Shown: one piece after another, positions 1 to 64,000 of the stretch
Position numbering within the stretch: the stretch's first letter is position 1
How the letters are laid out: each line of letters starts with the position of its first letter
Origin: Promethearchaeota archaeon
GTDB lineage: Archaea > Asgardarchaeota > Lokiarchaeia > Sigyniarchaeales > SOKP01
NCBI GenBank assembly: GCA_019057795.1
Contig: JAHLWS010000053.1
Span: forward strand, 32,001 to 96,000
DNA length: 64,000 bases
Reading direction: 5' to 3'
Translations under genes and position numbers: made by a program
The notes under the pieces: generated by a model
The model's database searches: none
What the model was told of the DNA's origin: nothing
The model's input: the letters and a program-made list of their open reading frames with translations, nothing else

Positions 1-594
1 ACAGATAACACTTCAGCTACCGCTAAAAAAGCAGGCGCAATAGTAATATCGAATAAAAAGAACTTAGGTTTGGGTTATTCCTTTAAAATTGGATTAGTAG
101 AAGCGTTAAAAGAAGGAGCAGATGTTATAGTGGTGTTAGACGGCGACGGTCAATATAACCCTAAACACATAAGTAAGTTGATTTGTCCAATATTACGAGA
201 TGAAGCCGATTTAGTGCAAGGAAACCGATTTTTGGCTGGCGAGAGATACGAAAGTTCGTCAATAAAGAAATTAGGAAACAAGCTTATTTCGATCTTTTTG
301 TCCACGATATTATTAAGACTGACAGAAGTTTACGATGTACAATCCTCTTTTAGGGCGTTTAATAGATCTTTAGCTACTGTTCTTGTGGACGAAATTGTAG
401 GTAAGTACAATTACGCTCAAGAAATGTTTATAATAACGAGCCTACATGGGTACAAAATAAAACAAATTCCGGTCCAATGTTCGAAAAGAAGTTATGGTCA
501 ATCAAGGTTAATCAGGAATCCTTTCATCCATTTAATTAAAATTCTCTGGGTTAGCTTAAGAACTTATTTGTTATTAAAATATTGGAAAAACTAA
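1..594 (+). CDS. Glycosyltransferase family 2 (DPM1-like), 5'-truncated by the window edge
   Basis: Frame is open from base 1 (TDNTSATAKKAGAIVISNKKNLGLG); motifs VLDGDGQY, DLVQGNRF, DVQSSFRAF. Confidence 0.9.
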   Translation, partial: TDNTSATAKKAGAIVISNKKNLGLGYSFKIGLVEALKEGADVIVVLDGDGQYNPKHISKLICPILRDEADLVQGNRFLAGERYESSSIKKLGNKLISIFLSTILLRLTEVYDVQSSFRAFNRSLATVLVDEIVGKYNYAQEMFIITSLHGYKIKQIPVQCSKRSYGQSRLIRNPFIHLIKILWVSLRTYLLLKYWKN

Positions 595-748
595 ATCATA
601 AGCTATGAAAATTTAATTCTATTCTAGAGATATTTTCTTCTTTCAATAAAAAATAGTGATCCTTTTATAAATCCATTATAAATTTATCATGCTAAGTGAA
701 GTTATTATTATAAAAATTTCTAAAAATATTATTAAGGTGAAAAAAAAT

Positions 749-778
749 ATGCCACATGCTGGAGACGCAGTTCCATAA
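749..778 (+). CDS. Putative 9-aa micropeptide MPHAGDAVP
   Basis: ATG..TAA, 15/30 GC in an AT-rich spacer; AAGGTGA SD at 734-740; T-tract at 800-820. Confidence 0.4.
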   Translation: MPHAGDAVP

Positions 779-799
779 GTTTATTTTAGCAAGAAAATA

Positions 800-820
800 T
801 TTTTTCCTTTTTTTTTTTTT
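800..820 (+). terminator. Oligo-T archaeal terminator-like tract
   Basis: TTTTTTCC followed by T13 (808-820), 22 nt after the micro-ORF stop. Confidence 0.5.
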
Positions 821-854
821 GGTTTAATATCTCAATTTTCGATTTTTCGAAGAT

Positions 855-2042
855 TTATAAGTCTGAAGGCAATGTTTGTTCAGTAAGTAATCTACGAAAA
901 TGCTTCGGAGATGGTCGATTGCCAAATTTTTCAGTGATAAGCCGTTCTCCTTGGTAAACTAATACATAGTGGGCCCACAATTCATCCGATATAAATTTTA
1001 ATATTGCTCTAATTCCTTTATCAGGAATCACTTTAAAACTCTTAGCATATCTTATTAGCTCATTCTCCGTCCATTTATGAACATACTTATGGTAAGCTAA
1101 ATTACTTTGAAATTTCGCAAATCCGCATCTAATTTCGTCCTGTCTAGTTAAAGTCTCTAAATTATCTTCAATTTTAGGATTGGGGTGAAGCTCTGCTAAT
1201 AAGATTTTCGCACTTTCAGTAGGATCAAATAAGACTTTTTCAGCTGTTACTCCAATTCCTTCTGAAATGACTATCTCTGGACTATAAATTAATAGAATAG
1301 AGCTTTCAAAATAACCTTTAGAGCGATACAAAAGCTTCTCTCGTGCTGTCCGTTCCGTGTGGTGTCCAGGATATCCCTCATGGCAAGCACTAGATAATAA
1401 ATGAGTCCAGTAATGAAATGTACTAATATTGATCTCTATTCTGGAGGCATAATTTCCTCTATACCAACAATACTTTGGCCAGCTTTGATCTTCTACTTCT
1501 AAAATGTCAATCTCTTCGTTATCTGGAAGCAGATTAGGAAAAACTTCTTGCGTTCGTTTTTGTGCAATACGAATTGCTTTCATATACAGCTCTTTTAAAC
1601 GACCTGATGGAATAGTCCTTTGTTTAGCATACCTTGCTATCCGTTCAGATAAAGTTCCTTTTCCCTTATACAATTTATCTGCTTTTGATGATAAATTATA
1701 AAAAAAGTTATCGTTATAAAATATTGGTTTAAAATCAAATAATTTCTCAACTTGCTCTAAATATGGAATTTTCTCGCCATTTAATGTTCTTAAAGTGGTT
1801 TCAATAGCAGTAAGAGTTTTATCAAGGAAATTAAGGCGCTTCTTTTCGAATCCTTGCTTTGGTAATTGAGCAATGAGAGCTCTACAATCTTTTAATAATG
1901 TTGTAGGGGAAATTTTTTCCTCTAAGTCCACTGTGTATTTAAGTTCTGGGGGCCCATAATAATGCTCAACATAACCATTTATATGTTTGTTGATCCTCAA
2001 TCCTAAACGCAGATATATTTTGGCAAAATCATTTAACTCCAT
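855..2042 (-). CDS. DUF885-like zinc metallopeptidase family protein
   Basis: HEGYPGHH motif with downstream ISEGIG; ATG at 2042 preferred over TTG at 2051. Confidence 0.7.
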   Translation of the reverse strand: MELNDFAKIYLRLGLRINKHINGYVEHYYGPPELKYTVDLEEKISPTTLLKDCRALIAQLPKQGFEKKRLNFLDKTLTAIETTLRTLNGEKIPYLEQVEKLFDFKPIFYNDNFFYNLSSKADKLYKGKGTLSERIARYAKQRTIPSGRLKELYMKAIRIAQKRTQEVFPNLLPDNEEIDILEVEDQSWPKYCWYRGNYASRIEINISTFHYWTHLLSSACHEGYPGHHTERTAREKLLYRSKGYFESSILLIYSPEIVISEGIGVTAEKVLFDPTESAKILLAELHPNPKIEDNLETLTRQDEIRCGFAKFQSNLAYHKYVHKWTENELIRYAKSFKVIPDKGIRAILKFISDELWAHYVLVYQGERLITEKFGNRPSPKHFRRLLTEQTLPSDL

Positions 2043-2124
2043 ATTGAACAAGCCAGTTTTGCTATTTTCTTTCTGTCTCTCTCTATTTCTCTTGATTAGT
2101 AGTAAATAGTTAACTAGTATTTTC

Positions 2125-2961
2125 TCAAAGACCTAGTTGCGATACCATCATTCTTTTCAGCTCTTCTTTATTTTTAGGCAAACCAAACATATCTGCATAC
2201 TTATCTGTTGTAGCCAATTCAGCTGACCTTCCTTTTTTTACTGCCGATATTAGATCGTTTTCTAAAAGGTATTTGACATGTTCGTAAGCCCCACTTCCTC
2301 TTAATTTAATAACAGTTGATTTTAAAATTGGTTGCTTCAACGCGATAATCGTTAGCGTTCTTAAGTAACGCTCAGCAATAGCGCCTCCTTTGGCGAATTT
2401 AGATACAGTTTCGGTAAGTTCGGGTCTAAGCTGCATCTGGTATTTTTCTCCAATTTGAGCGACAATTAACGCGCCAGAATGTTCTAAATAATCAAAAGCA
2501 ACAACTCTTACTAATTCTTCAACTTCTTTTTTGGGAATTTCTAATTTAGTTGATAATTCTTCGACATCAAGGGGTCTACCTGCTGCGTAAAGGGCGCCTT
2601 CTATTAGATTTCTCCGTAGTTCTTTTAATTGTATTTCTAAATCTTCTTTCGTGATTTCTGGGGTTATTTGGGGTTCTTCACCGTCTTTTCCTATAATTTT
2701 AGTTTCTAGTTCACTTAATCTTTCTTCTGATATTTCGGAACTTAATGTGTCTTCTTTAAATTCTTCTTTGGATTCTTTTTCGAGTACTTCTTCAATATAT
2801 TCATCAGTATCAATAGTATCCTCTATTTCTTCAGGAATCTTTTCTACTTGAGAGATATTTTCTTCTTCTATTTCACTTATATGTATTTCTTCCTTCTCTT
2901 CTTCTATTTCAGTTTCAATTTCAGGTAGTTTTTCTAGTTCTTTTTCGCTATTTTCGTTCAT
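2125..2961 (-). CDS. scpB: SMC-ScpAB KITE subunit ScpB with a long acidic N-terminal extension
   Basis: IEGALYAAGRPL, LRTLTIIALKQPI, LRGSGAYEHVKYL, TTDKYADMFGL; downstream of scpA and smc. Confidence 0.92.
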   Translation of the reverse strand: MNENSEKELEKLPEIETEIEEEKEEIHISEIEEENISQVEKIPEEIEDTIDTDEYIEEVLEKESKEEFKEDTLSSEISEERLSELETKIIGKDGEEPQITPEITKEDLEIQLKELRRNLIEGALYAAGRPLDVEELSTKLEIPKKEVEELVRVVAFDYLEHSGALIVAQIGEKYQMQLRPELTETVSKFAKGGAIAERYLRTLTIIALKQPILKSTVIKLRGSGAYEHVKYLLENDLISAVKKGRSAELATTDKYADMFGLPKNKEELKRMMVSQLGL

Positions 2962-2990
2962 AATTTATCGCCAAAATTATTTTATCAAAA

Positions 2991-3998
2991 TTATTTTCTT
3001 AAGTTAATTGAAATATTTTTAAAAACTTCTTCTTGTGATAGTATTAGCTTATTGCCCGTGGACAAGAACATAAGCGCCAAAAACATTCTTACTAAAGCAA
3101 ACTTTTTACCAAGGTCGCTTTCTTCTTCAGTATTAATAATTTTGGCTATATCAAAAAAACTTGTTTCTTTATCGTCAAGTTGTATTTTCGATTTAATGCG
3201 GTTAAACCAAGAATTGTGCAGTTCTTCTACCGTTTGTTCTTTTCCACTAATATGCTTCAAAAGTTCTTTTGGTAATTGAGCTTTTGATCTCATTTGAATT
3301 CTTTGTTGTTTTATTTCGTCCCTCCGCATTCTCCGTCGTTTTAATTTTTCTTTCTTTTGCATTGTTTCGATTATGGCAGACCTCATCGCGTCAAATAATT
3401 CATCTTTAGTGGAAATTAGCATTTTTGGCTGAATGGGTTGCGGTAAGGTCTTTGGAATTATTCGAGAATGTTTTTCCCGGAATTTCTCTAATTCTTCTTT
3501 TTTTTGAATTTGTTCTTCTTCTCTTATGATACTCGAAATTTTATAATGATGAAGTACTGCTGATGTTTTGAGAGCGATACCTGCAATTTTATAATTGATT
3601 AAATCTTCATGTAGCATATTATCGAAAAATTTATCTACCAAAGATGCTAAATCATAGAACGCAACATTAGATTCTTTTGCGACTTCGCTATCTAATAGCG
3701 AATTATAGGGGGGTTTTTGCCAAAATTTCAAATCTAATTTTTGTTTATGAATTAGTGTAGGATCATCTTCTTCGCCAGCAATTAATTCTTCTTCAATTAT
3801 TTCCTCCACATCTTCCTGTTCTTGAGTTCTATCGATAAATTCTGGATGAGAAGTTACCTTGCTTAAAAGCTTTATAATATCGTTCTTTTTGGACTTAGAA
3901 GGGATATTAATCTTATTTTTACTCGCAAATTCTCTTAATTGCTTAACACTCCATTCCGTGAAGGCGTACTTCTTTTCTGAGGCATTCTTTTCAGGAAT
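2991..3998 (-). CDS. scpA: Kleisin ScpA; proposed ATT start at 3998 adds an N-terminal SAP/HeH-like module (ORF track start is GTG 3809)
   Basis: Kleisin N domain (LVDKFF..IAGIALKTSAVLHHYK) and C-terminal wHTH (RMFLALMFL..LSQEEVF); frame open upstream of 3809 with AGGTG-N7-ATT. Identity is secure, start is inferred. Confidence 0.85.
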   Translation of the reverse strand: MPEKNASEKKYAFTEWSVKQLREFASKNKINIPSKSKKNDIIKLLSKVTSHPEFIDRTQEQEDVEEIIEEELIAGEEDDPTLIHKQKLDLKFWQKPPYNSLLDSEVAKESNVAFYDLASLVDKFFDNMLHEDLINYKIAGIALKTSAVLHHYKISSIIREEEQIQKKEELEKFREKHSRIIPKTLPQPIQPKMLISTKDELFDAMRSAIIETMQKKEKLKRRRMRRDEIKQQRIQMRSKAQLPKELLKHISGKEQTVEELHNSWFNRIKSKIQLDDKETSFFDIAKIINTEEESDLGKKFALVRMFLALMFLSTGNKLILSQEEVFKNISINLRK

Positions 3999-4030
3999 AA
4001 TATTACACCTAAAACTTTTAATTATTAATC

Positions 4031-7000
4031 TTAATTTTCTTCTACATTTGTGGGCACATCTGGAAGTTCAAGTAGCCTCTTGGCTTCTTCTTCCAAATCT
4101 ACGCTAAAGATATCGGTTATTCCACTTTGTTGCATGGAAACGCCATAAATTCGATCAGCATTTACAATATTTTCCTCTCTATGACTGATTACCATAAATT
4201 GTGCTTGTCTCGCAAATTCCTTTATAACTACACTGACTCTGTGCACATTTGGACCGTCTAAAGCGGCATCAATCTCATCCATGATGTAAAATGGAGCAGG
4301 ATAAAATTCTTGGACGGCAAATATAAAAGATAACGCAACCAAAGTTTTTTCGCCCCCACTAAGGATCTCCAAACTAGAGATACGTTTTCCACGAGGTCGA
4401 GCTTCAATACTAACCCCTCCCTCAAACGGTTTATCGGGGCGATCAAGAATCATTTTAGCAGATCCCCCGGGCGAAAGCTTCTGGAAAATGCGCGAAAACT
4501 CTCGGTTTATCTCGTGATATGATTTCATGAAGGTTCTAGTTTTTTCCAAATCAATCTTATCAATTGCGTCAAGTATAGATTTCCTTTCGCGTTGAATCGT
4601 CTGTCTCCTCATATCAATTTCGTTGAATCGCTCTTTTACAGTATCGTATTGTGTAATTGCCTTTAAATTAACGGGTTCTAGAGCTTTTTTCTTGTTATTG
4701 GCAGTAGAAATATCCGATTGCAGACCAGATTCAGATAAATCGTCAGTAACTGGGGGTAATGAGCCATAGTCTTTAGAGCGTTGATACAGCGTTTCAATTT
4801 GATCCGTGGTGATAATTTTTTTAGATTCGTAATTATTCAATTTAGAACGTTCCATAGAGTGGTCTGATTTAAGTTCATTCAATTGATTCTGATAATTTTT
4901 TTGTTTTTTCCAAGATATATCCTTTCCTTGAATTTCTTTGTTTATCTCTTCTTGCTTGAGGCTCCTTTTATCGTTTTCTTGGTTTAGATCGTTTTTAACC
5001 TTTTCAATATCTTTTAATATGGAATCAACTTGTTTTTCGGCATCTTTGATATCTTCGTGCAAGGATATAATTTTTTGTTCTCTTTCCTTATTTTTGTTTA
5101 ATTCGTTTAATTTAGCTTGGGATTTGTGAAGATCTTTGTTTAATTTATTTAATTTTTTCTGAGCTCTCTTCTGGGCGTCTAACTCTTTGTTTTTATCCTC
5201 ATGCATTGAATTTATTATTTGTTGTACCTCGTCAACTTTCTTTTGTACTCCGTCTACCTGAGAGTTAAGTCCTTCTGTCTCTTGATTACAACTTGTAATG
5301 CTTTTGCTTGCTTCAACATTTTCCTTAGATAAATCTTCAATTGAATTTATAATCATCATTACATTTTCAAGGCCCCTTAACTTATCCATGGTTGTTTCTA
5401 AATTCTTGTTCTGTTCATCAATTTGTGTTCTTAACTTTTCAGTACTTTCCCAAAAGTTGTCTTTTTCAGAAAGACGGGCTTCTATTTTTGAAATTATTGC
5501 GTCTTGCTCTAGCTTAAGATTCTTTATATTTTCTTCAGTATTGATTATAACATTTTTCTTCTCTTCTATATTACTATTTAATTCTTTTATATTACTTTCA
5601 ATTTCAATAATATCGTCGTAAAACGATTGGATACCTTGTAATTCTTGTAGCTTCTTTTGCAGCCCATCTAATTCTATTTGTTTGCCTTCAATATTTTTTT
5701 TAATTGTCGAAATATCGTCCCAATAAATGTTTTTTAACTGCTTTAAATTTTTAATCTCAGCCTCAAAGTTTTCTTTTTGCTTCTCTTCTACCACCAAGTT
5801 CCTCTGCTCAAGTTCATTTTCAGATTTCTTAATTTTTTCATTAATTTCGCTAATTCTTTTATTAATATCTTCTAGTCTTTTATTACAAGCAGAAAGATCT
5901 ACTGAATCGTGGTTATTTTGAGTGCTAATCACGCTTAATTTTTTGTCAATAGCATTAAAGTCGTTATTTTGAATATTAATATTTTCAGTGATTTCTTCGA
6001 GTTGTTTATATAAATCTTGGCTTTTCGACATAGTTAACTTTCTTAACGAAAGATATACATTTTCAAGGATCTCCATTAAATCTTGTACAAAGCTATCAAA
6101 GGTTGAGGTAGATTCTTGTATCTCCACATCTGCTGATTCTTTTACTTTATCTATTAATTGGTCTATGGTAGAATCAATGTTATCAGTAAAGAGTGCTAAA
6201 GTTTGAAGGATAGATTTAAGAGTTTCAGACATTTCAGAAGCATCAGATCTTTCTTCAACTTCAGAGCTAACTCCTTCAATAGTTTTCATAATATCAATTA
6301 TATCTAAAACAAATTGTTTAAAATTCGTTCCACTGGTTTCGATAGCTTCTGCGTTTGATTGTTGAATGTTGCCCTTTATTGATTCAACGGATATATTGAT
6401 GTTTTGAGTTAACATATTTAAAATCTGAAGGATTCCTGTAATATCTTCTGTGTTTCTTTCGTATTCTTCTTCTGTACTTTCAATCTTCAACAATAAATTA
6501 TCTTTTTCGGTTGAAAGTTCCCCCATGCGTCTTTGAATATTTTCTTTTTTCTTATTCAAATTTTGTGATTCTTTGTCTGTTTTAGTAAGGTTACCGCTTA
6601 AAGTAGACGATTTTAAATCCAATTCACGCTTTTCGCGTTCAAGATTTGTAAGTTCTTTTTTAATTAATTTTAATCTAGTATTGATATTTTCAATCCTAGA
6701 TTTGTTATCATAGATTTCATTTACGATAGAATCTTGTTTCATTAACAATAATTCTAAATTTTGTTCATTTTTTCTATAAGTAGAATCTTCTTCTTTTGCT
6801 TGTCTTCTAAACTCGTTAATATCTTTTAGTAAAGTATCTCTTTTTTTCAGCAATTCTTTTAAAACTTCTTCTGTATCTTTTCCTTTACTAAGGTTTTTAA
6901 TTTTATTTTCAGTAGCTACTTTTCTCAATTTTAATTTCTCAATACGGTCACTATTCATTTTAATTTCTGTATTTAATGAGGATAGCATAGAGTTGAAATC

Positions 7001-8488
7001 GGCTATTTTCGAATTTAATTGGCTCTTTTCATCTCGTAATTCATTTATACCTTTTTCTAATTCTTTCTGGTTATCATTTTCCTTAGAAATTTTTACATTT
7101 AAGTTAGCTACTTCTTTTCTTATAATTTCTGCTTCCTTTTTTGTGCTTTTTATCGCTTCCTCTACACTCTCAGAATCTCCCTTCAATTTATTAAGCTCTG
7201 CTTCTAACTTTATTTTCTTCTCTTCATTTTTTTTAATGTTTTCTTTTAGAAACTTTAATTTGGCTTTATTTGAGGAAATGCTCTGCTTGATCGTTGAAAT
7301 TTCTCGATTAAGTGTCGATTTTGTGTTGTTATTATTTTGGATTTTAGTCTCAATTTCTGCTTGATTTTGTTGTTTACTCTCGATTTCGCCTTTAGTCTCT
7401 TCAATCAAGTTATCTGTTTCCATTATTACCTTTGATTCTGACTCTATTAAAGAATCGTAAGTCTGACCCTCTTCAAGTTCCATTTGTAAATTTTCTAAGG
7501 TTTTTATCTCTTGAGTTAGTTTTTCTATTGATTTTTTAAAATTTTTTAAAGAAGTTTGATTCGAAGATTGTTGGGTTTTTAATAGAGTAATATTTTCGGT
7601 AATGACTTCTCTTTCTTTTTCTTTCTCAGATATTGTTTTTTGTATGTTTTCCATAACTAAGGTTTCTTGTTGTAGCAACTCTTCTTGTCTTGTTAATTTT
7701 TCCTGCAATTCTTCAATAATATAATTAGATTCCTCTATTTTAACCTCCAATTCTTCCTCTTCTTTCCTCAATTTTGAAATCTTTAAAGCGATCAATTGAG
7801 CATTGTAATATGAAACCTTTTCATCTAGTTCCTTCCAAGCTAAAGCATCGTTTTTTTCTTTTTCAACTTTTTTAAGTTGAGAAGACACTTCTTTAAAAAT
7901 TGCTTCAAATTGCCCTAGATCACGCTCGGCTTTTTCTAACTCTTTCATCGTTGCGTCCTTCATTTCGTCGTACTTCTGAAGGCCAATTAGATTTTCAATG
8001 AATAATCTGCGACCCACTTCGTTCATATGAGTCAATTCCACGATTTTTCCTTGCAAAACAAATTGGTTGCTGCCATCAGGATCTACATTAGCTACAGCTA
8101 AAGCGTTAAGAATTTGTTGACGGGTAGCTTTTTTCTCATTCATTTTATAGCCGCCACCACCTCCTCTTTGTATAGTTCGACTAATTTCAAAAGTATCAGT
8201 TCCGCCTGGAAATATTTTTTCGGAATTATCAAAATATAGAGACACTGTGGCTCTATTTGAAGGGTTTTTACCTCGAGAGCCAGCAAAAATTAAATCTTCA
8301 AGACTTTTGGCTCTCATAGTTTTCTTGCTTAATCTACCTAAAGCAAAAGTTAATGCGTCAATAATATTGGATTTGCCGGCCCCATTAGGCCCTACGATGC
8401 ATGTAAACCCTGAAGAGAGCCTTATAGTTACCGTACGATCTCCGAAGGATTTAAATCCTGTCATCGAAATTTTTTTAATATAGGTCAA
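4031..8488 (-). CDS. smc: Chromosome segregation ATPase SMC, 1485 aa, non-canonical central (hinge) domain
   Basis: GFKSF, Walker A GPNGAGKSN, Q-loop FVLQG, PVNLKAI, signature LSGGEK, Walker B IMDEID, ISH; TTG start; operon with scpAB. Confidence 0.95.
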   Translation of the reverse strand: MTYIKKISMTGFKSFGDRTVTIRLSSGFTCIVGPNGAGKSNIIDALTFALGRLSKKTMRAKSLEDLIFAGSRGKNPSNRATVSLYFDNSEKIFPGGTDTFEISRTIQRGGGGGYKMNEKKATRQQILNALAVANVDPDGSNQFVLQGKIVELTHMNEVGRRLFIENLIGLQKYDEMKDATMKELEKAERDLGQFEAIFKEVSSQLKKVEKEKNDALAWKELDEKVSYYNAQLIALKISKLRKEEEELEVKIEESNYIIEELQEKLTRQEELLQQETLVMENIQKTISEKEKEREVITENITLLKTQQSSNQTSLKNFKKSIEKLTQEIKTLENLQMELEEGQTYDSLIESESKVIMETDNLIEETKGEIESKQQNQAEIETKIQNNNNTKSTLNREISTIKQSISSNKAKLKFLKENIKKNEEKKIKLEAELNKLKGDSESVEEAIKSTKKEAEIIRKEVANLNVKISKENDNQKELEKGINELRDEKSQLNSKIADFNSMLSSLNTEIKMNSDRIEKLKLRKVATENKIKNLSKGKDTEEVLKELLKKRDTLLKDINEFRRQAKEEDSTYRKNEQNLELLLMKQDSIVNEIYDNKSRIENINTRLKLIKKELTNLEREKRELDLKSSTLSGNLTKTDKESQNLNKKKENIQRRMGELSTEKDNLLLKIESTEEEYERNTEDITGILQILNMLTQNINISVESIKGNIQQSNAEAIETSGTNFKQFVLDIIDIMKTIEGVSSEVEERSDASEMSETLKSILQTLALFTDNIDSTIDQLIDKVKESADVEIQESTSTFDSFVQDLMEILENVYLSLRKLTMSKSQDLYKQLEEITENINIQNNDFNAIDKKLSVISTQNNHDSVDLSACNKRLEDINKRISEINEKIKKSENELEQRNLVVEEKQKENFEAEIKNLKQLKNIYWDDISTIKKNIEGKQIELDGLQKKLQELQGIQSFYDDIIEIESNIKELNSNIEEKKNVIINTEENIKNLKLEQDAIISKIEARLSEKDNFWESTEKLRTQIDEQNKNLETTMDKLRGLENVMMIINSIEDLSKENVEASKSITSCNQETEGLNSQVDGVQKKVDEVQQIINSMHEDKNKELDAQKRAQKKLNKLNKDLHKSQAKLNELNKNKEREQKIISLHEDIKDAEKQVDSILKDIEKVKNDLNQENDKRSLKQEEINKEIQGKDISWKKQKNYQNQLNELKSDHSMERSKLNNYESKKIITTDQIETLYQRSKDYGSLPPVTDDLSESGLQSDISTANNKKKALEPVNLKAITQYDTVKERFNEIDMRRQTIQRERKSILDAIDKIDLEKTRTFMKSYHEINREFSRIFQKLSPGGSAKMILDRPDKPFEGGVSIEARPRGKRISSLEILSGGEKTLVALSFIFAVQEFYPAPFYIMDEIDAALDGPNVHRVSVVIKEFARQAQFMVISHREENIVNADRIYGVSMQQSGITDIFSVDLEEEAKRLLELPDVPTNVEEN

Positions 8489-8657
8489 ATTAAAATTTCC
8501 ATTTCTTTATATTTTATTTTAAAATTAAAGAATACATTCATGTATTTATATACTAATACTTAGCATTTAAAAAATAAGGTTATGGTTTTTTATTTTGCTA
8601 CATTTTTGAAAAATCTAAAGTTATGAGCATAATTGATATTTTAAAAAAATGTATTTA

Positions 8658-9851
8658 TTAAAAATTTTGTTTATTAAAAATTGCGTCTAAAATGCTTTTT
8701 AATTGCTGTGGATTTATCACCATGAAATAAAAATTGTAGTTTAAGATGTTGTCGTTAAATTTTCTATAATCGTTAAAGTTATTTTTTTTAGAGGCGTTTA
8801 AAATTCCAATGTTTCTAAGAGTCGTAATCAAATTTTTAAATTCTTCCATATCTTTTTCGTAATCAATTGATTCACACGAAACAAAGTAAAGATCTTTTAG
8901 TTCCTTTATAGTTATGTAAAGGTTTGAGTTTTTTAAGAAATGATTCGATAAATTGTCTAAAAAGATTATTGTTAGTAATTCTGCTTCAGAAATATAAGAA
9001 AGCATGCTAAACTCGTCTGTAACTTGAAGCGAATCGAACTGATTTCTAAGGATTTCAGAGATTTCTAGATTGTTTAAACTAACTTGCTGATTTAATACGG
9101 GATAAAGCTCCCGTAGTATTTCGATCCCTTTTCCTGGAACTGGCACATAATGCTCGAAAATTAAATCTGTTATAAATTCTACTAATTCTTTGTCAATTTC
9201 ACGCAAAAAAGTTAAGGAGACTCTTTGTTTTAGAATGTCGAAAAGTTCCTTATATGAAAAATAATTTAATTTTTTCTTTAAGTCAAATTCACTTAAAAGA
9301 TCTAATGTTGAGGGTTTTAAAGCCTGATTTACGGTAGCTAGAACGTTCACGCTCGTATCTTTACCGTATTGTAATAACTTTTTGAAGATTTCTGGCTCCA
9401 AATGCTCGATATTGTTAAAAATGAATATAAGGTTGTGATCAACTTTTCTACATGTTAGTTTAAATAGATTCCATAAATTTGATATATTCGAACTTATAAT
9501 GCTTTTAAAATTAAAATTAGTATTTTGATTTTGACCAATTTTAGTTAGTAAAGAAATAATAATTTCCTCTAGATTTTTTTCCCTACAATCAACTTGGATG
9601 TTTAAAAATTCGGTGTTCAAGTTCGATAAATCTCTAATAACTTTATTTATAATAACTTGCTTTCCAATTCCTTGAATTCCTTGATATAAGATAGATAAAC
9701 TAAAATCATCTGAAAATGAATCTTTTAGAATGGAAAATAGAGATTTTTCTTCTCTATTGCGATACAATATTTTGGGTGGGACATAATGTGTGTCAAATAA
9801 AGCTCGAGGACCTACATAACTACTATTATTAATCCTTGGTGTTGATATCAT
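8658..9851 (-). CDS. Cdc6/Orc1-like AAA+/wHTH protein with degenerate ATPase motifs
   Basis: FDTHYVPPKILYRNRE, GIQGIGKQ, FSYKELFDILKQRV; Walker B reads FIFNNIE. Confidence 0.8.
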   Translation of the reverse strand: MISTPRINNSSYVGPRALFDTHYVPPKILYRNREEKSLFSILKDSFSDDFSLSILYQGIQGIGKQVIINKVIRDLSNLNTEFLNIQVDCREKNLEEIIISLLTKIGQNQNTNFNFKSIISSNISNLWNLFKLTCRKVDHNLIFIFNNIEHLEPEIFKKLLQYGKDTSVNVLATVNQALKPSTLDLLSEFDLKKKLNYFSYKELFDILKQRVSLTFLREIDKELVEFITDLIFEHYVPVPGKGIEILRELYPVLNQQVSLNNLEISEILRNQFDSLQVTDEFSMLSYISEAELLTIIFLDNLSNHFLKNSNLYITIKELKDLYFVSCESIDYEKDMEEFKNLITTLRNIGILNASKKNNFNDYRKFNDNILNYNFYFMVINPQQLKSILDAIFNKQNF

Positions 9852-10019
9852 TTTTATTTTTATTTTTTATTTTTTATTATTATTTTAAATTTTTATATAT
9901 AAACCCCTCGGGGGGATAGGTCATTGGAACTAAAAGATTTTCAAAAATTAAAACGTAAAACCAGTTATCCATTTAGAAAAAAATTAGAATTTAATTTTAA
10001 AAATTTGATGCTTAATTTC

Positions 10020-10835
10020 TTACATTATTATTTTTCTTACTTTTAATGAGTTCTTATCAATAATCTCCTTAAATCGCAATTTTCTAAGCTTTTTTGGAAA
10101 GTCTAAATTAATCTCGTCGTATACAAATCCACTGGAATCAATAGGACCTTCAACTACTCTTAACTTAGATGGCGAAATATAATCTTTCACAAACGAAATT
10201 ATTTTACTTTGTCCAGGAAATTTTCTTTTTAATAAACTTCCATAAGTATTACAAGCTACTACAGGAATTCGATTTTCAAGCGCGCGTGCTTTTAAATATA
10301 TTTCCCAGTTTTGGATTCCCTCCGCTCTGATTTGTGTAGGGGAGAATAAAACCTCAGCTCCATTTTCAGCAGCCACCCTGGGTGTTTCAAAGAAAGCCAT
10401 GTCAAAACAAATTAAAATTGCAAAATAAATTTTATTAAAGGGAAATAACACTAACTCTTTTCCAGGCTCAAAATTTTGTCTTTCGTAAGAGTATAAATGG
10501 ATTTTATCTTGTCTACCAATCTCTTCTCCGTCTTTATCAAAATAATAACTAGTAATTCTCGGTTTGATAGAATTTTTCCTTCTTTCCCAAATAGCTCCTG
10601 AGATTATACTTATACCGTACTCTTTTGCTAGATTTTTAATAAAGTTGTAATTATTTCCTCTTTCTTTTTGTAGGTTTAGTTCTTTTCCGTTTGTTAAATT
10701 GACCCACCTTTCTGGTAGGCATACGATGTCGCAGTTGTCAAATTCTTTAATTAATTTTTTTAATATTTCTTCTACTTCAAAATAGCATTTATCTCTTTCT
10801 TGGAAAACTTCTGGTTGAATACACGCAATCCGCAT
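10020..10835 (-). CDS. Carbon-nitrogen hydrolase (nitrilase superfamily)
   Basis: Glu-Lys-Cys triad: VCLPE, QDKIHL, LICFD; ARALEN. Confidence 0.9.
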   Translation of the reverse strand: MRIACIQPEVFQERDKCYFEVEEILKKLIKEFDNCDIVCLPERWVNLTNGKELNLQKERGNNYNFIKNLAKEYGISIISGAIWERRKNSIKPRITSYYFDKDGEEIGRQDKIHLYSYERQNFEPGKELVLFPFNKIYFAILICFDMAFFETPRVAAENGAEVLFSPTQIRAEGIQNWEIYLKARALENRIPVVACNTYGSLLKRKFPGQSKIISFVKDYISPSKLRVVEGPIDSSGFVYDEINLDFPKKLRKLRFKEIIDKNSLKVRKIIM

Positions 10836-10837
10836 AG

Positions 10838-11593
10838 TTAAACTTTACCAATATAAAATTTTTTATTTATATCAATAATTATATCAAAGAGTTCATCCAA
10901 CTTAGAGATTTCATAATCGGGTTTATATTCTTTTGGAATCTTTTCACCTGTTATATTGGTATCGTATTTACCACCACGATGTATGTATACACTATGAATG
11001 TCGTTTAGTTTAGCCGGCACTATATCTTTATATATATTATCTCCAATGTAAATTGTCTCGTGTCCTTTTACATTGAATTTTTTTAGGCAGTACGAGAAAA
11101 GTTTTGGGTTTGGCTTTCTAATCCCGATTTCATCTGATATAACGACTAAATCAATTAATTCGTCAATATCAAGCCTCAATATCTTTTCGTATTGCTTAAT
11201 AGGGATCCCATCCGTTATAATGGCTGTTTTAATAGAATTCTCTTTAAGTTTCTCTAAGCAACTTATTACATCGTCGTATAACTTTATATGCTTAATTTTT
11301 TGAGCGTGATAAGCCATTACAGCAGCGGCAATATATCTAACCTGGTCAATGAATGAAATAGAAAACTTTTCAAGCTCGTTTAATCTTCTAATAAAATAAT
11401 TATAATGTTTCGGAGAATTACTTCCGTATTCTTTAACGATTTCATCGATCAATATGAGGGCTTTTTGGCGATCAATTTTTAACCCGAAGTTTATCATCGC
11501 ATCTATACCCTCAATTCTTGCTCGTTGAGAAAGCATCGTGGAATCAAAAAGGCAGTCATCCAAATCAAATCCTACTAGTTTTATAGGACACAT
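10838..11593 (-). CDS. HAD-superfamily hydrolase (archaeal TIGR02253-like)
   Basis: GFDLDDCL, IITDG, KPNP, YIGDNIYKD. Confidence 0.9.
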   Translation of the reverse strand: MCPIKLVGFDLDDCLFDSTMLSQRARIEGIDAMINFGLKIDRQKALILIDEIVKEYGSNSPKHYNYFIRRLNELEKFSISFIDQVRYIAAAVMAYHAQKIKHIKLYDDVISCLEKLKENSIKTAIITDGIPIKQYEKILRLDIDELIDLVVISDEIGIRKPNPKLFSYCLKKFNVKGHETIYIGDNIYKDIVPAKLNDIHSVYIHRGGKYDTNITGEKIPKEYKPDYEISKLDELFDIIIDINKKFYIGKV

Positions 11594-11799
11594 AATCTTT
11601 TTCGGTTTAACCTTTTAGTTTTATTTTATTGAAATATTAATACAATATATTTTACACTACAGTAATAGATGACTATGTAAGATAAATTTATTTATCCTTA
11701 CGAATATATAATTTTTAATATTAATTTATTCTAGGTAATACTATAAATATATTAGCCATAAAGATATTGAAAATATAACACTTAATGGAGTTTAATTAA

Positions 11800-12960
11800 T
11801 TGAAACCCGTCGTTGCATTATCTTATTTCCATCGAAAAATCGGTCCACTAGTTTTTTATTCCTATCCAGATAGTATGCTAGACGAGCAGCTTTCAATCAG
11901 AATCGCAAATATAATGGATCAAACAGTCAGTGAAGGGTTCTTCACCCACTCGTTCGAGAAAAATAACTCAAACAATTATTACTTCGAGATTTCTTCAGAC
12001 TGGGCACGGGGTAATAGAGATATGTTAATGGTTTCGATTATCTTCGATGAACAGACTACTCCAGAAATTGAACAAATTGTGCACAAATTATGCTTAGAAT
12101 TTTCAGAAAAGCTTTTAAAAACTGAAGAGATTTTTTCAGCATTTTACATCTCCGACATTAATAACTTTGAAGAAGAAGATAAAGAGGTTATCTACAAATA
12201 CAATGCGTTGGTTAAACTATGGGTTCAAGAATTATACTGGAATGTACTTGAAGATACAAGGGAAAAAAGCGAAGAAGAAAAGATTGCAACGCTATTGAAC
12301 AAAAAACACATGTTCTTGACACTAAAAAGGTTATCCAATGGTCCAACTACGCTAGAAGGATTAAGAGAATGGTACAACCATGCCTTTCCAGAATTAGATT
12401 TTAAAAAATTAATGGATACGCTTGTTAGAAAACAGTTTATTTTCATAAATCAGATTGGAATTGTAGAAAAGTATGTGTTACTACTAAAAGAAGTTAATGC
12501 CGAAAGAATCCCTCCCGATAGCGTCATAGAATACATCGACGAAAGTCCCGAACTAATTGAACCCGAATTAATAGAGTTATTACTTCCGAAAGTCCAAGAA
12601 TATTTTAGTATTTATGAGAACAAAAGTAAGAAAGAATTAGAAGAAGATACCTTTACATTATTTCAAATTGTGTCTGACCCTAAAAAATATAACGTGCTTT
12701 CAGAATTAAGGCACGGGCTAATAGCTAGCGATAAGCTACCAAAATTAGTCTCCAAGACGACTTTAGACCATTTAAATACTTCGTTAAAGTTTCTAAAAAA
12801 ACACGATATTATCGAAGAATTAAAGTTTAAAAACGAGAGTTACATCTTTTTAAAATCAAATATCCAAATAACTACTGCTTTCCCCGGATATTTAAGAAAA
12901 TCTTTGTCGAAAGAATCTAAACCCATCATAGCAAAAAAGCAAAAACCAAAAGGAAAATAA
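11800..12960 (+). CDS. Longin/uDENN-domain protein with C-terminal winged-helix-like segments (Asgard ESP-type)
   Basis: N-terminal ALSYFHRKIGPLVFYSYP matches the uDENN/longin first hairpin; WARGNRDMLMVS; TTG start after GGAG. Confidence 0.6.
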   Translation: MKPVVALSYFHRKIGPLVFYSYPDSMLDEQLSIRIANIMDQTVSEGFFTHSFEKNNSNNYYFEISSDWARGNRDMLMVSIIFDEQTTPEIEQIVHKLCLEFSEKLLKTEEIFSAFYISDINNFEEEDKEVIYKYNALVKLWVQELYWNVLEDTREKSEEEKIATLLNKKHMFLTLKRLSNGPTTLEGLREWYNHAFPELDFKKLMDTLVRKQFIFINQIGIVEKYVLLLKEVNAERIPPDSVIEYIDESPELIEPELIELLLPKVQEYFSIYENKSKKELEEDTFTLFQIVSDPKKYNVLSELRHGLIASDKLPKLVSKTTLDHLNTSLKFLKKHDIIEELKFKNESYIFLKSNIQITTAFPGYLRKSLSKESKPIIAKKQKPKGK

Positions 12961-12961
12961 T

Positions 12962-13216
12962 ATGAGTAAAGTCGACGATTCTCTCAAAGATATAAAGTAT
13001 TTACTAGGGAATATGGGTATGGACATCTTTTTTGCCATCGATAATGGAGCAAAAGATTATGAGACTATAAAAATCTTCTCTGGACTTCCAATGGCTTGCG
13101 TTAAGGGACGATTACCAGTTCTCCTCGACCTCCTACTCGTTGTAAAAAACGATGATGGCTACTTTTTAACTAATAAAGGATTAAATTTTAAAGCTCAGAT
13201 CGAAAATAACCATTAA
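12962..13216 (+). CDS. Small winged-helix protein
   Basis: HTH plus wing (LLVVKNDDGYFLTNKG); starts immediately after the upstream stop. Confidence 0.6.
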   Translation: MSKVDDSLKDIKYLLGNMGMDIFFAIDNGAKDYETIKIFSGLPMACVKGRLPVLLDLLLVVKNDDGYFLTNKGLNFKAQIENNH

Positions 13217-13293
13217 TTAAGATTTAAATTTCAGATTGGGGCGACAACGTCATCGCTAGAGCTTAGCTCTTATCTATTGTCATAAGTTCATCA

Positions 13294-13836
13294 TTAATCT
13301 AAATTCTTACTTTTATTAAGGTTGTTATTAGTTAAATTTTTTGCCCTATGGTACTTCCTTTCAAAGTAGCCAGGCGTCTTTAAACCACCACATTCGTTTA
13401 TTAATTTCTGTAAACCCCCCTCTTCTTTTATCCGATTTTTTAATACATTGTATTTTTGGAGGGTTAATTCTTTTCTTTCTAAAAGATAATCTAAAATAGC
13501 AAACGCTTCCTCATTTTCCGTACAACGCCTAATGAAATCGATTGCACCAGGATTTCGTAAATCCTTGCGATAATTGTTAACTTGAACTAACTGTGGTTCC
13601 TCATCGGATCGTTCAATCTCGTAATCGACTGCCTTAATCTTTAAAGATTTCTTCTTTTCAGATAATTCGCACATTAGTCTAGGAAATTGGTGCTTTAGTT
13701 CTGCTTTGTCGTACGACATTTCCAAACCGTCCTCATTAATAACATCTATATTCTTCTCTAAGTTTTTAAGCACCTTCTCTTTTTCCTTTTCTTCTTTTAT
13801 CTTTTCGCCGTTTTTGTTTTTTCTCGTTTTCTCCAT
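13294..13836 (-). CDS. DUF2095 family conserved archaeal protein
   Basis: ELKHQFPRLMCEL, NPGAIDFIRRC..EEAFAILDYL, KTPGYF. Confidence 0.7.
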   Translation of the reverse strand: MEKTRKNKNGEKIKEEKEKEKVLKNLEKNIDVINEDGLEMSYDKAELKHQFPRLMCELSEKKKSLKIKAVDYEIERSDEEPQLVQVNNYRKDLRNPGAIDFIRRCTENEEAFAILDYLLERKELTLQKYNVLKNRIKEEGGLQKLINECGGLKTPGYFERKYHRAKNLTNNNLNKSKNLD

Positions 13837-13947
13837 TTGTAAATCGATTTCTTGTAGTAGTAAATTCTATGAGAGTTTGTTAATTATAAAAATCCAATTA
13901 AAATTATAAAAATATCTGTTAACAAAAATAGAAAAATATTAACTTAT

Positions 13948-13993
13948 GCGCCCTTCGAAATGGTATCTATACCCGCTGGGGTTAAATCTTAGC
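13948..13993 (+). promoter_or_regulatory. GC-rich structured element upstream of rpl15e; candidate r-protein leader RNA
   Basis: Hairpins GGTA-TCTA-TACC and GCTGGGGT-TAA-ATCTTAGC within an extremely AT-rich spacer. Confidence 0.4.
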
Positions 13994-14164
13994 AATTATA
14001 GAAATTGTAATAAAAATTTAACTAAATTTATTAACTACAGATAAAAGATGTGAATATTTTAAATATTATTACCAATTCAAAAAGCCAACAAAATAATAAA
14101 ATTAATTAATTTTACATAATTTCAATATTTATTAATATTGGATTGCTATTGGAGAATGCCTAAA

Positions 14165-14752
14165 TTGACTAAATCTGGATATAGTTATATAAAAGAAACA
14201 TTCGAAAAACACGAAACTGGATATCAAACTAATCATTGGGAAAGAGGAATCAAATACAGAAAGGGAAAGTCTGTCGAACGGGTTGAAAGACCGACTAAAT
14301 TGCATAGGGCACGAACTCTTGGCTATAAAGCTAAACAAGGCTACATAGTTGTTCGAGCGAGGATCAGAAAAGGGGGAATGCACAAGGTTCGGCCGAAACG
14401 AGGTAGAAAACCTCGCGCGATGGGTGTCTCTAAATATACTACCGGTAAAAATTTACAATGGGTCGCTGAAGAACGCGTACAACGTAAATATCCCAACATG
14501 GAAGTACTCAATAGCTATAAAGTATATGCCGACGGTCGAAGTTGGTATTACGAGGTTATACTTGTAGATCCATCGCATCCTGTAATAAAAGCAGACCCAA
14601 AAATTAATTGGATTTGCGAAGCACCTCATAAAAGGAGAGTTTCCAGGGGTTTGACCTCTTCGGGAAGAAAAGCTCGAGGGTTACATAAAAAAGGATGGGG
14701 GTCTGAAAAGACACGTCCGAGCTTAGGCGCAAATAAAGGTCGTGGTAAATAA
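14165..14752 (+). CDS. rpl15e: 50S ribosomal protein eL15
   Basis: RPTKLHRARTLGYKAKQG, EVLNSY, EVILVDPSHP, RGLTSSG; TTG at 14165 (MTKSGYSYI) after GGAG. Confidence 0.96.
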   Translation: MTKSGYSYIKETFEKHETGYQTNHWERGIKYRKGKSVERVERPTKLHRARTLGYKAKQGYIVVRARIRKGGMHKVRPKRGRKPRAMGVSKYTTGKNLQWVAEERVQRKYPNMEVLNSYKVYADGRSWYYEVILVDPSHPVIKADPKINWICEAPHKRRVSRGLTSSGRKARGLHKKGWGSEKTRPSLGANKGRGK

Positions 14753-14930
14753 ATCGGTTTTTATCTAAATTTATCCTTCTTTTTCAGTAAACATATTGTT
14801 TTGATTCTTTAATTCTATTAATTGGAAGTCAAGTTTTAAAATTTTTTCATAATTCCAAATCAATTAATCAAAAGAAATTATTATTAGAATACTAGTAAAT
14901 TTTGATTTTGAAGTCGTTTGGTGTACCAGT

Positions 14931-15734
14931 TTATAATTTATTGATTGAGATTGTCATTCCGCCGTCTATAATTATGTTTTGGCCAGTTATGTAGTCAGCT
15001 ATTGGAGAAGCTAAAAATAGGGCGAGATCTGCCACCCATTTGGAATCTCCAATTTTGTCTATAGGAATTTTAACACCTCTCGTTTCTAGGAACTGACGAA
15101 TTTTTCTTGGGTCGTTATCATATATTGGGGTAAGGAACACTCCTGGCGATAAAGCGTTGACAGTTATATCAACTGGGCCAAGTTCCAAAGCCCAAAGTTT
15201 TGTAAACGCAATAACAGTGGCTTTAGAAGCGCTATATATACCTAACATTGGATTTATTCCATTCGCAGTTCCAGCACAGGATGCAATATTGATAATTTTA
15301 GCCCGAACTGGTTTAAATTGCCTTTGGCTTTTCATTTTTCTAAAGAAAGTCTTAGTCACATTCCAAGTACCTTTAGCGTTGATCCCCATAACTTTATCAT
15401 ATGTTTCTTCTGATGCAGAGAGCGATTTATAGGCACCACCATCAATTCCAGCGTTATTAATCAATATAAATACGTTATCAAACCTTTCAAACACTTGCTT
15501 TTTCATTCTTTCGACTTCTTCTAACTTTGAAATATCTGCCTGAGCGAGAAGTATTTCCACATTATTATCTTTTAAAACCAAATCACGCGTTTCTTCAAGA
15601 CCCTTCATGTTGATATCGTTTAATACTAAATTTGCCCCTTTATTGGCAAAAGTTATAGCCATTTCTCTTCCAAATCCGCTTCCAGCCCCTGTAATTAAGA
15701 CGACTTTTTTTATTAAAAATTTATCTTCTGACAT
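14931..15734 (-). CDS. Short-chain dehydrogenase/reductase (FabG-like)
   Basis: TGAGSGFG, NNAG, YSASK, ITGQNIIIDGG. Confidence 0.92.
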   Translation of the reverse strand: MSEDKFLIKKVVLITGAGSGFGREMAITFANKGANLVLNDINMKGLEETRDLVLKDNNVEILLAQADISKLEEVERMKKQVFERFDNVFILINNAGIDGGAYKSLSASEETYDKVMGINAKGTWNVTKTFFRKMKSQRQFKPVRAKIINIASCAGTANGINPMLGIYSASKATVIAFTKLWALELGPVDITVNALSPGVFLTPIYDNDPRKIRQFLETRGVKIPIDKIGDSKWVADLALFLASPIADYITGQNIIIDGGMTISINKL

Positions 15735-15945
15735 TTTTCTTTACATCTTAAAAATATAGAATTATAATTAATAGATTAGGTTTATTCTGCATTGATTTAA
15801 ATTTTTTTTAAAAATCCTCGTTTCATAATATAAATTATTTTGTTTTATCTTTTTATTCGAATAGAGGCTAAGGGCTAAATTATCGGTTGCTGTAAAGTTA
15901 AAAAAATTAGTTAAAATAAATTTATGATTTAATGATGTTTATATC

Positions 15946-17679
15946 CTATCCAAACAAACCTTTGCTTTTTTTATAGAGTCCGACGATTTTCATGGCGGAT
16001 GGCGTTTCAAAGGCGATTTCCACATCGATAACGGCTGGTTTTTTAGAATCTATAGCTCGTTGTAAGGCTGGTTTAATATCATCTGGTTTAAGAACTTTTT
16101 CCCCATAGCAACCAAAACTCTTGGCGATTTCAGCGTATTTGATCGGCGGAAAATCAACATCACAATATCGCTTGTTTAAATTCCCTTTTTGTCCGCTTTT
16201 AATCATACCCCAACAGCCATTGTTAGCTATCACGATAATTATAGGTAGGTTTAATCTGACCGCAGTTTCTAGTTCTTGTATATTGAACATAAAACTGCCA
16301 TCTCCAGTTAGACAGACGACCATCTTATCCGGTTTAGCCATTTTAACTCCAATTGCATAAGGTATGCCTACGCCGAGATGTCCCATTGAAATTGGATAAA
16401 ATGTAGATCGAGGACTACGATGTTTGTAGTTGATATATTTGTACGAAAATACTACGATGTCGCCACCATCAAGAACAATCTGAGTATCAGGGCTGATGAA
16501 GTCAAACAATTCATATACCAACCTTTCGGGTTTCATAGGTAATTTGGTAGATTTTAACATTTTTGGAATTAATTGAGCATCGTTTTTGCGTATTTCTTGT
16601 AAGTAATCATTCCATTCGGACCACTCGGAAACTTTTTGTTTTGGAAGGTTCTTTTCCATTTCGTTTAATAATTGGTTAATGACGGCCTTACAATCTCCAA
16701 TAATATTAACTTCCGGAAACCTATTTTTTCCAATTTCGTTTGGATCAATGTCGACTTGGATGATTTTTTGAGCTTGATTCCAGATAGGAGGGGCACCGTA
16801 AAGAATTGAATAATCCCACTTACACCCCAGAGACAATATAACATCAGATTCAGATGCTGCAGTACGATAAGCGTTCGAAATTAAATAAGAATCCAAGAAA
16901 GTTTTATTATCATTTCCCATTGAGCCAATGCCGTTAATTGTTGTCCCAGTTGGAATCATATAGGCTTGCGATAACTTTTTTAACTCTTCGGAGGCTTCGG
17001 AGGCAATTAAGCCTCCACCAGCTATTATTAATGGTTTATTGGCAGTTTTTAAAACTTCAACGGCTTTACTAATTTCTTCTGGGTGCCCGTAGGGCCTGTG
17101 AATTGGTCTATATTCTTTTGGTTCCCTAATATTTTTAATATCTTCTTCAGTTGCAGCTCTAACTAAAGCAGTTTCTCTAAGTTCAAGGAAAACGGGTCCT
17201 CGTCTTCCCGAAAGTGCAATTTTCATAGCTCTCTGGACGGCGTGAGGGATTTCGTTTGGTTCTTCTACTTGAATTTGTGCTTTAGTGATTGGTCTCATTA
17301 AAGCGAGCTGATCGATACCTCCTTGTAGTATACCTGTATCTTCAAACATACGCCCAATTTGCGCGCCAATTACTAACATCGGAATCGAGTCTGCGTTAGC
17401 TGCGGCCACAGCTGGAACTAAGTGAGTTACACCAGGCCCAAGAGTCCCCATACAGACGCCAATCTCCCCCGTTGCTCGTGCCCACACATCTGCCGCGTGT
17501 CCTCCGGCTTGTTCGTGGCGCACCATAACTGTGTCTATACCTTCTTCGCGCCCCCATCGTTCTACGGCGTCATAAATTCTCAACAGTTCTCCGCCAACGA
17601 TACCGAAGATTTTGGTAACGCCTTCCTTCAATAAGCATTTAACCAGTAAATCTCCGCCATTTAATATTTGTTTTGACAT
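15946..17679 (-). CDS. Thiamine-diphosphate enzyme (acetolactate synthase / 2-hydroxyacyl-CoA lyase family)
   Basis: VRHEQAG, GPGVTH, GPVFLEL, TGDGSF..NNGCWG ThDP motif. Confidence 0.9.
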   Translation of the reverse strand: MSKQILNGGDLLVKCLLKEGVTKIFGIVGGELLRIYDAVERWGREEGIDTVMVRHEQAGGHAADVWARATGEIGVCMGTLGPGVTHLVPAVAAANADSIPMLVIGAQIGRMFEDTGILQGGIDQLALMRPITKAQIQVEEPNEIPHAVQRAMKIALSGRRGPVFLELRETALVRAATEEDIKNIREPKEYRPIHRPYGHPEEISKAVEVLKTANKPLIIAGGGLIASEASEELKKLSQAYMIPTGTTINGIGSMGNDNKTFLDSYLISNAYRTAASESDVILSLGCKWDYSILYGAPPIWNQAQKIIQVDIDPNEIGKNRFPEVNIIGDCKAVINQLLNEMEKNLPKQKVSEWSEWNDYLQEIRKNDAQLIPKMLKSTKLPMKPERLVYELFDFISPDTQIVLDGGDIVVFSYKYINYKHRSPRSTFYPISMGHLGVGIPYAIGVKMAKPDKMVVCLTGDGSFMFNIQELETAVRLNLPIIIVIANNGCWGMIKSGQKGNLNKRYCDVDFPPIKYAEIAKSFGCYGEKVLKPDDIKPALQRAIDSKKPAVIDVEIAFETPSAMKIVGLYKKSKGLFG

Positions 17680-17749
17680 AAATAAACATTATTAAAAATA
17701 AGAATTAAATATTGCTATATGTCAAATTAAACATAATTGAACGAAAGTT

Positions 17750-18193
17750 TCAAAAAGAGATTAATTCTAAATAGAAGCCAAGAGTTTTTTTGGTGTCTAA
17801 ATAATCGAATTTCACTTTTCCAGCTTTTCCGGTTTGGATAACATCGATGTTATATTGGTTTTTAAAATATTCAATTAATTCATCCGCGTTCTTGGTGTAA
17901 GCGCCGAGGTGATGTAGCCCCTCGTTACCTTCTTTAATAAAGTCTAAATAAAGGTGGTCTCCGTTTGAATCTAATATTTCTACGATTTCGAATTGCTTTC
18001 CTCCGAAGTTCTGCATCACCTTTTTCATTTGAAATGTAACTTCCTTTCCTTCATATAAGACTGTAGAACTCTGTTCGACGATGTTTAGTTTAGTTTTAAA
18101 ATCCATGACGCCACCGAATATTTTAGCAGCGCTTTCGATATCTTTTACGACTATTCCAATTTGGTCGAACTTTTCAAGCTTTATTTCAGACAT
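17750..18193 (-). CDS. VOC family protein (methylmalonyl-CoA epimerase-like)
   Basis: DQIGIVVKDIE, QFEIVE, EGLHHLG, YLELI. Confidence 0.85.
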   Translation of the reverse strand: MSEIKLEKFDQIGIVVKDIESAAKIFGGVMDFKTKLNIVEQSSTVLYEGKEVTFQMKKVMQNFGGKQFEIVEILDSNGDHLYLDFIKEGNEGLHHLGAYTKNADELIEYFKNQYNIDVIQTGKAGKVKFDYLDTKKTLGFYLELISF

Positions 18194-18266
18194 TTAATCT
18201 CACTTGTTTTCTAACTTTTTTTATTTAATCAATTTAATTATTTTATCTATTTATTTATTTATTTAT

Positions 18267-19565
18267 TTATTTAATGCTTTCGGCAAAATCTAAAGTCCCA
18301 GTTGGTTTTTGGAGCAGGAATTCACCCTTGAGAATCATCAATTTTAGTTCTTCTGCTAATTTAATTGCTCCGAATCTATCCGATTGTCTTAAAACGATTG
18401 GAATTTCGTTTCCTTCGAACTCAATCGATTTTAGGTCCAACTTAAAAGCGTCGGGACACAATCGAACGCATGTACCGCAATTAAAGCACCTAGTCCTATC
18501 AATTGCTGAGATAACTCCGTCTTTTATGATGAACGCGTTTGTCGGGCAGTAATCGATAGTTTTGCATTCTTCGCAATCTTCACACGCTTTAGAATCGAAC
18601 TTCATGAAGAAATTGTTATCCCAAACATTGGCGTAGGTGATTTCTCCCACTTTTTCTCTTCCGACAAGGCTTAAAATAGTTAAATTAACATCTTTATCCG
18701 ATTTTATTATGTTATCGAATATTTCTTCGTTGAGAATTGGAATTGGCAAGGCTATGCTACAGATAGGCTCTAGGCCGTCCGATGTTTTAAACGCACCCAT
18801 GTATTCTGGCTTCATTTGAATCATTGGAGCTATAGTCATCATGTTTGGTTTTGCGACATAGTTACGAGTTCCAGGACCAATAAGGTAACCCATGCTACCG
18901 TTAACTAAGAGCGGCGAACCTACACCGAAGGACTGAAATTTTGGGTCGTTTTGAAATGGATTTAAAGCGCCACATCCAGAAAAGGTAAGTTCTGTTTTAT
19001 TTGCTTCAAAAGGAAGGCAAGAAAATATGGTATCAACTTTATAAGATTCACAATTAAGCATTGCGTTGTAATTTTTTATAGCTTGCCTTGTGCCTATTAA
19101 CTTTGCATATTGCATTTCTTCTAAAGTCATTACTTTTTCGACTTTTTCTCCTTCGCTACTTTTTGCTACGATTTCTACCGTTTTCCCTTCGACGAGTTCT
19201 CTAAAAAGAGAGCCTCCACAATAGCTATCTCTGTCTTGACTTTGAGCAGTCCCATATACTATCAAATCGGCAATACCTAGATACTCGTTCGGGCACGGTC
19301 CTGGAAACGCAGGAATTCCATTTATAGAAATCTCAGTAAATTTTCTTAATGTTTTAGGTGCGACCAGCCTGAACGAAAAAACCCCCATAATTCCGCTCAT
19401 TAGACCTTTAGTGGCCGTAGTAATCACATCTATGTCTTCAAATTTAATGTGCTCGCCGTTATCTAAACGATTGATAAATTCCTGAACTGTGACAATGTTT
19501 GCAGTTCCGGTATTAATCTTCCTTCTTATATCAGAAAGCTTTCTTTTCTTAGGCAATAGAACCAC
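18267..19565 (-). CDS. DUF39/homocysteine-biosynthesis family Fe-S protein (methanogenesis marker 16-like)
   Basis: DVITTATKGLMSG, GPCPNE, FSGCGALNPFQND, C-terminal 2x[4Fe-4S] motifs, RQSDR. Confidence 0.8.
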   Translation of the reverse strand: MVLLPKKRKLSDIRRKINTGTANIVTVQEFINRLDNGEHIKFEDIDVITTATKGLMSGIMGVFSFRLVAPKTLRKFTEISINGIPAFPGPCPNEYLGIADLIVYGTAQSQDRDSYCGGSLFRELVEGKTVEIVAKSSEGEKVEKVMTLEEMQYAKLIGTRQAIKNYNAMLNCESYKVDTIFSCLPFEANKTELTFSGCGALNPFQNDPKFQSFGVGSPLLVNGSMGYLIGPGTRNYVAKPNMMTIAPMIQMKPEYMGAFKTSDGLEPICSIALPIPILNEEIFDNIIKSDKDVNLTILSLVGREKVGEITYANVWDNNFFMKFDSKACEDCEECKTIDYCPTNAFIIKDGVISAIDRTRCFNCGTCVRLCPDAFKLDLKSIEFEGNEIPIVLRQSDRFGAIKLAEELKLMILKGEFLLQKPTGTLDFAESIK

Positions 19566-19692
19566 TCATAATATAAAACGCTTTATCATGTAAAATATTT
19601 ATCTTAATAAAATTTTTTTTATTTAAAAAATACTTTAAATTCTTAAAAAGCTACATTAAATTCGAAATCTTAAAATAGAGGTTTAATTCTAA

Positions 19693-20418
19693 TTGTCTTA
19701 CTTTGAATCTAGGTTAAAAATAAATATAAACGATTTCGCCGAGATTGAAAGAAAATTAAAATTCTGTCAAGAATTACGGATAACCAATTTAATTTTAGAA
19801 CCAAAAAATGACATCTTAAAGCTCAATTCAGAGTTTAAGCAGCGAATTAGTAAAATTTCGACTCTGAACCTCTACTATCGCATTAATTTGAGGCCAAATA
19901 GCCTAAACGACCTAAAAAAACGAATACAACCTTACAATAATTTCTCAGATATTATTTCGGTGGAATCTATGGATAAAAACATTCAAATTCAAGCTGCTAA
20001 AGATTCTCGAGTGGATATAATCTCATTTTCAGACCAAAATATAATCAAGACAATTTCTCCAGGAATTATTTCCCTTACAAAACAAAACAAGTCTTTCATA
20101 GAATTTTCGCTAGCACCAATAATGACGAGAAATCAAGCAGTTCAATCAAGGTACTTAAGGAGTTTATATCGTGCAGTTCAATTAGCAATGCAATTAAAAG
20201 TTAACTACATTATAAGTGGAAACTTTGACGACCTCTTCAAACTAAGACATCCTAGGGCTTTAATTAGCGTTTGTCATACATTGTTGAGCATGCCTTTATT
20301 GAGCGCCAAGAAAGCTTTTTCTGAAAATGTGATAACCTTAATAAATCGCGTACATGCTCGTCAAGACAAGAACATCATCGAATCTGGTGTAAAGTTATTA
20401 AACGAGGGTGAGCTGTAG
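19693..20418 (+). CDS. rnp3: RNase P protein Rpp30
   Basis: AAKDSRVDIIS, IEFSL, LRHPRAL; directly upstream of Pop5. Confidence 0.85.
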   Translation: MSYFESRLKININDFAEIERKLKFCQELRITNLILEPKNDILKLNSEFKQRISKISTLNLYYRINLRPNSLNDLKKRIQPYNNFSDIISVESMDKNIQIQAAKDSRVDIISFSDQNIIKTISPGIISLTKQNKSFIEFSLAPIMTRNQAVQSRYLRSLYRAVQLAMQLKVNYIISGNFDDLFKLRHPRALISVCHTLLSMPLLSAKKAFSENVITLINRVHARQDKNIIESGVKLLNEGEL

Positions 20419-20759
20419 TGGTAAAAAAAGAAAGAAATAGGTACATTCTATTCAAAGTAATTACAAAAGATAACTCCGATTTGGACCAAAGAGAGGTTTT
20501 AAACGCTATTTGGCAATCAATTTGGAAATATTTTGGATTGAGAGAAGCAAGTAAGGTCGGCTTATGGCTGTTAGATATAGATTTCAAGGAAGGTTTTGGC
20601 GTCATTCGGTGTTCTCATAACACGAAGGAAATAGTTATTTCGGCAATAACTCTGATTACTGAAATATCTGGCAAAAAGGTAATTCTATCTCCAATTAAGA
20701 CTTCCGGAACGATTCGTAGCATAAAGACTTTAAAAAAATTAATGGCAAATAAAGGATAA
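20418..20759 (+). CDS. rnp2: RNase P protein Pop5/Rpp14
   Basis: KERNRYILF, GVIRCSH, TSGTIR; GGTG-N7-GTG start. Confidence 0.92.
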   Translation: MVKKERNRYILFKVITKDNSDLDQREVLNAIWQSIWKYFGLREASKVGLWLLDIDFKEGFGVIRCSHNTKEIVISAITLITEISGKKVILSPIKTSGTIRSIKTLKKLMANKG

Positions 20760-20792
20760 ATTAATTAGATATAATAATCATTAAAAAAGAAA

Positions 20793-21233
20793 ATGAAAAA
20801 ACCAAGCCTTACAGTTGCCCAAATCAAAGAAATTGACGAATCTTTTAACTTAAATTTGAATATTTCATTATTACACATTAAAGAGAAACACAAATACCGT
20901 TATTTATTAATTGTCAAATCAGAAACTACCAGATTTGCAAAATTAACAATATACCCTATAAAAAAAGAAAATGTCATAAAGGTTACATTAACGGGTTTAA
21001 ACCAAATTGATGAGTATATAGAAAACTTCTCTATGAAACTTCATGAATACGAGATCATTCATTCTTCGGGGTTGGTTTTGGTGGAGGGAAAATTATTTTT
21101 TGAGTGCTACCTTAATCTTTCATTAAGTGACGAAAAATATAAAGATTTAAAAACGCTTTTGGATAAGAATAAAAATAAATTCAAAGATATAAAAATAGAA
21201 GAAATAAGTTTAGCTAAAAGTAAAGTGAATTAA
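20793..21233 (+). CDS. Hypothetical protein, possible C-terminal ACT-like fold
   Basis: Co-oriented ORF; IIHSSGLV..FECYL beta pattern. Confidence 0.6.
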   Translation: MKKPSLTVAQIKEIDESFNLNLNISLLHIKEKHKYRYLLIVKSETTRFAKLTIYPIKKENVIKVTLTGLNQIDEYIENFSMKLHEYEIIHSSGLVLVEGKLFFECYLNLSLSDEKYKDLKTLLDKNKNKFKDIKIEEISLAKSKVN

Positions 21234-21237
21234 TTAA

Positions 21238-21687
21238 ATGAAAACATGGAAAATTTTTCTGAAATTCTCTGATGGTACGGAAAAAGAGATAGAATTATTC
21301 GATGCTAATGTATATTTTAATGGATATTTAAAATTAAAAAGGTCTTACTTTTTAAGTTTGGTAAAAGCAATAAAGATGACTAAAAAATATACTACTGGGC
21401 ACGCGATTGAGAAAATAATTGGGCCTGATGCAAAAGAATGGACTTTAAACGCTTGGATGTTGCTTTTGATCAAAGATAACGAAAAAAAGAAGCCTTTTTG
21501 GCTTTTCATTAAAAGAGAGAAAGATTTATCTGGTCTACTAATTGCGATAGGGCCAAAAGCGTTCGCAGAATATAATAATAGCAATTTGCTTGAAGCGAAG
21601 CGTGATATAAAGCGATTAATAAATTATATTATAGCGTATTTAAACAAGTTTAATTGTAGCGTCCTACTTCCCAATTATCTCCCTTAA
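21238..21687 (+). CDS. Hypothetical protein
   Basis: 149-aa ORF with ATG, tightly packed with the upstream gene. Confidence 0.7.
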   Translation: MKTWKIFLKFSDGTEKEIELFDANVYFNGYLKLKRSYFLSLVKAIKMTKKYTTGHAIEKIIGPDAKEWTLNAWMLLLIKDNEKKKPFWLFIKREKDLSGLLIAIGPKAFAEYNNSNLLEAKRDIKRLINYIIAYLNKFNCSVLLPNYLP

Positions 21688-21834
21688 ATTGAGATTTTAC
21701 ATCATTATTATAGAGATGAATTCTTTTATTAAAATATAATGAATTATAATATTTGATTAAAATCGTTAATAATTAATTAAGTAAAGAAAAAATATTAAAT
21801 TCAATTTTAATTATCATTTTTAATAAATGCTAAA

Positions 21835-22686
21835 TTGAACAATTCAAAAAGTGGCTATAGAACTTTGAAAAAAAACACAATAAGATTATTAACTCTAATT
21901 GTCATAACTCAAATATTCCTGAGCTCTATATTTTTATTAACAAATGGCTATGGAGATCCAATCGAAATTAAAGTAGGTTTTGGAGCTGCCCCCGTTATAG
22001 ACGGGATCATTGATGGCACTACGGGTGAGTGGGATCAAGCCAAGAAGGAAAATATTAACTTATATCCCAATATAAACGTTCCAGAAAACGGATTGGCAAT
22101 TGACTTATGGGTCATACAAGAGGGTTTAAACTTATATATATTAGTACAATTTGACTTGCAAGATCATGGTTCTAGTGAATACGATAACGAGTTCATAGGA
22201 ATTTTAATTGCGGATGAAGGTTCTAGCTCTAATTTTACTGACGCTAAAATTGTTCAATATTTAAACATAAGTGAGAACACTTTTAAATATCTAGATTACC
22301 ATATTAATGATACAGAGTACGAAGAAGATATTACGTCTAATGGAGCCGGAGCAGCTAACTTAGAGGAAAATCAAATAACATATGAATTTTCAATGCCGGT
22401 TAAAGATACTGAAGATCAAGTTCAAGATGTTTATTTAAATTATATTAGGAATTATGATTTCAAAATTGTGTTCGGAAAAACAGCGCTTTACCCAGATGGA
22501 ATTATGATTTCAAATATAGTATCAATATATTTAGAATTTAAACCGGGAGGTCCTGACATCTCGTTGGGTGAAATAATAAAGACTACATCAATAATCGTTA
22601 TTTTCAGCACAATTGGCGCTCTTTATATTTTTTATATATATCGAATAACTCAACTCAAGAAAGAAATCAGAAGGATAAGGAGATAA
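21835..22686 (+). CDS. Membrane-anchored surface protein with CBM9/DOMON-like beta domain
   Basis: Signal peptide, APVIDGIIDG..EWDQA, YEFSMP, C-terminal TM and basic tail. Confidence 0.65.
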   Translation: MNNSKSGYRTLKKNTIRLLTLIVITQIFLSSIFLLTNGYGDPIEIKVGFGAAPVIDGIIDGTTGEWDQAKKENINLYPNINVPENGLAIDLWVIQEGLNLYILVQFDLQDHGSSEYDNEFIGILIADEGSSSNFTDAKIVQYLNISENTFKYLDYHINDTEYEEDITSNGAGAANLEENQITYEFSMPVKDTEDQVQDVYLNYIRNYDFKIVFGKTALYPDGIMISNIVSIYLEFKPGGPDISLGEIIKTTSIIVIFSTIGALYIFYIYRITQLKKEIRRIRR

Positions 22687-22687
22687 C

Positions 22688-23104
22688 ATGTCAAAAATTA
22701 ATAAAAATAGTGTTAAATCACAACCAACTAAAAAGAAGGAAAATATAGAAGAAAAATTCGCATACCGTTCAGTTATTCTCTCTGCGATATTTGGAGGGCT
22801 ATTTTTTACAATTTCAATTTTATTAAATGGAGAAATAATTACATTATTTCAGGGTGATAACCCATTTTTGTTAGCTTTAGATATTACTATTAAAGTTCTC
22901 GTTATTCTAATATTTAACATTTTAATCATGGTTAGTCTTGGAAATTACAAAGAATTAACGGGCAAACCAGTAGATTTTAAAATAATAGGACTGTTATTTT
23001 TCTTTTCGTTAATACAAGCATTTAGAAATTCGTTGGTTTTCTCCTTTACGTTTGGAGGTCTATTAATTATCGTTCTTTACTTGTATTTAGTTCAAGACAG
23101 CTGA
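22688..23104 (+). CDS. Small multi-pass membrane protein
   Basis: About four hydrophobic segments. Confidence 0.7.
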   Translation: MSKINKNSVKSQPTKKKENIEEKFAYRSVILSAIFGGLFFTISILLNGEIITLFQGDNPFLLALDITIKVLVILIFNILIMVSLGNYKELTGKPVDFKIIGLLFFFSLIQAFRNSLVFSFTFGGLLIIVLYLYLVQDS

Positions 23105-23134
23105 AAGTCATTATTTAATGTTTTAAATTCAAAA

Positions 23135-23878
23135 ATGAAAAAGAATTTACTGTTTATTGGCCACAGAGGGACTAGAATAGATTATGATGAAAATACGTTA
23201 AAATCATTCGAAGTAGCGATTAAATCCGGAGCTCATTACATTGAATTTGATGTTCGGAGATTGAACGATGGAAATTTGTTAGTCTTTCATGATGCCTTCA
23301 TAGACAAGACTATAGTTGGTTCAGTGTATCTAAAAGATTTAACTTACGCTGAACTTAAAAATTATAAAACTAAAATTAGAAATGCTGAAATTCCTCTTTT
23401 AACTGAAGTGCTAGATAAACTTGCAAAAAGAACGAAATTCATGATTGAATTAAAAGAAGAAGAAATAAAAGATGATGTAATCAATATGGTGATTAAGAAG
23501 GGATTATTAAAAGATTGCGTTATTTGCGGAAGAAATTATGAATTATTAAGGATAATTAAAAAAGAATTTCCTAAATGTCAAGTTTGTTATAATATTACTA
23601 AAGGAAAGGGATTAAATTTTAAAAAATTTATAGAATTGGGGAATCAGAAGAATTTACGGTTCATACCAGACATGATAAGTTTAAAGTCAAATTTAATTAA
23701 AGCTAATTTTATAGACATTTGTCACGAAAACGGTATTAAAGCTCTTGCTTGGGACTTTATTAAATACGCTAATTCTGTTAAAATAATTAAAGATTTAATT
23801 AAACTTCAAATCGATGGGATTTTATTTGATGATCATAAAAATATTAAAATTATAAAAAAGTGGTTAAAAAGAACTTAA
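23135..23878 (+). CDS. Glycerophosphodiester phosphodiesterase
   Basis: IGHRG, ENT, IEFDV, VFHD, IELK, IDGILFD. Confidence 0.92.
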   Translation: MKKNLLFIGHRGTRIDYDENTLKSFEVAIKSGAHYIEFDVRRLNDGNLLVFHDAFIDKTIVGSVYLKDLTYAELKNYKTKIRNAEIPLLTEVLDKLAKRTKFMIELKEEEIKDDVINMVIKKGLLKDCVICGRNYELLRIIKKEFPKCQVCYNITKGKGLNFKKFIELGNQKNLRFIPDMISLKSNLIKANFIDICHENGIKALAWDFIKYANSVKIIKDLIKLQIDGILFDDHKNIKIIKKWLKRT

Positions 23879-25932
23879 CTTAATTTCGTTATTTTAGATG
23901 TTCCGGGAGGAAGTATAAGGATAATATCGTCTAAAGACAAAATTTTTACCCACTTTTTATTATCCACTTCAGATTTATTAAGAAAGATTGATTTCAATTC
24001 CTTTGCTAACTTTCCTTTGGTTAAACCAGATTTTGAAGGTTTAATTAGTATTGAAATGTTTGTTTTTTTTTTAATGGTGCTTGTTGGCTCGCAAATTATT
24101 TGCGGATATAATATTTTAATATTCGGATTAGCTCCGTCTTTGATTTCTATGAGCTCTAATCGAAGAGTTAACTCAGTTTTAGCGTCTTTAATTATATTCT
24201 TCTTTCCAGAAATCATAAAAGAGCCTTTAGGTAAATACTCGCCAGAAGGAGGTGTTTTCGAAATTTGATTCGCTAAAACATAAAAAACATCAACAACGCC
24301 CCAATTTTCTTTCCAAGCTATAGAAAAACTTGCTACGAAGTCAGCCGCCTCCTTAATTGAACTTTCGGGAATTTCATTATTTTCTGGATTTTTAATTATG
24401 GTTAGAGGAGAGCCCGAAAAATTTGTGTGAAAAATTAAATCGTAAGGCGTTATATATTTTTTAAATATCGTTTCGTTCGAACTCGCGTCCCTTCCGCCAA
24501 TTACTAAGAAACCATCTGAAGAAATAAACCACCTAAATTTTTCATACCATTTTTTTGTTGGTTTTTTAATTAAAAAATTCACTTCTAATTCGATTGATTC
24601 TTTTTTAAGCTTTAGTTTTTCAATGTTGTGTTTTGTTATTTCAATTGCCGGAAATGTTCCAGTTAATTTCTTTTCTGCTTTTTTACCTTTATAATAAATT
24701 AAATTTGCGTTTTCGCCAACTGTTTTATTTAAATCCAAATATACTTCGTTATTGTTAATATCAATTACAACTTGTTTGGTTGCAGGGATAATTTTAACAA
24801 AAAATGCTAACTCTTCTAAACTTTCGTTTTTAGCACTTTGTAATTTGGCGTTAATTTCATCCCAACCGTAGCCTTTAGCTTTAGCGTCTAAAATTCCGTC
24901 AAATAACTTATGCATGGCATTAAAATTGGCGTATATAAAAGCTCCATATTCGTAATACATGTCTTTTCTTATTTTGAGTTCTATAAGGTATTCTTGTTGA
25001 TTTCTTAATATTTTTTCTTGAGATTTTATTTTTTTATTTATTGATTGATCTTGTGGCGTTATTAAATTACTGGAATCTATTTTTGAAAAGTATTCGTCAA
25101 CGGCGTCATTAAAAGAATTTACTTGTTTTTTCTTATTGTTTTTAAAAAGTTCTAATTCAAAAGGGATAACTGAAATCTCTTCTTCGTTCTCATTAAAAAC
25201 AATCTGTGCATTTATTTCACCAAAAAGCAATTTATTTCTTAAATTTTTGAAAGCGTGAAATAATAAATTCAATTCTTCTTGATTTAAATCGTTGCTGTTT
25301 TTAGATTTATCAATCTTTGCCATATGACATATTTCTTCACCATATAATCCTGAAATGTTTATATTTCGTGCTAAAATTCTTACTATTTCACCCTCAAAAT
25401 TATGTATAATTTCGTTAAAATCATTTTGATTAATAGTTAGAAAATCTATTCCCCTGGATTTTGGAAATATGTATTCTCTATTAGCTAAAATATCCCTATC
25501 TCTATATTTACTGTAGCGTTTTGCTATTTTAACAAGGTTTTTATCGTCTAATACTATATAGTTTCCCTTATTGAATAATTCAATTATAAATTTCCAGGGT
25601 TTTCCCTCTATATTGCTTAATTCGAATATAATAATTCTATCAAAATTATGTTGATTGATTGCTAATATTCTTCTATTCTTTAGGAGTTTTCTTAGAGACC
25701 CGATATACTGACTCGGATATTTTGGTATTGGGTAATCGTAATTAGTAAAATTTATACGCGAATCGTTTTTAACGATTAATATTTTTTTTTCATTTAATTT
25801 AGTCTTAATTTTTAAAATTAATATATCCTCAATTTCGTAGATATTAGTAATTTTACCTTGAGTTAGAACTAAATCTAATTCTTTCGTAATAGCAAATACA
25901 TCGAAATTTGAAAATTTAATATTTTTTTTCAT
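23875..25932 (-). CDS. rqcH: Ribosome quality control factor RqcH/NEMF (NFACT family)
   Basis: FDRII, IIELFNKGN, KKWYEKFRWF, GGRDASSNE, SKTPPSGEYLPKGSFMISG. Confidence 0.93.
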   Translation of the reverse strand: MKKNIKFSNFDVFAITKELDLVLTQGKITNIYEIEDILILKIKTKLNEKKILIVKNDSRINFTNYDYPIPKYPSQYIGSLRKLLKNRRILAINQHNFDRIIIFELSNIEGKPWKFIIELFNKGNYIVLDDKNLVKIAKRYSKYRDRDILANREYIFPKSRGIDFLTINQNDFNEIIHNFEGEIVRILARNINISGLYGEEICHMAKIDKSKNSNDLNQEELNLLFHAFKNLRNKLLFGEINAQIVFNENEEEISVIPFELELFKNNKKKQVNSFNDAVDEYFSKIDSSNLITPQDQSINKKIKSQEKILRNQQEYLIELKIRKDMYYEYGAFIYANFNAMHKLFDGILDAKAKGYGWDEINAKLQSAKNESLEELAFFVKIIPATKQVVIDINNNEVYLDLNKTVGENANLIYYKGKKAEKKLTGTFPAIEITKHNIEKLKLKKESIELEVNFLIKKPTKKWYEKFRWFISSDGFLVIGGRDASSNETIFKKYITPYDLIFHTNFSGSPLTIIKNPENNEIPESSIKEAADFVASFSIAWKENWGVVDVFYVLANQISKTPPSGEYLPKGSFMISGKKNIIKDAKTELTLRLELIEIKDGANPNIKILYPQIICEPTSTIKKKTNISILIKPSKSGLTKGKLAKELKSIFLNKSEVDNKKWVKILSLDDIILILPPGTSKITKLS

Positions 25933-26044
25933 TGTATATTATAATGATTCTCTTTTTTTTTCTTTTATTAAAAAATAAAAATAAATTGAACTAAATCTAA
26001 TTTACAAAATTTTAATAAAAAAAATAATATTAATAATACTAATT

Positions 26045-26464
26045 ATGGGAAAAAAAGATAAACGACCGAAAAGGGTTAATATTAAAAAAGAAAGGCAAAG
26101 ACTTATAAAAGAGAAAAAAAAACTACTTCCAAAGCAAGATCTTCAAGTGGATAAAAAAGCGACCAAAAAGATTGATATTCGATTAGAAAAAGAGACAAGA
26201 TTATATTGGGTAAGAGCGATTTCAGGCGCTTTAAGCGGTTTAATAGGAAGAATGTTGTTTGGTTTGATTGGTTGGTGGTTGTTAATTTGGATGTTATGTT
26301 TTTGGTTTATTACGCCATTTTTTGTTAGTTTTATTGTATATAAATACGAATACGATAAAGAGGAATGGAGCTGGAAGAATATTATAAAACCAGGTATTGG
26401 AATATTTTTCTTATTATTTATGATTGTTACTGTTATTACACATACATTTTTAGCTTTTCCCTGA
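26045..26464 (+). CDS. Three-TM membrane protein, EMC6/Rab5ip-like
   Basis: LYWVRAISGALSGLI..GLIGW..PGIGIFFLLF..HT pattern; basic N-terminus. Confidence 0.55.
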   Translation: MGKKDKRPKRVNIKKERQRLIKEKKKLLPKQDLQVDKKATKKIDIRLEKETRLYWVRAISGALSGLIGRMLFGLIGWWLLIWMLCFWFITPFFVSFIVYKYEYDKEEWSWKNIIKPGIGIFFLLFMIVTVITHTFLAFP

Positions 26465-26470
26465 ATTGAA

Positions 26471-26974
26471 CTATAATTGTATTGTTTGTTTTATTTTCTT
26501 CTCAATCTTCCCCTTAGAACTAAAGACAATTTCGTCCAATTTATATATCCTGTTGCAGTAAATGCATTGAATTTTAAGTGGTTTTTCTTCTAGAACCATG
26601 AATTCTGTTTCAATTGGTTCATTGGAATTAGAAATGCATGTTTTGTTCCGGCATAAAATTAATTTCTTAATTACTTCAGGGAGGTTTACCTTTTTCTTCT
26701 CAATAACCTTATATTCTTCAATTAAAGAGATATTCGCATTTGGAGAAAGTATAGAAATTTGTTGCATTTGTTTTTTGTTGAGAAAGACGCCTTCAATTTT
26801 TATAATATCTTTTCTTTGATACTTCTTAGACGAAACATTAACACCAATTGTAATAAGATTTGGAGATTCGTCAAGTCCCGTTAAATTCATAATAGTTAAC
26901 GCGTATCCGGCGTCAATATGGTCAATAACGGTTCCCTTCTTTAATCTGGCTATTTTTAATTTTTCTTCCAACAT
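26471..26974 (-). CDS. pyrI: Aspartate carbamoyltransferase regulatory subunit
   Basis: GTVIDHI, KDIIKIE, CRNKTCISN, CIYC. Confidence 0.95.
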   Translation of the reverse strand: MLEEKLKIARLKKGTVIDHIDAGYALTIMNLTGLDESPNLITIGVNVSSKKYQRKDIIKIEGVFLNKKQMQQISILSPNANISLIEEYKVIEKKKVNLPEVIKKLILCRNKTCISNSNEPIETEFMVLEEKPLKIQCIYCNRIYKLDEIVFSSKGKIEKKIKQTIQL

Positions 26975-27039
26975 TTACTTAATTATTAAAAATTATTTAA
27001 TTGAAAAATTTTACTAAAAAAAATTATTACTTCAATTTC

Positions 27040-28131
27040 TTAAATTAATATTAATATCGATATAAAAAATAAAACTGTTGATACAATAAAATTATAAGAC
27101 AAGTTATCGTCAACCTCCAAATCCAAAAAATCTAAAAGTCCAATAATTACAGCTCCAACTAAGGGAATTAAAATTAAACTTACGGGTTTTAACATATATA
27201 CTTGTCTTAAAAGCAACAAAGTGATAACTCCAGAGACATAGGCAACGCTCATACCCGCAAATAAACCCTCATAAGTTTTTTTTGTATTTCGAATTTTCTT
27301 GCGTCCAAATTTTTTTCCGACTAAATTTGCAGTCATATCAGCAAAAATTGACATCGTCATTGAAGTGCAAATTACCAATGGACCTATAGGTTGAAACATC
27401 CCATATAAGATTATTATTGAAAAACAACCAATTCCCATGGATATATGTGGGCCCAATCTCATGTGTCGCTCTTTTTTTCTTAAAATTCGATTAACTGGCT
27501 TCAAAGGGTAGAGGTCTGGCCTTAAAATTCTAATAAAATCGGCAGATAACATACCAATTAAAGAGGCTCCAACTAAAAAAACTACCAAATATTGAGTAAA
27601 AATCATTTTATTAGCCTGTGTGTTATAGATGGAAAAGAAGATCTCTGAAATGATATTAGGGAAAAATTCTAAAACATATACAAATATGTTTTGAACTAGA
27701 AAACCTAAAGTGAAATAAAAAAAAACAATCCCTAAAACAACCAAATGAGTTAATTTTCTATAAAGCTCGTATTTAAATGGAAGAACCTCCGAGAATAAGG
27801 AGAAGTCTTCTTTCCAAGGTTTCTCTTTTAAATCTCTTTTAACAATTCGCTTTTCTCTATAAATCGAATAATAAAAAAGAGGAAGAAAAAATATGATGAA
27901 GGTTATCATAAAAATATCAAATGGAAATACTATAAAATCAATATTCGAAATGTGTAAAAAGTTGATTGTAATTAAATTGATTGTTATACTAATTATTAGT
28001 ATTAGAGAGTTTACCAAATTATTAATAAAGGCACCTCTTTCGCCTCTTTTCTTTGCTAAAAAGGCTATATATAATGAGATTACCCCATAAATGTATAAGG
28101 TGCCTGTAATAATAAATGATAAAATATTCAA
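27040..28131 (-). CDS. CTP-dependent polyprenol/diacylglycerol kinase (dolichol/phytol kinase family)
   Basis: ELYRKLTH, ADMTANLVGKKFG, KKTYEG, DDNL; many TMs. Confidence 0.8.
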   Translation of the reverse strand: MNILSFIITGTLYIYGVISLYIAFLAKKRGERGAFINNLVNSLILIISITINLITINFLHISNIDFIVFPFDIFMITFIIFFLPLFYYSIYREKRIVKRDLKEKPWKEDFSLFSEVLPFKYELYRKLTHLVVLGIVFFYFTLGFLVQNIFVYVLEFFPNIISEIFFSIYNTQANKMIFTQYLVVFLVGASLIGMLSADFIRILRPDLYPLKPVNRILRKKERHMRLGPHISMGIGCFSIIILYGMFQPIGPLVICTSMTMSIFADMTANLVGKKFGRKKIRNTKKTYEGLFAGMSVAYVSGVITLLLLRQVYMLKPVSLILIPLVGAVIIGLLDFLDLEVDDNLSYNFIVSTVLFFISILILI

Positions 28132-28242
28132 AAATCAACAATCTCCTTAAGTTTTCTTATAGATATTATCTGTGAAATATTAAAATCTTTATTAAAATTG
28201 AATTGATAAACAATTAAATTAAAAAAAAATTGAAAATTTGAC

Positions 28243-29643
28243 CTAAAAACGGGTTTCGTCAATATTGGGCATATCAAGTGCGGTTAAAGCTTTTTGAATT
28301 TCTTCGTACGGGAGCTCGTAATCTATTAAATTGCCAATCATGTATTCTTTGTATGCTAATAAATCGAAAAACCCATGACCACTTAGACAGAATACAATAT
28401 TCTTCTTTTCGTTGTTCTCTTTAGCCAATAAGGCTTGATCTATTGTTTCTTTTATAGCGTGAGCAGCTTCAGGTGCGGGTAATATGCCCTCTGTTTTAGC
28501 AAACATTAATCCTGACGCAATAACTTCAGTTTGATGGTGCATAACAGACGAGATTATCTTCTTACTTGATAAAATTGAAATTATCGGCGCCATTCCATGG
28601 TAACGTAAGCCTCATGCGTGAATTGGGCTAGGAATGAAATTGTGTCCGAGCGTATACATTTTTAAAATTGGAGCTTTTTTCGCCGAATCACCGTAATCCC
28701 ATCTATACTCTCCTTTATTAACGCTTGGACAGGCTCTTGGTTCTACCCCAACAATCTCTATATCAGGGTTTTTACCTTGGAGTTTGTCTCTAACGAAGGG
28801 TATTATTAATCCACCTAGATTAGAACCTCCACCCATACATCCTATTAATACATCAGGTTGAATATCAATTTTGTTAAGTTGAGCTTTCACCTCTTGTCCT
28901 ATTATCGTCTGATGTAATAGAACAAAATTTACAACGCTACCCAATGAATATCTTGCTTTATCACTTCTCATACTATGCTCTATTGCTTCAGATATAGCAA
29001 TTCCTAGGCTTCCAGGGTGATCTGGATCGTTTTCATAGTAATATTTTCCAGAATCCGTAAGGTTAGAGGGGCTTGCATGAACTTGTGCATTAAAAGCTCT
29101 CATTAATATTTTTCTTCCAGGTTTTTGCAAAAAACTAGCTCGTACCATATAAACCGTGCAATTTATATCGAATAAATTACACCCGTAGGACAAGGCTGAA
29201 CCCCATTGACCAGCGCCAGTTTCAGTTATCAACTCACTTACCCCATCTCTTTTAGAATAATAGGCTTGAGCTAAGGCTGTATTTGGTTTGTGTGAACCAG
29301 TTGGAGATACTGATTCGTTTTTAAAAAAAATTTTAATGTCATCGCCTACTATTCCAAGTTCTTTTTCTAAACCACAGGCTCTATGAAGAGGGGTGGGGCG
29401 GTATGATTTTGCAAAAAGCTCCCTTAATTCTTTCGGGATGGAGATTAATGGATCTTGAGAAATTTCTTGAAGTACACATTCTTTTGGAAATATTGCAAAA
29501 GCAAGTTCTGGAGGTGCAGGTTTTCCATCCATTGGATTTATTAAGGGCGTCATAGGAGCAGGTAAATCGGGTAAAATATTAACCCATTCCTTTGGTATTT
29601 CGTTTGGTTCGAGTAAAATTCTTATTTTATTAAAATCTATCAT
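28243..29643 (-). pseudogene. trpB2: Tryptophan synthase beta chain 2 (TrpB2), one frame interrupted by an in-frame TGA at 28612-28614 (nonsense allele, read error or recoding)
   Basis: YRPTPL, SPTGSHKPN (PLP Lys), TETGAGQWG, GGGSN; the two track ORFs are one frame reading PIHA*GLRYHGMAP. Confidence 0.85.
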
Positions 29644-29726
29644 ATCTTATTCCTTTTTAATATTATCTCATCATCTATTTTATATGATGTCTCATTTTAA
29701 GATTGGAGCCCAATTATAATAATGCC

Positions 29727-29744
29727 CAATTGCAAATGCAATTG
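29727..29744. promoter_or_regulatory. Perfect inverted repeat CAATTGCA-N2-TGCAATTG in the trpB2 leader
   Basis: Read directly; function inferred. Confidence 0.45.
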
Positions 29745-29801
29745 AAATTTAAAATTCGATGTTTAGAAATAAAAAGAGCGCGAAGTATGGTTTATCCATT
29801 G

Positions 29802-29822
29802 AAAAAGCGTTTTCATGAACGC
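29802..29822 (-). terminator. Candidate attenuator hairpin plus U5
   Basis: Minus strand GCGUU-CAUGAA-AACGC-UUUUU, overlapping the leader stop codon. Confidence 0.55.
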
Positions 29823-29863
29823 CAAGGCCACTGCCAACAAAAAAGAATATCTTTAGTAACCAT
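29813..29863 (-). CDS. Trp-rich leader peptide MVTKDILFCWQWPWRS (trpL-like)
   Basis: ATG GTT ACT AAA GAT ATT CTT TTT TGT TGG CAG TGG CCT TGG CGT TCA TGA; three TGG in five codons, about 170 nt upstream of trpB2 on the same strand. Confidence 0.8.
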   Translation of the reverse strand: MVTKDILFCWQWPWRS

Positions 29864-29946
29864 AGATATAAACCATGCTTTTATATAATGATATTATTAT
29901 TGTCAGAAACTTATAAAGTTAATCCTCTGTGTTAAAAATGTATCTG

Positions 29947-30351
29947 TTATTTCCCTTCAAAAATATTTGCTAAATTTTTAGCTGCTACCCTCATTACTTT
30001 AACGGTCTTCATTAAAGTGTCAATAAGAGTTCCCGCACATACAATTACTAAACGTCCGGCATTACTGACGATAATGTAGCCATCTTCTGCCCTCACAATT
30101 ATTTCACTTAGCTCTTCTTGAAATAATGTTTTGATTGTTGAGCTTCCGGTCATCAGCAAAGCGCTCGCAAGCCCACAGAATTGATCTCCGTCAACTTTAT
30201 ATTGCGGAAGCGCCGAAAATGCGATCTGGTACCCTTCTACGCTTACGAGAGCAATGGCTTCTATGTCTGCGTTTGAAGTTATAAATGTAATTTGAGGGCT
30301 AATTTTTTCAATTTCTTCAGGTCCTATTCCTAATTCGCTTCCAAATTCGAT
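29947..30351 (-). CDS. Roadblock/LC7 (MglB-like) domain protein; proposed ATC start at 30351
   Basis: Extended frame contains IEAIALVSVEGYQIAFSALP..FCGLASAL and ELSEIIVRAEDGYIIV; the track ORF (TTG 30159) lacks half the domain. Confidence 0.8.
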   Translation of the reverse strand: MEFGSELGIGPEEIEKISPQITFITSNADIEAIALVSVEGYQIAFSALPQYKVDGDQFCGLASALLMTGSSTIKTLFQEELSEIIVRAEDGYIIVSNAGRLVIVCAGTLIDTLMKTVKVMRVAAKNLANIFEGK

Positions 30352-30603
30352 AATACATCACATTCTGGGGTAATTTTTTAATTTATTTGAATTTAAAGAT
30401 TTTACAATATTTTTATTATAATTAATATAATGTTGATACTTTTTATTTTTTTATTTTTTGTTCCTCCTACTTTTAATAGAGTTACTATTTAAATCTTTTA
30501 TCTGAAGAAAACAAAATCCTTAAAAAAATAATTTCTATTGCTAAAAGTTAAAATAGATCATTATTATTCTATATAAAAATAAATTTGAAAAAAAAATGAA
30601 ATT

Positions 30604-32910
30604 ATGATAACTACAAGAGAATCAATAAATTATCAATTTTCTTTAATTTTTGGTTACTCTAGTCCAACAGATTTAATAGTTGGTGATGTAATTGGGCCGG
30701 GCAAGTTAACTAAAGAAAGGGTTAACGAACTAACGCAAGAGGTAATTAAATTCTTGCGTATGTATAACGCCATTCTAAGAGATTACTCAGGTTCAGAAGT
30801 TTTTAGTATTGAATTTGAGTTGTATAATTTTGACGAAAAAGATGCGATGGTTAATATTTATCCAAAATCTATGTTATTAATTCCTGGTAAGTTTAAAGAC
30901 TGTGAAAGTTTATTACTTGCTTTAAAACCGGAAACGGGATATTTAGATCCTCATAAATCAAGGAAATCTGTTAATCATATTAGTAGACTATTTTTTGAAG
31001 TGGAAGAGTTTACGAGTCGTCCCGAATTGGGAACTAGTGATAAAACCCAAGTCCTTAAAAAATTTGCGACGCGTTTTAGCAAAAAACTTTATGGAGAGTT
31101 AATTGAAGATAAATGGAATAAAAAATTAATTGGTTTAAGCGTTTCTCTTCCAACAGAGAAAGAAATGTTAATTACTTATGCTGCGATAAAATCTGACACC
31201 AATTTTCTATGGAATAAAAGACCTATTGAAATGATATTTTCAAATCATAAATATGAGCGCCTTAAATCTCCATTTACTGGCAAATCGATAATTGATCATC
31301 TTAAATACACAATATCTGAGCCTAGTGCTAATTTTATAATAGAAAAAACCTTAAACTTAGGGACTAATCTCATAAAATTAGCAAATACTGGGACTATAGA
31401 TGAAATACAAGATAAGTTAATCTCTTTTCTTATCGTAAAAATCAAAGAAAAACTAGAGAATGTTAAAGAATTACATTCTGGAGATTGGGTAATTTCTAAT
31501 ATTGAGATCATAATCAAAGAATTGGAGTTAAAGGTTGACAATTTTTTAAAACACTCTAATAATTTTCTAACTACTGGGGAGACTGGAGGTTTACTCGAAC
31601 TTTTGGATAAATATAACAAATATATTATTGGTATTGCTGGAGATAACCTCAATATTTTTAAAGAACTTAGTCAATTTGCAACTGAATCTATTAAGTTATC
31701 AATTAGTAGAGGAGAAAAATTTAGAGCCATAGAATTAAGCTCTGTAATCAATTATTTTGCTGAAGTTATTAAGAATAGTTTTATGTTAATAAGAGAGTCG
31801 TTTCCTCAATATCTTTCAAGACGTAGACTAAAAACCTTGACTCATTATTTTATTGGTAATTTAAACGAAAAATTCAATAAAGAACAGAAACCTTCGAAAA
31901 CTTTAGGTCAAAATATATTAACTAAATTTGAACAATATTTAATAAGCCAAATAGAAATAAGTCCAAGCGTATTGTCAAAAGTAAATAAATTTAATGAAGA
32001 TTCTTTAGCAAGAGAATTTAAAAAAACGATAAATGGGAATATTAAATCGTTCTTTGAAGGGATTAAGTTAAATATAAGCGATTTAATTGCCTTTGCAGAA
32101 ATTCAAATGGAAAAAGACTCGAACGTAATAAAATCACATATAATTAAATTTGAGCGATATTCTAACGAACTAAAATATTTATTGAATTATATTCTAAGAT
32201 ACACTACGATAAATCGGTTTTTAAAAGAAGAACCAGATGTTGAAATAACAGACCCAGTAACTTTTACGAATAGATTTCATCGATTCTTAGAAAAGAGAGT
32301 TGGTGGGATTGATTTAGCTTGGAAAACTTATGTACTAGATTGGATAAAAGATTATGCTAAGAAATTCTTTAAAATAGAAGAAAAAAGAAATTGGTCTTTA
32401 GATGAGACCGTATTTGATTTCATAAGATATCTTGAAGAAAGGGAATCAAAAGAGCAAGAACCAGAAAGTTTTCTCAAGTTGTTAGATAAATATATCTTAA
32501 CCGTCTCAGATGAGAGGGAAAAAGAACATTTAATAGATTTTTATAAACATTATGTGTTTTGCATTGATATAAAGACAGAATTTCCAAAATACATTCAAAA
32601 TAATGTTGAAAAGGAAATCAATTTATTAAACATTGATCGAGAAAAAATAATTCCCGTTAAATATTTCAGCATTGATGGGGCAGAGCCGTTCTATAATTAC
32701 ATAAAAGAGAGAAAACTGAAGTATTTTTCGAAGTTAATACCGAGGCCTGTATCCTTGATTTTAAAGCATGAATTAACAAATGAAGAAAAAGAATTGTTTA
32801 ATGCTGATTTATATCACACTTTTAATTTTAAATATTGGTATAACAAAGCCAAATATGATATCGCAGATAATTTTAAGGAAGTATATCGAGAATGGATAAA
32901 AGAGTTATGA
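30604..32910 (+). CDS. Large hypothetical, largely alpha-helical protein
   Basis: 768-aa ORF, no recognised motif. Confidence 0.8.
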   Translation: MITTRESINYQFSLIFGYSSPTDLIVGDVIGPGKLTKERVNELTQEVIKFLRMYNAILRDYSGSEVFSIEFELYNFDEKDAMVNIYPKSMLLIPGKFKDCESLLLALKPETGYLDPHKSRKSVNHISRLFFEVEEFTSRPELGTSDKTQVLKKFATRFSKKLYGELIEDKWNKKLIGLSVSLPTEKEMLITYAAIKSDTNFLWNKRPIEMIFSNHKYERLKSPFTGKSIIDHLKYTISEPSANFIIEKTLNLGTNLIKLANTGTIDEIQDKLISFLIVKIKEKLENVKELHSGDWVISNIEIIIKELELKVDNFLKHSNNFLTTGETGGLLELLDKYNKYIIGIAGDNLNIFKELSQFATESIKLSISRGEKFRAIELSSVINYFAEVIKNSFMLIRESFPQYLSRRRLKTLTHYFIGNLNEKFNKEQKPSKTLGQNILTKFEQYLISQIEISPSVLSKVNKFNEDSLAREFKKTINGNIKSFFEGIKLNISDLIAFAEIQMEKDSNVIKSHIIKFERYSNELKYLLNYILRYTTINRFLKEEPDVEITDPVTFTNRFHRFLEKRVGGIDLAWKTYVLDWIKDYAKKFFKIEEKRNWSLDETVFDFIRYLEERESKEQEPESFLKLLDKYILTVSDEREKEHLIDFYKHYVFCIDIKTEFPKYIQNNVEKEINLLNIDREKIIPVKYFSIDGAEPFYNYIKERKLKYFSKLIPRPVSLILKHELTNEEKELFNADLYHTFNFKYWYNKAKYDIADNFKEVYREWIKEL

Positions 32911-35306
32911 TAAGTGGAGTAAAGCGAAAAACTACTGCCGTAGAAAGCACTTATAGATTTTTTCAGACGATTGATCTGATAATTTCGCACTTGAAGCGAG
33001 AGGCCGATAAAAAAATAATTTTTGCATTGATTCACACAGCCCCTACATTGCGCTCACTACTAATTGCTACGGCGGCAGTACATTTGTACCATTATATGGG
33101 TATTAGAGTGCAAGAATCGTTGGAGTTAAACAAATTTACTTTCGATTCAACTAAAGAACTAGAATTAAAAGAAAAAAAAATTTTGATAGAGGAAGTTGAT
33201 TCTTTATTAAAAACATCATTTGAATTGGAAGGAAGCATATTTAACAATATAATTGATTTAGAGAATTTGTTTTTGACGCTATTAATTGAAGAAAGAACCG
33301 GTAATCTTCAACAAACTCAGAGAGTAAAAAAAATAAACGATATTGAAACCCAAATTGAACGCGAACTGTTAAATATTATCTCTAAATTCCCATCCTTTTA
33401 TTTTTACGATTTTATTGGGGATTTAATTGGGCTTAATGATACTATAAAAAGAGAAATCTTAGAGGAAAGCGCGGCATTTAAAGGTATATCGATTGAGATG
33501 GAAAAAAAATTAGAAAGAGAGGATAAAGAGGATAAATATATTGAAGTATCCACATTGAATCGCTTAATCGAAAGAATGCAAAAGCAATTTGAGTTCAAAT
33601 CATACAAGGAGTTACAAGTTCAGACAATGCCTATAAGAATGATAAAAAAAAGAATATTAGAGTATGAATTTAATAAGTTTCCAATTTCAGTTCCAGGATT
33701 AAGAACTTACTTAGAAGGAAATAATTTAAAAAAGAGAATAATAAGGTCTATTGAGAGTGCTTTCAAAGAAAATATAAATTACGAACAATTTGAGGAGAAA
33801 ATCCAATCAGAATTAAAATCTGAATTAATAAAGCAATTTAAAACAAATCCAAACGATTTTATTTATTTTCTTCAAAGTTTATATGAATCTAGTTTTGAAG
33901 ATATTATTTTTTTAATTAACAAAAGAGGAATTAAGGATATTTTACATTTAATTAATATTGATTATGAGATAGTTGAAAATGTAAAGAAAAATATGATTAG
34001 ATATAACATTAAAGAGCAAGATTTAATCGTTTTAAACGATAAAAAGAAAAATTTGATTAATTTAGCAAAAAAAACATTGTGTAATCTTAAATTTCCCTTT
34101 CTTGAAAACATAATAACAAAATTTGGAAATTTTACAGAATTTAACCTGTTAAAAATTCTTTATAGAAATGATGTTGAACTTGAAGAGTTATGGAAAATTT
34201 TAGAGAAGACTTTGGATTTTTCAATTAATGATTTAAGAGAATTCGTAAGGAAAAAGCAAATAATCGACAAAAAATTTTTCCAAGATTTAGGTTTGAGTAA
34301 TTATTCCCAAATAATTCTTCTTAATGATTTTGATAAGATTTTGAATAATTTAGTGAAAGATCTATTTTACTTTATTTTATCTAAAATTTTAAGACAACTA
34401 AGTCGAATCATTGAATTGTATGGCATAGTTTCAAACGATAAAGCATTATTTACTTCAGCGTTAAAACGAGCAGGAGAAACTATAGATATTGAAGATTGGG
34501 CTCAAATAAAATTAGAAGAATTAAGCATCGAACGTTTGATAAAAAGGCAAAATGAATTAGTTGTTGTTTTTAACGCTAATAATCAAGTTTTTCTTGTAAA
34601 TGGTTTTATATTATCACGTTTAACTAATACATCATTAGAGGAAAGCATTTTTCAATTGAAAAATGAAGATAGTTATATCTACAAAGAAATCTTACCTTTA
34701 AAATTAAAAGGTGATTTGATATCCCCCATTTCATATTGTATCGCCTATGATTTAATCAAAAGATTTGAAAGTTTTGAAGAAGTAGAGAAAGAAAAAGTTG
34801 AGATTGCCACAGAAGTTGAAAAGAAAATAGAGGAAGATAAGAAAATAGAAATTCGTAAAATACAAGAAGAAACCACTCTTAATTGGATTGAACGGAAAAT
34901 AACTTCTACTTTAATGGGCATAAATCGTCCTGGTATGAACCCACATCAATTCTATTGGCAAAAAAAAGATACTAAAATCGCAACTGAACAGATTAAAATA
35001 CATAGCGGATTAGAAGGTGGCTGCTTTAATAGAATTTGTGAATATATTCATTTTGCTGTAGAAAAAATTAAATCTCAGATGGTAAATATGAATTTACCTA
35101 ATTATGACAGAATTAAATCTGATGTCTCTGCTATTATAGATAGAATTTTATCTGAAAGATTGGGTCATGCACCAAATTCTGTTGAAATTGATAAAATGCT
35201 TGATGGAGAGAGATACGAAATAGGTAAAGAAATTGCAAAAAAGATTGGGGTACTTTTAGACGACGCAGTTTATTTAAAATTCAAGAAAAAACGAAGAAAT
35301 AATTAA
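32907..35306 (+). CDS. Large hypothetical, largely alpha-helical protein
   Basis: About 800-aa ORF; ATGA overlap with the upstream stop suggests a start at 32907. Confidence 0.8.
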   Translation: MISGVKRKTTAVESTYRFFQTIDLIISHLKREADKKIIFALIHTAPTLRSLLIATAAVHLYHYMGIRVQESLELNKFTFDSTKELELKEKKILIEEVDSLLKTSFELEGSIFNNIIDLENLFLTLLIEERTGNLQQTQRVKKINDIETQIERELLNIISKFPSFYFYDFIGDLIGLNDTIKREILEESAAFKGISIEMEKKLEREDKEDKYIEVSTLNRLIERMQKQFEFKSYKELQVQTMPIRMIKKRILEYEFNKFPISVPGLRTYLEGNNLKKRIIRSIESAFKENINYEQFEEKIQSELKSELIKQFKTNPNDFIYFLQSLYESSFEDIIFLINKRGIKDILHLINIDYEIVENVKKNMIRYNIKEQDLIVLNDKKKNLINLAKKTLCNLKFPFLENIITKFGNFTEFNLLKILYRNDVELEELWKILEKTLDFSINDLREFVRKKQIIDKKFFQDLGLSNYSQIILLNDFDKILNNLVKDLFYFILSKILRQLSRIIELYGIVSNDKALFTSALKRAGETIDIEDWAQIKLEELSIERLIKRQNELVVVFNANNQVFLVNGFILSRLTNTSLEESIFQLKNEDSYIYKEILPLKLKGDLISPISYCIAYDLIKRFESFEEVEKEKVEIATEVEKKIEEDKKIEIRKIQEETTLNWIERKITSTLMGINRPGMNPHQFYWQKKDTKIATEQIKIHSGLEGGCFNRICEYIHFAVEKIKSQMVNMNLPNYDRIKSDVSAIIDRILSERLGHAPNSVEIDKMLDGERYEIGKEIAKKIGVLLDDAVYLKFKKKRRNN

Positions 35307-35404
35307 ACATGTCAAAATAAAATAACAAAAATATTAAAATCATCATAATTTAGTTTATATACAAATTTTAATTTAAAACACCATTAAACGCGTATGATTA
35401 AACC

Positions 35405-35671
35405 ATGTCGTGGCTTAAAAAAGAATTGGGCTATTTAAAAGATTCATTTTCTCAAATAATTAAAGGTTTTATTCTTTTTGTTTGCGCAACTTCTGGTTTA
35501 GGATGTGCTTTATTATTAAGACATCTAGGATATAATGGGACTATAATTGCATTTACCGGAATAGTTATAGAAGCAATTGGCTTATTTTTGAGCTACTTAT
35601 TTTTCCAAAAGCATTTTACGCCAGAAGAGGAAGATGAGACAATGCAAAAAGGGAAGAAAGCATTTAAGTAA
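35405..35671 (+). CDS. Small two-TM membrane protein
   Basis: Two hydrophobic helices, charged tail. Confidence 0.7.
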   Translation: MSWLKKELGYLKDSFSQIIKGFILFVCATSGLGCALLLRHLGYNGTIIAFTGIVIEAIGLFLSYLFFQKHFTPEEEDETMQKGKKAFK

Positions 35672-35678
35672 ATTAGAA

Positions 35679-36413
35679 TTATTTTACAAAGTCTTCCCAT
35701 TTCCTTTTATTAATTCGATGAGAAACCAAATAATCCTTTACCTCTGTTAACAAAATTACGGGGTCATATTCCCACGCTTCCGTTTTATTAAAAGAAAGGC
35801 ATTTAATTTGTTGTAATTCAAATTTTGACTTTATTAAGAGGCCATAAGTCGCAACTTGTGGTAATGAATTCATAAAGTTTCCTTCTGGTTTATAATCAAT
35901 CACTTTTACTATGCTGTCTTCTATTTGAATAAGATCTATGTGTCCTGTAATGTAGTTATTGTTAACCTTTTTCCAGATTGGAACTTCAATTGCGATTGAA
36001 TTCTTATCTTTGATTAAAATGTTCTTTAAAACAGGTTCGTGACCAGGAATTTTTCCAATTTTATTGATATTAAAACTTTCAAATACATTTTGCGTGAAAT
36101 TTGGTAATTTAGAATCTGAACCGAGGTATCGTATTTTTCCTTCTCGAATTAATTTTTTACTGAAACTTGTGATAAAAGCCGGTTTTAACCCTCTCATTTT
36201 AAATTGTGATACGCGAGAAAGTCCTTGTAAATTGAACAAGTCATTGGGAATATCTCCTTTGTATATTCTCTTAAAATAAGAACCTAGCTTAATGAATTCT
36301 TCTCGATTAGGGTTCTTTTGCAAAATCTTTTCCTTATGATGAGCAATATTCCAATTAAAAGCATAAGGGATGTTCTGATGTACAAAAACCTTTTTCTTAA
36401 GCAATTTTACCAC
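35679..36413 (-). CDS. PD-(D/E)xK nuclease family protein (RecB-like)
   Basis: AIEVPI, GHIDLI, VIDYK, QVATY. Confidence 0.8.
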   Translation of the reverse strand: MVKLLKKKVFVHQNIPYAFNWNIAHHKEKILQKNPNREEFIKLGSYFKRIYKGDIPNDLFNLQGLSRVSQFKMRGLKPAFITSFSKKLIREGKIRYLGSDSKLPNFTQNVFESFNINKIGKIPGHEPVLKNILIKDKNSIAIEVPIWKKVNNNYITGHIDLIQIEDSIVKVIDYKPEGNFMNSLPQVATYGLLIKSKFELQQIKCLSFNKTEAWEYDPVILLTEVKDYLVSHRINKRKWEDFVK

Positions 36414-36680
36414 TCATTAATATAGAATCGCATTTTTAGCGGAATTGTAAATCGTATTAATATTTAATATTAATAGTGTTCCAAATTTAAAAGAAAATTA
36501 TATTAACAAATTATTAATTTATTGTTAGCGAGTAAGATATTTTCAGTTACGAATCGATTGCTATTAATCTTGTTTAGATTTTTACGAATTTGAAAATAAA
36601 GCTTAAATATTTATTAAAATGTCTCCAAACAAAAAATTTAAAGACGATTTTATATTTATTATTATAACTAAGATTGAATA

Positions 36681-36755
36681 GGACCTGTAGCCAAGCCTGG
36701 ATATGGCGTCGGACTTCTAATCCGAAGATCGCAGGTTCGACTCCTGCCAGGTCCA
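36681..36755 (+). tRNA. tRNA-Arg(TCT), no intron
   Basis: GGACCTG/CAGGTCC acceptor, TCGGA-CT TCT AA-TCCGA anticodon arm, GTTCGA T loop. Confidence 0.95.
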
Positions 36756-36863
36756 CTTCATTAAACCAAAGAATTAGCTCCTGTTTTTATAATTAAAAAC
36801 ATAATTTTTATTGTATTTTATTCCCTTATATTCAACTTAGTTGTTTAATTATTCAACTATACA

Positions 36864-38021
36864 TTAAATAATGTACTTAATTTTTACATCCACCACTATC
36901 AAATCGGATTTAGGAGAAAACGGTTTAACGATTTTAGAGTTAATTATTTCCTCTATGTACCATCCCATCCTATTTAACTTGGTTCTTAAATTTTCAATTC
37001 CTTTTTCAATTGGATTTGGTTTTTCACAGAATTGATATAAATGCAAAATTCCGCCTGTTTTTTTCATCAGGAAGCACGCTATATCTACATAATTAATAGA
37101 TTGTTTCGGTAAATTCATTATTGTTCTATCTACGCTGTTTTTTAAATTAATTCCTAATTCATTGGATGAATTTATAAGGTCCATGATATCTATGTTATAA
37201 GCAAGAATTTCTCCTTTCAGTTTATTTAATTTTATATTTTTAATGAGATATTTATGTGCCGTGGGATTAATATCGAAAGAATAAATTTTTACATCGTTGT
37301 TTCTTGCTATTTGAATAGAGATTGGCCCAACCCCCGCAAACATATCTACGATTAATTCATTTTTTGCAAATTTGAGTAAACTTAACCTTTTTCGCTCAAA
37401 AACTAATCTTGGAGTGAAATATGTATTTTTTACATCTAATTTAAAAATACAATTATTTTCTTTATGAAAGGTTTCAGGGTTATCTACGCCAATAATAGGT
37501 TGTAATTCTTTTAGCCTATACTTTCCTTTTACTTCGCTCTTTTTCTCGTAGACTGTTTCTACCGTCTTATTAACTTTTACTATCGCTCCAGCTACTTTTT
37601 TCTTATATAATGAGATTTTGTCCACACTTAATGAGCTAAATCGGTCAAATTCGATAACCGAAATCTTTCCAATAACATCATAGGATTTTGGTATTAATTC
37701 TATAATATCTTCTGGTAATTCGCCTACTAAAGCTTCTTCAAGGGAGCGAAATTTAGAGCGTGGGTTCAGTTCCCCTTTGGCGCTAATAATTTCAAATTTT
37801 AAACCGTTTACATTACATTCATTTAATTTGTTAATGTTTTCTTTGTTCTTTATTAAAGGAAAGAGCACATAGACTCCACTATGTATAACTTTTTTCCTTT
37901 TGTCTACAATGAATTCATCTGATAATTTTGTTTTAATTAAATTCAGAAATTTTTCAGCAGAATCCTTTTTAATTTTTAAAAATTGAGTGTCCTCTTTTCC
38001 AATTTTACTCATATTCATCAT
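36864..38021 (-). CDS. trm5: tRNA (guanine-37-N1) methyltransferase, Trm5/Met-10+ family
   Basis: SYDVIG, HKENNC, YFTPRL, DMFAGVGP, DINP, MNLP. Confidence 0.88.
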   Translation of the reverse strand: MMNMSKIGKEDTQFLKIKKDSAEKFLNLIKTKLSDEFIVDKRKKVIHSGVYVLFPLIKNKENINKLNECNVNGLKFEIISAKGELNPRSKFRSLEEALVGELPEDIIELIPKSYDVIGKISVIEFDRFSSLSVDKISLYKKKVAGAIVKVNKTVETVYEKKSEVKGKYRLKELQPIIGVDNPETFHKENNCIFKLDVKNTYFTPRLVFERKRLSLLKFAKNELIVDMFAGVGPISIQIARNNDVKIYSFDINPTAHKYLIKNIKLNKLKGEILAYNIDIMDLINSSNELGINLKNSVDRTIMNLPKQSINYVDIACFLMKKTGGILHLYQFCEKPNPIEKGIENLRTKLNRMGWYIEEIINSKIVKPFSPKSDLIVVDVKIKYII

Positions 38022-38436
38022 TAAATTTGAAAAGTATTGAAATATTTTTCTTGGAATTAGTTAATTTGCTAATAATATTCCTGTTCAATTCCCTTGAGGA
38101 TTTTGTACAATTTATTAGAATGGTTCTATCGCATATATAATTGCTTTTTCGAAAAACTAAGTCTTTTTTACTTAGCAAAGTTAAGTTATTACTGCCATAG
38201 CCATAAAAAGAATCGACTATATCGTCTACTTTTATTACGACATCGATCTTTTCCCCGTTCTTAATTTTTTTCTTTAATACCGGATTTAAATCATAACAAG
38301 CTTTTGACGCCTTAATACCCAAAATACAAACCCCCTTTTTAGTAAGATAATCGTCCTTAGTTAATTCTATAGTTGTATTATGAGTACATTTAATAAAAGG
38401 ATGGCCAATTGCATTGATTGAGTCTAATAAAATCAT
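38005..38436 (-). CDS. DUF371 family protein
   Basis: AIGHPFIKCTHNTTIELTKD, LVFRKSNYICDRT. Confidence 0.85.
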   Translation of the reverse strand: MILLDSINAIGHPFIKCTHNTTIELTKDDYLTKKGVCILGIKASKACYDLNPVLKKKIKNGEKIDVVIKVDDIVDSFYGYGSNNLTLLSKKDLVFRKSNYICDRTILINCTKSSRELNRNIISKLTNSKKNISILFKFNDEYE

Positions 38437-38439
38437 TTC

Positions 38440-40086
38440 TTATTCTTCCTTTAAAAATTGAAAAAGTTCATCTATTTGTTTAACCACACAAGAATTTGAT
38501 TTGTATATTCTATTTAAGATGCTTTTAAGCCTATTAATTGGATGTTTGTTTGGAAATTGTGTAGATTCGTTAAATTGGTTAATATAAAATTCTGGAATTA
38601 GAAGGACGCATTTCTTATAATTATTCGAATTAATTTTTAAAAACGCTTCTGAATTTTTTATGGAATTTTGATAAAAAACATCATTAATAGAAGAGGAATC
38701 AAGTGATTCATATTGGCCCATTGGAAATGTATCAATTAATTCATATGGAACGATCCCATAAATTATAGAATAAAAAACCAAATGGATGTCCTTTCTTTGA
38801 AGAGGTTGATTGTTGTTTATTAGATCTAACCAGTTACCCGTGGTAGGCGAGTTTATACCTTTTACATCCAGTTCGGGTAAAATTATTAGATATTTAGCTT
38901 CTTTAGGGGGGCGGTAATCGTTAATTATTTTTTGTTCGTATCGATAAATTAAAGGTCTATCTACACTTTCGGTACAAGCATAAAGCCTTCCATGATTTTT
39001 ATATACTTTCTCGTAAATCTCAAAAAAAGGTTTATTCTTTTTTATTAGACTGGCGGCTTTCACTAAATTAGGATGAGCTCGAATTCTTTGTTCGACTAAC
39101 TCCCATAGATTTCCTTCTCTTATTGCTTGTCTTATCGTTCTTAATTCAGAGAAAGATAAGTATAAGTTATGTTTTGCGAGTAGTTCAATCCTTAAATTAT
39201 CTTTAAATTTTTTAATCTCTTTTGGGGAAAATTTCGAGCATATAGGGCAATGGCAGGGGAATTCTTCTAATTCTTCAAGCTTTTTAGTACCTGTTGATAG
39301 GGTAAAATAACGATTTTGCTTTGCAAACAATATGTATGCTGCCGAATCCATTAAATCACAACCACATGCAACCGCCAAAGAAAAATATTGCGGTAATCCT
39401 AAACCAAACATATGAATTGGTTTGTTGGGAACAATAAACTGTTTTACAGTCAATAACATTTGTGTGGTTAATTCAAACCTGTAATTTAAAAACGCTTTTA
39501 CTATTCCGCCGATAGCATAGACTCCAAAATCTAGTTTGTTCATTTCGAGTGAGCTTTCTTTCAGCAAGTCTAAATGTTTTCCTCCATGTATTGGACCAAA
39601 CCAATAACAATCTGAGCGTGATCTCCTTGAAATATTACTTTTTGCCCTTTGAATAGTAGTTAACACTTTTTCCTTTGCAACATCGTAGTGATCTTCTAAT
39701 TGCACTGGTATATCTAATATAACAGAAAAATCTGCTCCTATGCTTTCTTGAAATTTCTCAATACTGTTCGCATCAATATCTAATGAATCTTTATTATACA
39801 TATATTGTTGAAACGCACCACTATCGGTAGCTATTATTCCATCATAATTTAAATATTCGTGAAGTCCTTTCTGTAGAACTTGAGTTCTTAAGTTTTCCTT
39901 TTTATAAATAATGTATGCGTTAGTAAAAAGACATTGCGCACCAATTTTCTTTAATTCGAGAGGGGAAATTATGTTTTTGTAAGGATGTACTACTGGAAAT
40001 AAATTAGGTGTAAGCATTTCTTTATTGTTTAATTTAATGCTACCTAAACGCGCTAATGCATCGATATCATTTATTTCAAATTTCAT
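38440..40086 (-). CDS. tgtA: Archaeosine tRNA-guanine(15) transglycosylase
   Basis: TDSGAFQ, LDIP, HMFGLG, DLMDSAAY, CHCPIC..HN; GTG-N7-ATG start at 40086. Confidence 0.93.
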   Translation of the reverse strand: MKFEINDIDALARLGSIKLNNKEMLTPNLFPVVHPYKNIISPLELKKIGAQCLFTNAYIIYKKENLRTQVLQKGLHEYLNYDGIIATDSGAFQQYMYNKDSLDIDANSIEKFQESIGADFSVILDIPVQLEDHYDVAKEKVLTTIQRAKSNISRRSRSDCYWFGPIHGGKHLDLLKESSLEMNKLDFGVYAIGGIVKAFLNYRFELTTQMLLTVKQFIVPNKPIHMFGLGLPQYFSLAVACGCDLMDSAAYILFAKQNRYFTLSTGTKKLEELEEFPCHCPICSKFSPKEIKKFKDNLRIELLAKHNLYLSFSELRTIRQAIREGNLWELVEQRIRAHPNLVKAASLIKKNKPFFEIYEKVYKNHGRLYACTESVDRPLIYRYEQKIINDYRPPKEAKYLIILPELDVKGINSPTTGNWLDLINNNQPLQRKDIHLVFYSIIYGIVPYELIDTFPMGQYESLDSSSINDVFYQNSIKNSEAFLKINSNNYKKCVLLIPEFYINQFNESTQFPNKHPINRLKSILNRIYKSNSCVVKQIDELFQFLKEE

Positions 40087-40113
40087 ATTCAATCACTTCT
40101 AAATCAGAATTTG

Positions 40114-40734
40114 TCAATCGAAAAATTCTTGTAAACGGTTTTCTTGAAATAATTTTTCTAACCAGTCAATATTCCCTGCGTAATACTTTTCTAAATCTTT
40201 TTCTTTTAGAATAACATCCATTATCGTTTTAGTTATTGATTCAAAATTTATTTTTGTGGTATCAATTTCTAATATGGGCGTATCTAATTGTTTATTTAAA
40301 AAAAAATTTACGCAGTTTCCTAAAATTTCTGATTGAACATTTTCTCTAATTTTTTCTATTTTATATCCTCTTTTTTTTAACCTTATAAATAATTCGTCTG
40401 GATCACATCTCAATATTATAACCCAATCGATATATCGTTTGGGAACAATGTCTGAAAAATGACTTTCAATTATTAAAAACTCAAAATTTTCTTTTCTATA
40501 TTTTTCTATTAACTTAATCAAAAAGGGAATTAATTTACTTCTATTTATAATAGATGTTTCTCTTTTAGTGTCGTAATCTATTATTAAATCTTCTGAAATT
40601 GCTAATTCATTTAAACTAATTACTTTAACTTTAAGGTAATTAGCGATGTTGTTTGAAACAGTAGTTTTTCCTGTTCCTGGTGTGCCAGAGACCACTAAAA
40701 TTTTCATGTTTAAATAAGTAAAATCAACCATCAA
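40114..40734 (-). CDS. Adenylate kinase 6 / Fap7 family
   Basis: GTPGTGKTT, IIESH, LRCDP, KIRENVQSE. Confidence 0.88.
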   Translation of the reverse strand: MMVDFTYLNMKILVVSGTPGTGKTTVSNNIANYLKVKVISLNELAISEDLIIDYDTKRETSIINRSKLIPFLIKLIEKYRKENFEFLIIESHFSDIVPKRYIDWVIILRCDPDELFIRLKKRGYKIEKIRENVQSEILGNCVNFFLNKQLDTPILEIDTTKINFESITKTIMDVILKEKDLEKYYAGNIDWLEKLFQENRLQEFFD

Positions 40735-40831
40735 ATATAAAAATAATATTCTGTAAATAGAAATAAAATTATCACTTAATTACTTCAAGCTAGCTATAAT
40801 AAAAATTAGCATAATTAATGAAAAGTTTCAA

Positions 40832-40905
40832 TGGGAAAGGGGGGCTTCGAACCCCCGACCTCACGGTTATCAGCCGTGCGCTATACCAGGCTAAGCCACT
40901 CTCCC
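40832..40905 (-). tRNA. tRNA-Ile(GAT), no intron
   Basis: GGGAGAG/CTTTCCC acceptor, CACGG-CT GAT AA-CCGTG, GGTTCGAAG T arm. Confidence 0.95.
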
Positions 40906-41061
40906 GATGCGATCCCGCTTATTTCACCAAATTACATAAATATCATAAAATATGGTTTTTTAATATTTACCTAAAGATTAGATATTTAAAAAATTTTTGG
41001 CTTCTAAAGCCTCAAATTTTAATAGAATAAAGAGCATACTTTTTTATAATAATCTTAAAAA

Positions 41062-41502
41062 GTGAATTTAATGCCTAATATTTTAAACTATTCTATTATT
41101 GGGTTAGAGGATTATCTAATAAGTTTTGAAAGTTATTGTTCACCTTGTGAAATCCAAAAGTTTTGTAAATATGGAAAAACAGAACCTTTTTCGATAACGA
41201 TAAACTGTGGCGATTTAAATAGGGCAAAAGAAAAAATTAAATTTGACCAGCTTCAGAAGCTTCAAAAAAAAGAGGACGTTTCTGTCACTTATGAAGAACT
41301 AATTAAGAAAGTGAAGATAAACTTGCAAAACATTTTTAGTCAAATATGGAAAGAAAAAGTCAAAGCTCAAAAAGAGGAAATTAGATGTATAGATTCGAGA
41401 AAAACAGACTCTATGCTTGTTGCTCAACAAGGTCAAGACTGGTGGCAAGACTTTGTTACAACAATGAAAGAAATAAATCAAGAGTGTGAAAAAATCCTGT
41501 AG
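41062..41502 (+). CDS. Hypothetical protein with Cys cluster (CxxC-x4-C..C)
   Basis: 146-aa ORF. Confidence 0.7.
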   Translation: MNLMPNILNYSIIGLEDYLISFESYCSPCEIQKFCKYGKTEPFSITINCGDLNRAKEKIKFDQLQKLQKKEDVSVTYEELIKKVKINLQNIFSQIWKEKVKAQKEEIRCIDSRKTDSMLVAQQGQDWWQDFVTTMKEINQECEKIL

Positions 41503-41904
41503 ATCAACCTTATAATTTGAATATAGCACCAAAAAAACGAATTTAATTTTTTAAATTTGAAAATTTTATATCTAATACTTTCTATTTGGTATTTTATATA
41601 TAAAAGTAGGAAACCTAGAAAATCTATGATAAATTTGGTGATATCTGTTTCAGGTGTAATAATTTTTGGATTTACAACATTTATGCCATTAATGCTATAG
41701 GATATTGTAGACAGTAAATAATTTTGATCGAAAGATTTATATATCCAAGGTGGATATAATACATTTGCATTCAAGGAAGAAATCGATTTTCAGTCACAAG
41801 AAATTTAGATTTACAAATAATGCATTTTTCAGTTAGTTTACATGGGAATTTAGTAGTTTTAATATTTAGTTTGAGAATTATTTTTTTAAAAAGAGGTTTT
41901 CAAT

Positions 41905-42792
41905 ATGGAAATAAAATCTGAAGTTAGAAATTTATCAAATTTATGTCCAGAATGTGAGGGAAAGACAATTTCGATTCAAGAAAAGGGCGAAATCGTATGT
42001 CGTCAATGTGGGTTAGTTATAAGCGAAAGGATTGTAGATACAGCTCATAGTGGTAAAAGAGCTTTTACAAAGCAAGAAAAAGAAAGAAGGGAAAGGATGG
42101 GATCTCCAATCTCTATTTTGTTACCTGATATGGGTTTAAGTACCATTATTGATAAAAATAATATAACAAATCCTGATTTAAAAAGAGCTGCAAAATGGAA
42201 TTCTCGTATGACTTGGGATAAAAGGAATATGTTAATCGCCACAACTGAGTTAAAAAGAATAGGAAGTAATTTAAATTTACCCATTCATGTGAAAAAAGCA
42301 GCCATTAGGTTATATATTGAAGCATTTAAGAGAAAATTATTACGCGGTAGATCTATAAATGGGATGGTTGCCGCTTGCTTATACTTCGCTTGTAGAGAAA
42401 GAAGGATTCCTAGAACTCTTCAAGAAATATTAGATGAAACTTCTATTAATGCAAAAAATGTAAGAAGATGTTACAGAACATTAATAAGAGAATTAAATTT
42501 GAAAGTGCCTTCTACTGATCCGATTGCTCTTATACCAAGGTATATTGCTGAATTGGGATTAGACGCCGAAACTGAAAAAACTGCAATAAAAATTTTACAA
42601 TCTTTTATTTCAAAATATTCGACAAGTGGCAAAGATCCAAAAGGTTTGTGCGCAGGAGCATTATATTTAGTATGTAAAAAGAAAGACAAGAGGATTTCTC
42701 AAAAAGAAATTTCTAATGTTGTAGGAGTCACAGAAGTGACTCTTCGTTCTAGGTATAAAGAATTGATAAATAAATTAAACATTAAAATATAA
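41905..42792 (+). CDS. tfb: Transcription initiation factor IIB
   Basis: CPEC..CRQCG Zn ribbon, LLRGRS, PRTLQEI, SGKDP, GVTEVTLRSRYKEL. Confidence 0.95.
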   Translation: MEIKSEVRNLSNLCPECEGKTISIQEKGEIVCRQCGLVISERIVDTAHSGKRAFTKQEKERRERMGSPISILLPDMGLSTIIDKNNITNPDLKRAAKWNSRMTWDKRNMLIATTELKRIGSNLNLPIHVKKAAIRLYIEAFKRKLLRGRSINGMVAACLYFACRERRIPRTLQEILDETSINAKNVRRCYRTLIRELNLKVPSTDPIALIPRYIAELGLDAETEKTAIKILQSFISKYSTSGKDPKGLCAGALYLVCKKKDKRISQKEISNVVGVTEVTLRSRYKELINKLNIKI

Positions 42793-42802
42793 TTTTTTTC
42801 TT

Positions 42803-43384
42803 TTAAAATTCTTTTTTCAGAAGGAGTTTAATAAAATCTGGAAGGGTTATTAAATAGCTTTGAGCATTAGGAAGCTGTTCTTTGATCTTTATAAATAGTT
42901 GAGAATAATGTTCTGCCCTATCCTTTTGTTTTAGAACTTCGTTGCGCGATTGTTCTCGTATTGGCTCAACAGGAATTCCACGTAATACTGATCTAGCAGG
43001 AATTGTTAAGCCTGGTGGAATTTGGCTTTTATTGATAATTATTGAACCTTCACCAATTGAACTTTCTTCGTAAATAAGAGTACCTTCCATAATTTGAACA
43101 TAATCTTCCATAAAACACCCTAAAATGGTAACTCCCGACTCAATAATGCAATATCGCCCTATATGAATTGAACTTTTTTGGGATCTTGTAAACATCATAA
43201 CGCCATTAAATACGGTAGTGTACTCTCCAATATTAATTTTAGAGTTTTCAGCACGTATAATAGAGCCAGGCCATATAATAGCATTATCATTTACAGTGAC
43301 ATCACCTATTAAAGTAGCAAGTGGAGATACATAACTATTGCTACTGATATTAGGACTTCTTCCGTTATACTCAAGTAATACCAT
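42803..43384 (-). CDS. Gamma-carbonic-anhydrase-like left-handed beta-helix protein lacking the Zn His ligands
   Basis: ATLIGDV, IWPGSIIRAE, IPARSVLRGIP; His positions read MMFT and IESGVTILGC. Confidence 0.8.
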   Translation of the reverse strand: MVLLEYNGRSPNISSNSYVSPLATLIGDVTVNDNAIIWPGSIIRAENSKINIGEYTTVFNGVMMFTRSQKSSIHIGRYCIIESGVTILGCFMEDYVQIMEGTLIYEESSIGEGSIIINKSQIPPGLTIPARSVLRGIPVEPIREQSRNEVLKQKDRAEHYSQLFIKIKEQLPNAQSYLITLPDFIKLLLKKEF

Positions 43385-43546
43385 TATTTTTCATCTCTTT
43401 AAATAATTTTATTTTATATTAAAACTAAAAAGAAGGTAATATTTTAACCATTTAAATTTAATTTATTTATTAATTTCTATGGATTCTTTTCACTATTATT
43501 GGTATTATTTCATCCTTAATTTTAAGATAAAAATTAGAAATCTCAT

Positions 43547-44362
43547 TTAGTTATGAATTTTAACAGGATTTTTGGCATCATAAAAGTAGAACTCGTCGTG
43601 TGGAAATTCTAAACTTAAAAAATTATACAATTTTCTCAATGCTATCATTTGGCAATTGTAAAGAGGTATTTGAATTAAGTTTAAACCTGATTCTCTCGCG
43701 TAATCTGCAAAATTATGATTCATATTTCCTGAAAGATAGCAATCACATCCATACTTTAAAGCTTTTCTTAAGTAACTTAAATCCGTTGTTTCCCCTCCTA
43801 CAATACAAATTCTATTAATTTCTGCACTTGATTTGCCTACAAATGAAATTTTTTCTATTTGTAAATTTGATTTGATCCTATTCAATAAATTATCTAAGTT
43901 TAATGATCTTTTAGTCCTTGTGTATAAGTTTGGTAAACAAATCCTCCCAATAGGAACGATCTCGCCTTTATCATTCTCGATATTAAAAGGTTTATCCAAT
44001 TTTAAATATAAAGATTCCATAATTGTTTCTGAAATTCCACCTTCTGCAGCAATAAAAGATGAACTTAGTACAAATACTAATGTTGGATATTTAGAAAGCA
44101 AAGTTAATCTATTTATTAATAATTGGTTAAAATTAGTAATTGGTTCATTAATAAGACCGTAAAGGGAAATAATTAGATTGATTTTATTTTTGATTGCATA
44201 ATGAATTGATTCTAAACTTAAGTCAACTGAAAGCAATATCCTTTTAATATACTTTTTTTTACTGACTTGACCGTAATGTAACCCGTAATTTTCGGAATTA
44301 ATCCTATATATTCTCGGAGATAATTTTTTTTCAAATAAGGATTTAATCTCATCAAAAAACAT
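43547..44362 (-). CDS. NIF3/DUF34-like protein with degenerate metal sites
   Basis: YGLHYG, ILLSVDLS, PIGRI, RICIVGG, CYLSG; no HH or C-terminal H..E motifs. Confidence 0.75.
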   Translation of the reverse strand: MFFDEIKSLFEKKLSPRIYRINSENYGLHYGQVSKKKYIKRILLSVDLSLESIHYAIKNKINLIISLYGLINEPITNFNQLLINRLTLLSKYPTLVFVLSSSFIAAEGGISETIMESLYLKLDKPFNIENDKGEIVPIGRICLPNLYTRTKRSLNLDNLLNRIKSNLQIEKISFVGKSSAEINRICIVGGETTDLSYLRKALKYGCDCYLSGNMNHNFADYARESGLNLIQIPLYNCQMIALRKLYNFLSLEFPHDEFYFYDAKNPVKIHN

Positions 44363-44481
44363 TTTAACCATCAACCTTTAAGGCATTAATTGAGATTGTA
44401 AAAAACTACAAAAATTAAAAGTCTGCGTAGGTTTTTTAAAAATTAATATAAAAAATTATTTATATGGATCGAAAATAAAGA

Positions 44482-44907
44482 GTGAAAGTAATGATAAAAG
44501 ACGATAAATGCATTTTTTGCAAAATTATTGATAAAAGTATTCCGTCTAAAGTTTTATTTGAAAATGATAAGAATTTAGCTTTTTTAGACATTTTTCCAGT
44601 TTCAAAAGGCCACACGATTGTTATTCCTAAAAACCACTATAAAAATTTAGAAGAAATTCCTAATAATGAATTGTCAGAATTATTTGAAACAGTTAAAAAA
44701 GTATCTATTTTAATCCATAAAAAATTAAAAGTTGATGGTTATAATATTCTCCAAAATAATTTTAGAGCAGCTGGTCAAGCGGTTAACCATTTTCATGTTC
44801 ATATAATTCCTAGAAGGAATGAAGATGGAAAATTTAAATTATTTATCCCAAAAAAACAAGCTAAAGAAGAGGAACTTAATCAAATACTAAGAATTATTAA
44901 TGGGTAA
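44482..44907 (+). CDS. HIT family nucleotide hydrolase
   Basis: CIFCKI, AFLDIFP..GHT, HFHVHIIPR. Confidence 0.93.
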   Translation: MKVMIKDDKCIFCKIIDKSIPSKVLFENDKNLAFLDIFPVSKGHTIVIPKNHYKNLEEIPNNELSELFETVKKVSILIHKKLKVDGYNILQNNFRAAGQAVNHFHVHIIPRRNEDGKFKLFIPKKQAKEEELNQILRIING

Positions 44908-44990
44908 GCAAGTACTGATCAATTTTTAGAATTAGTTTAGTTTAAAAACATATTTTATCATTCTTTTATAAAAATAATTTGTTTTAAACC

Positions 44991-45215
44991 ATGAAAAAAA
45001 GAGTTTTCATTAAGAAATTTTATAAAATCTTAAAAAACAAATTAAAGGAATACTTTTCAGACGAATATGGTGGAAATCTTCTAGAATATGTTTTATTAAT
45101 TGGATTAGCTTTATTCATTTTTTTTATTATAGTTGGAGTTATGACTTCTTTATTAGAATGGCCATTAGAACTATCTAGTAACCTTTGGGATGAATTTGGT
45201 GCTACTTTTACTTAA
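44991..45215 (+). CDS. Flp/Fap-type pilin
   Basis: Basic leader, then FSDEYG|GNLLEY and a hydrophobic helix (E+5, Y+6). Confidence 0.75.
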   Translation: MKKRVFIKKFYKILKNKLKEYFSDEYGGNLLEYVLLIGLALFIFFIIVGVMTSLLEWPLELSSNLWDEFGATFT

Positions 45216-45287
45216 AAGAATGCCTTAAAATTGCATTCAATTAGATCAAATTTCAATCTAATAAAATATTAAAGAAATATGAAAATT

Positions 45288-45662
45288 TCAATCAGAATTT
45301 TTTATAACTAAATTTTCAATAATTTTAATATTGTATCTTTCTGTCCAAATATGAATACTTTCTAATACATATTTTCTATCTACTTGTAAAAAATCAACAA
45401 AATCTTCAAAGGGTATTTTATTAACTCCTTTAAATAAATTCTTAATTTTATTATTAATGGTAATATCATCAGGAGGAAATAGTTCTCTCTTCTTTGCTTT
45501 CATTTTTTCTATAACATCATCAAATTTACCATAGTCAAAAAAATGTTCTACAATCCTGCTGATTACTGAAGCAGGAGTGTTTCCAAAAACACCAACTAAT
45601 TCTTTTACTTGGTTCATGCTAATTTTACTTAAAGTAACCGTTGTTCTCGTTGTTTCAGTCAT
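45288..45662 (-). CDS. Ribbon-helix-helix (CopG-like) protein with C-terminal wHTH-like domain
   Basis: RTTVTLS beta ribbon, helix, GNTPASVISRIV. Confidence 0.6.
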   Translation of the reverse strand: MTETTRTTVTLSKISMNQVKELVGVFGNTPASVISRIVEHFFDYGKFDDVIEKMKAKKRELFPPDDITINNKIKNLFKGVNKIPFEDFVDFLQVDRKYVLESIHIWTERYNIKIIENLVIKNSD

Positions 45663-45886
45663 TTTAGTAATTAAAAGATTTTAATTTACAATTATAACAT
45701 TATTTTTGTCGTTTTTAAATTTATGTTAATTGATGATAATAAGGCATAAATAAGCATCTTTATATAAAACTCGATACTATAATATATCATAGAACTAGGC
45801 ATTGGTATTTAGGTTAAAATGTCGATAAATTGTCGAATTGACAGTTAATACCAATGTTCAAAAATAAATTATTGGAGGAATAAATT

Positions 45887-46135
45887 ATGGCTAATAAAAC
45901 AGAAATAGATTTTGGATATAAAGAATATTTAACACCAATTCAATATAATTTGATTAAAACATTACAAAATGGTGGACCTTATACTCGCAAAGCTTTAGTT
46001 AAAGAGCTAAATACTCCAAGAACTACCATATATGATAACTTGCTTAAATTGCAAAAAAGGAAGTTTATCGAAAAATTTTCAAGGAATAATGGAATGAGAG
46101 GTAGACCCCTGGTTTTTTGGAAACTAAAGAATTAG
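45887..46135 (+). CDS. Small winged-helix DNA-binding protein (TrmB-like)
   Basis: LVKELNTPRTTIYDNL..L, GRP wing; GGAGG SD. Confidence 0.8.
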   Translation: MANKTEIDFGYKEYLTPIQYNLIKTLQNGGPYTRKALVKELNTPRTTIYDNLLKLQKRKFIEKFSRNNGMRGRPLVFWKLKN

Positions 46136-46203
46136 ATTTTTAGAACTTTTTCTTTTTCAGTTTTTTTTATTATTTATTGAATAATTAATAATATTATTAA
46201 AAG

Positions 46204-46381
46204 CTCCAAAATTTCCATTGCAGGTTTTAATTATAAAACAGTAAGAAATTTATGTATATAGATTATAAAGCAGCCCCAGTTTTAAATTACTCATAGATAT
46301 TTAAATTATTCTATTAATGAATTAATTTACTAAAATAAACTTTTGTTAAAAGCTTAAGATTTTGCAGTGGAAAAATAGGAG
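46204..46381. repeat. Inverted pair of 19-bp ORB-like boxes flanking a 140-bp AT-rich spacer
   Basis: TGCAATGGAAATTTTGGAG (minus, 46204-46222) versus TGCAGTGGAAAAATAGGAG (plus, 46363-46381), 15/19 identical. Confidence 0.55.
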
Positions 46382-46429
46382 TACACAAATCTTATTATAT
46401 TCATACTAATTTGATTGTTTTTTAGAACA

Positions 46430-48247
46430 CTATTTAGGAATATAATAGTATTCATTAATTCTTTTTTGATAAGCATCTTTAGTACTACCAGTCTTATTAA
46501 TTCGAGGCCGTTTCGTCAAATTATCTCTTCTAAAAGTGATTCCCATCAATTTTAAAAATAAATTAAATCCGTCTCTTAAATTTAATGGGGCAAAAGCCTT
46601 ACCTTCTAACCCAGGTATTCCTTCAAATACTAAAATAGAATCCGCTATAAAATCTTGGGTTATAATATCATGTTCGACTACAAAGGCTGATTTCTTTAAT
46701 TCTTCAATGGATTTTCTTAACAGTTGAGCTACTTGTAATCTCATTTCAACATCTAGAAAAGCAGATGGCTCATCTAACAAATAAATATCAGCTTCAGTTG
46801 ATAAACAATTGGCTATAGCCACCCTTTGTAATTCGCCACCACTTAATTCAGAAAACCTTCGTTCTTTAATTTCTTCTAATTTTAAGCCATTTATTAATCG
46901 TTTTTTGTAGGATTGACTTAGATACGGAGCCAATCTAATCTTATTGACAATTTCAGAAACAAATCTTGATTCAATTTTAATATATTGAGGTTTGATTGAA
47001 ACTTTTAACTTTTTACTTTCAGCGTTTTCAAAATTAGTCTGATTTTCATTATTAGATTTTATTTTATTAGCTATTAAATCGATGAATGTAGATTTGCCAA
47101 TTCCATTAGCCCCAAGAATACCTATAATTTCGCCAGCGTGGATTTCACTCCCATCTACGGTTAGATGGAAATCACCTAATGTTTTTTCTAAATCCTCATA
47201 AGAGAGTACAATAACTCCAGAATCAAATGACGAATCTATAGGTGGTCTTTCATGAAATCGAATTGGTTCATTTCTAATTCTTACATTTTCATCTTTAATA
47301 TACCCATTTAAATAAATATTAATGCCTACTCTTACGCCTTGAGGGTGTGATATAATTCCATATGCTCCAGGAATTCCATAAAGTAGGGATATATAATCGC
47401 TTAAGTAGTCTAATATTGCTAAGTCGTGTTCAACAACTACAACGGTTTTATCGTTATCCGTAAGAGATCTAATCAATTTAGCCATGTTAATCCTTTCACT
47501 AACATCTAAATAAGAGCTAGGTTCATCAATAAGATATACATCTGCATCTTTGAGATAAGCGGCAGCAATGGCAACCCTTTGCAACTCACCACCCGATAAA
47601 ACAGATATGTTTCTATCTAAGATTTCATTAAGGTTAAGTTGCTTAACAATTGTATCTAAACGATCATTAACATCGTTTTTTTTTAATAAATTAAAAACTT
47701 TTCCTGAAACATGTTTAGGTATAAGAGTAATATTTTGAGGCTTATGAACAATCTTAGATTTTTTAGTAAACAACTCTATAAAATACTGCTGCAATTCTGA
47801 GCCTTTAAAGAAATTAATTATAATATCATTACTTGGAACCTCATCATTAAACCTTCCAAGATTCATTCTTAACTCTCCTGATAATATATTTAACATAGTA
47901 CTTTTCCCTATCCCATTTTGACCTATTAATCCCAGTACCTTTCCTTTCTTAGGAATGGCCATTCTAAATAAGGAAAATTGATCTGGGCCATAACGATAAG
48001 TCATTTGGTTTTTTAATGGATCTGGTAAATTAACAATGTTTATTGCATTAAAAGGACATTTTTTTATACAAATTCCACACCCAGTACATAGACTCTCTGT
48101 TATTATTACATTTTTCCCTTCCGGGCTTAATTCTATAGTTTTTTCTCCTGTTCTTACCTTTGGACAATATTTAATGCATGGTTTTTCCCCAAAAGGGCTA
48201 CATTTATCAGGTTTACAGCGATCTTTATTAAGTACAGCGATTCTCAA
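46430..48247 (-). CDS. rli: Ribosome recycling ATPase ABCE1/Rli1
   Basis: N-terminal Fe-S (CKPDKC..CTGCGICIKKCP), two ABC domains with LSGGELQR, ITFRRD..RPRINK. Confidence 0.96.
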   Translation of the reverse strand: MRIAVLNKDRCKPDKCSPFGEKPCIKYCPKVRTGEKTIELSPEGKNVIITESLCTGCGICIKKCPFNAINIVNLPDPLKNQMTYRYGPDQFSLFRMAIPKKGKVLGLIGQNGIGKSTMLNILSGELRMNLGRFNDEVPSNDIIINFFKGSELQQYFIELFTKKSKIVHKPQNITLIPKHVSGKVFNLLKKNDVNDRLDTIVKQLNLNEILDRNISVLSGGELQRVAIAAAYLKDADVYLIDEPSSYLDVSERINMAKLIRSLTDNDKTVVVVEHDLAILDYLSDYISLLYGIPGAYGIISHPQGVRVGINIYLNGYIKDENVRIRNEPIRFHERPPIDSSFDSGVIVLSYEDLEKTLGDFHLTVDGSEIHAGEIIGILGANGIGKSTFIDLIANKIKSNNENQTNFENAESKKLKVSIKPQYIKIESRFVSEIVNKIRLAPYLSQSYKKRLINGLKLEEIKERRFSELSGGELQRVAIANCLSTEADIYLLDEPSAFLDVEMRLQVAQLLRKSIEELKKSAFVVEHDIITQDFIADSILVFEGIPGLEGKAFAPLNLRDGFNLFLKLMGITFRRDNLTKRPRINKTGSTKDAYQKRINEYYYIPK

Positions 48248-48333
48248 AACTTTTTCACCACTTTTTAAAATAATAAATGATAAATAATTTTTATCATTTA
48301 CTCGGCTTAGGTTTAATTAATTAGTGAAATAAT

Positions 48334-50061
48334 TTGGTAAATAAGTTATTAGTACATTGGCTAGAAGAAACAGTGGATAAAATTTCTGAAAGAAATTTAA
48401 CAGAATTAACTCTGTCTACTGGAAAAACCCCTTCAGGACACGTTCATATCGGAATTTTAAGAGAAATAATTATCTGCGACGCTTTAAGAAGAGTATTTGA
48501 AGAAAAGGGCCCTAAAATAAATTCTTATCTATTTATGGATGATTTTGACGCAGCTAAAAGGTTTCCACATTACATCGATAAGACATTTCAGAAAGAGTAT
48601 TTAGGAAAACCATTTGCTTTAATACCCTGTCCTTTTGAAAATTGTGGATGTGAGAGTTATGGAACACATTTTGGAAATGAGTTAATTTCCACCTTTAAGT
48701 ATTTTGGTATAAAAAATGAAATTATATGGACTTATAGATTGTACCAAAAAAAAGAAATGCAAGAAAAAATAAAAATTTCTCTAGATAATACAAACCAAAT
48801 TAAGGAGATTTTAAAAAAATTTATTCTACCTACTTTAGATGATGAACGGAAAAAATTATTCAAAGAAACGCAAAAAACATGGATACCTGTAATGGCAATT
48901 TGCGATAAATGTGAAAAAATACAGGATCGAGACAAAGATGGCACAATACACCCTAATAGGGTAATAAAATATTTAAACAAAGAACACGAGGTCTTATATG
49001 AATGTCCTGCATGTAGCTATAAGGGAAGAGTATCCATTTATAGTGGTAAACTAAAATTAAATTGGCGGATCGATTGGCCTGCTAAATGGGCGTTATTTAA
49101 GGCTACTTGTGAACCAGCGGGAAAGGATCATAGCGTAAAAGGAGGCGCATACGATACCGGGTTAGAAATATGCCAAAAAATTTTTAAATATGAAGGGCCA
49201 ATAAAACTTCCCTATGAATGGTTAAGATTAGGGAAACAAGATATGAAAACTTCAAAGGGTATAGTTTTTACTCCACAAAAATATTTAGAATTAGCAGATC
49301 CAGAACTTTATAGAATGTTAATCTTAAGAACAAACCCTATGAAGCATATATCTTTAAGAATTGAAGAGATTCCTCAATATTATGATTATTACGAAAAAAT
49401 GGAAAATATATTTTATTCTCTCGAACAACCCGAATCTAAGGAAGAATATAATTTTTATAAGTATCTCTATCCATTAACCAAAGTTAACGATATTCTTGAT
49501 ACAAAACCAATCAGAATGCCATCAAAACTTTTAATTTTTCTTTCACAAATGCAAAATATATTGAGTTTAGAAAAATTATATGAAAAGGGAATATCATCTT
49601 TAAGAGATAAGAAAATTCAAAATGCTATTTCGATAGATGAATTTAAATTCCTCTTAAAAAGAACGGAAAATTGGATTAATGAAGTTAAAAAATTAATTGA
49701 GAGTATAAAAGATGACAAGGTTAAAAGAAATATTTTGAGTAAAATTGACATTTTTACGATTCCCGAAACAATAGACAACAATCTCATTAAAAGCTTAAGT
49801 GAAGACCAATTGGGAGGCCTAATGTTGTTTAGATCTTATTTTGTGCAAAATAATGATCTAGACGCTGATTCAATTCAAAACAAGATTTTTACTATAGCTA
49901 AAGAAGAGCAAGAGATTCCACCAAGAAAAATGTTTGAAGTCTTTTACCTAATCTTATTAGGGAAAAAGTTTGGACCCCGATTAGGACCATTTTTATTGAT
50001 GATAGATAAAACTTGGTTTTTAAAGAGATTAAATCAAATACTCGACGAAGACCATAGATAA
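48334..50061 (+). CDS. lysS: Lysine-tRNA ligase, class I
   Basis: TPSGHVHIG, WRIDWP, EPAGKDH, MKTSKG, GPRLG. Confidence 0.95.
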   Translation: MVNKLLVHWLEETVDKISERNLTELTLSTGKTPSGHVHIGILREIIICDALRRVFEEKGPKINSYLFMDDFDAAKRFPHYIDKTFQKEYLGKPFALIPCPFENCGCESYGTHFGNELISTFKYFGIKNEIIWTYRLYQKKEMQEKIKISLDNTNQIKEILKKFILPTLDDERKKLFKETQKTWIPVMAICDKCEKIQDRDKDGTIHPNRVIKYLNKEHEVLYECPACSYKGRVSIYSGKLKLNWRIDWPAKWALFKATCEPAGKDHSVKGGAYDTGLEICQKIFKYEGPIKLPYEWLRLGKQDMKTSKGIVFTPQKYLELADPELYRMLILRTNPMKHISLRIEEIPQYYDYYEKMENIFYSLEQPESKEEYNFYKYLYPLTKVNDILDTKPIRMPSKLLIFLSQMQNILSLEKLYEKGISSLRDKKIQNAISIDEFKFLLKRTENWINEVKKLIESIKDDKVKRNILSKIDIFTIPETIDNNLIKSLSEDQLGGLMLFRSYFVQNNDLDADSIQNKIFTIAKEEQEIPPRKMFEVFYLILLGKKFGPRLGPFLLMIDKTWFLKRLNQILDEDHR

Positions 50062-50081
50062 GGAAAAAAATAAATATTAAT

Positions 50082-50267
50082 CTAACGTGGTTCTTCAGTT
50101 TTCTTTTTTCTTTTCCACTTATACCATTTCTTTTTTTCTTGTAGCTTCATATAGCAATCAGAACAATAAGTAATACCCTCTTCAATAATTTGGTCGCACT
50201 TCTTACAATGCTTATGTGGAAAAATATATTCTTCTGACTTCTTTTTGTATCTTTCGTATTTACTCAA
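50082..50267 (-). CDS. DUF2116-like Zn-ribbon protein
   Basis: PHKHCKKC..YCSDC; GGAG SD with TTG start. Confidence 0.7.
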   Translation of the reverse strand: MSKYERYKKKSEEYIFPHKHCKKCDQIIEEGITYCSDCYMKLQEKKKWYKWKRKKKTEEPR

Positions 50268-50312
50268 TTTAAATCTCCAAACAAGTATTAATTAATTTAT
50301 ATAAGTGATAAA

Positions 50313-51572
50313 TTATAACTTTTTCACTCCAGAAACTATTTTTATTCTAAAAAATTGAGCTTTCTTTAACTTTTGTCTTATTTCTAAAGGATGCAAGGGG
50401 AAATGTGAGAGGAAAGTTTCTTTATTATCTATTACATTATTTAAATTATACTTCCAATCATGTAGGACTTTATCGATTTTCTCTGGGTTTACTAAAGCAA
50501 ATACAGATCCTCCCCCTCCCGCACCTGTTAATTTTGCCGCATAAACATTAGGATGATCTTCAATTAAACTTATTAAAATATTATTAGCTAATCCAATTCC
50601 ATGGATAAACCCAACATATCTCATTATGTCATTCAAGATGGCTGTATTTTCTCTAAAATATTTTCCTAACAAATTCCAATCCTGTTTCATTATCGCAAAA
50701 CGGGATTTCCAAGAAATTTCTGCTAGTTTTTTATAACTATTTAAAATTTTTGGGTCTTTATGTAAATATACATTTCTTAATTTCTCATGAACGCTTCCAC
50801 TTTCATGCGATACCCCAGAAAAACAAATAATAATTGGTAAACTTTTAATATCATATAATAAATCAATTCTATCATAAATTGCTAAAGGTTCCATTGAAAG
50901 CTCCTTATGATGCAATTTTCCATAATAAGAACAAAAACTTAGCCCTCCCCTAGCTATTACATAGCGATCTCCATATCCCGCAGTTATTTTTAAATCGTCA
51001 TCTTCGACTTTAGTCGCCATTTCTGCAATGATATCTCTATTTATTGGAAAATCCTCTTTATTTATGCATGTTAAATTTTTATATAATCCAAAATATTTTG
51101 CAAAACCATATAAAATAGCGATTATTATTGCTGCACTCCCGCCTAACCCACTTTGGCGAGGTATAGTAGTTATTATACCAATTTCAAAATTATTATTTTT
51201 AAATTTCTCCAAAAACACAGAGCATGTTTTAATAAATCTATAAACGCTAGCATAAAAAAGTTTAAAATCTTCATTATATTTTTTTTTAAACTCTAAAATT
51301 TGTTTTGAAATTACTTCTTCTTTCTCAATTTGAACAATAATATTATCTGATATATTTTTAATTGAATATAATTTTACAAAGCTAGAATCTACCCTACTTT
51401 TTATATAAACAAATGCTGATAATGGATTATTTACACCATTGATTGCTACAGAGGGCATCCAAAAATCCCCTTCTACCGCATCTAAGGGATTTATTAGATT
51501 AATCCTCGATGGAGCTTGAACAACAACCTCAGGATTTAGGTTATTAATAAAATATAAGATTTGCTTTAACAT
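50313..51572 (-). CDS. GHMP kinase, glucuronokinase/HddA-like
   Basis: APSRINL, IPRQSGLGGSAA, ITAGYGDR, KLTGAGGGG. Confidence 0.85.
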   Translation of the reverse strand: MLKQILYFINNLNPEVVVQAPSRINLINPLDAVEGDFWMPSVAINGVNNPLSAFVYIKSRVDSSFVKLYSIKNISDNIIVQIEKEEVISKQILEFKKKYNEDFKLFYASVYRFIKTCSVFLEKFKNNNFEIGIITTIPRQSGLGGSAAIIIAILYGFAKYFGLYKNLTCINKEDFPINRDIIAEMATKVEDDDLKITAGYGDRYVIARGGLSFCSYYGKLHHKELSMEPLAIYDRIDLLYDIKSLPIIICFSGVSHESGSVHEKLRNVYLHKDPKILNSYKKLAEISWKSRFAIMKQDWNLLGKYFRENTAILNDIMRYVGFIHGIGLANNILISLIEDHPNVYAAKLTGAGGGGSVFALVNPEKIDKVLHDWKYNLNNVIDNKETFLSHFPLHPLEIRQKLKKAQFFRIKIVSGVKKL

Positions 51573-51790
51573 TTTAATAACGCTTCTTGATGTTTAATTG
51601 ATTATTTTAAAAAAATTGATTTAAACTAGTCTTGTTTTATAGAATTTTTAATCCTATAAAGAAATTTTATATAATACTTATAATATTTTTTTACTTTTTC
51701 TGAACTTAAAAGTTATTAAAATCTCTCTTTAAATTGGAATCTGTAAAAAAATGCTAAGTTTTTATAATTTCAACAAAGAAATTTTATGAC

Positions 51791-52927
51791 ATGGTTAAAA
51801 AAGGCAAGTTCAAATTACTCTCCTTTTTAATTGAGAATCAATTAATTTATTATAAAAGTTTAAACAAAAATAAAAAATTAGTAGCTTTTTCAATTATAGA
51901 GACTAATAGTCTACTAAAAATAATTCCAATTCTTAATGATTTCCTTAAAAAAAGGTTTCTGCTTTATTATTCAATTCAGATTAATATCCCTAAAAAAAGA
52001 AGAAAATTAATTATATTAAATTTTATTAGTAATGATAAAAATAGAATTGTAAAATTTTTTAGTTTAATTTATCAACAAATAAGTGAATGCGATAAATCTG
52101 CTAAGTTTTTGAAAAAACGTTATTTAAAAAGACAGTTTTTACATGTTATTTCAAATAAGATTAATGTAGATATGAACACTATGAAATTAGGAGATTCATT
52201 AATATTAAAACATGATGATGATTTACAATTTTTACATTTTTATCAAATAAATTGCCCTTTTATAGAAAATAAAAGCGTTTCTTTGCATAATTTACTAAAA
52301 TTACTCAATAATTTTAACCGGAAAGGATTTTTGATCTTTAATATAAAGGTTAATAACAAAGAAGAGCTCATATACCACACTTATTTTATCGACATCAAAT
52401 ATGAAAAAAATAATTCTTCACTGGACATTGAAAAGGAAGTTAATTCTCTGTTTAATTGTGAACTATTTAAAAATATAGAAGTAAATTTGAAACTCCTTTA
52501 TTGTATTTTATGGAGGACTAACATTTCTGAGATTTATTACAATTTAGAAAACGGAGTTAATCTATTTTTATCTTTAAGCCAATTCAATTTTCAAAAATTA
52601 TCAAAGTTCAATACTCAGTTTGAAAAGGCTTTGCAATTGAATCAAATTAATTTTCATAGATTGAACCGAAATCTCTTATTGATTGAAGATAAAATTCTAT
52701 TTTTAATTTTTAAAGATTTTCATCGCGAAGATATTTTGAGACTTTTAGAAAAATTCTATTCAAGATATTTTGTAATTATTTTAATTTTAAATCGGGACGA
52801 GTATAAAAAGTTATTAGATGTTAATAAAATAAAGTTCTTGGAGAATCTAAAAACTTTGAACTATATGGATTTTGTGAAACTCAATTTTTCAGTTTTGAAA
52901 AATGAATATGTATTAAAAAATTCCTAA
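51791..52927 (+). CDS. Hypothetical protein
   Basis: 378-aa ORF; 3' end overlaps rpl23 convergently. Confidence 0.7.
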
Positions 52928-53176
52928 ATCAATAGCAATATCTTGAGCAGAATAATCTGAGCGTAGTTTAATTAGGGCTTTTTTTTCTCCTCGAGGAGTA
53001 ATTATTGTATTAACCTTTATCACTTTTACATTATGAATTTTTTCTATAGCTTGTTTAATTTGACTTTTATTAGCTCTTTTATGAACAATAAAAACCAATT
53101 TATTTTCTCTCTCAATTAGATCAAATGTCTTTTCCGTTATTAAAGGTCTTTGAATAATTTTATAATATCTTTCCAT
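52913..53176 (-). CDS. rpl23: 50S ribosomal protein uL23
   Basis: PLITEK, NKLVFIV, KVNT, KKALIKL. Confidence 0.95.
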
Positions 53177-53177
53177 T

Positions 53178-53966
53178 TTAAATTAACGCCTCATAATTCT
53201 TTAAATCATTAAAAGCAGATTGAGCCCATAGAATTAATCGTCCTGACAACCCTCCTGGTGCTAAATTGGCGATTGACAAATTTTCAAACTTAACAACATC
53301 CACTCCCGGAATATTTCTTGAAGCCTTTACTATTCCGAAATCGTCTTTTATAACAACTAAAATACTTTTTTTATTTTTGTATTTACGTCCTCTCCTTTTC
53401 CCTTTTCCGGCTCTAATTTTTTTGCCTTCTTTAACCTTAACCAGGTCATCTTCCAAACCTAATTCAGAGAGGATTGAATACATTAATTTCGTTTTTTTAA
53501 CAGTTTGAATTTTATCATCAATTACTAATGGTATTTCTGGGACTTTATCAATGAGATGACCTCGGTTTTTAACCCAATCTAAATCGCCAGAAGCAGAAAT
53601 CGCGGAAATTAATGATAATTTGTTTACCTTTTTATTTATTTTTTTCTTAACAATTTTCTCTGTTTTAATAGGGTGTGCCCTTCTTCCGCCTTTTGCGAAA
53701 GGAACCCTCCCAACATTCCGAGCTGTGGGGAATCCTGAACCCTTTATTCGTGGAGCCCTTGAGACTCCATGTCCTGTGCCCCAGCCCTTAGCTGTATTTC
53801 TTAACCCTGCTCTCTTATTTCTACCTTGAACTTGTTTATTTCTACTGAAAGAAATTTCACTTGCTTTTCGAATTAGATCTTTTCTAGGTTTTGTACTAAA
53901 TATTCTTGGCATATCAACTAAAATTTTTTTTTTACCATCTAAATCATAAACATTAACTTTCTCCAT
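53178..53966 (-). CDS. rpl4: 50S ribosomal protein uL4
   Basis: [37 protein letters not shown]. Confidence 0.96.
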
Positions 53967-53973
53967 AAAATCA

Positions 53974-54993
53974 CTATTTTCTTTGTTGACTTTCTCTACT
54001 AATAAATGTTATTTCTGGTGATTTAACCATAAACGACTTTACTGGTCTTATTGTTTTTCTTATTCTAATTAACCGATTTTTTGGTCCCGGTATGGATCCT
54101 AACACAAGAAGATATTCTCCGTTAACTTTGCCATATCTAATGAAACCCCCCTTAGGGTTTATTTCTTCTTCATTTTCTCCAATGACCATAATTCGTTTAT
54201 GATATTCCGTTCTTTGATGATACCCCATTTGCCCAGGACGCGGAACTGTATAAAGAACTCGGGCCGGATGCCAAGGACCTATACACGCTACAACTCTTCT
54301 AGCTTTACTATTTTTTCGGGTTAATATTTTCACGCCATATCTTTTAACGGGCCCTTGAAATCCTTTTCCTTTTGTAACGGCTAATATATCAACCAATTCA
54401 CCTTCTATTAAAACATCCCTTGCCTTAATTTCTTTACCTAAATATTCTAAAGCAAAATTAAATTCATCTATTGGGGATCCAATAGAGTTCAACTTAATTT
54501 CAATAATATCGGGCTTTTTTCTTGGTAAAGATGTAAGATGCGGTTGAGTTTGAAAAATCCCTCTAATATCACTTGTGTTATTTAAGGTTTTAGAGAGTTT
54601 TTTTTTAATTTCATCATAATTGTATTTTTCGAAATTCGGAATGTTAATTTTGCGAGTAAGATAATTATTTAATTCAGTAGAAAAAATATCTCCCTCTATA
54701 TATTTTCCATACTCATCTTCATTATAAATTCTAATTCCAATGAGGATTAAAGGAGGAACTTCAATAACTGTAACTGGTTTCATCAATTCTTTTCCATAAT
54801 AAGGACTATTTTTTTGATCTTCTATATATGTAATATGAGTCATACCTGCTTTGAAACCAGCAAACCCTAAAAATATAACATTTTTAGATGTATCTAACCA
54901 GTGTCTTACCCTACCTTTAGCAGATGTGGCTCTTTTTCTAGGAAGAAACGCTAATGAACCGTGTCTTGGAGCATGTTTTTTGCGGTGACCCAT
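53974..54993 (-). CDS. rpl3: 50S ribosomal protein uL3
   Basis: PRHGSLAFLPRKR, GFKAGMTH, TKGKGFQG, IGPWHP, GQMGYHQRTE. Confidence 0.97.
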   Translation of the reverse strand: MGHRKKHAPRHGSLAFLPRKRATSAKGRVRHWLDTSKNVIFLGFAGFKAGMTHITYIEDQKNSPYYGKELMKPVTVIEVPPLILIGIRIYNEDEYGKYIEGDIFSTELNNYLTRKINIPNFEKYNYDEIKKKLSKTLNNTSDIRGIFQTQPHLTSLPRKKPDIIEIKLNSIGSPIDEFNFALEYLGKEIKARDVLIEGELVDILAVTKGKGFQGPVKRYGVKILTRKNSKARRVVACIGPWHPARVLYTVPRPGQMGYHQRTEYHKRIMVIGENEEEINPKGGFIRYGKVNGEYLLVLGSIPGPKNRLIRIRKTIRPVKSFMVKSPEITFISRESQQRK

Positions 54994-55125
54994 ATGTAAT
55001 CACTTACGACTTTAAAACTCTAAATTATTTAAAATAAAAAAAGTTTTGCATTCAATCATAAAATTTAAATTCCTTAAATTAAAAAAATGGGCTTTTTAAA
55101 TTTATGTTATAAAAAAAATAGATAG

Positions 55126-57312
55126 ATGACATTAAAATTTGAAAATTTAAGTCATATACAAGTAAAAGAGACTTTAAGTAGCAAAGAAGAGAAAATTTTA
55201 GTTATTGATTGTTCTGAGTGTTCAGGGGCACTAGAGGATTTATTTCAAAATGGAGAATGTATATTATGTGTTCTAAAAAATTTATATTTAAATAGAAAAA
55301 AAGTTTTTGAAAATTTAACAACAAAAATCCATGATCCATTAATCGAACGAGATCAAATTTCATTATTTTTGAATTATTTTAAAAGAATAAACTATATTAA
55401 AAAAATTTGGAGAAAAATTGAGAGTATAGGAAAAAAGAAATGTATATATCAAGAATTTAATTGTAAAATCACAGCTTTATGTGCTATGTTTCTCTCTTTA
55501 AATAATGATCTTATCTTAAATCCACTTTATGTTTTCAATTTTATTTCTGAGAAAATTGATGAACTTAAAGATCACGAATATTTTAATAGAGAGTGCCAAA
55601 ATTGCTCTAAAAAAGTATTGGTTTTACTGGAAACTCTCTTAAATGCCCTAAATGAACTGAAAATAATTCAAAGTTATAAAAGATTTCTTAAAAGTAATAG
55701 TAATTCCAAAGATTTAAACAAATTTTACGAAGAATTCTTTTTTAAAAAATCGTTATTTTTTAAAGAAAAAAGAAGTTTTGACAAAGCTTTAATAATATCT
55801 ACTGGTGATTTAATTGAAAAATATAAAACGGGAGATAATCAAATATTTCAAATTTCTATTTATAATATTGCTAATGAATATGAAAAAAAATATACTGTAC
55901 AATATTCATATGAATCCGTAGTTGATGAAAACTATTTTAAAAAGGTTGTACAAGATGTCAAAAACAATTTAAAACTCCTCGAAATTAATATAATCGCTCC
56001 GTTAGAAAATTTAATAAGTATGTACAAAAAAGAAGCTTTAATTTATTTAGATTCAAAATATAAGTTTCCATTAATCGAAAGGGAAAGAATTGCATATATC
56101 GCTGCATTATGTAAATTAAACATAGAAAAGATTTTTCCTCTATTAATTGACGATTTTATTGAAGAAGTTTTTTTAGATTCTCCAAATGATAAGATATACA
56201 TAAATCATCAAAAATTTGGACGTTGTAGAACAGATATTAAATTTGAATTAAAGGAAATTGAGAGATTAAAAACATTTTTAAGAATATATAGTGGAAAGAG
56301 ACTTGACTATTCCAATCCAAGTATTAAAGTAGTAATAAAGAATAAATATTTTTATTGCAGGTTTGCGATCGATGTTGAACCTATTCAGTTAAATAATTTC
56401 GCGTTAGATATAAGAAAGTTAAATAAAAACATATTAACTGTTCAAGATTTACTGAAAAACGGAACCATTAGTCCCGCAATAGCCGCATTTTTATATTTGT
56501 CGCTAATAAGAAGGGTGAATATCACGGTTACTGGTGAAACCGACACTGGAAAAACAACATTAATAAACGCATTAGATTTATTAACACCAAAAGAATTTCG
56601 AAAAATATATGTAGAAAATGTGATTGAATCATTAAACCAATCAAAATACGAGAAACATCAACTAAAATATAAAGTTGATTCACTCCAAGTAGGATTAAAC
56701 CATAAACTTTCAAAACAAAATCAAATTAGGAAATTATTACATCGTACGCCTGATATTATTTATTTAGGAGAAATTCTAACTAAAGAGGAAGCTGAGGCAA
56801 TGTTTCACTGTTTAGCTGCTGGGTTAAAGGGATTTCAAACGATTCATTCTAACGACATCGCTTCTTTAATAAATAGAATAATTCATCATTTCAAAATTCA
56901 TATTTCCTGTTTAAGAGATTTAGGTCTTATCGTTTTCATGAGAAAAAATCGAGAAAAAAGATTTGTTGATTCAATTTCGGAAATAAATAATAATATTGAA
57001 GATAATAAAGAAATTTATCAAACCCTTTTCAAATTCAATCCTCAAAAACAAAACTGGGCGAACCTAATAAGTTTATTTAACTCAAACATTATCTGTAAGC
57101 TAAGAAAATACGAAGATATTAGTAAAGAAAAATTTCAAGTATTATTTAATCTTTATAAAGACATGTTTAATACTCTTCAAATAATTGATAAACTATCAAT
57201 TGATAAATTAATTAAGTTTTTTGATCAAGTTTCTTTTCATTCTTCAGATAATCTAGAGAACCTTTGTTTATTTTTAGAAAATTGGAAAAACTCATGTAGT
57301 TTAAATTTATAA
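55126..57312 (+). CDS. Type IV pilus/Tad assembly ATPase (TadA/VirB11 family) with Cys-rich N-terminus
   Basis: FALDIRK, Walker A GETDTGKTT, LHRTPDIIYLGEI, QTIHS. Confidence 0.88.
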   Translation: MTLKFENLSHIQVKETLSSKEEKILVIDCSECSGALEDLFQNGECILCVLKNLYLNRKKVFENLTTKIHDPLIERDQISLFLNYFKRINYIKKIWRKIESIGKKKCIYQEFNCKITALCAMFLSLNNDLILNPLYVFNFISEKIDELKDHEYFNRECQNCSKKVLVLLETLLNALNELKIIQSYKRFLKSNSNSKDLNKFYEEFFFKKSLFFKEKRSFDKALIISTGDLIEKYKTGDNQIFQISIYNIANEYEKKYTVQYSYESVVDENYFKKVVQDVKNNLKLLEINIIAPLENLISMYKKEALIYLDSKYKFPLIERERIAYIAALCKLNIEKIFPLLIDDFIEEVFLDSPNDKIYINHQKFGRCRTDIKFELKEIERLKTFLRIYSGKRLDYSNPSIKVVIKNKYFYCRFAIDVEPIQLNNFALDIRKLNKNILTVQDLLKNGTISPAIAAFLYLSLIRRVNITVTGETDTGKTTLINALDLLTPKEFRKIYVENVIESLNQSKYEKHQLKYKVDSLQVGLNHKLSKQNQIRKLLHRTPDIIYLGEILTKEEAEAMFHCLAAGLKGFQTIHSNDIASLINRIIHHFKIHISCLRDLGLIVFMRKNREKRFVDSISEINNNIEDNKEIYQTLFKFNPQKQNWANLISLFNSNIICKLRKYEDISKEKFQVLFNLYKDMFNTLQIIDKLSIDKLIKFFDQVSFHSSDNLENLCLFLENWKNSCSLNL

Positions 57313-57313
57313 A

Positions 57314-57742
57314 TTGTTAAAATCAGATATGACAAATCTGTTAGAAAAGGCATTATTAATGGGTTTTGGAATTTTTGTTTTAACTATTTTTCTATCAATG
57401 ATTAATCCATTTATTATACAAATTTCTGAATTTAATAGAACAATAGAAAATGACATAATAGCCTATGAAAGTTTCTTTAATGAGGTAGATATAGCTGTCA
57501 AATTCATCATTGAAAATCCAGATGCGATTTATTTAAGAGAAATTGATTATCCTAAAAATTTGAATGTTACATTTGATGATTTTTATGTTAAATACGATTT
57601 TTTAATTGAAAATAAATTAAATTATAAAATATATGAATATAATAAACCTTTTATAAATCATTTTTACAGAAATTTATCTACAACTACTTTCATATTAAAT
57701 GTTTCATGTTTTCAAAACTTTATTGCTGTATATTTTAATTAA
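57314..57742 (+). CDS. Pilin-like protein
   Basis: MTNLLEKALLMGFGIFVL mirrors GNLLEYVLLIGLALFIF of the Flp pilin; lies between the ATPase and the platform protein. Confidence 0.65.
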   Translation: MLKSDMTNLLEKALLMGFGIFVLTIFLSMINPFIIQISEFNRTIENDIIAYESFFNEVDIAVKFIIENPDAIYLREIDYPKNLNVTFDDFYVKYDFLIENKLNYKIYEYNKPFINHFYRNLSTTTFILNVSCFQNFIAVYFN

Positions 57743-57751
57743 TTTTAAAAC

Positions 57752-59290
57752 ATGACTGATTCTATGGTATTAAACGATAAATTAATCAGTTTCTGTCAGA
57801 AAATTCATCCTTATAACATCCCTTGTATAAAGTTCAAAGAATTGGATGTTAGGTATAAATTAATATACAAAAAAGAATATAAAATTGACGAAAATGATAT
57901 TAATAAAGCTAGTTTTATAATATTTCTAATATCTTTTATAGTCCTCTTTATTACTTCAATATTTATCACAAATTTTAGTTTAATAATAGTAACAATTTAT
58001 TCTTTTACCTTAGCATTAATTTTTTCTTATACTTTTAATATTAGGTTTTTTAAAGAGATTAAAAAGAAAGAGAAGCAAATAAATGCCTTATTGTATCTTG
58101 TTAAGATTTATTTTTCCTTAATTCAAAAATCATTAGGAGAAAACGCAGATTATTCCATCAATTTTATTAAGTTAATTAAAGAGTATAAACTTCCAATATC
58201 AAAAGACTTTGGAGAAATATTAAGTAAAATTCAGCTGGGTGAAAATCCAGAAGCTTTGTTGTCTGAGATTATTACACCCTCAGAAGATTTTAATTCTTAT
58301 TTAAAGAACTTACTCTTATCAAATTTCAGTCATAATAGCAATAGTGATGTTTTTAGTGAAAATTCATTAGAAAAACAATTTAGAACATATCTGAGAGAAA
58401 TTGAATCTAAATTAACCGTTATATTCTTTATTGGCTTATTTTTCCCCTTAGGTTTATGTTTTTTAATCTTATTTCAAAGAATTAATTATTTTTTATTAAT
58501 TTCTATTTTACCGCTTTTTTTCTTCTCTTTAAAATTTCTAAATAAAAAATTTTTAAAAAATGACTTTTTTTTGTTAGGATTAATAAACAATTACTCAAAG
58601 AAGGAGAAAACAAAATTTGATGAATTTATTTCCTTCCTTATTGGTTTTACTATGAATTTAAAAAGAAATATTTCTCCTGAAATAGCATTTATTAAGTCAT
58701 ATTCCCAAAATAAACGACAATTTAAATTATTAGAAAAACCATTAAAATCACAAGTTTCACAACTTTTAAACTTCTCTTGCTCATTTGACGAAATACTAGA
58801 AAACCTACATTTTGAATTGAAATCGATACGATTTAAATTAATTTTGAATGTTATAGGGAAGATTGTTGCTGAGAATGCTTACCTCTCTCATGAAAAGATA
58901 ACAGATATCTTAAATGTAATATCAAATCACCAAAAACTCGAAAACCGGTTAGAAATAATAATACGAGGAGAAAGATTTAAAGTTTTATTGTTTTTATTTT
59001 TGTTACCTATAATTATTGGAGGAATTGGAGGGTTAGTTCCATTATTTAATTTTTTGATTAGCAATGTTAATTTTAATCCTGGTTTCAACTTAACTTCTTT
59101 ATTCGATTTAATATTTACTTATGATTTTATTATAATATTTTTCTCCCTCTTATATTGTGTTTATGTATCCTCCTATTATTTTTTAAGAATAATAAACTAC
59201 GAAAGAAGGAAAATTTTATTGGTTGTTTCTAATACATTATATGGATTAGCATTTTTCTTCTCGTGTATAAATATATTAAATTACATTTAA
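57752..59290 (+). CDS. TadB/TadC-like (T2SSF) membrane platform protein, two repeats
   Basis: ILSKIQLGENPEALL and NLKRNISPEIAF repeats, multiple TMs; follows the ATPase. Confidence 0.75.
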   Translation: MTDSMVLNDKLISFCQKIHPYNIPCIKFKELDVRYKLIYKKEYKIDENDINKASFIIFLISFIVLFITSIFITNFSLIIVTIYSFTLALIFSYTFNIRFFKEIKKKEKQINALLYLVKIYFSLIQKSLGENADYSINFIKLIKEYKLPISKDFGEILSKIQLGENPEALLSEIITPSEDFNSYLKNLLLSNFSHNSNSDVFSENSLEKQFRTYLREIESKLTVIFFIGLFFPLGLCFLILFQRINYFLLISILPLFFFSLKFLNKKFLKNDFFLLGLINNYSKKEKTKFDEFISFLIGFTMNLKRNISPEIAFIKSYSQNKRQFKLLEKPLKSQVSQLLNFSCSFDEILENLHFELKSIRFKLILNVIGKIVAENAYLSHEKITDILNVISNHQKLENRLEIIIRGERFKVLLFLFLLPIIIGGIGGLVPLFNFLISNVNFNPGFNLTSLFDLIFTYDFIIIFFSLLYCVYVSSYYFLRIINYERRKILLVVSNTLYGLAFFFSCINILNYI

Positions 59291-59308
59291 GAAAGAGTTG
59301 AAGAATTC

Positions 59309-59605
59309 CTAACTAAATAAAAAAACATAAATTAATTCTATAAACAAAAAAATTCCAATAAAAATAACGATTAATTTAGAATAAGACACCACAGTTTTAA
59401 AGAACACAGTTTCAAAACCTTTACTAAAAGCAAAAACCTCTATTTCATTTAAAATTTGAAAAAATGGCATCAAAAAAATAAAAAACAAGACTATAGAAAT
59501 AAAAATTGCAATAGGCTCAGCAGATATAACCGAAAACGCAAAAATAAAAATAAAAAATGCTAATAACGAATAGAATTCAAATATAATTAAATTAATCTCT
59601 GACAT
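59309..59605 (-). CDS. Small hydrophobic membrane protein
   Basis: Three hydrophobic segments; fills the gap between convergent genes. Confidence 0.5.
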   Translation of the reverse strand: MSEINLIIFEFYSLLAFFIFIFAFSVISAEPIAIFISIVLFFIFLMPFFQILNEIEVFAFSKGFETVFFKTVVSYSKLIVIFIGIFLFIELIYVFLFS

Positions 59606-59811
59606 GTACAATATTTATTAAAGAAAAAACTATTTAAATTTCTAAGATTATAAAAAGTATTAAAAAAAAAATAGAGAATTAGGAAGAATTTTATAATATA
59701 TTATAATGTTAATAATTATTTTGAAATTATATTTTTATTAAAAAGATTGCAATAACTACTGTAATATTACTAATTACTATAGAATAATATGAAAAGGGGT
59801 TAATTAAAATT

Positions 59812-60300
59812 ATGAGAAATTTAAAAATGAAGGGATTAAAGTATAGTAATGGGAAATACGAACTATTTAATGAACGTTTTGTATTTTTCCCTCCACAAAT
59901 CATTGACATTTTATCATCAATTTATGGGGAAGGTGTAAAATCTTTATTAGTGTGGTTAGGTAAAAAAGTTGGTTGGGCATTAATTCAAAAGTGGGATGAT
60001 AATTTAAAATCTAAAACATTAAATGATCTAGTCAATCAATTTAGTAGTATATTAAGCAATCATGGTTGGGGTCGTTTTACACCCAAAAAGATTTCTGATA
60101 ATTTAATTGTAATTGAGCTACATCATAACATTTCTAATGATTTAGGTAGCAAATCAAAATATACCTGTTATTACATAACAGGACTATTAGCTGGCTTTGG
60201 CGAATATGCTTTATACAGAGTAAATGTTATAGAAAATAATTGTTGTATAGAAAATCCTAGTTTAGGCTCATGTGAATTTAGAATTGAGAAAAGTATTTAA
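59812..60300 (+). CDS. V4R-domain protein (TRAPP/Bet3-related fold)
   Basis: LFNERFVFFP, HGWGRF, TCYYITGLLAG, ENNCC..CEFRI. Confidence 0.8.
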   Translation: MRNLKMKGLKYSNGKYELFNERFVFFPPQIIDILSSIYGEGVKSLLVWLGKKVGWALIQKWDDNLKSKTLNDLVNQFSSILSNHGWGRFTPKKISDNLIVIELHHNISNDLGSKSKYTCYYITGLLAGFGEYALYRVNVIENNCCIENPSLGSCEFRIEKSI

Positions 60301-60309
60301 AGACATAAT

Positions 60310-60696
60310 TTACCAAGGGTCCCATTCTTCAGGGTTAAGTACTTCACTTTCATTATTTCCAATATTTTCCTCAGTTGGTTTAGCTTGGAATTCAAGATAA
60401 TCATTATTTTCCTCGATTACCTGTTTTTGGGGGTCACTCTCGCTCGAAATTAAACTTTCTGTTAGAATTATTTGATCTTCGCCAATTACAACATCTTTAA
60501 AAGCAGTGATTAAGGATAGAAAATTAAAAAATTCTTCTTTAGCCATTTCTACGATTAAAGACTCGCTATTTTTTAACAAAGTAAGTTTAATTATCCGAAC
60601 TTCACCACTTATTTCTACTGAAGTTAATTCTATACTTTCATTTTTATTTTTTAGCTGAATTTTCCACGAAGTTTCTCTAGTTTTTTCAATTTCCAT
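60310..60696 (-). CDS. Hypothetical protein with acidic tail ending EEWDPW
   Basis: 128-aa ORF. Confidence 0.7.
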   Translation of the reverse strand: MEIEKTRETSWKIQLKNKNESIELTSVEISGEVRIIKLTLLKNSESLIVEMAKEEFFNFLSLITAFKDVVIGEDQIILTESLISSESDPQKQVIEENNDYLEFQAKPTEENIGNNESEVLNPEEWDPW

Positions 60697-60845
60697 TCTT
60701 TAAATTACACTCTTAAGATAATTAAAATTCAATAATTTAATAAAAATTAACTAATTTATAATTTTCTTTATAATTTTCATATCGTTTTTAACTAATAATG
60801 CTAAAAAAGGGAACTCACTTTTTCAAATTATTTAACAAAGATAAT

Positions 60846-61505
60846 TCAAAGATAATTGAATATTAAAAAATTATATACAAAAAAAATAAGGATAAGGATT
60901 GGAGGTCTATATTGGGTTAAAAATTGAAATTTTTCTGTTTTATTATTATAAAATAGAATTAATGATTTTAAGAGATATTTTTCGCCAGTGGATTTATTGA
61001 GTTGTGAAAAATCTCTAAATTTATAAAATATTTCAATAAATATTTTTTGTATTTTTGAGAAATTTTCATTTTCACTAAAAAACATCTCATAGACATTCAT
61101 ATTTGTTAAATTGTGTGTAATTAGATAACTAATTATTCCCATTATTAAATATAATAACAATAAAATGGAAAAAAATAAAAGTAACCATTGAAAATTCAAA
61201 TAATATATTGGATTAAAAAGAAACAGCATTGTTAATAACTTACCATCACTTCCTCCTATTATCTTTAAACAAAATAATATGAATGATAAAAAAAACGCTA
61301 AGAAAAGAAACCATATCTTTCCTATTATAAAAATTATTATATTATTATAAAAATGCAAAAATTCAATAAAAATTAAGAAGCTACCTATTAAAAAAAGAAC
61401 AGAAAGAACTTTATTGGGTATTATTCTAAACCTGATATCTCGATACATGCAATAAAATAAAACTATATTTGAATAGAAAAAAAAAAAGAAAACATTTAAA
61501 ATCAT
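60846..61505 (-). CDS. Prepilin peptidase, A24 family
   Basis: DIRFRIIPN and IGGSDGKL catalytic Asp motifs; multiple TMs. Confidence 0.85.
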   Translation of the reverse strand: MILNVFFFFFYSNIVLFYCMYRDIRFRIIPNKVLSVLFLIGSFLIFIEFLHFYNNIIIFIIGKIWFLFLAFFLSFILFCLKIIGGSDGKLLTMLFLFNPIYYLNFQWLLLFFSILLLLYLIMGIISYLITHNLTNMNVYEMFFSENENFSKIQKIFIEIFYKFRDFSQLNKSTGEKYLLKSLILFYNNKTEKFQFLTQYRPPILILIFFVYNFLIFNYL

Positions 61506-61509
61506 TTGT

Positions 61510-61794
61510 TCATAATTCTCCTTCCCAAATTTCTATAAATTTCTTTAAACTCTTTGCGCGAATGTTTTCAGTTTTATATCGATATATTTTAATCCGTCCA
61601 AATATTTTTTCTTGAATCAGATTTAAGGATTTTAAATGGTTTAGATGAGATTTAACGCTTGTGTGATTCAGTCTTGATTTTTTTATAATTTGAGATATTG
61701 ATAATTCATGGTTTATAGCAAGTATTTTTAATATTTTTATTCTCGCTTTTGAACCCAATAAATTCTCTATGTTAAAATTTTCTTTAACTATCAA
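61510..61794 (-). CDS. ArsR-like winged-helix protein
   Basis: LGSKARIKIL, LSISQI..LNH, FGRIKIY; start overlaps the cdc6 stop. Confidence 0.8.
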   Translation of the reverse strand: MIVKENFNIENLLGSKARIKILKILAINHELSISQIIKKSRLNHTSVKSHLNHLKSLNLIQEKIFGRIKIYRYKTENIRAKSLKKFIEIWEGEL

Positions 61795-63005
61795 ATCTTA
61801 ATTCCCTTAGATTGTAAAATGTTTATGATTATTTCTTCAAATTTTGAAAGTGAAATCTCTTGAACTGCAATTAAAGCCCTTCGACCTTTTATAGACTCAC
61901 TTTTGATCTCCACAGTAATTAAATTCTCTCTTTTAAAATCTTGAAGATAATTCCATAATTGTGAATACGACCGCGGTTGAATTCCTAAATTTTCGCATAA
62001 AATCAAATATGAATTTGTAATTACTATTGAAGAAATTTGAATCTTTCCACTTTTCTTTAAAGCTTTTATAATTGCTAATAAGAAAATTACTTTCTGTAAT
62101 GTCATATATTTTAAAATATCTAGAGTAGAAAATGGAACTATATCATGATTTCCAAGACGTACGCATTCCATAGTGATATATTTTAAATCCTGATTTTCAG
62201 CAATTTTACTTGATTTCCATATAAGATTTAACCCATATCTAATATCTCCACTTTGATAAACCAAATCTGATATAGTTTTGATTAATTTGTTAGAAATTAT
62301 ATTCTCTTTTAAACTTATCTCTGCTCTGTACTTCAAAATGTCATACAATTGCTCTTTTGTGTAATTTTTAAATTTGATTATATTCCTTTGAAGCGTACTC
62401 ATAGTACTAACATCTAAGTTGCTTAAACACGAGATATTTCTCGCTATTCCAATAATAGAAATGCGTTGTCGAGCGTTAAAAGAATCATCGTTAATTCTCG
62501 TAAGAGAATATACCAGATCTCCACCATTATTTATTAAATAACCTAATTCATCCAATACAATTAAAAGCTGTAAGTTTTGGTTATTAACTGAGTCTACAAT
62601 AATATCTAGTAAATCTTGGGGCGAATATCCTCTTTTTGGAAAATTTTTGTTAAGTGCGCGAACGATTTTGATTAGAACTTTGTAACTAGTTCTTTCTTTC
62701 CTACAATTTATATGTACATATTTGATTAAAATTGATCTTTTTTCTGCGGCATTTGTTATCATCTCTCCAAACAATTTAATTGCTGCTGTTTTCCCTATTC
62801 CCGTTTTTCCTATAATTAATATTTTACGCGATATAGAATTTGGATTTGTTATTAACACTAAAAAAAGTTGAGATAATAGCGCCAATTCCTTTTCTCGATG
62901 TAGTAACTTCTTTGGAACGAAATTAATATCAAGTTTACTCTCGTTTTTGAATAATGAAGGTTTTTTTAGTAAATCTTCAAAGTAGTCTATTGTTATAAAG
63001 AACAC
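61791..63005 (-). CDS. cdc6: Cdc6/Orc1 replication initiator, intact ATPase motifs (start uncertain: GTG 63005 or ATA 62996)
   Basis: FVPKKLLHREKE, GKTGIGKT, HINCR, IVLDE, YSLTR, GDIRYGL, GRRA wing. Confidence 0.93.
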   Translation of the reverse strand: MFFITIDYFEDLLKKPSLFKNESKLDINFVPKKLLHREKELALLSQLFLVLITNPNSISRKILIIGKTGIGKTAAIKLFGEMITNAAEKRSILIKYVHINCRKERTSYKVLIKIVRALNKNFPKRGYSPQDLLDIIVDSVNNQNLQLLIVLDELGYLINNGGDLVYSLTRINDDSFNARQRISIIGIARNISCLSNLDVSTMSTLQRNIIKFKNYTKEQLYDILKYRAEISLKENIISNKLIKTISDLVYQSGDIRYGLNLIWKSSKIAENQDLKYITMECVRLGNHDIVPFSTLDILKYMTLQKVIFLLAIIKALKKSGKIQISSIVITNSYLILCENLGIQPRSYSQLWNYLQDFKRENLITVEIKSESIKGRRALIAVQEISLSKFEEIIINILQSKGIKI

Positions 63006-63266
63006 CCGATAAAATTATATTAAAAGTTAGAAAATTATTGTATATAATAAAATACAGAGTAGTAGTTTTTGATTATTAAAATAATAATTTAACATTTAAT
63101 CAAACAATTTTCTCTCTGGAAATACCAAACAAATCTCGTAATATCAATACTCACTCTCAAAATACTTAAAAAAAATGCGTAATAATTTTTTGTCGGACAT
63201 TTCATGCCATCATTGTATCTATAGAATCTACAATTTAAATAAATATTAACAAATCAAATAAATAAA

Positions 63267-64000
63267 TTAGAATTTAAATGTTAGATCTCTAATTAATTTG
63301 AATTTTGTTCTTTTTCTAATATTAACTTTCATACAAATAGAAGTAAAAAGGATAATTAAAATCGAAAAAAGAAAAATGTTTGTTGTAAAAAATAAATTAA
63401 AAACCCCTTGACTTAAAAAGTTTTGAATTTTAAAGTTCAAAGTTATTGTTTTATTTTCTAGATATTTGGTGCCGTTGAATACGATGTCAACATAAAACTT
63501 TTTTTCATTTTCTTTAAATCTAAAGTTATTTGAAGAGATTTCAATATCTACAAATCCCGATTGGTTGGTTTTAAATTGATCTTCATATTCCAATGTTAAA
63601 TCATTATAAATAATTGTTTTTAAAATCTGGTTTTTAAGTGGTTTTATACTTTGGTTGAAAAAATAGAAGTAAAGGTTGATTGTTATTATATAATGGTTTT
63701 CTAAATTGTTATCGAATCTCAATATTTCTACGAAAATTGCTAGTTTTTCTACAAAAATTTCATAAGAAAATGTAGCATTATTATAAATCATGTTATTTCT
63801 TATGTCAAAGATTATATTATTTTCTCCTAAATTTAAATGAGAAATTGTTGATATATTAAATGAAATTTCCCCACTCTCGTTTGTTGTAAAATTATTTTGA
63901 TAAAGTATTTTCTTATTAGAAATTATTTCAAAATGAAAAGTTTCGTTAACTAAATAAGAGTGGTTGTCTGTGCTATAAAATTTTGCTGTAAAAAAGTTAT
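63267..64000 (-). CDS. Ig-like-domain surface protein with C-terminal TM, 5' part outside the window
   Basis: Frame open to the window end; PLKNQ..KTNQSG..FNGTKYL Ig-like pattern; C-terminal TM and basic tail. Confidence 0.7.
   Translation of the reverse strand, partial: NFFTAKFYSTDNHSYLVNETFHFEIISNKKILYQNNFTTNESGEISFNISTISHLNLGENNIIFDIRNNMIYNNATFSYEIFVEKLAIFVEILRFDNNLENHYIITINLYFYFFNQSIKPLKNQILKTIIYNDLTLEYEDQFKTNQSGFVDIEISSNNFRFKENEKKFYVDIVFNGTKYLENKTITLNFKIQNFLSQGVFNLFFTTNIFLFSILIILFTSICMKVNIRKRTKFKLIRDLTFKF

Follow-up and report, generated by a model that had tools for sequence, protein, structure and literature searches.

In the chromosome-folding complexes of the SMC type, the kleisin is the subunit by which the ring is closed. 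SMC complexes are thought to need several points of contact with DNA for loop extrusion, and some kleisins carry added DNA-contacting parts of their own, such as the N-terminal winged helix of MukF and the safety belt of Brn1. Domains of the helix-extended-helix (HeH), SAP and LEM type are typical chromatin and nuclear-envelope tethers of eukaryotes. This fold does not always serve DNA binding: the partner of LEM is BAF, that of the SAP-like domain of MANF/CDNF is BiP, and Rho-N contacts RNA. At the level of translation, the bacterial genes infC and pcnB use AUU as their start codon, in infC as part of an autoregulatory logic. A ‘rare ATT start codon’ has been proposed for the Asgard tubulin gene AtubA (bioRxiv 10.64898/2026.02.15.705738). 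A literature search yielded no systematic description of such near-cognate starts and no kleisin with a SAP or HeH domain, and a recent survey of SMC-complex evolution that covers Asgard kleisins makes no mention of a SAP/HeH-bearing one.

The locus described here lies in a stretch of 64,000 nucleotides (the window) that corresponds to C53:32001-96000 of the 4.95-Mb assembly (G000) of a Promethearchaeota archaeon. It resembles the Smc-ScpAB systems of Pyrococcus and Bacillus subtilis (4i99, 5xg3, 5h66), in that a kleisin gene fills the slot between smc and scpB and its product combines a winged helix of the ScpA-C/Scc1-C type with a ScpB-type kite partner. In contrast to ScpA, this kleisin is without a match to PF02616 and has about 80 extra N-terminal residues, comprising a predicted HeH module and an acidic linker, whilst its partner, an SMC of 1485 aa, shows no detectable hinge.

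Results

A divergent kleisin between smc and scpB

The kleisin gene adjoins smc and the kite gene in the order smc, kleisin, scpB, all on the minus strand (Table 1). The heads of the window's SMC match Pyrococcus Smc (E 1e-117), SMC_N being the only Pfam family found in this protein, and the ScpB protein scores above the cut-off of the NCBIfam model TIGR00281. The ScpB product (2125-2961, minus strand) also has around 118 extra, mostly acidic N-terminal residues ahead of its Pfam ScpB domain (119-269). Directly upstream of smc, an open reading frame at 8658-9851 (minus strand) gives faint matches to Cdc6_C and AAA (E 0.007) and may represent a divergent Orc1/Cdc6-like gene.

Table 1. Features of the smc-kleisin-scpB locus (window positions) and further examples of near-cognate starts (contig positions in assembly G000).
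Feature	Position	Strand	Details
smc	4031..8488	-	1485 aa; TTG start; stop TAA 4033-4031
Kleisin gene	2991-3998	-	335 aa from ATT; stop 2993-2991
scpB (kite subunit)	2125..2961	-	278 aa; Pfam SMC_ScpB E 3e-33, residues 119-269
Shine-Dalgarno-like AGGTG	4006..4010	-	direct reading; 7-nt spacer 4005-3999 before ATT
Proposed kleisin start codon ATT	3996..3998	-	no canonical start 3810-4067; aligned with orthologue starts
HeH/SAP-like module (predicted)	3849..3968	-	residues 11-50; helix 18-27, linker 28-37, helix 38-49
Acidic linker	3759..3827	-	residues ~58-80, QEQEDVEEIIEEELIAGEEDD; E/D-rich in orthologues; low pLDDT
Kleisin core	2994..3749	-	residues 84-335
C-terminal winged helix	3000-3230	-	residues 257-333; Foldseek matches ScpA-C/Scc1-C
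Near-cognate-start examples	C5:39799-40299	-	GGTG 7 nt upstream
	C31:7926-8513	-	GGTG 7 nt upstream
	C42:42354-43535	+	GGTG 7 nt upstream

For the kleisin itself, a search with Pfam PF02616 (SMC_ScpA) at a limit of E 1 came up empty, as did a six-frame search of the whole genome; NCBIfam has no family for it, and a profile search of the PDB returned Scc1-C only, at E 0.12. The full-length AF2 model has a mean pLDDT of 62, with about 70–78 in the C-terminal part. Its top Foldseek match is ScpA-C (4i99_C; TM by target 0.80, probability 1.0), and the other top matches are ScpA-C (5xg3_C, 5h66_C), Scc1-C (6qpq_B, 1w1w_E) and Brn1. The region of residues ~84-176, examined for the N-terminal helical domain by which kleisins bind the SMC neck, is highly conserved (KFWQKPP...HHYKISSII), with pLDDT of 35–60 in the model, and positions 84-175 match the N-terminal part of the short kleisins found in other Asgard families. 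On the strength of the modelled C-terminal winged helix and its matches, together with the position of the gene between smc and scpB, the product of 2991-3998 (minus strand) is identified as a divergent kleisin.

An open frame upstream of the called start

Gene finders start the kleisin at a GTG at position 3809. The first-pass annotation held that the frame stays open above this codon, as far as the smc stop, and encodes a SAP/HeH-like module that can be reached from a non-canonical start only. Direct reading confirms the frame, its translation and the lack of a canonical start: the stop-to-stop frame occupies 2991-4067 (minus strand), its first in-frame ATG, GTG or TTG is GTG 3809, and none of these codons occurs between 3810 and 4067. 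The extension from ATT 3998 to GTG 3809 amounts to 63 codons; the translation reads IPEKNASEKKYAFTEWSVKQLREFASKNKINIPSKSKKNDIIKLLSK. The AGGTG that had been picked out 7 nt ahead of ATT 3998 is likewise present, and the same arrangement recurs in related genomes. A second ATT at 4001-3999, one codon upstream, is a candidate alternative start. ATT 3998 is favoured because it aligns with the ATG of orthologues and sits 7 nt after GGTG, the distance preferred in this genome, and from the sequence it is the best candidate for the start of the gene. With the gene probably starting at ATT and not ATG, its front-end domain is missed by gene finders.

Conservation of the extension

A database search with the 335-aa kleisin returned 368 homologues, many of them of about 335 aa with 100% query coverage, whilst the closest relatives are filed as shortened products of 272–273 aa (P0009, P0071, P0077). 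The N-terminal segment is kept throughout the orthologue alignments, and the initiator methionine of P0001, P0007, P0008, P0028 and P0054 aligns exactly with ATT 3998; the N-termini at this position read MSENN in P0001, MPEET in P0008, MPEED in P0054 and MSEKK in P0028.

The smc-scpA junction was compared in 42 species-level genomes of the window's GTDB family that carry the HeH form. Ten of them have ATG at the codon aligned with ATT 3998, the kind of relative that the first-pass annotation had suggested looking for; this codon is ATT, ATA or ATC in 29, and in the other 3 an ATC is followed by GTT or GTA. All 42 genomes have GGTG about 7 nt upstream of the aligned start codon. An in-frame stop usually lies 0–9 codons upstream, often as the TGA inside GGTGA, and in L010 and L052 TAA directly precedes the ATC. 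No canonical start of any kind is found ahead of helix 1 in 21 genomes. In some others, the sole canonical codon is a GTG that lies within the GGTG motif or abuts it, leaving too little room for the motif to act as its ribosome-binding site. Gene finders have chosen a GTG within or beside GGTG in several cases (L009, L011, L012, L017, L056; P0012, P0040, P0048), and kleisins called from such a codon are 2–4 residues longer than the likely true product.

Between genomes lacking a canonical start, pN/pS over the HeH segment is 0.13–0.22, with synonymous sites near saturation. The conservation on which the first-pass annotation had staked its proposal is thus present at both levels, in the orthologue alignments and in these ratios, and on this comparative evidence the extension is real coding sequence under purifying selection. 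A sequencing error at the ATT was considered and rejected, the same codon being found in an independent genome (93% identity) and ATT, ATA or ATC in 28 further genomes. Fusion of SMC and kleisin by frameshift or readthrough was rejected as well, as most relatives have an in-frame stop 0–2 codons before the start.

Near-cognate starts across the genome

The whole assembly was scanned for GGTG followed by each codon at each spacing, with the requirement that the frame stay open for 100 codons or more downstream and have a stop no more than 10 codons upstream. ATG and TTG after GGTG peak at spacings of 5–9 nt, with the maximum at 7. At this same spacing there are 21 cases of ATT and 22 of ATA against a background of about 6–7, and the control codons are flat across the scan with no peak. 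Restricting the scan to cases in which no canonical start follows within 20 codons leaves, at 7 nt, 10 for ATT, 11 for ATA, 19 for ATG, 12 for TTG and 3 for GTG; ATT, ATA and ATC starts are about as frequent as ATG in the narrow class scanned. Since ATT and ATA peak at the same distance from GGTG, the ATT of the kleisin appears to be one case of a genome-wide property. Examples include ribosomal protein uS4, starting at ATC (IGDPRRLKKK), a small GTPase with an ATT start whose P-loop precedes the first canonical start, and a UxaA-like gene with an ATA start 7 nt after GGTG. The features expected of near-cognate initiation are found together: coding sequence that is conserved ahead of the first canonical start, an in-frame stop that bounds it and a suitably spaced ribosome-binding site.

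Fold and family of the N-terminal module

An AF2 model built on an alignment of 46 N-termini gives a helix, an extended linker and a second helix, in keeping with the fold that had been postulated for the extension; across residues 11-50 the pLDDT is about 88. The module has the pattern TVxxLRxF...I.IPSKSKKxDII and is basic, residues 11-50 holding about 10 K/R against 3 D/E. No chain of the PDB matched the 71-residue model at the Foldseek limit of E 0.001; CDNF SAP-like, rice SAP and Rho came closest, at E 2–8. Exhaustive structural alignment of the module against 48,161 chains (VIA-align) placed T4 endonuclease VII at the top (Z 6.0), followed by rows rich in SAP, LEM and Rho-N domains: PIAS1 SAP (5.0), SLX4 SAP (4.9), CDNF SAP-like (4.9), Rho residues 1-48 (4.8), 1zrj SAP (4.7), emerin LEM (4.0) and Tho1 SAP (3.9), with an hnRNP-U-like SAP also among the neighbours. 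SAP, SAP-like, LEM and Rho-N domains make up about 13 of the first 27 rows, with Z 3.8–5.0. For a domain of 40 residues such modest scores are to be expected, and by themselves they are no proof of homology; a small helical motif may reach Z 3.9–5.0 by chance alone.

Searched as a profile against the PDB, the N-termini returned no significant match (best R2D2, E 0.065). In Pfam, the window's copy matches Ish1 (E 2e-4, 22.4 bits, cut-off 26.6), Rho_N (E 4.5e-4, 20.6 bits, cut-off 24.9) and HeH (E 0.01, 16 bits, cut-off 28.9), below the gathering cut-off in every case. At E 0.01 or better, Rho_N finds 40 of the 46 orthologous N-termini, HeH 38, Ish1 33 and SAP 10, the best E value being about 2e-7, and some orthologues carry precomputed matches to PF10281, PF12949, PF07498 or PF02037. 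The profile search of the 63-aa extension that the first-pass annotation had put forward therefore speaks for the module in the orthologues (38–40 of 46 for HeH and Rho_N), but not, at the level of the cut-offs, for the window's own copy. Given the conservation, the AF2 fold, the structural neighbours and the Pfam clan matches in most orthologues, the claim of a HeH/SAP-like module on this kleisin holds, and membership of the helix-extended-helix superfamily is well supported at the level that so small a domain allows.

The SMC partner and the distribution of appendages

No match to the PF06470 hinge was found in residues 450-1100 of the window's SMC, even at E 10. In the centre of this protein (window 5909-6421, minus strand; residues ~690-860), inspection by eye picks out a pair of similar helical units, each some 75 residues long, ILQILNMLTQNINIS...FKQFVLDIIDIM and ILQTLALFTDNIDST...FDSFVQDLMEIL. 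The paired units may form a replacement dimerisation module; an ESM Atlas look-up of the SMC centre returned unnamed clusters only. The genome has a second SMC (G000:C78:164752-165096, minus strand; 1166-aa frame) with a weak SMC_hinge match of 34 bits. In the family genera g4, g5 and g8, there is a third SMC, of about 1200 aa, whose hinge match is strong (112–121 bits) and whose gene lies off the contig of the kleisin, and one sister-family genome likewise keeps a strong-hinge SMC elsewhere.

In a sample of 200 Asgard genomes, 40 of them from the window's family, the full-length kleisin form is found in 40/40 family genomes. The kleisins of other Asgard families are about 240 aa long and match positions 84-175 of the profile only, and hence are without the extension; some 2 kb away from them is an SMC of about 1200 aa whose PF06470 hinge scores strongly (110–135 bits). 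In the window's family, there is no hinge match on the contig of the kleisin. Among the genomes sampled, N-terminal appendages occur only on kleisins beside hinge-less SMCs, and judged by these profile matches the association is real in the sample. The pattern represents one or a few evolutionary events, so that it is not independent evidence and cannot show compensation; that a kleisin tether would compensate for the missing hinge, as the first-pass annotation raised as a possibility, is plausible.

The appendage itself varies. In genus g8 (L063-L066) a C2HC zinc-finger-like sequence, MPKCPYCGK..RLSQHKC, replaces HeH on the kleisin, in two sister families (L059-L062) its place is taken by a K/S/T-rich basic tail of 70–150 residues, and the kleisins P0078, P0100 and P0113 have two HeH copies. 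The module is also present on other proteins. Long-form Top6B (1100–1150 aa) has a HeH-like motif in its C-terminal tail, NWTVNELKEYC...RKSEIIKKI (L072, L073, L074). The Top6B of this genome (L074, G000:C53:12888-16331) lies on the same contig, some 18 kb from the kleisin (pairwise E 4e-4), relatives' Top6B carry the module too (Rho_N 28.4 bits in G005), and in several genomes Top6B is ~18–27 kb from the smc operon. A 685-aa open reading frame at 23875-25932, considered as a Top6B, is an NFACT protein. A gelsolin-repeat protein (L003:742-1761, plus strand) ends in two tandem HeH (Ish1 43 bits, SAP 30 bits), and a GIFT/ABC_transp_aux protein (L002:1492-2778, minus strand) in one.

Discussion

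These observations are most simply read as describing a 335-aa Lokiarchaeial kleisin with an ATT start and a HeH front end that would bind DNA or chromatin, an account to which, taken as a whole, we assign a probability of roughly 0.6. Translation would begin at ATT 3998, set in place by the GGTG 7 nt before it, rather than at the GTG 3809 of the gene finders, giving a protein with the basic HeH module (11-50), the acidic linker and the kleisin body in that order. The C-terminal winged helix of the kleisin would dock on the SMC head, and binding of DNA or chromatin by the HeH module would provide the ring with an extra attachment point near the SMC heads. The weak start codon may hold kleisin synthesis below that of SMC within the same operon. 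A role as DNA tether is plausible for the kleisin HeH, and for the module in general we favour a generic nucleic-acid or chromatin affinity, which is suggested by its basic charge, by the zinc-finger and K-rich replacements and by the copy on Top6B.

Against this proposal stands the fact that standard gene finders give products of 272–273 aa both here and in close relatives (P0009, P0071, P0077), as they should if the gene started at GTG 3809 and the open frame above it were a relic or leader that is never translated. We regard this as highly improbable. Protein-level conservation extends across the family with pN/pS of 0.13–0.22, many orthologues have ATG at the aligned codon, the spacing from GGTG is conserved and near-cognate starts are in use across this genome. 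Together, the conservation, the alignment of the starts, the upstream stops and the pN/pS values rule out that the extension is a relic, that the ATT is a sequencing error or that SMC and kleisin are fused. The function of the module is a separate matter, and the occurrence of HeH on gelsolin-repeat and GIFT-domain proteins suits a protein-targeting role no less than DNA binding. The module could be a protein–protein tag by which kleisin, Top6B, gelsolin and GIFT proteins dock on one partner, for example a chromatin or scaffold protein. Its presence in the same genome on gelsolin-repeat (Ish1 43 bits) and GIFT proteins, which are functionally unrelated, would fit such a tag, and so would the LEM–BAF and SAP-like–BiP protein complexes among its structural neighbours. 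However, the module is strongly basic, and its exchange for a lysine-rich tail or a zinc finger in sister lineages fits generic nucleic-acid affinity better, so that on balance a targeting tag seems unlikely.

The affinity could also be for RNA, as in the N-terminal domain of Rho, linking the SMC complex to transcripts or transcribing regions. Rho_N is indeed the Pfam family that matches most of the orthologous N-termini (40/46), and Rho residues 1-48 are among the structural neighbours (Z 4.8). The HeH of Rho, however, works together with an OB fold that is absent here, and SAP, HeH and Ish1 models match the module about as well, which leaves RNA binding with little probability. A HeH that binds DNA or chromatin is, in our view, the better description of this kleisin.

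A bolder reading goes further. In it, the kleisin appendage would be exchangeable (HeH, tandem HeH, C2HC zinc finger, lysine-rich tail), and would represent a DNA anchor that is supplied elsewhere by the hinge or by other subunits. A tag common to the kleisin and Top6B would bring SMC and topoisomerase VI to the same sites, and the persistence of a weak AUU/AUA start would keep the yield of kleisin under that of SMC within one operon. Taking these together, it is tempting to suppose that the Lokiarchaeia rebuilt a condensin-type SMC complex, with a helical substitute for the hinge, a DNA anchor borne on the kleisin, a tag shared with Top6B and a weak start; we offer this wider proposal tentatively and consider it doubtful as a whole. 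A natural complex that combines the lack of a recognisable hinge with a kleisin module of DNA-binding type is a ready test of which contacts are needed, and the occurrence of HeH on kleisin and Top6B in archaeal relatives of eukaryotes bears on the origin of chromatin tethering. There is a practical consequence for annotation. With ATT, ATA and ATC serving as starts, standard gene finders would systematically clip proteins in these genomes, and the databases hold many 272-aa kleisin fragments without the HeH domain. Public databases already contain HeH-kleisin proteins, most of them labelled hypothetical or entered as shortened kleisins.

Comparison with known systems

The near-cognate start recalls the AUU of infC and pcnB and the ATT of AtubA: there too a ribosome-binding site positions an AUU start, and gene finders clip the N-terminus. 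The start of the kleisin differs from these cases in persisting at one gene across dozens of species, in interchanging with ATG, ATA and ATC, and in forming part of a genome-wide pattern. With the SAP, HeH, LEM and Rho-N domains (PF02037, PF12949, PF10281, PF07498; 1v66 PIAS1, 1h1j Tho1, 1a62 Rho), the module has in common a basic character and a pair of short helices with an extended linker of about 10 residues between them, and its paralogues elsewhere in this genome clear the Pfam cut-offs; unlike those domains, it is fused to a kleisin, and the window's copy falls below the cut-offs. Finally, MukF and the eukaryotic kleisins provide a precedent for a kleisin that adds a DNA-contacting or extra domain of its own, as is predicted here from the fold, although the winged helix of MukF and the safety belt of Brn1 are not HeH domains and differ from the present module in fold, position and lineage.

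Follow-up and report, generated by a model that had tools for sequence, protein, structure and literature searches.

A hinge-less SMC paralogue with a conserved, acidic tandem-repeat tip in one order of Lokiarchaeia

The window, by which we mean the whole 64,000-nucleotide stretch of Promethearchaeota DNA that was analysed, carries near its start three consecutive genes on the minus strand. The largest (4031-8488), read from the open reading frame list and its translation, encodes an SMC protein of 1485 amino acids from a TTG start, hereafter the long SMC. Its head halves were located by motif search. The N-terminal half (residues 1-170, positions 7979-8488, column conservation 0.83-0.97) carries the Walker A motif GPNGAGKS at residue 33 and the Q-loop VLQG at 144, and the C-terminal half (residues 1290-1485, positions 4034-4621, conservation 0.89-0.98) the signature LSGGE at 1376, the Walker B motif FYIMDEID at 1400 and the H-loop ISHR at 1434. 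All five ATPase motifs are thus intact, in keeping with the original prediction, made from the DNA letters and translations, that the head is of the SMC type. The closest PDB sequence to the heads is Pyrococcus Smc (397 bits). In Pfam, only head families are matched, with PF02463 at 127 bits. TIGR02168 scores 578 bits and passes its cut-off of 567, and TIGR02169 scores 586 bits and fails its cut-off of 729, each of the two matches being broken into five to six pieces.

Between the heads runs a rod without a single proline from residue 136 to residue 1244. Composition defines its two strands, an N-terminal one (residues 171-671, positions 6476-7978), proline-free from residue 136 and glycine-poor, and a C-terminal one (residues 831-1289, positions 4622-5998); the parts of them that were modelled are helical, at a pLDDT of about 95 for residues 602-671 and of 90-95 for residues 831-899. 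At the position of the hinge lies a conserved acidic module, the tip (residues 672-830, positions 5999-6475), delimited by its conservation (0.82-0.96), its charge and the helical hairpin seen in two structural models. Positions 6056-6442, to which the prediction had drawn attention, correspond exactly to residues 683-811 of the 4031-8488 minus-strand reading frame and contain, in order along the protein, a first repeat (residues 683-737, positions 6278-6442), a variable acidic linker that includes the predicted apex turn (residues 747-750, positions 6239-6250; model residues 148-151 and 93-95 by DSSP on the AF2 models) and a second repeat (residues 757-811, positions 6056-6220).

Downstream of the smc gene, the prediction had placed scpAB. 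This is clear for scpB (positions 2125-2961, minus strand), a kite protein of the long form, extended by about 118 amino acids at its N-terminus; it matches PF04079 at 115 bits and TIGR00281 at 93.5 bits, above cut-off. The gene between smc and scpB (positions 2991-3809, minus strand), 272 amino acids from a GTG start, is only weakly recognisable as a kleisin. It scores 17 bits against PF02616 (E 0.0064), below the cut-off of 24.6, with weak PDB matches to ScpA (6ivh, E 0.008) and to the Scc1 C-terminal domain (E 0.056), and its position in the operon fits a candidate ScpA. The ScpB is the sole one over the Pfam cut-off in the whole genome, which is 100% complete and in which neither a canonical SMC nor a second ScpB was found. 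An SMC5/6-like operon lies separately, on contig C78, its SMC being 1122 amino acids from a TTG (open frame 1166 amino acids) with a recognisable hinge. The hinge-less paralogue is the only ScpAB-type SMC of this genome.

The absence of a canonical hinge from the long SMC, central to the original prediction, was shown by four methods that agree, each run with a positive control. As anticipated, an HMM search with SMC_hinge returned nothing; neither this family, nor MukB, nor the Rad50 hook matches at E <= 1 over the whole protein, and none of the three matches residues 640-860 alone at E <= 10. Matches of the tip to apolipoprotein and spectrin families at E <= 10 were set aside as sub-threshold noise of helical proteins. 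A search against all PDB sequences matched no solved hinge structure, and as a control a canonical Loki SMC matched hinge structures with E-values down to 8e-27. With hhalign, a profile of canonical hinges aligned to the SMC centre over the flanking coiled coil alone (probability 44%), and the control, the SMC5/6-like paralogue, reached 99.8% over the hinge core. The centre is also poor in glycine, with 5 glycines and no proline in residues 643-842 versus 12-19 glycines for canonical SMCs over their middle 200 residues, and beta strands are absent from both AF2 models of it. The glycine motif GX6GX3GG occurs neither in the long SMC nor in any of 110 full-length homologues. The exact motif is however also missing from Loki canonical SMCs with a strong PF06470 match, and it was dropped as a hinge criterion, since bona fide Loki hinges without it make it a poor test on its own. 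The Rad50 hook is missing too, as foreseen: CxxC is found in none of the same 110 homologues nor in the long SMC, whose only cysteines are residues 30, 868 and 1067.

In place of the hinge, the prediction had pointed out a tandem repeat, and this withstood every comparison made. The two 55 amino acid segments align without gaps at 15 identities. Their local alignment scores 85, a value that no shuffle among 2000 attained (27 +/- 5, z = 11), and other 75-residue arm windows of the same protein give at most 51. Profiles of the two repeats, built family-wide and including divergent members that are 24-35% identical to the long SMC, align to each other with hhalign at a probability of 97.6% and an E-value of 3.3e-12 over 58 gap-free columns. 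The unit reads approximately L-x2-L-x3-T-x-N-I-x2-S-x3-I-K, then A-I-x2-S-x3-F-x2-F-V-x-D-x3-I. The repeat is real by these measures, and a tip of about 160 residues would have been built by tandem duplication of a helix unit of some 58 residues.

The shape of the tip was predicted with AF2 from two alignments, one for residues 600-900 (59 rows) and one for residues 655-845 (39 rows, divergent members included), both shallow at a Neff of about 2-3. Both models show a single long antiparallel helical hairpin, which in the first runs from residues 602-746 against residues 751-899, with the turn at residues 747-750 and small kinks at residue 770 and residues 821-822. The flanks have a pLDDT of about 95; in the tip it is 56-78 in the first model and about 80 in the second (56-84 over both), and the hairpin geometry is there a prediction of moderate confidence. 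Because the turn falls between the repeats, repeat 1 would pack on repeat 2 in the same chain, the former ascending and the latter descending, with a predicted pseudo-dyad perpendicular to the arm. The prediction of an all-helical module of pseudo-two-fold symmetry therefore holds as regards the helices in both models and the reality of the repeat; the models favour an extended hairpin rather than a separate compact domain. A two-copy prediction of residues 640-860 gave a score of 0.00; it was run without controls and counts neither way. Foldseek found no match of the first model to the PDB at E <= 1e-3, only generic helical hairpins such as chemoreceptors, SMC arm fragments and dynein stalks, the best being a chemoreceptor hairpin (for instance PDB 2ch7, E 1.9e-3, TM 0.37-0.42). 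An ESM Atlas feature search with the tip returned unnamed clusters only, below 0.9.

The conservation of the tip comes close to that of the heads. Across 110 homologues, column conservation is 0.82-0.96 in residues 661-720 and about 0.9 in residues 781-840, as compared to 0.83-0.98 in the heads and 0.6-0.75 in the arms. The share of near-invariant polar positions in the tip, 38-41%, is twice that in the arms (18-21%). Invariant patches include T694/Q695/N696/I697 and F800/V801/D803. This pattern supports strong selection on the module. The 1030-residue rod contains five 15-residue stretches dense in hydrophobic residues, three of them in the tip, where a hairpin of two helices would have to leave them exposed. 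The net charge of the tip is -19 (pI 4.1), versus +8 (pI 9.5) for the hinge of the canonical Loki paralogue. Since the tip is acidic, DNA binding of the hinge type is unlikely there, and to judge from charge this activity has probably been lost in the long SMC.

The arms are also unusual. The spacing between Walker A and signature is 1337-1351 residues in hinge-less SMCs of both families that carry them, versus 1049-1070 in canonical Asgard SMCs, and it stays at about 1340 even though the two families are just 43% identical to each other; the exception is the representative P0148 (1296 amino acids), with a spacing of 1151. Arm length is thus tightly constrained. Once heads, and in canonical proteins also the hinge, are removed, each arm strand has about 545 residues in the hinge-less proteins versus about 315 in canonical ones, that is, some 230 more. 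If all of this is coiled coil, the arm would measure roughly 80 nm versus 47 nm, or about 1.7-fold the canonical length.

Database searches with the central region returned 171 relatives, whose full-length members have 1464-1497 amino acids and none of which has PF06470; those with names are labelled Promethearchaeota or other Asgard. Misassembly or gene fusion was rejected as the origin of the long SMC, the same architecture being found on closed chromosomes and in these 171 proteins. The prediction had called for a survey of Asgard SMCs. Among the 301 genomes of the phylum that we surveyed, the module occurs in 60 of the 68 from the window's family and all seven of a sister family, and elsewhere only in three stray bins. 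The hinge-less SMC is accordingly a paralogue of one Lokiarchaeia order, present in 67 of its 75 genomes surveyed, some of which are closed. A wider spread was considered and rejected: the sequences from G193 and G205, from a 'Nanopelagicaceae' contig and from database records under Thor-, Hod-, Odin- or Hermodarchaeota names are all near-identical to those of Loki, and they were taken to be mis-binned or mislabelled.

A hinge scan of the same genomes showed that several genera of both families carry, beside the hinge-less protein, an SMC of about 1200 amino acids with a strong canonical hinge. In the 27 genomes of the window's genus, and in four other genera, the only hinge match is weak and comes from the SMC5/6-like paralogue. 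In G213, which has a closed chromosome, and in G147, the hinge-less and the canonical SMC each lie beside their own ScpB, scpB adjoining the hinge-less smc in both. The order smc-kleisin-scpB is kept in G213, with a 366 amino acid open reading frame at the kleisin position. The prediction that the hinge had been replaced must thus be narrowed: the hinge is gone, but only from a paralogue that is specific to this lineage and has an ScpAB of its own, and some Lokiarchaeia retain a canonical hinge-bearing Smc-ScpB as well. In a quick tree of head domains, the hinge-less proteins group together with an SH-aLRT of 100, at the end of a long stem; the tree contains Asgard sequences only and leaves the place of this clade among Asgard canonical SMCs unsettled. 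The simplest reading is that the whole smc-kleisin-scpB operon was duplicated no later than in the ancestor of the two families, and that the canonical copy was then lost repeatedly.

The module is rare. Of 1.84 billion representative proteins searched with its profile, only 41 contain it, in two architectures, one being the long SMCs and the other non-SMC proteins of 920-1180 amino acids with the module at the start. One of these, P0162 of G213 in the sister family (1041 amino acids), aligns to residues 616-835 of the long SMC at 27% identity (E 4e-13). It has no Pfam domain, and its C-terminal tail is basic and rich in lysine and threonine; the tail of a relative resembles the histone H1-like protein HC2. 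No second module-bearing protein is present in the window's own genome. Because it is present in two architectures, the module behaves as an autonomous unit, which fits a function in association, whether homo- or heterotypic.

Comparison with known systems sets the long SMC apart from each of them. With prokaryotic Smc-ScpAB, as in Bacillus subtilis and Pyrococcus/Thermococcus, it shares the ABC head motifs, a long antiparallel arm, and kleisin-like and ScpB genes in an operon; it differs in the lack of an alpha/beta hinge, in the spacing of about 1340 versus about 1060 residues, in the acidic helical tip and in the N-terminal extension of ScpB. Rad50 and SbcC likewise combine a head and a long antiparallel coiled coil with an apex free of a globular hinge, but the long SMC has no CxxC zinc hook, its heads are SMC-type and its neighbours are kleisin-like and ScpB genes rather than Mre11; Rad50 NCBIfam models score it at 41-91 bits versus cut-offs of 700-1087. 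MukB/MksB/JetC and RecN are SMC-like ATPases whose apex, too, departs from the standard SMC hinge. Neither MukB nor the MukB hinge gives a Pfam match at E <= 1, however, partners of the MukEF or JetAB kind are absent here, and RecN models reach 21-26 bits versus cut-offs above 400. The archaea-specific SMC-related proteins (arcadin-4) are no closer, the ASRP model scoring 133 bits versus a cut-off of 300 and Rkd4 26 versus 860. The cytoplasmic signalling hairpin of methyl-accepting chemoreceptors (PDB 2ch7) has the same general form, two long antiparallel helices that meet in a highly conserved tip, but this is a structural analogy alone, with no significant sequence relation and with unrelated context and function. 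Chemoreceptor hairpins dimerise as a four-helix bundle.

Hinge-less SMC variants have been reported in metagenomes of marine Actinobacteria (PMC12153180). These too combine heads of the SMC type with the absence of both hinge and zinc hook, but they are bacterial and consist of metagenomic proteins only, and their description mentions neither a conserved module at the apex nor an internal repeat, an extension of the arms or linkage to ScpAB. Work on archaeal SMC evolution has given a two-paralogue picture, with an SMC5/6-related SMC in Asgard and TACK archaea (PMC8665677; bioRxiv 10.1101/2024.01.07.573240). The latter is likewise a second SMC paralogue, but corresponds to the other gene here, that on contig C78, and has kept a recognisable hinge. 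In a full-text search of the literature, incomplete in its coverage, no account of a hinge-less SMC from Asgard archaea came up, nor any of the tip module or the longer arms.

How might such a complex work? In our preferred reading, duplication at the level of the operon gave an archaeal-type Smc-kleisin-ScpB complex a sibling, a second type of Smc-ScpAB complex in which the basic alpha/beta hinge was lost, the arms were extended and an acidic helical hairpin came to cap the arm. Two tips would bring their exposed, conserved, hydrophobic-dense faces together in a four-helix bundle, which would serve as the dimerisation point in the role of a hinge or Rad50 hook, and at the ATPase heads kleisin and ScpB would complete the ring as they do in ordinary Smc-ScpAB. 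From this we infer an intact ring. As a whole (an Smc-kleisin-ScpB motor, joined tip to tip by a four-helix bundle, with an acidic tip that does not bind DNA), we give the reading an even chance of being right. Dimerisation through the tips is suggested by the conserved polar surface residues, by the hydrophobic-dense patches and by analogy. The chemoreceptor hairpins, the best though weak structural analogues, dimerise in this way, and a rare module in two architectures is what may be expected of an autonomous association module. Against it, homodimerisation would set like charges, a net -19 on each tip, together unless they are screened, and the presence of the module on a non-SMC protein of the sister family is as compatible with hetero- as with homo-association.

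The strongest alternative is that the tip is a docking platform for a basic partner (a chromatin protein, the N-terminal extension of ScpB or a module protein) and that two SMCs are held together via arms and heads plus kleisin. The strongly acidic character of the tip speaks for such a platform, as does the sister-family protein, with the module at its head and a histone H1-like, lysine/threonine-rich basic tail at its end; ScpB proteins of hinge-less operons, moreover, are extended at the N-terminus relative to the canonical ScpB of G213. Yet tip conservation is highest in the window's family, where the window's genome offers no second module protein, and the candidate partner is itself only hypothetical. 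Every known SMC-type protein has a dimer contact at its apex or hinge. We therefore regard docking as unlikely, albeit a serious contender.

A different arrangement of the tip is less probable still. Each repeat might fold as helix-loop-helix, broken at the polar residues 709-722 and 783-796, to give a compact four-helix-bundle cap with its pseudo-dyad along the arm axis, which may or may not dimerise. Such an up-down-up-down bundle would likewise unite both arm strands; each repeat does have two hydrophobic-dense segments with a polar stretch between (9-15% hydrophobic), and AF2 confidence is at its minimum precisely in the tip. Both polar stretches nevertheless remain helical in the two models, no family member has a conserved glycine or proline in them, and the conserved A-I-x-x-S-x-x-x-F spacing carries on a heptad-like core, all of which makes the cap quite improbable. 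Finally, although spurious self-similarity is frequent in coiled coils and divergent domains can escape Pfam models, an ordinary centre, either plain coiled coil with heptad or low-complexity self-similarity or a hidden and very divergent hinge, is effectively excluded by a repeat far above any other arm window in score and significant in profile comparison, by conservation on a par with the heads, by the scarcity of glycine and proline, by the negative hhalign result with its positive control and by two models without strands.

The SMC hinge is regarded as defining and essential, with roles in dimerisation, DNA binding and possibly DNA entry, and SMC arm length is thought to be tuned. A natural and widely conserved complex of the Smc-ScpAB type without a hinge is a natural experiment on the need for the hinge in loop extrusion or DNA entrapment, all the more as in several genera the hinge-less SMC is the sole ScpAB-type SMC found. 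Biochemistry on the tip is feasible because the isolated module is small, at about 190 amino acids, and some genomes that bear it are closed. The Asgard SMC repertoire serves the reconstruction of the origins of condensin, cohesin and SMC5/6, and to count the long SMC as a 'canonical archaeal SMC' would hide its status as a derived paralogue. More tentatively, and with rather more doubt than confidence, we propose that the main chromosome-folding motor of Lokiarchaeia may be hinge-less, that a new self-associating helical module may join its two 80-nm arms, and that in some lineages this module may recruit a protein with a histone-H1-like tail to the apex. If true, the archaeal group most closely related to eukaryotes would have a third solution to dimerisation at the SMC apex, in addition to hinge and zinc hook.

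The ScpB of the hinge-less SMC operon (window 2125-2961, minus strand) carries an N-terminal extension of approximately 118 aa, for which no family match was found. In G213, a closed-chromosome relative possessing a hinge-less and a canonical SMC, each beside its own ScpB, the ScpB of the hinge-less operon has an N-terminal extension of approximately 165 aa, while the ScpB adjoining the canonical SMC is just 196 aa long. The gene upstream of the hinge-less smc (window 8658-9851, minus strand) has only weak matches to Cdc6_C and AAA models (E = 0.007), which fits a divergent Orc1/Cdc6-like protein. On the same strand, a 398-aa ORF (window 855-2051) has a weak DUF885 match.

Outside the tip module, the conserved acidic helical tandem repeat that takes the hinge's place at the arm apex, just two stretches of the rod are dense in hydrophobic residues, namely aa 578-594 (about nt 6707-6757 of the window) and aa 1033-1054 (approximately nt 5327-5392). 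The two do not lie opposite one another in simple register about the apex; they may correspond to a joint, an elbow or a site for a partner. Representative P0148 is a hinge-less SMC variant of 1296 aa with its module at aa 561-743, in which 1151 aa separate Walker A from the signature motif, approximately 96 residues fewer per arm strand than in the rest of the family.

The tandem-repeat tip module also occurs at the N-terminus of a family of non-SMC proteins, 920-1180 aa in length, with 27-31% identity to the tip of the hinge-less SMC. Members include P0162 in G213 (locus L013:3997-7122, minus strand), those at loci L043 and L044, and representatives P0125-P0128, P0134 and P0138. No Pfam domain was found in these proteins, which give just weak, sub-threshold matches. 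The C-terminal tail of P0162 is basic, rich in Lys and Thr, and histone H1-like, and the tail of P0125 has a weak HC2 match. Possibly, proteins of this type are apex partners or chromatin proteins. Among the genomes searched, they occur only in the sister family, the second family of the same Lokiarchaeia order, and are absent from the window's own genome.

That genome encodes a second SMC on another contig (C78:163187-166555, or L010:7187-10555, minus strand), of 1122 aa counted from a TTG start within an open frame of 1166 aa. Its hinge is genuine, although it scores weakly (PF06470, 29-34 bits). Downstream lie two small ORFs, one of 216 aa (L010:6540-7190) and one of 171 aa (L010:6012-6527), the latter with weak winged-helix matches. 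Together, the three presumably represent the SMC5/6-related complex described for Asgard/TACK archaea.

Near-identical Loki-type hinge-less SMC genes also appear in public MAG records labeled Nanopelagicaceae bacterium, or Odin-, Thor-, Hod- or Hermodarchaeota (L054 [DATKTW010000114.1], L070, L073, L065 and similar loci). Mis-binning of contigs or mislabeling probably accounts for these records.

In genera g4, g6, g8 and g9 and in family f2, the canonical, hinge-bearing Smc-ScpB operon stands side by side with the hinge-less one. It was not detected in g1, g2, g3, g5 and g7, five genera in which the hinge-less operon is retained. This distribution suggests that the canonical complex has been lost repeatedly.

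Follow-up and report, generated by a model that had tools for sequence, protein, structure and literature searches.

Leader-peptide attenuation is the textbook proof of the coupling between transcription and translation in bacteria. In trpL, the leader of the Escherichia coli trp operon, the Trp codons are followed by an Arg codon and then by the stop codon, and the hallmark of leader-peptide attenuators is a pair of mutually exclusive RNA structures, a terminator and an antiterminator. Other leaders work differently: that of pyrBI senses UTP through pausing of the polymerase, not an amino acid through stalling at codons, and TnaC senses free Trp, induces a catabolic operon at high Trp, requires the residues W12, D16 and P24, and acts through factor-dependent termination. 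The characterised trp control of archaea is that by TrpY of Methanothermobacter, a DNA-binding repressor that acts at the promoter and involves no leader ORF. The polycysteine leaders of mycobacteria, which are leaderless short ORFs, respond to Cys (10.1101/834739).

So could a device of this kind operate in archaea? No archaeal leader-peptide attenuator was found in a full-text literature of about 8.4 million articles, and a 2026 cross-domain review of termination makes no mention of leader peptides (PMC13675443). The element described here lies upstream of trpB2 in an Asgard archaeon of the Loki type and is in all probability a device by which ribosomes gauge tryptophan; to date, such devices have been described in bacteria alone.

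The leader ORF of trpB2 and its genomic setting

The window, that is, the whole stretch of 64,000 nucleotides that was analysed, carries on its minus strand trpB2 (28243-29643), a gene for a tryptophan synthase beta-like protein of the PALP fold. Upstream, on the same strand, lies a leader ORF of 16 codons and a TGA stop (29813-29863; ATG at 29863, TGA at 29815-29813) with the predicted product MVTKDILFCWQWPWRS, in which the three UGG codons (29836-29834, 29830-29828 and 29824-29822) are separated by one codon each; from the leader stop to the trpB2 ATG (29643) there are 169 nt. An ORF of this size is below gene-caller length, which bears on the annotation of such loci. The TATA box TTTATAAG (29910-29917, minus strand) is located 47 nt upstream of the leader ORF, within a context, GGATTAACTTTATAAGTT, that is near-invariant in the genus (columns T13-A23 of alignment A1), and the transcript is predicted to start about 20-25 nt before the leader ATG, a position derived from the distance at which archaeal start sites usually follow the TATA box. 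At the other end, the sequence AGGA (29651-29654, minus strand) is the likely ribosome-binding site of trpB2, and no helix over this site was predicted by folding of the leader or by duplex folding. The initial annotation had placed the upstream ORF, its UGG codons, a hairpin, U-tracts, the TATA box and the trpB2 ATG on the minus strand, and all these coordinates proved to be correct.

The trpB2 gene itself contains an in-frame TGA (28614-28612) in the motif HA*GLRYHG, at a position occupied by Gly in relatives (HAGGLRYHG). Apart from this codon, the gene has no frameshift and its product is 96% identical to the protein of the nearest relative; the trpB2 frames of the relatives are intact and comprise 459-521 codons. 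Use of TGA as a sense codon, a possibility prompted by this codon and by an ATG-TGA succession at a neighbouring gene, was rejected given that TGA-ended ORFs extend no further than others, and because TGA behaves as a normal stop genome-wide, the break in trpB2 is either a recent nonsense change or an assembly or consensus error. The neighbouring gene, which encodes a Roadblock/LC7 protein (PF03259), lies upstream and has no canonical start before the domain (30351-30365, minus strand; ATG at 30363, then TGA); its start codon is probably ATT or ATC.

The genome (4.95 Mb, 31% G+C) is 100% complete by markers, with 7.5% contamination, and in this marker-complete genome no match was detected for trpA (PF00290), trpC (PF00218) or trpE (PF00425); trpB2, present in a single copy, is the sole tryptophan-making gene found. 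The organism seems to retain trpB2 alone, possibly for indole salvage, and the Trp leader has been kept nonetheless. No further Trp leaders were found elsewhere in the same genome, and its 7,024 intergenic short ORFs include nothing convincing as a leader for other amino acids. Also in this genome, a structured element of about 140 nt occurs five times (contig positions C49:59285, C56:80712, C62:50348 on the minus strand, C63:62845 and C80:88745; loci L161 and L162), with a long-range helix GACUCCUGC...GCAGGAGUC, a helix AUAGGG...CCCCUAU, two inner hairpins and a 12-codon ORF, MTPA[PS]PWIFVFW; two of the copies lie near contig ends, and the element has no match in Rfam.

Recurrence of the leader and conservation of its reading frame

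Trp codons are clustered to this degree in 3 of the 7,024 intergenic ATG-started short ORFs of the genome, so that about 0.001 such ORFs would be expected by chance in the 300-nt gap before the sole trp gene found. As far as sequence comparison goes, however, it is the recurrence of the leader in relatives that is the decisive evidence against chance. The trpB2 gene was located in 54 of 61 related genomes, and the upstream regions were then read. In all 31 loci of the same genus, trpB2 is preceded by a short frame that ends with W-x-W and 0-3 (rarely 7-9) further codons and has a helix over its stop; these ORFs, for example, MATEKNTFWRWQWPWRF, MATLRILSWQWPWRWQ and MFTKINLLKCWHGLWRFKTLFQR, are found at the homologous place, contain 2-5 Trp codons and, in 27 of the 31 cases, have the ATG at the aligned column. 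Among 19 loci that belong to six other families within the order and class, 15 also have the succession of W-x-W, 0-4 codons and a stop before trpB2, within an unrelated nucleotide context; MDDVMIGTRTFPWAWRP is one example, and two others end with TWPWH and FWRWQWCWRWQ, respectively. In a phylum-wide sample of 40 loci (L097-L136), of which 11 without a tblastn anchor and one anchored outside the retrieved sequence were left unscored, the leader was seen in families f8 (with the ending FWAWRWLTWP), f9 and f12 and was not seen in families f13, f14, f17, f23 and f25. When the family was searched with a covariance model of the sensor domain (R1), matches, mostly single-copy, turned up in 68 of its 101 genomes and in all of its 13 genera. 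The initial annotation had suggested a search for Trp-codon upstream ORFs and hairpin covariation across Lokiarchaeia and other Asgard genomes, and the outcome on both counts, including the covarying helices described below, bears out that expectation.

The same leader precedes trpD-led operons, supported by Pfam matches (PF00591, PF00218 and PF00697), in four lineages, namely, the genomes G055, G199 and G230 and genus g19. In G055, a single-contig genome of 6.04 Mb from the same order, there is one leader before trpB2 and another before the trpD-led operon, and these two have a near-identical core and a middle part of the ORF that has diverged without any indel or stop. The extra leader copies of G199 and G230 are located upstream of trpD-trpC-trpF-trpB, and in genus g19, the leader is found at the trp operon, with a leaderless trpB2. 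On this distribution, the leader tracks the tryptophan pathway rather than one gene. Because single-contig genomes of the same order carry both leaders, cultured strains with the leader may exist.

Several peculiarities were noticed at these loci. The trp-operon leader of genome G060 (L095, 11620-11700, minus strand) reads FFWSWSWHY-stop, with no ATG, GTG or TTG in the Trp frame and with an ATG frame one base off, across a T6 run; the absence of a start can be attributed to a homopolymer error, a non-canonical start or decay of the leader. In family f7 (L043; L095 at about 11800-11850, minus strand; L038), the motif GAATTGGACTGGAATT adjoins the TATA box at the promoter of trpB2 and at that of the trp operon and is a candidate protein operator that would act in addition to the leader. 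In genus g19, an ORF of 80-85 residues with the motif IIFGPEKSKTAKFI and no Pfam match lies between the Trp leader and trpD (L148:548-802, L149:549-788 and L150:3597-3845, minus strand). Finally, G199 contains a copy of the leader domain (C17:11060-11167, L151, minus strand; 65 bits) that encodes MKAINCLFSFWFFFWRF, with five Phe and two Trp residues, and is followed by a 71-residue ORF, a CxxCxxCC-domain gene and a gene for a beta-keto acid cleavage enzyme, with no trp genes; by eye and unaligned, the 71-residue ORF resembles the small ORF of g19.

Is the frame actually read? The invariance of the UGG codons alone cannot separate coding from RNA constraint, given that the same bases are used in one of the helices (P2, below), and because UGG has no synonymous codon, it was the frame itself that was tested. 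In 26 of 29 lineage representatives, the sequences of which can mostly not be aligned from one family to another, no other upstream frame stays open for as long as the Trp frame (binomial p = 4.5e-10, a value that overstates the significance because the lineages are related); the median open stretch is 32 codons in the Trp frame versus 10 in the other frames, and an in-frame ATG is present in 27 of the 29. Indels inside the leader ORF are of 3 or 6 nt, and those after the stop are of 1-3 nt. The N-terminal part of the ORF varies freely, and ORFs of 12 to more than 40 residues occur, with only the Trp run and the position of the stop being kept. Both the domain that includes the upstream ORF and a downstream block of two hairpins (H4-H5) are conserved above the level of the four-fold sites of trpB2, with values of 0.82 for the former and 0.93 for the latter versus 0.54 for the four-fold sites in the comparison with L009. 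Of these patterns, the open Trp frame and the sizes of the indels favour translation of the leader ORF.

Structure of the leader RNA

The helices of the leader were defined by hand, and pairs were counted on 31 leaders; RNAalifold on the MAFFT alignment recovered the structure in part, the hairpin columns being misaligned. Three helices make up the sensor domain. The first, P1, encloses the upstream ORF and is formed by the 5' arm AUGGUUUA (29869-29876, minus strand) and the 3' arm UAAACCAU (29787-29794, minus strand), the latter preceded by a conserved CAAUGG/CAUUGG (29801-29796); in one of its column pairs, 12-100, G-C (18 sequences) alternates with A-U (8 sequences). Support for a longer P1 that would reach the start codon is weak, about half of the cells being paired. 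In the second helix, P2, the 5' arm GGUUACU (29855-29861, minus strand), which consists of the third base of the start codon and codons 2-3, pairs with the 3' arm AGUGGCC (29826-29832, minus strand), which overlaps the region of the first and second Trp codons; 79.7% of the cells are paired, G-U pairs included. The third, P3 (29807-29822, minus strand), is the hairpin that spans the stop: its 5' arm GCGUU (29822-29818) begins inside the last UGG, the loop CAUGAA contains the UGA stop, and AACGC (29811-29807) closes the helix, in which 94.2% of the cells are paired and three of the five pairs change on both sides.

Taken together, P1, P2 and P3 are paired in 85.6% of the cells versus 34-47% with slid partners (31 leaders), nine of their pairs change on both sides, and their covariation score was reached by none of 500 shuffles. 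Because G-U pairs are present, the structure can be assigned to the sense-strand RNA. The sensor domain folds at -24.7 kcal/mol (z = -2.55). The principle extends beyond the genus: a helix starts at -3 to +8 nt from the last UGG in all 32 lineage representatives, with the stop codon inside its span in 26 of the 32, and the window after the Trp codons folds modestly better than shuffled sequences (median z = -1.1).

What follows the stop-spanning helix is much less uniform. In the present sequence, P3 is followed by a U5 run (29802-29806, minus strand), and the two were flagged as terminator-like by a consensus scan; the initial annotation took this small hairpin and its U5 for the terminator. 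As a unit, however, the pair is not conserved, with the U-run varying from 0 to 5 within the genus and amounting to 0-3 U in many congeners, and across the lineages, a run of at least four U within 18 nt of the stop-spanning helix is found in 15 of 32 only. In family f2, the stop-spanning hairpin is long and, in most loci, has U4-5 behind it, an arrangement reminiscent of a classical terminator. Farther downstream lies a U-rich spacer (29745-29786, minus strand; U5 at 29775-29771) that includes the second U-rich tract, CUCUUUUUAUUUCU (29778-29765, minus strand). The sequence of this spacer drifts approximately neutrally and its composition is kept (a mean of 49% T and about two T4+ runs in the 31 leaders), a pattern compatible with a candidate archaeal termination zone.

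Between the spacer and the ribosome-binding site there are three more hairpins. H4 (29727-29744, minus strand) consists of CAAUUGCA, UU and UGCAAUUG, with 80.6% of the cells paired and five of six pairs changing on both sides. H5 (29693-29724, minus strand), formed by CAUUAUUA and UAAAAUG around the loop UUG-N-YCCAAU, has 92.6% of the cells paired, with UA/AU swaps in 9 and 7 sequences; its loop is near-invariant. No other block of the leader is as conserved as H5, which is found together with the sensor at trpB2 as well as at trpD (also in L148-L150 and L154-L159) and may be a second input. H6 (29669-29689, minus strand; CAUCAU, loop, AUGAUG), which was recognized by eye, is directly 5' of the ribosome-binding site, and in other species, again by eye, other complementary arms take its place. 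Pairing of the CAUUGG that precedes the P1 3' arm with the UCCAAU of the H5 loop was considered and rejected; it fits some species and not the present one. A search of Rfam yielded no match for the leader or its structures, and with its approximately 280 nt, the leader represents a new RNA family absent from that database. The geometry that had been proposed initially, with a stalled ribosome masking the 5' arm of the hairpin, fits everywhere, whereas the RNA around it is more elaborate than envisaged, with P1, P2, the spacer and two or three hairpins in addition.

Proposed conditional termination, competing explanations and known attenuators

An ORF that is conserved in frame, linked to trp genes, and covered at its Trp codons and stop by covarying helices is a well-supported Trp sensor at the level of sequence. 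We consider it rather likely that this leader peptide controls the downstream trp gene (trpB2, and trpD-trpC-trpF-trpB in relatives) by conditional premature termination. Under this model, transcription would begin about 20-25 nt upstream of the 16-codon leader ORF, and when Trp-tRNA is plentiful, the ribosome would complete the ORF and leave, allowing the RNA to adopt a closed domain in which P1 surrounds the ORF, P2 joins the start region to the Trp codons and P3 extends over the stop. With the domain closed, the U-rich tract behind it would be where the polymerase terminates, intrinsically through oligo-U or through aCPSF1/FttA. The archaeal polymerase indeed terminates at oligo-T, a hairpin can enhance this termination, and U-tracts are recognized by aCPSF1 (PMC13675443). 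A shortage of Trp-tRNA would make the ribosome stall with a UGG in the A site, where it would cover one arm each of P2 (3') and P3 (5'), so that the domain would stay open and the polymerase would read through into the trp gene. Direct occlusion by the ribosome would thus replace a separate antiterminator, which would be unnecessary because the helices are occluded by the ribosome itself. Translation of the ORF, stalling and premature termination as the output are all steps that we infer, and because a ribosome at the stop codon also covers P3, the proposal requires that release of the ribosome be faster than escape of the polymerase. Furthermore, the termination model leaves H5, for all its conservation, without a role, which counts against it, as do the scarcity of U-runs after the stop-spanning helix, the modest folding energies after the Trp codons, the lack of a conserved alternative pairing, the start-less trp-operon leader of G060 and the stop codon within trpB2 of the present genome. 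Of the initial reading of the locus as a Trp attenuator, the sensor has stood up to recurrence, frame and covariation, and the hairpin at the stop with its U5 has not stood up as a conserved unit.

This brings us to a serious rival, according to which the same sensor stalls at UGG and the output is initiation of trpB2 translation or the processing or stability of the RNA, brought about by refolding of the leader (H4-H6). The approximately 125 nt of conserved, covarying H4, H5 and H6 between the spacer and the ribosome-binding site would be superfluous to a pure terminator, and the U-tracts after the stop-spanning helix are inconsistent, so this explanation, although unlikely in our estimation, has to be taken seriously; moreover, there is a precedent for a ribosome stalled on a sensory short ORF having a translational output (10.1101/834739). 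A translational or stability output has to contend, however, with a ribosome-binding site that is free of any predicted helix and with the distance between this site and the Trp codons, which, at 115-357 nt in most lineages (56-83 nt in three), is far beyond a ribosome footprint. The retention of a U-rich composition after the sensor domain in the face of sequence drift also speaks for termination.

Alternatively, the leader could be an RNA-only or protein-bound element in which the ORF is incidental, such as a riboswitch-like fold of UGG-NNN-UGG or a site of the kind bound by TRAP, the protein that binds triplet repeats in Bacillus. The bases of the Trp codons do pair in P2 and P3, UGG has no synonymous codon, the repeats are regularly spaced and H5 resembles a ligand- or protein-binding hairpin. 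A mere RNA element, however, would not account for the Trp frame being open, with a start, far more often than the other two frames, for the stop that lies 0-3 codons after the last UGG in most lineages, or for the retention of W-x-W and a stop by distant families within unrelated surrounding sequence, and in the absence of a match to any Rfam family, T-box or Trp_leader, we regard this explanation as quite improbable. As for TRAP, this protein (PF02081) is absent from all 60 relatives searched, most of them carriers of the leader, and is represented here by a broken fragment only; regulation by TRAP was rejected on these grounds, and the leader has no array of 9-11 GAG/UAG triplets spaced by 2-3 nt. 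The fragment (C7:6071-6184 of the present genome, L160:1501-1614, minus strand; 40 bits, E = 1.4e-9), which contains a TGA and a TAA and adjoins two genes for ABC-transporter ATPases, represents either contamination or what is left of a transfer.

That the ORF encodes a functional small Trp-rich peptide which is co-expressed with trp genes and senses nothing is very doubtful. The version in family f8, with 45-46 residues, is conserved over its full length between two genomes, and some bacterial trp leader peptides act in trans (PMC7298713), yet the freely varying N-terminus and the range of ORF lengths, from 12 to more than 40 residues with only the Trp run and the stop position kept, are not what such a function would predict. 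A switch in which a hungry UGG causes slippage into another frame that is open to the gene hardly merits consideration: both alternative frames stay open for about 25-30 codons past the stop of the upstream ORF, which is unusually long for an AT-rich spacer, but in this window they end near 29766 and 29757, with more than 110 nt left to the trpB2 ATG, the A-poor, U/C-rich spacer by itself lowers the frequency of stop codons, and the spacer sequence is not conserved.

Returning to conditional termination, how does the Asgard leader compare with the systems known from bacteria? As in described attenuators, there is an enrichment in codons for the regulated amino acid, and biosynthetic genes lie downstream across loci and species; the mutually exclusive terminator and antiterminator that are the hallmark of such leaders were not found, no conserved alternative pairing having emerged when the sensor domain was duplex-folded with the remaining leader sequence. 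With the enterobacterial trpL (RF00513), the Asgard leader shares the short ORF with late Trp codons followed by Arg and the stop, the location at the 5' end of an mRNA for Trp biosynthesis, the helices over the Trp codons and the stop, and the U-rich sequence downstream. The two differ, however, in that the Asgard Trp codons, 2 to 5 in number, alternate with other codons instead of being adjacent, and no match in sequence or structure exists between them: the Rfam model of Trp_leader (RF00513) gave no hit even at E <= 10, and neither did the T-box give any hit. Moreover, instead of a 2:3 antiterminator, which was not found, there is a closed three-helix domain that encloses the ORF and in which the Trp codons are paired with the region of the start codon; a U-rich zone of archaeal type, and not a tight hairpin with a U-run, is the candidate signal for termination; and the Asgard leader has a further conserved hairpin module and operates in a host with a eukaryote-like polymerase and no Rho.

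The polycysteine leaders of mycobacteria (10.1101/834739) are similar in other respects: the short ORF that serves as the sensor is at the transcript's 5' end or close to it, an RNA structure is (or, in the Asgard leader, would be) obstructed by the stalled ribosome itself, and leaders of one kind are present at several loci of a pathway, a 'ribulon'. These leaders differ from the Asgard one in the amino acid and the domain of life, and in the Asgard leader, the ribosome-binding site is mostly 115-357 nt away (56-83 nt in three lineages) and looks unpaired. Physical blocking of a hairpin by the ribosome that translates the leader, such that a separate antiterminator is needless, would be a feature shared with the pyrBI leader of E. 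coli. TnaC resembles the Asgard leader as a short Trp-containing peptide, and both would have the ribosome acting at or near the stop codon and factor-dependent termination as the output, but the Asgard leader keeps only its Trp run, with an N-terminus and a length that vary, and the genes downstream are biosynthetic. With TrpY, the likeness lies in the regulation of the same pathway, and the motif that adjoins the TATA boxes in family f7 might represent a coexisting protein operator.

If the proposal is true, the leader would provide a natural, sequence-defined test bed for transcription-translation coupling in archaea and for conditional termination by the eukaryote-like archaeal polymerase, in the lineage that is nearest to eukaryotes. 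On balance, we lean slightly towards the following view of its novelty. The leader would represent ribosome-mediated attenuation in Archaea, in which charged tRNA-Trp is gauged and coupled to a eukaryote-like polymerase, probably through oligo-U or aCPSF1/FttA; its closed domain, which buries the start codon, would be unlike the 1-2-3-4 attenuator; it would constitute a 'ribulon' that encompasses trpB2 and trp operons in several Asgard classes; and H5 would add a second input. Thus, the kind of device is known from bacteria, and what sets the present one apart is the domain of life, the architecture of the RNA and, probably, the machinery of termination.
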